The position numbers and the translations under genes are program-made. From the NCBI GenBank assembly GCA_964388035.1, contig CAYLZE010000098.1:1-17773 (forward strand): a stretch of 17,773 nt of DNA. Reading direction: 5' to 3'. Below the pieces are notes generated by a model. It worked only from the letters and a program-made list of their open reading frames with translations. It ran no database searches and was not told the origin of the DNA. This DNA is from an uncultured archaeon. Lineage in GTDB: Archaea; Asgardarchaeota; Lokiarchaeia; Sigyniarchaeales; SOKP01. The number at the start of each line of letters is the position of its first letter. The stretch's first letter is position 1. This document shows, piece after piece, positions 1 to 17,773 of this stretch.

Positions 1-593
1 TCTTAATGTTAACTGGTAAGATATTTGAACTTGGGGACCTTATTGATACAAATGGTGTGCAGGGCATAGTCAATGACATCACTTTAAATTATACTAAAAT
101 TAAGGAATTTGATGGTGTAATTAATTATTTGCCAAATGTGAATATATTTAATTCATCTGTGACAAAGTTTACGCATAAAATGTCTAAAAAAGTAAATCAT
201 GAAGAAATGCCCGAGAATGGAAATACAAAAGATAAGGTTGTCCAGTATGGAAAAATGGTTAAAAAAATTATAGAAAGTGATAAAAAAGTTACTTCTTACG
301 TTAAAAATGTAGAAGTCCTTGGAACATTAAATCCCAAAGAATTGGATTCATTATTATCTCAAATATTTGATAAATATGAAACAATATTGGGCTTGCGTCC
401 TACTTATAACGTAAATAATTCAGTGGCTGATCGATTTAGCTTATCCCTGAGAATAAATTCCACCGATCCCCAGCTGGTCCTTAAATATACGGATGCATTC
501 ACGAGAGATGTACTATTCAAACTCCATTATAATGATATCTTTTCGGGATGGAAAGAATATAAGAGTAAGAATAAGGGAAAGGAGGGATCGTGA
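1..593 (+). CDS. MscS-family mechanosensitive channel-like protein (5'-partial)
   Basis: IFELGDLIDTNGVQGIVNDITLNYTKIKEFDGVINYLPN matches the MscS middle beta-domain pattern (FxxGDxIx...GxVxxIxLxxTxIxxxDG...PN). The frame is open to the window edge and the TM helices are missing, so the true start lies upstream and ATG at 6 is probably internal. Confidence 0.75.
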   Translation, partial: LMLTGKIFELGDLIDTNGVQGIVNDITLNYTKIKEFDGVINYLPNVNIFNSSVTKFTHKMSKKVNHEEMPENGNTKDKVVQYGKMVKKIIESDKKVTSYVKNVEVLGTLNPKELDSLLSQIFDKYETILGLRPTYNVNNSVADRFSLSLRINSTDPQLVLKYTDAFTRDVLFKLHYNDIFSGWKEYKSKNKGKEGS

Positions 594-595
594 AT

Positions 596-1504
596 ATGGC
601 ATTATTCAGCACAGATTTAGAAGCAAGCATTTATATTGTACTAATAACGATAATCTTAATCTTAATTAACAACTTGGTCTCCTTTTTGCTGAAAAAGCTT
701 AAATCGGTTTCCATTAAATATCGCACCATCGCGAAGTTCGTTTTAAGATTAGCCTCTATCATATCAATAATATATCTTATAATTGAGGGATTACCATCTT
801 TTACGTCAATTGATCCCACTTATCAGGCAATTCTTACGGGCTCTATTAGCACGGCTATTGCATTTGCATCAAGTGGAATTTTTTCTAATTTAATTTCGGG
901 TATTATTTTATTGATTCTTAGACCTTTCGATGTTGGTGACTTAGTTAAAATTAATAATGATAAGGGTATTATTCGATCCGTTAATTTAACCAGAATTGTC
1001 ATGGAAACTTTTGATTATATTATCATTCAAAAGTCGAATAGTACCGTAATTTCTTCTCCGATTGTAAATTACACCATTAAATTGGGGAAATTAAAAAATT
1101 TTCAAGAGTTCCAAAAGAAAATCAACGCACCTTTAGATGAGGGCATTATCGACATGTTCTCTCGCTCCCCCGATGAACAGAAATTAGATTATGAAAAAGA
1201 TTTACAATTACTCTATGATAAAATTTCGAAGAAACGAGCGCATAATATTTACGTTTATTCTTTTGTCATGGATTTCCCTTATGTGCGATTTAGAATCATA
1301 TTGGATCAAGTGGAAGACTTATGCAGAGAATATCGGGAAAAATATATTTTTGGTTTAAAACCCCGTTATAATGTATTAAGCTTTGGATTTAAAATTCAAT
1401 TAAAAATTCGAATTTTAAGTTTAAATTCAGATAAAATCTTTGATCATCAATCTCAATTTGCAAATGATCTAAATAAGATAATCTATGCGAATAAAATGAA
1501 TTAA
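596..1504 (+). CDS. MscS-family mechanosensitive channel-like protein
   Basis: Three N-terminal hydrophobic segments, then AIAFASSGIFSNLISGIILLILRPFDVGDLVKIN..G.I..VNL (TM3 plus beta-domain). SD-like GGAGGG at 581-586 fits ATG 596. GTG 590, overlapping the upstream TGA, is an alternative start. Confidence 0.85.
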   Translation: MALFSTDLEASIYIVLITIILILINNLVSFLLKKLKSVSIKYRTIAKFVLRLASIISIIYLIIEGLPSFTSIDPTYQAILTGSISTAIAFASSGIFSNLISGIILLILRPFDVGDLVKINNDKGIIRSVNLTRIVMETFDYIIIQKSNSTVISSPIVNYTIKLGKLKNFQEFQKKINAPLDEGIIDMFSRSPDEQKLDYEKDLQLLYDKISKKRAHNIYVYSFVMDFPYVRFRIILDQVEDLCREYREKYIFGLKPRYNVLSFGFKIQLKIRILSLNSDKIFDHQSQFANDLNKIIYANKMN

Positions 1505-1590
1505 TTAATTCTAAATTCGTAAAATTTACAAATTTTCATTCCCTTTTTCCTTTAATTTATCGATTTCTAATTGAGTTTTTTATTAATACA

Positions 1591-2460
1591 ATGAATGCAA
1601 TTCACATGAAACTTTTCGAAGATTTAGATATCGGAGAGCGATTTCCTACCGTAGTTATGGGCGTACTAAACATCAGTCCGGAATCATTTTATGAAGGGTC
1701 CATCTATACCACCCAAAATGAATTACGAGATGCAACAGAACAAATGATTAGAAATGGTGCTAAAATATTGGACATGGGAGGTCGTTCGACAGCGCCATGG
1801 TCTAAAAAAATAACGATTAAAGAAGAAATCGCTCGTCTTGGTCCTGCTTTGGAATATATCTGCCCTATTATTCCTGATAGTATCATTCTTTCGGTTGACA
1901 CTCAATACGAGCAAGTGGCACAAAAAGCTCATGAAATCATTGCAAAATACAATAAAAAGATGATTCTTAATGATGTTAGTTGCTTAAAAACAGACTCATC
2001 TTTAATCGAATTCATTATTAGAACTCAGATTCCAATTATTATTATGGCTTCTAAAAAAGTTCCGGGAGATTTATTGGAAATGGATGACATTTTGCTAGAA
2101 TTCAAAAATGTTCTCAAATTGTTAGATAATAAAGGATACGATACGAAAAAGATAATTCTCGATCCAGGTATTGGTCATTGGGTCGAGGAAAAAAGTTATA
2201 AATACGATTTAAAAATCATTAATAACCTAAAGAAACTCAAAGAATTGAACCAACCCATACTTGTAGCCATATCGAGGAAATCATTTATTGGAGAAATCTT
2301 AAAAACACCTAACCCAAAAGATCGATTGAATGGAACTCTCTCCGCAACAGCTATTGCAGTTTACAATGGGGCGAACATTGTAAGAACTCATGATGTCAAT
2401 CGACAATTAAGTGAAATAATTAAAATTGCAGAACAACTCCGCTGGCAACAAAATCAATAA
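1591..2460 (+). CDS. folP: Dihydropteroate synthase (pterin-binding TIM barrel), archaeal-type
   Basis: Motifs VMGVLNISPESFY, LDMGGRSTAP, SVDT, LNDVS, ILDPGIG, SRKSFIG and IVRTHDV. Alternative start at ATG 1606. Confidence 0.88.
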   Translation: MNAIHMKLFEDLDIGERFPTVVMGVLNISPESFYEGSIYTTQNELRDATEQMIRNGAKILDMGGRSTAPWSKKITIKEEIARLGPALEYICPIIPDSIILSVDTQYEQVAQKAHEIIAKYNKKMILNDVSCLKTDSSLIEFIIRTQIPIIIMASKKVPGDLLEMDDILLEFKNVLKLLDNKGYDTKKIILDPGIGHWVEEKSYKYDLKIINNLKKLKELNQPILVAISRKSFIGEILKTPNPKDRLNGTLSATAIAVYNGANIVRTHDVNRQLSEIIKIAEQLRWQQNQ

Positions 2461-2942
2461 TACCTCATTCTAAGCAAATTTTTGGGGTGAAAATTATAAG
2501 TGCTCTAAATTGTAATTTCTAATTTTCTTATCTTTTCGATAAAGAATTATCCTCTTCTTAATAAAGATATAATTAAGCTGTTTTTTCTTTGATTCATCTG
2601 AAAAAATTAAATTTTATATAAGAATTTGTCATCATTTAAATTTTTTTTACTAAAATGCGTGTTACGCCATATAGAATTGTCTAATTTTTATTAATCATTT
2701 CTTAGGTATGAAAAATTAGAAAGGTAAATAAGGAGTCGCTTTTTGAGAAAAAATAAATTTTTTTATGAGAATTGGTGAAAGTGAATGAGCTCCAACAAAT
2801 TTTGTTTCTTTCCGCTACAATAAAATTTGTATAAACATTAATAAGGAGAAATCATTATATATATATTAGAGAGATATATCTTTTTCAGTTCAGATTATAT
2901 TTTAAACCGAGTTTTATAGAATTTTTTACCCCAATCTATTAA

Positions 2943-4931
<1,989 letters not shown>

Positions 4932-4973
4932 TTGAACGTTTAATTAAATATAAAATAGGGATGAGGTTATTTT

Positions 4974-7427
4974 ATGACTACGGAACAAATTGATGAAGTT
5001 TTATTAAAGAATGAAATGGAAAGCAGTTATATCGACTATGCAATGTCTGTAGTCGTTGGGAGAGCGATTCCAGATGTGAGAGATGGACTCAAGCCCGTAC
5101 ATAAGAGAATTATTTATGCAATGGAAGATAATAATCAATTATTTAATCGTCCTCACGTGAAGAGCGCTAGAATCGTGGGAGAGGTTTTGGGGAAATATCA
5201 TCCTCACGGAGATGCTGCTATTTATAACAGCTTGGTGCGAATGGCTCAAGATTTTTCCTTACGGTATCCTCTTATTAATCCCCAAGGAAATTTTGGATCA
5301 ATTGATGGAGATGAACCTGCTGCCATGCGATATACGGAAGCAAGGCTTTCCGAAATCGCAAATGAGTTAATTGAAGACTTACATAAAGATACGGTAGATT
5401 TTCAACCGAATTTTGACGATAGCTTGCAAGAACCTCGCTATTTGCCTGCTAAATTACCAAACATTTTAGTGAATGGCACTAAAGGGATAGCAGTTGGAAT
5501 GGCAACCTCCATGCCCCCTCATAATTTGATAGAAATTTGCCAAGGAATCATTTCTACGATAGATAATCCTGACATTTCCGTAGAAGAACTCATGGAAATC
5601 ATTAAAGGACCCGATTTTCCCACGGGAGGGATTATTACCAATACCACGGGAATATATAATGCATATTCCACGGGAAGGGGAAAAATATCTCTTAGGGGGA
5701 AAGTTAAACTGGAGGCAAAGGGTGAAAAAAAGAGGCTCGTAATTATAGAGATTCCTTATTTAATAAACAAGACGAGTCTGGTGGAATCCATTGCGAAACT
5801 AATTAAGGATGGAGTGCTAAAAGATGTAAAGGATTTGCGTGATGAATCTGACAGAGAAGGGTTGCGAATTGTATTAGATCTAAAAACCAATGCTCAGCCC
5901 TCTATAATCAAAAACATTCTTTTTAAACGTACGAGATTATTCACTCGTTTTATAATATTAAATTTAGTACTTACTAATGATGGTAAACTTCCTAAAATCC
6001 TTACATTAAGAGAATTAATTCAAGAATATATTGATCATAGATTAAATATAATCTTACGTCGTTCGGAATTCGATCGCAAAAAAGCAAAAAAAAGATTGCA
6101 TAAAGTAGAGGGATTATTAATCGCTCTCGACAATATTGATGAAGTGATTAAAATAATTAAGTCTTCTCGAGATGCGGATGAAGCAAAAACTAAATTAATA
6201 AGTTCTTACCTGTTAAGTGAAATTCAGGTAAAGGCAATTTTGAACATGCCTCTCTCAAGATTAACCAACTTAGAAAAGCAGAAACTAATTGATGAAAAGA
6301 CCTCGTTGACGAGCACAATTAAAGAATTAACAGATATTATAACTTCAAAAGAATTACGGCTCACAATTATCAAAAAGGAACTCACCGAAATGAGTAAAAA
6401 ATATGGGGATGAGCGTCGTACTAAGATCCTTCAAAATGAGGGGCTAAGAGATCTTGTGAAGAAGGACCTCATTAAAAAAGAGCCTACCATTGTTATAATG
6501 ACTAATAATCATTATATTAAGAGAATTTCTTTAGATGAATATGAAACCCAAAAACGAGGTGGGCGAGGAAAGAAAGGGATTACGATTGGAGAAGAAGATT
6601 TTATTTTAGATTTATTTGTATGTTCTACTCACGATACTATCCTCTTCTTCACGTCAAAAGGTCGTGTTTATTCCATAAAGGCTTTTGAAATTCCCTCTCA
6701 AAAACGGACTTCAAAAGGAAAACCGATCGTCAACATGATTCCCTTAAAAGAAAACGAAGATATTTCAGAAATGATCCCTATTAACAATTTTAATACCAAT
6801 GACATGCTCATCATGGTAACTCAAAAAGGGATCATAAAAAAATGCAGATTAAAGCTATTCTCTAAAATAAACAAATCAGGAATTAGAGCTCAAAAAATAA
6901 AACCCGAGGATATCTTGGTCCGCGTTAAAAAATTAACTAATGAATTACAAGATATTTTTATCACGACAAAATTGGGATATGCTATCAGATTTGATGAAAC
7001 AGAATTACGAGAACTGGGAAGAACATCAATGGGAGTTAAGGGAGTCGACTTGCGCGAAGATGATGAGGTGATAGATTGCTTGCTGGTAACGGATGATGAT
7101 ATCGTACTCACTATCACTAAAAAGGGCTATGCTCAAAGGACATTGATCAAAGAATATCGTAAAACAGGGAGAGCGGCGAAAGGTGTCATAAACATTACTT
7201 TACAAGAGGAAGAAAGAGATGAAGTCATCGCTTCGAGGATAGCTAAAGATAAAGATTTAATTATAGGAACAGAACAAGGGCAGATGATCCGGGTTCCCGT
7301 GGATTCCATTCGAATAACACATCGAAAGGCAAAAGGAGTGCGCGCCATTAATCTTTACGAAGATGATAATGTTTCAGCAATCGGAAAATGTGCAAAAGAA
7401 ATGAGCGATGAAGAATTGGACAATTAG
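4974..7427 (+). CDS. gyrA: DNA gyrase subunit A
   Basis: YAMSVVVGRAIPDVRDGLKPVHKR, GKYHPHGD, catalytic AAMRYTE, GPDFPTGG, GyrA-box QKRGGRG (6549-6569) and a beta-pinwheel CTD. The GyrA-box distinguishes it from ParC. SD GAGGT at 4963-4967. Confidence 0.97.
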   Translation: MTTEQIDEVLLKNEMESSYIDYAMSVVVGRAIPDVRDGLKPVHKRIIYAMEDNNQLFNRPHVKSARIVGEVLGKYHPHGDAAIYNSLVRMAQDFSLRYPLINPQGNFGSIDGDEPAAMRYTEARLSEIANELIEDLHKDTVDFQPNFDDSLQEPRYLPAKLPNILVNGTKGIAVGMATSMPPHNLIEICQGIISTIDNPDISVEELMEIIKGPDFPTGGIITNTTGIYNAYSTGRGKISLRGKVKLEAKGEKKRLVIIEIPYLINKTSLVESIAKLIKDGVLKDVKDLRDESDREGLRIVLDLKTNAQPSIIKNILFKRTRLFTRFIILNLVLTNDGKLPKILTLRELIQEYIDHRLNIILRRSEFDRKKAKKRLHKVEGLLIALDNIDEVIKIIKSSRDADEAKTKLISSYLLSEIQVKAILNMPLSRLTNLEKQKLIDEKTSLTSTIKELTDIITSKELRLTIIKKELTEMSKKYGDERRTKILQNEGLRDLVKKDLIKKEPTIVIMTNNHYIKRISLDEYETQKRGGRGKKGITIGEEDFILDLFVCSTHDTILFFTSKGRVYSIKAFEIPSQKRTSKGKPIVNMIPLKENEDISEMIPINNFNTNDMLIMVTQKGIIKKCRLKLFSKINKSGIRAQKIKPEDILVRVKKLTNELQDIFITTKLGYAIRFDETELRELGRTSMGVKGVDLREDDEVIDCLLVTDDDIVLTITKKGYAQRTLIKEYRKTGRAAKGVINITLQEEERDEVIASRIAKDKDLIIGTEQGQMIRVPVDSIRITHRKAKGVRAINLYEDDNVSAIGKCAKEMSDEELDN

Positions 7428-7493
7428 AATCAACATGTCCTTGAAATGATTAATGCGTATCATATTGCCTAAACTTCGGACTTTTCCTTATTT

Positions 7494-7515
7494 ATTAGGT
7501 TAATACCTAATTTTT
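7494..7515 (+). terminator. Hairpin plus T-tract downstream of gyrA (candidate terminator)
   Basis: ATTAGGT-TAAT-ACCTAAT (7-bp perfect stem) followed by TTTT, about 65 nt after the gyrA stop. Confidence 0.4.
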
Positions 7516-7523
7516 AAAAATGA

Positions 7524-7649
7524 TTATAGAGTTATTACCTTGATATCACAAGGAATATTTTTATAGAGTTATTACCTTGATATCACAAGGAATATTTTAA
7601 ATTCTTATAGAGTTTTTACCTTGATATCACAAGGAATATTTTAAACTCT
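7524..7649. repeat. Three tandem copies of a 37-bp palindrome-containing repeat (periods 37 and 44 bp)
   Basis: TTATAGAGTT(A/T)TTACCTTGATATCACAAGGAATATTT at 7524-7560, 7561-7597 and 7605-7641. Copies 2 and 3 are followed by TAAA(T/C)TC. The core is CCTTG-ATATCA-CAAGG. Confidence 0.95.
7639..7645 (+). promoter_or_regulatory. Candidate archaeal TATA box for the GIFT-RHH gene
   Basis: TTTTAAA preceded by purine-rich AAGGAA (BRE-like), 48 nt upstream of ATG 7693 and overlapping the end of repeat copy 3. Confidence 0.3.
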
Positions 7650-7692
7650 TGCTTTGAACTTCTCATGTTATGACTATCTAATAGGGAGTGAA

Positions 7693-8655
7693 ATGGAAAG
7701 TAATAGAAGAAATACTATAGGATTTGATCAATCTCATAATAATAAATTAATAATAGAAGAACCTGCTTTTTCAGATTTCTTAGAATATTTATTCAATTCC
7801 AATTTTAAAATTGGCAAAATTGAAGCGGGTTTAAATTATGAAAAACTCTCAGTATATGAAATATTTTTTATAGGGCTTCCAGAAGACTCATATCTTGAAG
7901 ATCACGAGATCGTGGATTTGGTTAAATACGTAGAAGATGGAGGAAGCTTATTCATTATAAATGATAATGGGGGAGACGTGAAAAATAAAAATAACCTATC
8001 TATTTTAACGAAACATTTCGGAATTTTTTTTAATCCTGATGAATTACATGATGAGGAACAATTTTCCTTGGATTCTTCTCGCCCCATTATAACGGATTTT
8101 CAATCTCATTTTATCAGCAATGATTTAACACAAATAATACATTCCAAAGGTTGCACCCTTACAGTTGATAAATCTATCGAACAAGAACAAGAAATAGATT
8201 TTAATATACACGTAAATGCTATAGCTTTTTCTTCGGAAAGTACCTCTTGGCGTGAGTATTACAATGGTGAAGAATGGATAAAAGAATCAAATATAAAACT
8301 GCCCATTATTGCTGCTACTCATTATGGACTGGGAAAAGTTGTGGCAATTGGAAATTTATCCATTTTTTCCAGCCTGCAAGATTCATATGGGATAAAAGCG
8401 GCAGATGATTTTAAATTTATATCAAATTCAATTGCTTGGCTATTGAATAAAGCATTTTCTGAAGAAATTAAGCAAACGCTCCCCATCATGCTTACGATTC
8501 CTATTGATCAAGAAATTTTTTATTGGATAAAAGAGAAGATTAAGCAAGGAAAATGGAAAAACATAAAGGAAATCGTAAATTTTGCTCTAAGAGTCGTAAA
8601 AATAAGAGAAGAAAATTCATCCCCTAAAAGAGAAGAATCCTTTTTAGGGATTTGA
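7693..8655 (+). CDS. GIFT (GldG/IFT52, DUF4350-like) domain protein with a C-terminal ribbon-helix-helix domain
   Basis: TIGFDQSHN..., EI..LVKYVEDGGSLFII.D.GG...N..L...FGI.FN.D, GCTLTV and PIIAA...G.GKVVAIG...IFS......D..F..N.I.WL follow the GIFT-domain pattern. The C-terminal LTIPIDQEIFYWIKEKIKQGKWKNIKEIVNFALR (within 8482-8601) resembles a CopG/ParD-type RHH. ATG 7693 with AGGGAG upstream is preferred over TTG 7654. Confidence 0.72.
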   Translation: MESNRRNTIGFDQSHNNKLIIEEPAFSDFLEYLFNSNFKIGKIEAGLNYEKLSVYEIFFIGLPEDSYLEDHEIVDLVKYVEDGGSLFIINDNGGDVKNKNNLSILTKHFGIFFNPDELHDEEQFSLDSSRPIITDFQSHFISNDLTQIIHSKGCTLTVDKSIEQEQEIDFNIHVNAIAFSSESTSWREYYNGEEWIKESNIKLPIIAATHYGLGKVVAIGNLSIFSSLQDSYGIKAADDFKFISNSIAWLLNKAFSEEIKQTLPIMLTIPIDQEIFYWIKEKIKQGKWKNIKEIVNFALRVVKIREENSSPKREESFLGI

Positions 8656-8693
8656 ATTAATTATTATATCTTTAATTAATAGCGTGAAATAAA

Positions 8694-9224
8694 ATGATTA
8701 AAACTTCAAAAAAGGAACTTCTAATCGGTTTAATATCTGATACTCACGTTCCATCTCGAGAACCAGCTATACCCGAACAGATCATAAAAGATTTTAAACG
8801 ACGAAAAATCGATTTTCTCTTTCACATGGGAGATTTTGAACAGTATTCTGTATACGAGAAATTAATTGAAACCTTTGGAAAAGATAAGGTAATTGCTGTC
8901 TTTGGGAACATGGATGATGAAAAAATCAGAAAAATGCTACCGTCCCAATTAGAATTCGATTTGTTTGGTCATAAAATTTTCATGACCCACGGTTTAGGCG
9001 GTCCGAACATTATTATTAAACGGCTCAATAAAAATTTTGATCTATCCAAATACGATATCATTATTTTTGGGCACGTGCATCGTCCATATAACGAGAGATG
9101 GAGAGATGGAAAGCTTTATTTGAATCCTGGAACACCTACTGATAAGAGATTTACAGATATTAATTCTTATGCTTTTCTAACACTTTCTGAGTCAAAAGTT
9201 AATTTTGATCTTGTTTATCTCTAA
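8694..9224 (+). CDS. Metallophosphoesterase, MJ0936/YfcE/Vps29 family
   Basis: ISDTH, HMGD, GNMD, THG, FGHVH and LNPG calcineurin-like motifs in a 176-aa protein. Confidence 0.9.
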   Translation: MIKTSKKELLIGLISDTHVPSREPAIPEQIIKDFKRRKIDFLFHMGDFEQYSVYEKLIETFGKDKVIAVFGNMDDEKIRKMLPSQLEFDLFGHKIFMTHGLGGPNIIIKRLNKNFDLSKYDIIIFGHVHRPYNERWRDGKLYLNPGTPTDKRFTDINSYAFLTLSESKVNFDLVYL

Positions 9225-9253
9225 ACTTTTTTAAATTGAATTCTCTAAAGGTT

Positions 9254-9276
9254 GAAATTCATTCCCATTGAATTTC
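9254..9276. other. Inverted repeat downstream of the phosphoesterase gene
   Basis: GAAATTCA-N7-TGAATTTC, an 8-bp perfect stem. It could be a terminator or an operator. Confidence 0.35.
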
Positions 9277-9386
9277 TCTAGTTTAAAAACTTGATTTCAC
9301 TCCGAACCATTTTATATAATGAAAACTTCTAATAAAATTGATGATTATTTGAATTCTTAACAAGTTAGTTGATAATATTTCCCTTA

Positions 9387-10262
9387 ATGGAGGAGGTAGT
9401 AATTCTGCAAGAATTTAGCTTATCTTCTAAAGAAAGTAAAGTAGTTATATTAGGATCTGGCACACCTATTCCCGATCCTAATAAATCCGGGCCCTCAGTT
9501 GCTATTATTGTGGGAAATTTTTCGTATATTGTAGATTGCGGACCGGGCATTGTGAGAAGAGCCGTTGCCGCACATCAAAAATATGCTCTAAAAGCACTTG
9601 AACTTAAAAATCTAAAAAGGTTATTTTTAACTCATCTCCACAGTGATCACACCCTCGGGTATTCTGATTTAATCTTTACTCCTTGGGTAATGGGAAGGAA
9701 TGCACCCTTGAATACTTATGGACCTAAAGGAACTCTTGCCATGACGAATCATTTGCTCGCAGCTTATAGAGAGGATATAAGAGAACGTGTGGACGGATTA
9801 GAACATGCCAATAATCGTGGTTATCGTGTCAACGTTCAAGAAATTAACCCCGGTCTTATTTACGAAGATAATCGAGTGAAAGTGGAAGCATTTTTGGTCA
9901 ATCATGGTTCTTGGCCATGTTTTGGATTTAAATTTTTTACTCCCGACAGAGTTATCGTGATTTCTGGAGATACGGCGCCAACTGACCATTTAATAGACCA
10001 TTATATGAACTGTAATGTTTTAATTCATGAAGTGTATGCATCTAAAGCTTTTACCACGCGACCAATGGCATGGCAAGTATATCATTCTCATGTTCACACA
10101 TCAAGTCGAGAATTATCTAGAATTGCTTCTAAAGTTAAACCGGATTTATTAATTTTATACCATCAACTTTACTGGAACTCTACGGATGATGAACTAATCG
10201 CTGAAATTAAAGCTAATTATTCCGGAAGGATTGTTTCGGGAAAAGATTTAGAGATATATTAA
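9387..10262 (+). CDS. MBL-fold metallohydrolase (RNase Z/AtsA-like superfamily, no exosite arm)
   Basis: ILGSGTP, VDCGPG, THLHSDH, NHG, SGDT, HEV, HT and YH motifs. The start is uncertain: ATG 9387 or SD-positioned CTG 9405. Confidence 0.88.
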   Translation: MEEVVILQEFSLSSKESKVVILGSGTPIPDPNKSGPSVAIIVGNFSYIVDCGPGIVRRAVAAHQKYALKALELKNLKRLFLTHLHSDHTLGYSDLIFTPWVMGRNAPLNTYGPKGTLAMTNHLLAAYREDIRERVDGLEHANNRGYRVNVQEINPGLIYEDNRVKVEAFLVNHGSWPCFGFKFFTPDRVIVISGDTAPTDHLIDHYMNCNVLIHEVYASKAFTTRPMAWQVYHSHVHTSSRELSRIASKVKPDLLILYHQLYWNSTDDELIAEIKANYSGRIVSGKDLEIY

Positions 10263-10314
10263 GATAAATAAGAAGAATTTGCTTTAAATTTCTTTTAATG
10301 CGAGAAATTATTAA

Positions 10315-10339
10315 CAAGGAAAAAGAGATAAAAAAATAA
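10315..10339 (-). terminator. T-rich terminator after the GTPase gene
   Basis: The minus strand reads TTATTTTTTTATCTCTTTTTCCTTG immediately after the stop codon, an archaeal-type oligo-T tract. Confidence 0.4.
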
Positions 10340-10954
10340 TTAAGTTCCTTCTATAGCCTTTCCCGAAAGCTTTTTGTAGTGGTTTAAAACCGCTTGCCTT
10401 GTTGCGTAAACAAATGCTTTTTTAACGTTGACACCAGTTATAGCAATGGTCTCATAAATTAAAGTATGGTTCAATTTTGCCGTGTCAAGCACTTTTCTAA
10501 TTTTAGAAATCTCCACGATATCCTCTAAATCACGCTTATTGGCAAGTACTACTAAAGGAACATCTGGAGGCTCAGTAATACCCGAAGGAATCAAGCGATC
10601 TCCATAAAATTTTAATAATTCTTTAAGAGACCAGATGTCCTCGTCCCATTGATCTATTAACGAATCCCAGGTAAAGATGACCGCATCTGTTCCTTTAAGA
10701 ACGGTTTGTCTCTGAAATTTATGCCTCCTCTGCCCTGCTACAGTATAGACTTGAAAAACTACGTTAGAAACTCTGGCTACAACTCTATCAAAGAATAATG
10801 TCCGTCCCGTGGGATCTTGAATTTGTTGCATTTCTCCACTTGCTAACCCTTCCTTATGATATACCCATTCAAGTGCAGTAGTTTTACCTCCCAAACTGGG
10901 ACCGTAAAAACAAACTTTAAAGACTAATGTTCCATCTCCTCGACGACTCGGCAG
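10340..10954 (-). CDS. MglA-like (Arf/Rab-related) small GTPase, 204 aa, probable CTG start
   Basis: The extended frame reads (M)PSRRGDGTLVFKVCFYGPSLGGKTT (G1), PTGRTLFFD (G2, MglA-type with intrinsic Arg), YTVAGQ (G3), LANKRD (G4) and TIAITG (G5). The ORF-track start at TTG 10894 falls inside the P-loop. Confidence 0.9.
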   Translation of the reverse strand: MPSRRGDGTLVFKVCFYGPSLGGKTTALEWVYHKEGLASGEMQQIQDPTGRTLFFDRVVARVSNVVFQVYTVAGQRRHKFQRQTVLKGTDAVIFTWDSLIDQWDEDIWSLKELLKFYGDRLIPSGITEPPDVPLVVLANKRDLEDIVEISKIRKVLDTAKLNHTLIYETIAITGVNVKKAFVYATRQAVLNHYKKLSGKAIEGT

Positions 10955-10962
10955 CGGTTAGA

Positions 10963-10969
10963 CACCTCC
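10963..10969 (-). promoter_or_regulatory. Strong Shine-Dalgarno GGAGGTG for the GTPase
   Basis: The minus strand reads GGAGGTG-TCTAACCG-CTG, an 8-nt spacing to the in-frame CTG. Confidence 0.8.
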
Positions 10970-11218
10970 AAAGACTCTGGCTTTAACATTCATGAATAAG
11001 AACCTTTTGTTGAAATGAAATTATTTAAGATTATATTATGTATAAAACTCTTGTAATTTAAAAATTTGCTTATGGGAAAAAAGTCTGATCTCAATGAATT
11101 GTAAAAGTTTAGAATTAAAAGAATAGAATTTTATTAGACCCGCCGTTTAATATGAATAACAACGGAGTTTTTACACGTTAAAGAACGTCGACATATGATT
11201 TAAAGAAGAAGTAATGGT

Positions 11219-12127
11219 ATGAATGATAAGAGAATTGGTATAATTGGCATGCGCCATGACTTGGGGCAAAATCGGCGCGGAGTAGATATGGGTCCGAGTG
11301 CCATTCGATTTGCAAAGTTAAATTCTCAACTTAATGAAATAGGATATAAGGTCATAGATTATGGTGATATTGAATGTTGCACTTATGAAACAGGCACGAT
11401 GGGAGATCCTAAGGCCAGATTTCTTCAAGATATCGTGAAACATTGTAGTGAATTAAGGGATCACATCAGAGAAATTACTAAGAAAGAAATCTTCCCTTTA
11501 ATCTTAGGTGGGGATCATTCCATCACAATGGGTAGCATTTCTGGGATGGTTTCTCATCATCAAGAGATTGGTTTAATTTACATGGATGCCCACGGAGACT
11601 TTAATACTCCCCAGACATCACCTAGTGGCAATGTTCACGGTATGAGTTTAGCTGCAATTACGGGGAGAGGGCCGTCCTCTTTAACTTCTTTAGCAGGAAA
11701 AGTTCCGATGATTAATGAAGAGAGAGTATCTCTCATTGGAGTGCGGCGTTTAGACCCAAAAGAAAAAGAGAATTTAAAGAAAAGTAAAATAAAAGTATTT
11801 ACAATCAAAGAGATTGATGAAGAGGGAATTTCAGAGGTAATGAAAGAAGCTATAGAAGTAGTAACCCAAGGTCTTGAATCGAAAAAATTTCATTTTAGTA
11901 TGGATGTAGATAGCATTGAACCATCTGTTGCTCCGGGTACCGGCACCACTGTTCCTGGAGGATTAAGTTATAGAGAAGCCCATTTAGCATGTGAGTTAAT
12001 AGCAGAGAGTAAACAAATGATCTCCATGGATGTAGTTGAAGTAAACCCTATTTTAGATTTGGCTAATGCGACAGGAAAACTAGTAGTAGAATTAATCTTA
12101 AGTTCGCTTGGGAAAACAATTTTATAA
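11219..12127 (+). CDS. rocF: Arginase
   Basis: DLGQNRRGVDMGPSAIR, LGGDHS, DAHGDFNTP..SPSGNVHGM, DVD..(E)P..APGTGT.VPGGL and EVNP are binuclear Mn arginase motifs. Confidence 0.92.
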   Translation: MNDKRIGIIGMRHDLGQNRRGVDMGPSAIRFAKLNSQLNEIGYKVIDYGDIECCTYETGTMGDPKARFLQDIVKHCSELRDHIREITKKEIFPLILGGDHSITMGSISGMVSHHQEIGLIYMDAHGDFNTPQTSPSGNVHGMSLAAITGRGPSSLTSLAGKVPMINEERVSLIGVRRLDPKEKENLKKSKIKVFTIKEIDEEGISEVMKEAIEVVTQGLESKKFHFSMDVDSIEPSVAPGTGTTVPGGLSYREAHLACELIAESKQMISMDVVEVNPILDLANATGKLVVELILSSLGKTIL

Positions 12128-12492
12128 GAAATGATTGCAGAATAAATCCACTTTCTTGGTCAATTTAGAAAAGAAATAATAACTCTTGTTAAAAAAAATA
12201 TAATGCTTGATTTAGGACTTGAACATATTAATTTGAAAAAAGTTTAATTAAATAAATAAATAGGTTGCCTCATTTACCTTTGTTAACATTATTGCCAACC
12301 ATTAAACCAAGAGAAACAAACTTAGAATGTTTTAAAAATTCTAATTTTTTATTTTTTTCATTAAATTAATCCAGATATTCATGTAAAATACTTTAGTTCT
12401 TAACTCTAATCAAAAATATTTCATTAATTGGCTCTAAACTTTTATAATAATGAATTTTATTATCTTTTAAATTTACAATAATTGACCGCATT

Positions 12493-13926
12493 ATGAAAAC
12501 AATACAGTATAAATGGATTGCCCTTTCTTGTACTAGCATGGGTGCTTTATTTGCTATCTTTCAAAGTACAGCATTAATAATTGCCATTCCTTCTATCATG
12601 ATAGAACTTAATACATCATTCACCGTCATATTATGGGTATTGATGAGTTATCTGTTAATTATTACCATCTTTGTTCCGGCCATTGGTCGCGTGGCAGATA
12701 TTATGGGGCGAAAAAAGTTATTTGTTCAGGGATTTGTGATTTTTACGGTTGGTTCACTTTTATCGGGGATTTCCATTAACGGGGAGATGTTAATTTTGTT
12801 TCGAATTATTCAAGCCTCTGGAGCCGTTCTATTGATTACCAATAGTACTGCAATCGTGACGGATGCCTTTCCGAAAAAAGAACTTGGAAAAGCATTGGGT
12901 ATTAATGGAATGGTAATTAGCGCTGGAGCTGTTGCTGGCCCCATAATAGGCGGAGCATTAACGCTGATTACTTGGCGATTAATCTTTTATGTAAATATTC
13001 CAGTAGGTATATTTGGCACGATATGGGCTCAAAAACAATTACGTAAAATTGGAAATCTCCCACAAAATCAGACTTTTGATTGGAAAGGGACAATAATATT
13101 TTCATCAGGAATGTTAATCCTTCTTTTAGGTAGTACTTTTGGCGCGTTTCTGGGATGGGTAAATCCCCTTATTATTACTAGTTTTATTTCCTCTATAATT
13201 TTAATCGGACTATTTATATGGCTTGAAAACAATATGGAACAACCAATGTTAGACTTAAACCTTTTTAAAACACGCATATTAGCTTTTGCTTTGATCTCTA
13301 ATTTAATGAATGGAATTGCAAGAGGTGCCGTAACGTTCCTTTTAGTATTATATTTTCAAGGGATTAAAGAGTTTGATCCACTTATAGCAGGTATTTTGCT
13401 AACACCATTCGCCGCAATCATGATGGTCGTATCCCCTTATAGTGGAAGATTATCCGATCAATATGGTTCTCGAGGCTTAAGTACATTGGGATTGATAATC
13501 ACCGCAGTTGGGTTGATAGGATTTATTATAATTAAGCCAAATACTAGCATTCCAATTATCATTATCTGGATGATCATAATGGGAATTGGGTCTGGCATGT
13601 TTTTTTCTCCTAATACGAATACAATAATGGGCAATGTACCACCAGGAAAAAGAGGGATTGCTTCTGGAACTCGAACTATGATGACAAATATAGGAAGTAT
13701 CATTAGTCTCGTAATTACCTTAGCAGTAATAACATCTACAATGACTTCAGAAGCATTACAAGGTCTATTTACAGGCACTCAAATTGGTTCCGAAGGAATT
13801 AATATTACTTTATTCATGAATGGATTACATTTTGTCTTTTGGTTTTCTTTTATTATTAGTTTGATAGGCGCATTCTTGTCATATCTGCGAGGACCAAACC
13901 CCATGCTTGATAATGTGCCCACTTAA
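12493..13926 (+). CDS. MFS drug-efflux transporter, DHA2 (EmrB/QacA-like, 14 TM)
   Basis: Motif A GRVADIMGRKK and its repeat GRLSDQYGSR, motif C GAVAGPIIGG, WRLIFYVNIPVG, FDWKG and PMLDLNLF, with many TM segments. Confidence 0.92.
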   Translation: MKTIQYKWIALSCTSMGALFAIFQSTALIIAIPSIMIELNTSFTVILWVLMSYLLIITIFVPAIGRVADIMGRKKLFVQGFVIFTVGSLLSGISINGEMLILFRIIQASGAVLLITNSTAIVTDAFPKKELGKALGINGMVISAGAVAGPIIGGALTLITWRLIFYVNIPVGIFGTIWAQKQLRKIGNLPQNQTFDWKGTIIFSSGMLILLLGSTFGAFLGWVNPLIITSFISSIILIGLFIWLENNMEQPMLDLNLFKTRILAFALISNLMNGIARGAVTFLLVLYFQGIKEFDPLIAGILLTPFAAIMMVVSPYSGRLSDQYGSRGLSTLGLIITAVGLIGFIIIKPNTSIPIIIIWMIIMGIGSGMFFSPNTNTIMGNVPPGKRGIASGTRTMMTNIGSIISLVITLAVITSTMTSEALQGLFTGTQIGSEGINITLFMNGLHFVFWFSFIISLIGAFLSYLRGPNPMLDNVPT

Positions 13927-14068
13927 TATTATATCTCTTCACATTCCTCACTATAGGGTGATTAAATTTTATCTTATTAAATTAATGATTAATCACGATA
14001 TTGAGTATTATAATTTAAAATGTATGGATACAAAAAAGAAGGAGAGAGAAAGGGTATTAATTTACACT

Positions 14069-14839
14069 TTATTGAATGATTCTTTTTACCATAACGGACG
14101 CACAAGAAATTAACGTAACAGTCCATAAAACAAGGACGAGAAAGTCTAACCATAAAGTGTTATAGTCGCCAGTTAATAATAAAGCCCGCATCCCGTCTAC
14201 TGCATATGTTAATGGATTGACAATCGCTACTACTTGGAGCCAAGCTGGCATTAGCTCAATTGGATAAATAGCATTACCGGCAAAAAATAGTGGCATCGTG
14301 ATTGCTTGGCCTATTCCCATCATCCGATCCCGAGTTTTAAGTAATGAAGCAATCAACATGGATAAACATGAAAATAACATAGCAATCAAAACGCAAAAGG
14401 CTAGAATTCCAAGAATAGATCCGAAAGATATGCGAAGTGTTACTCCTAGAATTAATGCGAAAATAAAAATTGTTATAGCTTGAAAAACACCCCGCACGCC
14501 AGCAGCTAATGATTTTCCAGTTATAATAGCTGCTCTTGGCGCAGGTGTGGCTAATAACTTACTTAATAAACCAAGATCTCGTTCCCACACAAGAATAATT
14601 CCGTAAAAGATCGCAATAAATAAAACCGATTGAGCAAGCACACCTGGAGTTAGAAATTGTAAATAAGTATAATTGCTTGTATTCAATTCTCGAACGTGAC
14701 TCAAGGAAACTCCAAAAATTAATAGCCAGAAAATGGGTTGAAGCGTCCGAATCCATAATTCCGTTGAATTATGACGAATTTTACGGACTTCCATTTCCGC
14801 AATGGCAAATACGCCCCAAAAAAATTTTTTAATTAACAT
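14069..14839 (-). CDS. ABC-2 type exporter permease (DrrB-like)
   Basis: YLQFLTPG, WERDLG.L.KLLATP, GK and NPLTYAVDGMR, with about 6 TM segments. Confidence 0.92.
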   Translation of the reverse strand: MLIKKFFWGVFAIAEMEVRKIRHNSTELWIRTLQPIFWLLIFGVSLSHVRELNTSNYTYLQFLTPGVLAQSVLFIAIFYGIILVWERDLGLLSKLLATPAPRAAIITGKSLAAGVRGVFQAITIFIFALILGVTLRISFGSILGILAFCVLIAMLFSCLSMLIASLLKTRDRMMGIGQAITMPLFFAGNAIYPIELMPAWLQVVAIVNPLTYAVDGMRALLLTGDYNTLWLDFLVLVLWTVTLISCASVMVKRIIQ

Positions 14840-14864
14840 GTTTTTTTTCTCTCACCCTTTAATT

Positions 14865-15875
14865 TCATGAAGCACGTTTTTTAAAATTCCGTCGGGTCAT
14901 GCGAGATTCTTTAAAACTTTTCGTATCTATAAGCCTAGTATGCGTATATTTAAGAAACACGTCGTCTAATGTTGGTTGACTAAACGTAATAGATTTAATT
15001 TTAAGTCCAGTAGCAGAAAAAGTTTGGAGAATTAATGGAAGAGAATCAGATCCATTATTTGTATGAACGATAAAAGTTTGATTATTTGGAGCATGAACAA
15101 TTTTTCCTAAATTAGGTGGAATTGATATTAATTCTAAAGATTTTGTTGAAGGAACCGTATCTTCGAAAATTATGGTGATTATATCTTCACCGATTGATTG
15201 TTTTAATTCTTTAGGTGTACCAGTAATTACAATTTTGCCAGCATCAATAATCGAAATACGATGGCAAAGCTCATCAGCTTCTACCATATCATGTGTTGTA
15301 ATAAAGATTGTCGCTTTTAAATTCTGATTAATTTCTCTAATATATTGCCATACTTGTCGGCGAGTGGAAGGATCTAGACCTATACTCGGTTCGTCTAAAA
15401 AGAGAATCTTTGGTTGATTCACAAGTGCTTGTGCGATTTCTAATCGTCGCATCATCCCACCGGAATAATGTTTTGCTAAATCCTTAGCACGATCCGTCAA
15501 TCCCATATAAGATAATGCATTCATTACGCGCATTTTTCGCTCTTTTGAATTCACATAACACAATTTTGCATAAATCAGGAGATTTTCATACCCAGTAAGA
15601 TCTCCATCTATAGATATTTCTTGTGGGACATACCCCATAATTTGGCGAACATTGCTCGGATACTTTCTCGCATCGATTCCGAAAACATTAATAGTGCCTT
15701 CTGTTGGTTTCGATAAAGTCATCAACATCTTTATGAGAGTTGTTTTGCCAGCACCATTAGGACCTAAGAAGCCGTAAATTTCCCCCCGTTTTATGTCAAA
15801 ATTAACATTATCAACCGCTTTAATATTAGAATAAACTTTAGTTAAATTTTTTACTTCAATCGCAAGGTTTCCCAT
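14865..15875 (-). CDS. ABC exporter ATP-binding subunit (DrrA-like)
   Basis: Walker A GPNGAGKTT, Q-loop YVPQ, signature YSGGM, Walker B LFLDEP, H-loop TTH and C-terminal PTLDDVFL. Confidence 0.95.
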   Translation of the reverse strand: MGNLAIEVKNLTKVYSNIKAVDNVNFDIKRGEIYGFLGPNGAGKTTLIKMLMTLSKPTEGTINVFGIDARKYPSNVRQIMGYVPQEISIDGDLTGYENLLIYAKLCYVNSKERKMRVMNALSYMGLTDRAKDLAKHYSGGMMRRLEIAQALVNQPKILFLDEPSIGLDPSTRRQVWQYIREINQNLKATIFITTHDMVEADELCHRISIIDAGKIVITGTPKELKQSIGEDIITIIFEDTVPSTKSLELISIPPNLGKIVHAPNNQTFIVHTNNGSDSLPLILQTFSATGLKIKSITFSQPTLDDVFLKYTHTRLIDTKSFKESRMTRRNFKKRAS

Positions 15876-16331
15876 GAATTATCCCTTCATCGCGACTCAT
15901 GTTAAAGTAAATATTAAAAAAAATCATTTCCTTAGTAGAAGTTATGATTGTAAAAATCTGCGTTTATCTTAAAGTTATGTGTTTATTACTTTTAACTCAA
16001 TTTCTAATTAATTCAAGTTGGCTAACTCTTTAATTGGTTAACTCTATAGAGGGCAATTTTTTCTATATTTTTCCGTCCTTTAATTCTATGCTTCAAGATA
16101 TTATGGGAATTTTTACTTCAAGCTTTTCCATAATGAGTTAGTTATCCCAGGCTAAACTTACGAAATAACTGCAAAAAGTGAAAAAAATGTTTCAATAAAC
16201 AATGTTAAGTTTAATAGCACTTTTTTTTTTGGGCAATATAAGGGATCATTACACTCAAGTTGAATTTAAGGATTTTAGAAAGATGGTTAAATGAAAATGG
16301 AAAATAAGATATTTTTAACTAAGAGGATTTT

Positions 16332-17483
16332 TTAATCGGGTACTTTTATTGGATAAGTTCCGTATTGATTTTTCACATTTATATATGCAAGATATCTATC
16401 GAGAGTTATAGCGGGATTAATGCTATGTCCAGAACTAAAAATATATCCTCCTCCGGGAGCTAATTCCTTAATTAGTTTTTTGGAATAGGCCTCGATTTCT
16501 GATATTTCTCCTGTAGCGAGCGTCACGGGGGACATGTTGCCAACAAAAGTAATTTTATCTCCATATTTTTCCTCTAATTTAAAGATATCATATTCAGGAT
16601 TAGCGGTAGTTGGTTCGATGGGATTTAAAGCATCAATTCCACAATCAATGATATCTTCGAAAATTTCCATTAGATCCCCATCAGAATGAAGTAATATTTT
16701 ACAATCTCGTTTATGAGCAGCTTCACAAATCCTCTTTAGCCAGGGTAAAACATACGTTCTATAATTTCTGGGACTCATGAACAGCCCATTCTTGAAACCG
16801 TAATCATCCCATAATAAGATTAATTTAGCTTCTAATTCTGCTAAGATTTTAACGAGTTCGAGAGTAAATTCTCCTCGATCATCAAATATCTTTTTGGCCT
16901 GTTTTTGTTTAGCAATTATTCGCGAAAAAGTCTCGATGCCAAAACCTTCCCAGGACACTTCCATTAATGAACCAGTTGCCGGAACCGAAAACACTTCATC
17001 TTTCATTTTTTTTTGAAGTTCCTTTCCCGCTAAATATCCATTCACTCTTCCATCCCATTGAGGATCAGGTTGCTCCCAACTCTCATAATCTTCAAAAGTT
17101 TTAAAATATCCTCCCACATATCCATAGATTATCGTGCCATCTTTCTCATAGATCTCATTTCTCATCATCCGACCATATTCATCTATAATAACACCATTTT
17201 CGAGAACCTTCCGCGGAAAAAGAGAAGTTACGCTGGTTACAATATCTTCCCCTACACGCCGAGCAAATTCATAGGCTTTTTTATACCCCGACTTTAATAC
17301 TTGCTTGCTTCCCGCCAATTCCTTAAGCATCTTTTCAGGAAGTTTTGGAATATTAGTTAACCCTCCTGGTTCTACACCATAATGCTTCATAATAGTATCA
17401 TTCGTAAAAGCACTCTCCCAGTATGGGACTCTATCGGGCTCTTCGTGATTGATTGTCTTTAAAACTCTTTCTTGTGCATTCAT
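16332..17483 (-). CDS. Uroporphyrinogen decarboxylase-family (URO-D/MtaA-CmuA-like) protein
   Basis: N-terminal MNAQERVL..INHEEPDRVP, DEYG, DDYG....LFMSP, LHSDGD, GIDALNPIE, F.GN and LAPGGGYIFSSGHSI. This is the anaerobe URO-D-like subfamily rather than HemE proper. Confidence 0.88.
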   Translation of the reverse strand: MNAQERVLKTINHEEPDRVPYWESAFTNDTIMKHYGVEPGGLTNIPKLPEKMLKELAGSKQVLKSGYKKAYEFARRVGEDIVTSVTSLFPRKVLENGVIIDEYGRMMRNEIYEKDGTIIYGYVGGYFKTFEDYESWEQPDPQWDGRVNGYLAGKELQKKMKDEVFSVPATGSLMEVSWEGFGIETFSRIIAKQKQAKKIFDDRGEFTLELVKILAELEAKLILLWDDYGFKNGLFMSPRNYRTYVLPWLKRICEAAHKRDCKILLHSDGDLMEIFEDIIDCGIDALNPIEPTTANPEYDIFKLEEKYGDKITFVGNMSPVTLATGEISEIEAYSKKLIKELAPGGGYIFSSGHSINPAITLDRYLAYINVKNQYGTYPIKVPD

Positions 17484-17654
17484 AATTTTAAAAAAGACTT
17501 TTTTAATGAGTATATATCATTAATAAAATAATTATTCAAATTAAAGTTTGAAATAATCTATATAATAATAAAAAACAAAAATATATACAATCTATCTATT
17601 CATAAAAGAATCATTTGGAAAAAAAGTATATAAATATTTAGAGAGGATATGAAA

Positions 17655-17773
17655 ATGGAGGAATCAGATTTATACGAAAATCTAAGAAAATTATTAGGAT
17701 CGGGAGGAAATGCTATAGGTCTTCCCAAACATCCCATTACTTATACATTATTGAAAAACATGTACATTGAGGA
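17655..17773 (+). CDS. 3'-partial CDS, probably a 4Fe-4S dicluster-containing protein
   Basis: The frame is open to the window end: MEESDLYENLRKLLGSGGNAIGLPKHPITYTLLKNMYIE. This resembles the DxYExLxxxL...GxP......LLxxxxxxEEA N-terminus of anaerobe ferredoxin-domain proteins. GAGG at 17643-17646; alternative ATG at 17649. The product is inferred from the N-terminus only. Confidence 0.5.
   Translation, partial: MEESDLYENLRKLLGSGGNAIGLPKHPITYTLLKNMYIE

What the first reader, a model, noticed from the sequence alone, without database searches (positions are those of the whole stretch)
7524..8655. Candidate one-component regulator: soluble IFT52/GIFT domain fused to an RHH, preceded by a triple palindromic operator-like array
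Seen: the protein has no signal peptide or TM segment. By eye its N-terminal ~250 aa follow the GIFT domain of ciliary IFT52 and GldG (KYVEDGGSLFII..GG, FGI.FN.D, GCTLTV, GKVVAIG..IFS, I.WL), and it ends in an RHH-like beta-helix-helix. Three palindromic repeats sit directly upstream, the last abutting a TATA-like box. Known: prokaryotic GIFT domains are typically extracytoplasmic or ABC-associated, IFT52 is a ciliary transport scaffold, and RHH dimers often bind cooperatively to tandem sites at their own promoter. Inference: an autoregulated transcription factor using a GIFT domain as a ligand or protein sensor. I do not know this architecture as characterised.
Basis: partly seen in the sequence, partly recalled or inferred. 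Interest (0 to 1): 0.78.

Follow-up and report, generated by a model that had tools for sequence, protein, structure and literature searches.

The report
Lokiarchaeal GIFT-RHH protein with upstream repeats
An Asgard (Lokiarchaeia) archaeon encodes a soluble protein that joins an IFT52-like GIFT domain to a ParD-type ribbon-helix-helix dimer module, probably a DNA-binding regulator, but the three palindromic repeats in front of it occur only in this genome, so their role as its operator is unproven.

Summary
Window 7693-8655 (+) encodes a 320-aa cytoplasmic protein. Residues ~7-253 are a GIFT domain: Pfam IFT52_GIFT scores 38 bits against a cut-off of 27.2, and the best fold match is the IFT52 N-domain (E 2e-11). 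Residues ~262-305 model as a ParD-type ribbon-helix-helix (RHH). The homodimer model scores 0.60 against 0.00 for the best control, and nearly all top fold matches are RHH proteins.

Three near-identical 37/44-nt units, each carrying CCTTGATATCACAAGG, lie at 7520-7644.

The array is unique to this genome. It is missing from all 73 related loci, from the same-genus orthologue and from a 75%-identical syntenic one. Only the nested hexamer TGATAT/ATATCA recurs at orthologous promoters, where it is the best-conserved intergenic block.

The strongest new fact is synteny. In 64 of 74 loci the gene is followed by an MJ0936/YfcE/Vps29-type metallophosphoesterase, and the two ORFs overlap in 26 of them.

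The family was found only in Promethearchaeota, in 69 of 91 genomes of one GTDB family. I found no paper on it.

Best reading (0.4): a dimeric GIFT-sensor/RHH regulator of its own operon. Rivals: the RHH is only a dimerisation module, or the array is a recent duplication or a gyrA terminator.

First readers of this scan noted the same family in other genomes.

The parts
7494..7515 (+). Small hairpin ATTAGG-TTAATA-CCTAAT running into a T5 run, 67 nt after the gyrA stop; terminator-like
   Evidence: Read directly from the sequence. The scan did not call it because it has too few G-C pairs.
7520..7644 (.). Three tandem units (7520-7563, 7557-7600, 7601-7644; spacing 37 and 44 nt), each TTATAGAG...CCTTGATATCACAAGG...AATATTTT
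   Evidence: Unique in the own genome. Absent from relatives.
7538..7553 (.). Palindrome 1: CCTTG-ATATCA-CAAGG with the nested perfect palindrome TGATATCA
7575..7590 (.). Palindrome 2, identical to palindrome 1
7619..7634 (.). Palindrome 3, identical, followed by the TATA-like AATATTTTAAAC (7635-7646)
7684..7688 (+). GGGAG ribosome-binding site, 4 nt before the ATG
   Evidence: Sequence
7693..8655 (+). GIFT-RHH gene, 320 aa (P0001)
7711..8451 (+). GIFT domain, residues about 7-253
8476..8607 (+). ParD-type ribbon-helix-helix, residues about 262-305: strand 262-273, helix A 273-284, G286-K-W-K-N loop, helix B 291-305
8694..9224 (+). Metallophos_2 phosphoesterase (MJ0936/YfcE/Vps29 superfamily) with metal-ligand motifs intact; conserved operon partner
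   Evidence: motifs SDTH, MGD, GNMD, THG, GHVH read

Best explanation
Window 7693-8655 encodes a cytoplasmic homodimeric protein found only in one lineage of Lokiarchaeia. It joins an acidic N-terminal GIFT domain, which has many invariant polar residues, to a C-terminal ParD-type ribbon-helix-helix through a short linker. Two RHH modules pair through an antiparallel beta-ribbon centred on T268 and through their B helices.

The most likely mechanism is that of a one-component regulator, as in NikR or PutA. The RHH ribbon would bind short palindromic DNA at the promoter of its own operon (GIFT-RHH plus the downstream metallophosphoesterase). The GIFT domain would bind an unknown ligand or partner and modulate that binding.

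The three palindromic units in front of this copy are a recent triplication specific to this species. Each carries the palindrome TGATATCA, whose half-site (TGATAT/ATATCA) is the conserved core of orthologous promoters. They could therefore be an amplified operator.

Shown here: domain folds, modelled dimer, repeats, synteny and distribution. Inferred: DNA binding, the operator role, ligand sensing and co-transcription.
For: GIFT domain.

RHH fold: the only PDB profile hits are ParD. The Foldseek top four are ParD at about 1 A rmsd. The VIA-align wide list is almost purely RHH DNA-binding proteins: ParD, PrpA, NikR, CopA, PutA, omega, Arc, AmrZ, SvtR.

Homodimer: ipSAE 0.60 against a best control of 0.00. 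This mark was reached by 20 of 30 proteins solved as pairs of one chain and by 1 of 23 solved as single chains. The runs share at least 96% of contacts and partner pLDDT is at least 72. Contacts 13-13, 15-11 and 16-10 describe an antiparallel ribbon, and 43-43 a helix B to helix B contact. Because ParD dimers are solved, this pass may reflect likeness to them.

The RHH segment, including the G-[KR]-W loop and the NFAL helix, is conserved in orthologues and in 35-40% identical paralogues. IMG names one paralogue an Arc/MetJ-type RHH regulator.

Cis-elements: the three palindromes end about 50 nt before the ATG and abut a TATA-like box. ATATCA/TGATAT occurs in 33 of 69 orthologue upstream regions against 24 of 264 controls, and in 5 of 12 unrelated upstream sequence clusters. 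It is the best conserved block of the cupin-GIFT intergenic region, with T, A and C invariant in 18 of 18 loci.

Comparable non-coding tandem arrays are rare in this genome: 12 arrays of period 25-70, most with periods divisible by three.
Against: The array and CCTTG-N6-CAAGG are absent from all 73 related loci, from the 75%-identical syntenic orthologue and from the same-genus genome.

TGATATCA occurs 265 times in the genome and is not enriched in non-coding DNA, 31 of 265 against 17% non-coding. There is therefore no regulon signal.

The conserved ATATCA block could be the BRE/TATA of the divergent cupin gene, and kinship among the loci inflates the enrichment.

Palindrome spacings of 37 and 44 bp are not in helical phase.

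The predicted DNA-facing strand residues are M/Y, T, P and D/E, no basic arm precedes the strand, and the RHH segment has a net charge of only +2.

Sequence matches to RHH families are below every curated threshold.

Paralogues carry long charged or coiled-coil tails after the RHH, which suits a scaffold as well as a regulator.
Confidence: 0.4

Rival explanations
1. The RHH is only a dimerisation or partner-binding module. The protein would then be a dimeric scaffold or enzyme partner that works with the downstream metallophosphoesterase and binds no DNA, much as ParD uses its RHH to dimerise and its tail to hold ParE.
For: GIFT-RHH is followed by the phosphoesterase in 64 of 74 loci. The ORFs overlap by 8-29 nt in 26 loci and are 72 nt or less apart in 25 more, which suggests translational coupling. 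Protein conservation is high, 57-62% identity across genera. Paralogues have coiled-coil tails. The beta-strand face is non-basic and the protein is acidic overall, with N-domain K+R 20 against D+E 40. The eukaryotic GIFT domains in IFT52 and OST48 sit inside protein complexes (PDB titles).
Against: Nearly every structural neighbour of the C-terminal domain is a DNA-binding RHH. The loop and helix B N-terminus that contact phosphates in RHH proteins are conserved and lysine-rich (GKWKN). A conserved hexamer sits at orthologous promoters. No interaction with the phosphoesterase was tested.
Confidence: 0.3
2. The triple repeat has nothing to do with this protein. It would be a recent tandem duplication of spacer DNA that arose after the cupin gene was lost between gyrA and the GIFT gene. 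It is either neutral or acts as stacked hairpin plus T-run terminators that insulate the GIFT operon from gyrBA read-through.
For: The copies are 93-100% identical, so they are young. The array is absent from every relative. In 56 of 74 loci a convergent cupin gene sits in this spacer, but it is missing here and lies on contig C73 instead. Each unit scans as a terminator-like hairpin followed by a T-run, 4 sites found against 0.5 expected. A similar hairpin plus T5 precedes the array at 7494-7515.
Against: Archaeal termination is thought to need only oligo-T (established knowledge). Units 2 and 3 have only T4. The stems are weak, at 5 bp. Non-coding arrays of this kind are rare in the genome. 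The units carry the same TGATATCA core seen at some orthologous promoters.
Confidence: 0.4
3. The array is an operator or binding array for a different DNA-binding protein, or a CRISPR-like or structured-RNA element.
For: Palindromes in direct repeat are typical protein-binding sites. The RNA fold z-score is -3.1.
Against: No Rfam family matches; the best hit has E 0.33 and is far below its gathering score. There are no spacers, and no other copy within 2 mismatches forms an array in the genome. The centroid fold shows only one small hairpin.
Confidence: 0.1

Closest known systems
IFT52 N-terminal GIFT domain (PDB 5fms, 5fmr; Pfam PF23355)
   Same: It is the best sequence and fold match. Both share the GG...GG[DE] and N.N.L...GI..N.D signature, and both are soluble and cytoplasmic.
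   Different: Identity is only 16-19%. The IFT52 central and C-terminal (IFT46-binding) regions are absent. The archaeal family has its own invariant GFDxSHxN motif, which the aligned IFT52 sequence lacks. It carries an RHH instead. It is restricted to one Lokiarchaeial lineage, so it is not an IFT52 orthologue.
ParD-type RHH antitoxins (PDB 7b22, 8c24; Pfam PF03693)
   Same: The fold of residues 262-305 matches at about 1 A rmsd. The G-R/K-aromatic loop and the S/N-x-x-E-V/I-I-x-x-A-L helix B pattern are shared, as is the modelled ribbon dimer.
   Different: Scores are below the family thresholds. The RHH is C-terminal to a 255-aa domain rather than N-terminal. No ParE-like toxin gene is adjacent; the neighbour is a phosphoesterase.
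NikR and PutA (RHH regulators fused to a sensor or enzyme domain)
   Same: They follow the same design principle, an RHH dimer joined to a ligand-binding or catalytic domain in one chain. NikR and the PutA RHH are among the fold matches.
   Different: The domain order is reversed, with the RHH last. The sensor domain is a GIFT domain rather than an ACT-like or proline dehydrogenase domain. The ligand and DNA binding are unknown.
GldG / ABC_transp_aux, DUF4350 and OST48 (other GIFT-domain families)
   Same: They belong to the same domain superfamily. NCBI names paralogues 'Gldg family protein'.
   Different: Those are membrane-anchored or extracytoplasmic. Here there is no signal peptide or TM segment, and the orthologue scores far lower on those models, 14-16 bits against 38 for IFT52_GIFT.

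Membership tests
GIFT domain (Pfam PF23355 IFT52_GIFT) | Score above the Pfam gathering threshold | tested here: met
   38.0-38.7 bits against 27.2. All 120 listed homologues carry PF23355.
GIFT domain (Pfam PF23355 IFT52_GIFT) | Fold similarity to the solved IFT52 N-domain | tested here: met
   Foldseek top five rows are 5fms/5fmr, E 1.9e-11 to 5e-10, TM on target 0.71-0.79. The model is of moderate quality, pLDDT 67.6.
IFT52 orthologue (IFT-B core subunit) | Central and C-terminal regions that bind IFT88/70 and IFT46 | tested here: not met
   The protein ends at residue 320 with an RHH. No Pfam hit lies beyond the GIFT domain. The PDB IFT52 match covers residues 2-118 only.
Ribbon-helix-helix superfamily | Strand-helix-helix topology matching solved RHH domains | tested here: met
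   The AF2 model (pLDDT 83) has an extended N-terminal segment plus helices at 18-29 and 36-54 of the fragment. Foldseek top four are ParD at 0.9-1.1 A rmsd. About 45 of 50 VIA-align wide rows are RHH proteins, but Z is only 3.6-6.4.
Ribbon-helix-helix superfamily | Obligate dimer through an intersubunit antiparallel beta-ribbon | tested here: met
   The model only: ipSAE 0.60 against a best control of 0.00, with symmetric strand contacts around residue 268. It may reflect likeness to solved ParD dimers.
Ribbon-helix-helix superfamily | Sequence-specific DNA binding through the ribbon | not testable with these tools
   The predicted outward-facing residues are M/Y266, T268, P270 and D/E272. 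This is not decisive.
ParD antitoxin family (PF03693 / TIGR02606) | Score above the curated cut-off | tested here: not met
   NCBIfam 14.8 bits against 46.2. Pfam best E 0.014 in 2 of 25 members. PDB profile E 1.3.
ParD antitoxin family (PF03693 / TIGR02606) | Adjacent ParE/RelE-type toxin gene | tested here: not met
   The downstream gene is a Metallophos_2 phosphoesterase in 64 of 74 loci.
Autoregulated one-component regulator | Sensor and DNA-binding domain in one polypeptide | tested here: met
   GIFT plus RHH architecture. That the GIFT domain acts as a sensor is inferred.
Autoregulated one-component regulator | Operator motif conserved upstream of orthologues | tested here: inconclusive
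   CCTTG-N4-8-CAAGG is found in 0 of 73 loci. The nested hexamer ATATCA/TGATAT is enriched and is the best-conserved block, but it may be a core-promoter element.

The most novel reading that the evidence does not exclude
A cytoplasmic IFT52-like GIFT domain in Lokiarchaeia works as the ligand- or partner-sensing module of an RHH transcription factor that controls an operon with a Vps29-superfamily phosphoesterase. That would give the first functional handle on what soluble GIFT domains bind, and so a testable hint at the ancestral role of the IFT52 GIFT domain. The species-specific triple palindrome would be an amplified operator.
Probability: 0.25. Interest if true: 0.65.

Novelty: new variant of a known kind. 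Interest (0 to 1): 0.5.

Why it matters
GIFT domains link IFT52, OST48 and bacterial GldG (Beatson and Ponting 2004, PMID 15288869, cited in PMC3495828), but what they bind is not known.

This is a conserved soluble archaeal family whose best match is IFT52. It is fused to a probable DNA-binding RHH and sits in a tight operon with an apparently active phosphoesterase. That makes it a tractable system, since the protein could be tested in vitro for a ligand or partner with DNA binding as the readout.

It would also add a new sensor type to the RHH regulators.

It is not evidence for an Asgard origin of intraflagellar transport. The family was found in only one Lokiarchaeial lineage and lacks the rest of IFT52.

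Tried and rejected
1. CCTTG-N4-8-CAAGG upstream of 73 related loci: none found.

2. The exact 26-mer of the repeat in metagenome contigs: 0 hits. The spacer DNA in 30 relatives gave only short AT-rich chance matches.

3. Aligning the three cupin-less spacers (window, L081, L001): no alignable homology.

4. A genome-wide TGATATCA regulon: 265 copies, not enriched in non-coding DNA. Rejected.

5. A known RNA family in 7380-7750: none. A CRISPR-like array: no spacers and no other copies. Rejected.

6. A cupin remnant in the spacer: none. The cupin homologue is on contig C73.

7. A shared motif upstream of the RHH-bearing paralogues: none obvious.

8. The full-length AF2 monomer gave low confidence for the C-terminus (pLDDT 36-69), as expected for an obligate dimer. 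The domain alone modelled well.

9. Literature searches for IFT52 with Asgard (0 papers), and for GIFT domain with archaea, returned nothing relevant.

10. A ParDE-type toxin-antitoxin reading: rejected, because no toxin gene is adjacent.

11. Origin of replication or centromere array: considered because some RHH proteins bind direct repeats. No orc1/cdc6 or partition gene lies in the window and the array is not conserved, so this is rejected as unsupported.

Full report
WHAT IS THERE

The window comes from a 5.47-Mb, 33% G+C genome. Its relatives are all labelled Promethearchaeota/Lokiarchaeia.

The flagged ORF is listed from TTG 7654. The real start is almost certainly ATG 7693. GGGAG sits 4 nt upstream of it, and all orthologues align from this Met. 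The product, P0001, is 320 aa. It has no hydrophobic segment (maximum 19-residue Kyte-Doolittle mean 1.26) and a polar N-terminus, so it is cytoplasmic.

N-TERMINAL DOMAIN

- Pfam IFT52_GIFT is the only family above its gathering score, 38 bits against 27.2. DUF2194, DUF4159, DUF4350 and ABC_transp_aux (GldG) follow below threshold.
- The best PDB sequence hits are IFT52 N-domains: 5fms at E 1.2e-5, then 5fmr and 8bd7.
- An AF2 model built on 26 orthologues (pLDDT 67.6) matches 5fms/5fmr best by Foldseek, E 1.9e-11 to 5e-10 and TM on target 0.71-0.79. OST48/Wbp1 and ThuA-like or GATase1-like proteins come next.

The protein is not an IFT52 orthologue, because nothing corresponds to the IFT52 central and C-terminal regions. 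The archaeal family also has its own invariant polar set (G10-F-D12, H15, N17, E22, D91, N114, D116, H139) that the aligned IFT52 sequence lacks at the N-terminal motif. Such a set suggests a ligand or catalytic site, but I could not identify it.

C-TERMINAL DOMAIN

Residues 262-305 read as strand (TLPIMLTIPIDQ), helix, the loop G-K-W-K-N, then helix (IKEIVNFALRVVKIR). The pattern is conserved in orthologues and in 35-40% identical longer paralogues.

Sequence searches stay below threshold, yet every weak hit is ParD:
- NCBIfam ParD, E 0.022.
- The only two PDB profile hits are ParD2 7b22 and ParD1 8c24, at E 1.3 and 1.8.
- Pfam ParD_antitoxin matches 2 of 25 members.

- The domain alone models at pLDDT 83.
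- Its four best Foldseek matches are ParD antitoxins at 0.9-1.1 A rmsd over 42-44 columns. E-values are weak (0.5-5.6) because the domain is small.
- A Foldseek-independent comparison with 48,161 chains returns a list made almost entirely of RHH proteins: ParD, PrpA, TacA, NikR, CopA, PutA, omega, ORF56, SvtR, AmrZ, Arc and FitA. Z is 3.6-6.4, modest in absolute terms.
- A two-copy model scored ipSAE 0.60 against 0.00 for the best of three controls. That mark was reached by 20 of 30 proteins solved as pairs of one chain and 1 of 23 solved as single chains. The runs agree in at least 96% of contacts, and partner pLDDT is at least 72.
- The contacts (13-13, 15-11 and 16-10 in fragment numbering, which centres on T268, and 43-43) describe the antiparallel intersubunit ribbon and the helix B to helix B packing of an RHH dimer.

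ParD dimers are solved, so this pass shows likeness to them rather than proven binding.

THE REPEATS

Three units lie at 7520-7563, 7557-7600 and 7601-7644. They are 93-100% identical and spaced 37 and 44 nt. Each holds CCTTG-ATATCA-CAAGG with the nested perfect palindrome TGATATCA. Each is flanked by TATA-like TTATAGAG and AATATTTT.

The 16-mer occurs exactly three times in the genome, all here. Only 12 tandem arrays of period 25-70 exist in the whole genome, and most have periods divisible by three. The feature is therefore real and rare.

IS IT THE OPERATOR?

It failed:
- No CCTTG-N4-8-CAAGG upstream of any of 73 related loci.
- No array in the 75%-identical, fully syntenic orthologue L081, or in the same-genus orthologue.
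- No match to the spacer in 30 relatives.
- No exact copy of the unit in the metagenome collection.

A weaker signal survives. The hexamer ATATCA/TGATAT occurs within 110 nt upstream of 33 of 69 orthologues, against 24 of 264 other genes in the same loci. It occurs in 5 of 12 mutually unalignable upstream sequence clusters. In the 68-81-nt divergent cupin-GIFT intergenic region it is the most conserved block, AATAATATCA, with T, A and C invariant in 18 of 18 representative loci. Some clades show it as inverted repeats: ATATCA-N9-TGATAT-N2-ATATCA, or TGATATCA itself in L004, L007 and L008.

This fits an 8-bp palindromic site for one RHH dimer. It fits a BRE/TATA element of the divergent cupin promoter equally well, and kinship among the loci inflates the counts. 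TGATATCA is not enriched in non-coding DNA genome-wide, 31 of 265 copies against 17% non-coding.

An alternative reading of the array comes from synteny. In 56 of 74 loci a cupin gene on the opposite strand lies between gyrA and the GIFT gene. Here it is missing; its homologue is on contig C73 and no remnant is left in the spacer. As a result gyrA and the GIFT gene are co-directional across a 265-nt spacer.

Each repeat unit scans as a hairpin followed by a T-run, 4 sites against 0.5 expected in shuffles. A similar hairpin plus T5 lies at 7494-7515. Stacked terminators, or simply a young neutral duplication, are therefore live rivals.

No Rfam family matches.

CONTEXT, THE STRONGEST NEW FACT

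Across 74 loci the order is gyrB, gyrA, [cupin on the minus strand], [M14-like], GIFT-RHH, Metallophos_2, [144-aa ORF], MglA-like GTPase on the minus strand, DEAD-box helicase.

The phosphoesterase follows GIFT-RHH in 64 of 74 loci. The two ORFs overlap by 8-29 nt in 26 loci and are 72 nt or less apart in 25 more; the gap here is 38 nt. That argues for one operon and possibly translational coupling.

The phosphoesterase is closest to 2kkn and MJ0936, then Vps29. It keeps the metal-ligand motifs SDTH, MGD, GNMD, THG and GHVH (read), so it looks like an active enzyme rather than a Vps29-like scaffold.

DISTRIBUTION

At E 1e-60 or better, the family occurs in 69 of 91 sampled genomes of the window's own GTDB family and in 2 of 9 of a sister family. 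It was found in none of about 200 genomes of the other families of the phylum (genomes at least 80% complete).

All named members are Promethearchaeota. One record labelled as a Nanopelagicaceae bacterium shares the same synteny (L063) and is probably mis-binned. Annotation pipelines call the paralogues 'Gldg family protein' or 'Arc/MetJ-type RHH regulator'. I found no paper on the family. A wider set of soluble prokaryotic GIFT proteins with coiled-coil tails also scores best on IFT52_GIFT.

MECHANISM

Best reading (0.4): a dimeric one-component regulator in the manner of NikR or PutA. The RHH ribbon would bind short palindromes at the promoter of the GIFT-RHH/phosphoesterase operon, and the GIFT domain would supply the signal input. 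The window's triple palindrome would be a species-specific amplification carrying the TGATATCA core.

Main rival for the protein (0.3): the RHH only dimerises the protein, which acts together with the phosphoesterase. Arguments for this are the non-basic strand face (M/Y266, T268, P270, D/E272), the acidic protein, the unusually high conservation and the coiled-coil paralogues.

Main rival for the array (0.4, compatible with either protein model): a young duplication or terminator stack unrelated to the RHH.

VERDICT

This is a new variant of a known kind, an RHH protein with a novel fused domain, and is of moderate interest. It does not by itself bear on the origin of intraflagellar transport. 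First readers of this scan flagged the same family in several other genomes. I used those notes only as leads, and tested the phosphoesterase adjacency myself.

Noticed in passing
window 10340-10969 (-): The MglA-like small GTPase (best PDB hits MglA, E 2e-17) has no ATG, GTG or TTG start upstream of its P-loop. The first canonical start, TTG 10894, lies inside GxxxxGKT. The frame is open for about 21 more codons (PLPSRRGDGTLVFKVCFYGPSLGGKTT) back to a stop.
   Followed up: partly
window 8694-9224 (+) and 64 of 74 related loci: An MJ0936/YfcE/Vps29-superfamily phosphoesterase with all metal-ligand motifs intact lies directly downstream of the GIFT-RHH gene and often overlaps it. An MglA-like GTPase on the opposite strand is nearby in 52 of 74 loci.
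   Followed up: partly
L010-L072, region between gyrA and the GIFT gene: A 119-aa cupin_2 gene diverges from the GIFT gene across a 68-81-nt spacer in 56 of 74 loci. It is absent at this position in the window, L081 and L001. The window genome keeps a 49%-identical cupin on contig C73.
   Followed up: partly
own genome G000:C28:17266-18135 (-), plus C54, C38 and C62: There are four further GIFT-domain paralogues in the same genome. The C28 copy (about 430 aa, 34% identity) keeps the RHH-like segment and adds a long C-terminal tail. The C62 copy has an in-frame TAA.
   Followed up: no
proteins P0159, P0166, P0171, P0189: These are soluble prokaryotic proteins of 420-500 aa with an N-terminal GIFT domain that scores 52-61 bits on IFT52_GIFT, followed by coiled-coil-like tails. 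Their length recalls IFT52, but their organisms are unknown.
   Followed up: no
L013, L035, L037, L040, L056, L059, L061, L062, about 40-80 nt before the GIFT start: A second conserved upstream motif, AATTATTTAGATGATTAWWTAAATAG, replaces the ATATCA block in clades where an M14-like gene precedes the GIFT gene.
   Followed up: no
L063 (DATKTW010000028.1): This record is labelled Candidatus Nanopelagicaceae bacterium but carries the full Lokiarchaeial gyrB-gyrA-cupin-GIFT-phosphoesterase-GTPase synteny. It is probably a mis-binned contig.
   Followed up: no

Follow-up and report, generated by a model that had tools for sequence, protein, structure and literature searches.

A CTG codon as the probable start of an MglA-like small GTPase gene in a Lokiarchaeia genome

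Where does a gene start when its reading frame offers no canonical start codon ahead of the P-loop? This question is raised by a small GTPase gene on contig CAYLZE010000098.1 (C98) of assembly GCA_964388035.1, of which positions 1-17,773 make up the window, that is, the whole stretch of 17,773 nucleotides analysed here. The genome (label G000) belongs to an uncultured Lokiarchaeia archaeon and was assembled from a metagenome; it comprises 5.47 Mb in 211 contigs with ~33% G+C and contains 17 small-GTPase matches. The gene is located on the minus strand, and its neighbours encode an arginase and an MBL-fold hydrolase.

According to the first-pass annotation of the window, the gene would be translated from a CTG codon, and each of the elements on which this proposal was built is found on the minus strand. 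A Shine-Dalgarno (SD) sequence GGAGGTG (10963..10969) lies 8 nt before the CTG (10952..10954), and the 8-nt spacer that separates them contains an in-frame TAA (10960-10958), which closes the frame upstream of the CTG. The 21 codons after this TAA are devoid of ATG, GTG and TTG, and the first canonical start codon is TTG 10894 (10892..10894). No ATT, ATA, ATC or ACG is present between the TAA and TTG 10894 either, and apart from the CTG no codon in that segment differs from ATG at a single position. From the CTG, the frame is open through 204 codons up to a stop codon at 10342-10340; the coding sequence of the MglA-like small GTPase (10340..10954, minus strand, 204 codons plus stop) was assigned on the basis of this open frame, Pfam Arf/Ras matches, matches to MglA structures and orthologues.

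Further upstream, ~105 nt before the CTG, an A/T-rich motif AAATTTTTAAATTA (11054..11067, minus strand) might represent a BRE/TATA box. The pattern ATTTTTA[AT]ATT is kept ~90-105 nt upstream of the start in orthologues from several genera; it is probably a BRE/TATA box, and a leadered mRNA of ~80 nt would be implied. The T-runs directly 3' of the stop codon (10320..10339, minus strand) may be an archaeal oligo-T terminator, as judged from general knowledge of archaeal termination. An Rfam scan of the window returned no family at the gathering score.

The encoded protein was matched by the Pfam families Arf (4e-9) and Ras (3e-7), and no NCBIfam model matched it. Its best solved relatives are the MglA proteins of Thermus and Myxococcus (3t12, 5ymx, 6h17), which align over nearly the full length with E values of 3e-22 to 1.6e-21 (3.2e-22 for 3t12). 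All of the GTPase motifs are intact, including the P-loop GPSLGGKT (GxxxxGK[ST]), GRT in switch I, TVAGQ in switch II and NKRD (NKxD). MglA proteins are distinguished by TxxGQ in place of DxxGQ in switch II and by an Arg-Thr pair in switch I; in the alignment, TVAGQ is paired with MglA TVPGQ and GRT with MglA DRT/ERT. The Asgard protein thus shares with MglA a Ras-superfamily G domain, the GPxLxGKTT P-loop, the RT of switch I, the TVxGQ of switch II with Thr for the usual Asp, and NKRD. Unlike MglA, it has no adjoining Roadblock/MglB gene, and none was found on contig C98; 17 Roadblock-domain genes are located elsewhere in G000. Public names for this family vary from Arf-like to SRP receptor beta and MglA.

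The MglA alignment begins at residues 10-12, with beta-1 and GPxLxGKTT, and it places TTG 10894 inside the P-loop (...GPS-L-GGKT), so a protein started at this TTG would have neither beta-1 nor the first half of the P-loop, as the first-pass annotation had claimed. Its prediction that automated annotation would truncate the gene also came true: the public product (P0098) starts at TTG 10894 and is 184 aa long. Since this product lacks beta-1 and half of the P-loop, a fold, family assignment or function predicted from it would be wrong.

A comparison of start codons in orthologues, which had been proposed as a check, was performed on ~190 orthologous loci of Lokiarchaeia/Promethearchaeota, drawn from three sources that overlap in some genomes, namely related genomes, species-representative genomes and metagenome contigs. 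The gene is single-copy, and orthologues with 65-93% identity were identified in 35 of 41 related genomes. In the ~190 loci, the start codon (ATG, TTG, GTG, ATT or ATA) is the one that aligns with the CTG of the window, and wherever a row has an aligned N-terminus the protein begins there, giving MPSRRGDGTLVFK... (M/L/V/I-PSRRGDGTLVFK). The 168 uninterrupted rows represent 143 distinct DNA sequences. TTG was the start codon in 84 of the 168 rows and ATG in 63, with five more having ATG one codon upstream, followed by ATT (12 rows), GTG (two rows) and ATA (one row). CTG was found in one row only, that of the window, which is the sole CTG among the ~190 orthologues.

A tree was built from the orthologue DNA with the first codon left out, and at least 18 changes of start codon are required on it. 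The G000 gene is paired with that of its same-genus sister G001, which starts with ATG (support 99), and the next nearest rows also start with ATG; because all of these nearest neighbours carry ATG, the CTG most likely arose from ATG in the G000 lineage. An origin from TTG had been suspected, as locus L010 shares the pattern 'TAA CCN YTG', but is less likely in view of the same positions of G001 and the next rows. ATT or ATA arose at least six times among the orthologues, and one ATT clade has kept its ORF intact over 0.15 substitutions per site, a span comparable to the terminal branch of G000 (0.16). Near-cognate starts therefore seem able to persist in this gene, as seen for ATT, with CTG known from one genome among the ~190.

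The codons between CTG and TTG evolve as coding sequence. Between G000 and G001, codons 2-21 carry ~9 synonymous differences and encode an identical protein, and over the whole gene pN is 0.054 against a pS of 0.80, at which synonymous sites are saturated. Judged from these substitutions, the segment from CTG to TTG is under strong purifying selection. This pattern bears on the public gene call, in which translation starts at TTG 10894 and yields the 184-aa protein. TTG is indeed a canonical start codon, and one orthologue (L026/L117) begins at M-GGKTT behind GGTGA. Nevertheless, we regard the public call as very unlikely to be right, since no SD-like motif precedes TTG 10894 in the sequence, the resulting protein would be missing beta-1 and half of the P-loop, and the 20 codons upstream are strongly selected and form part of the protein in nearly all orthologues.

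The L026/L117 locus (G012, probably one genome) deserves a separate description. The first 20 codons are absent from it, the frame opens with ATG-GGT-GGA-AAA, and the start sits just after the GGTGA motif and a short upstream ORF. This form corresponds exactly to the truncation that a start at TTG 10894 would give in the window gene; a genuine loss of the 5' end, a pseudogene or an assembly error could each account for it.

Whether the CTG itself is an artefact was examined in the contigs of other samples. According to this rival explanation, an assembly or sequencing error conceals a true ATG or TTG, and in its favour the genome is metagenome-assembled and the site is supported by contigs and not by raw reads. 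However, three further runs from salt marsh (X2, X3 and X4) yielded separately assembled Logan contigs that carry the CTG and the TAA identically, with 0 differences, and the TAA is unchanged in all three. These contigs are of low depth (3.7-5.2) and probably come from one sampling campaign. An error at 10954 is accordingly rejected at contig level, and we give it hardly any credence. Besides, a rhizosphere metatranscriptome run (X10) yielded a 174-nt contig identical to positions 10620-10793, which weakly hints at transcription in situ, with DNA carry-over as another possible source.

SD sequences have been reported to be rare in Lokiarchaea (PMC7531240, PMC12993045). The 16S rRNA gene of G000 is absent from the assembly, so the anti-SD sequence was taken from the same-family relative G009, whose 16S ends in ...GGATCACCTCCT. 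GGAGGTG is a 7-nt match to this end (...CACCTCCT), to which it is complementary, and it stands at a functional spacing: 5-mers of GGAGGTGA in G000 peak 12-18 nt before first ATGs, as measured from the anchor, and the CTG lies at 15 nt. Among the orthologues, the mean SD match is 4.65 nt for genes starting with ATG or TTG, compared with at least 6 nt for those starting with ATT, ATA or CTG. In seven phylogenetically independent contrasts, the SD was longer with the near-cognate start in five, equal in two and shorter in none (sign test p 0.06, the lowest value attainable with five informative contrasts). These values fit a strong SD that would compensate for a weak start codon.

We then asked how often near-cognate codons occupy such positions in G000 as a whole. 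A survey restricted to GGAGG contained too few sites to be informative, and an anchored test was used instead, in which sites upstream of the first canonical start of 3988 long ORFs were compared in-frame and out-of-frame at SD-anchored distances. In-frame ATT was enriched 5.4-fold (46/317 vs 18/587 out-of-frame, p 7e-10) and in-frame ATA 3.2-fold over out-of-frame (p 0.002). CTG was not enriched at SD-positioned sites, with 2/317 in-frame vs 8/587 out-of-frame. By our own count, the excess of near-cognate starts over chance amounts to ~50 long ORFs (~1.3%).

The two in-frame CTG cases in G000 are the GTPase gene and C81:1225 (L198:201; L201). In the latter, AGGTGA and 6 nt precede the CTG, and a stop codon lies three codons upstream. 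In seven orthologues this CTG aligns with an ATG, and the next 18 residues are conserved. Two intact genes with ATG replaced by CTG in one genome argue that CTG may be usable as a start in this organism, though rare.

Several other genes of G000 begin at near-cognate codons. The HdrA-like gene C16:2293 begins at ATT and the DapA-like gene C1:100943 at ACG, while C24:22938 (L200:201), a Rab/Ras-like GTPase gene, has an ATC start and a P-loop upstream of the first canonical start, which would be cut off by a call at the latter. C41:35823 and C120:8433 also have conserved N-termini upstream of any ATG, GTG or TTG. In these five genes, the ATC, ATT, ACG or ATA start lies 13-14 nt from the SD anchor. 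The gene of aIF1 (SUI1), an initiation factor that governs fidelity, is another case (C78, ~3054-3374; L222:1420-1743), in which no canonical start is found before the CPRC...CIC zinc knuckle; its start is likely the ATT three codons after the upstream stop, which recalls the AUU start of bacterial infC.

An 11-codon upstream ORF, which had escaped the first-pass annotation, runs from ATG 10993 to the TAA at 10958 (10958..10993, minus strand). It is in frame with the GTPase, ends at the same TAA that bounds the GTPase frame, and contains the SD as Gly-Gly codons. Three further explanations make use of its ATG. In the first, the upstream ORF is translated and ribosomes restart 3 nt on at the CTG, which would work only when coupled in this way. 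The canonical ATG of the upstream ORF, a weak AGGT motif at the usual distance before it and the main SD inside it are consistent with such termination-reinitiation, as is the location of its end, which in G000 lies 3 nt before the CTG and in the sister G001, where the ATG of the upstream ORF and the weak AGGT motif recur, immediately adjoins the main ATG; in a few other genera, too, the start is directly preceded by a short ORF. However, an upstream ORF of this type, led by ATG, is missing from most orthologues, several that start with ATT among them, and the peptide of this putative ORF is not conserved beyond the genus. The presence of the upstream ORF does not depend on the CTG, as G001 combines it with an ordinary ATG start. 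Coupling as the sole basis of the start is therefore doubtful in our view, and distinctly so, while upstream-ORF coupling as a modifier of GTPase expression is possible.

In the second explanation, the TAA at 10960 is read through from ATG 10993 and an N-terminally extended GTPase is produced. The ATG is in frame with the GTPase in both G000 and G001, as read-through would demand; however, an extension of this kind is absent from all orthologues, the stop in G001 is immediately followed by an ATG of the gene itself, and no stimulatory structure was detected (fold z +1.0). TAA is also generally the least leaky stop codon. Taken together, these points leave little room for read-through.

The third explanation is splicing: removal of a tRNA-type (bulge-helix-bulge, BHB) mini-intron from the 5' region would connect ATG 10993 with the coding sequence. 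Its appeal lies in the BHB mini-introns of 28-45 nt that orthologues elsewhere carry at many positions of the gene. A BHB element was defined as a 4-bp helix between two 3-nt bulges, with an outer and an inner helix, and its excision had to restore the frame; none was found in the 5' region. The fold of this region is no more stable than that of shuffled sequence (z +1.0), and the BHB scan of 11010-10930 gave three weak hits at chance level, of which the one nearest ATG 10993 removes 47 nt and breaks the frame, while the other two do not join the ATG to the coding frame. Moreover, the homologous region of G001 needs no intron. As far as the sequence shows, a spliced start is thus scarcely conceivable here.

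The inserts themselves are an observation in their own right. GTPase orthologues in other Lokiarchaeial genomes are interrupted by 28-45-nt inserts (mostly 30 nt) at no fewer than nine different positions (L022/L065/L081, L110, L080, L027 with two, L098, L029, L032 with three, L028 and L023/L111). The inserts hold in-frame stops or shift the frame, and the flanking protein is 80-90% conserved. All 12 inserts tested have a 4/4-bp central helix between two mostly A-rich 3-nt bulges with the right separation, and for eight of the 12 the score equals or exceeds one that 1.4% of random sites attain. These inserts resemble tRNA-type (BHB) mini-introns placed in an mRNA; the window copy of the gene has no such mini-intron.

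A different objection is that the change from ATG to CTG was a recent loss of the start codon, which left the gene silent or nearly so, as an incipient pseudogene that has suffered no further damage yet. The occurrence of CTG in G000 only among the ~190 orthologues would be expected in this case, CTG is not enriched genome-wide, and CUG is a poor initiator in E. coli (10.1101/063800). Pseudogene-like decay, which the first-pass annotation had named among the outcomes that would overturn its proposal, was looked for, and no sign of it was seen: the 204 codons contain no frameshift, internal stop or lineage-specific damaging substitution, and none of the residues is unique when compared with the 167 other orthologues. 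The conservation of this single-copy gene at 65-93% across the order argues for its importance. In addition, the lineage keeps an SD of the longest class (7 nt), like the orthologues that start with ATT, a second gene (C81:1225) underwent the same replacement, and the CTG form is present in four samples. The RNA-library contig matching 10620-10793 points in the same direction, weakly, in view of possible DNA carry-over. Start-codon loss is thus unlikely, yet it is an explanation that we take seriously.

The reading that we prefer is that a functional MglA-like GTPase is translated from CTG 10954 by SD-guided near-cognate initiation, and we consider it to be probably correct. The original proposal of CTG initiation is supported by the aligned starts of the orthologues, the selection on the N-terminus, the match and spacing of the SD, and the replacement in C81:1225. 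In the proposed mechanism, the 7-nt SD GGAGGTG would pair with the 3' end of 16S rRNA and position the codon that follows after 8 nt in the ribosomal P site, where the initiator Met-tRNA would read CUG with a first-position mismatch. The product would then be M-PSRRGDGTLVFK..., with an N-terminal sequence identical to that of the orthologues. The anatomy of the locus, the conserved start position, the purifying selection on the N-terminus, the SD spacing and the genome-wide habit of ATT and ATA are shown here, whereas the decoding of the CTG as a start, and its efficiency, are inferred.

We propose two reasons why the CTG is tolerated: Lokiarchaeial initiation may accept near-cognate codons behind a good SD, and the GTPase gene may often be expressed from weak starts. 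As for the latter, TTG accounts for ~50% of the orthologue starts and ATT/ATA for ~8%, compared with ~19% TTG among the first canonical starts of G000, which is a crude figure; weak initiation thus seems to be common in this gene. Relative to AUG, the codons CUG, AUU, AUA and AUC support initiation in E. coli at a level of ~1-2% (bioRxiv 10.1101/063800), and if this rate holds here, the output of the GTPase would be low. An earlier idea, put forward with the CTG proposal, that a weak start limits the dosage of the GTPase fits these data and receives only indirect support from them.

In a broader form, start selection might be systematically relaxed across Lokiarchaeia, in that a long SD would let their eukaryote-like initiation machinery use AUU and AUA (commonly) and CUG, ACG and AUC (rarely) as starts, and the start codon of the GTPase gene would act as a dosage knob, with its at least 18 state changes among ATG, TTG, GTG, ATT, ATA and CTG. 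We are evenly divided on this generalization. A literature search for Asgard starts other than AUG, GUG and UUG, and for archaeal CUG reporter data, returned nothing specific. The biology of this single gene is probably modest, namely that of a weakly translated GTPase. The CTG example, backed by ~190 orthologues, joins the near-cognate starts that recur in Loki-type Asgard archaea, a pattern that affects the gene catalogues used for reconstructing the origin of eukaryotes and raises the question of how the archaeal, eukaryote-like initiation apparatus sets the stringency of start-codon choice.

Finally, two known systems invite comparison. Initiation at CUG occurs in human cells, from which cases have been noted (PMC4705826). 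Eukaryotic CUG initiation and the start proposed here have Met-tRNAi and factors of the eIF1/eIF2 type in common; eukaryotic CUG starts, however, are reached by scanning in a Kozak context, with no SD duplex, and the resemblance is noted here as a likeness only. [quoted passage not shown] These bacterial starts share with the window gene a single-mismatch codon, a normal SD spacing, the use of the initiator tRNA, and low or tuned expression, the last two of which are predicted for the GTPase gene. They differ in their host, which in the present case is an Asgard archaeon equipped with the eukaryote-type factors aIF1, aIF1A and aIF2.
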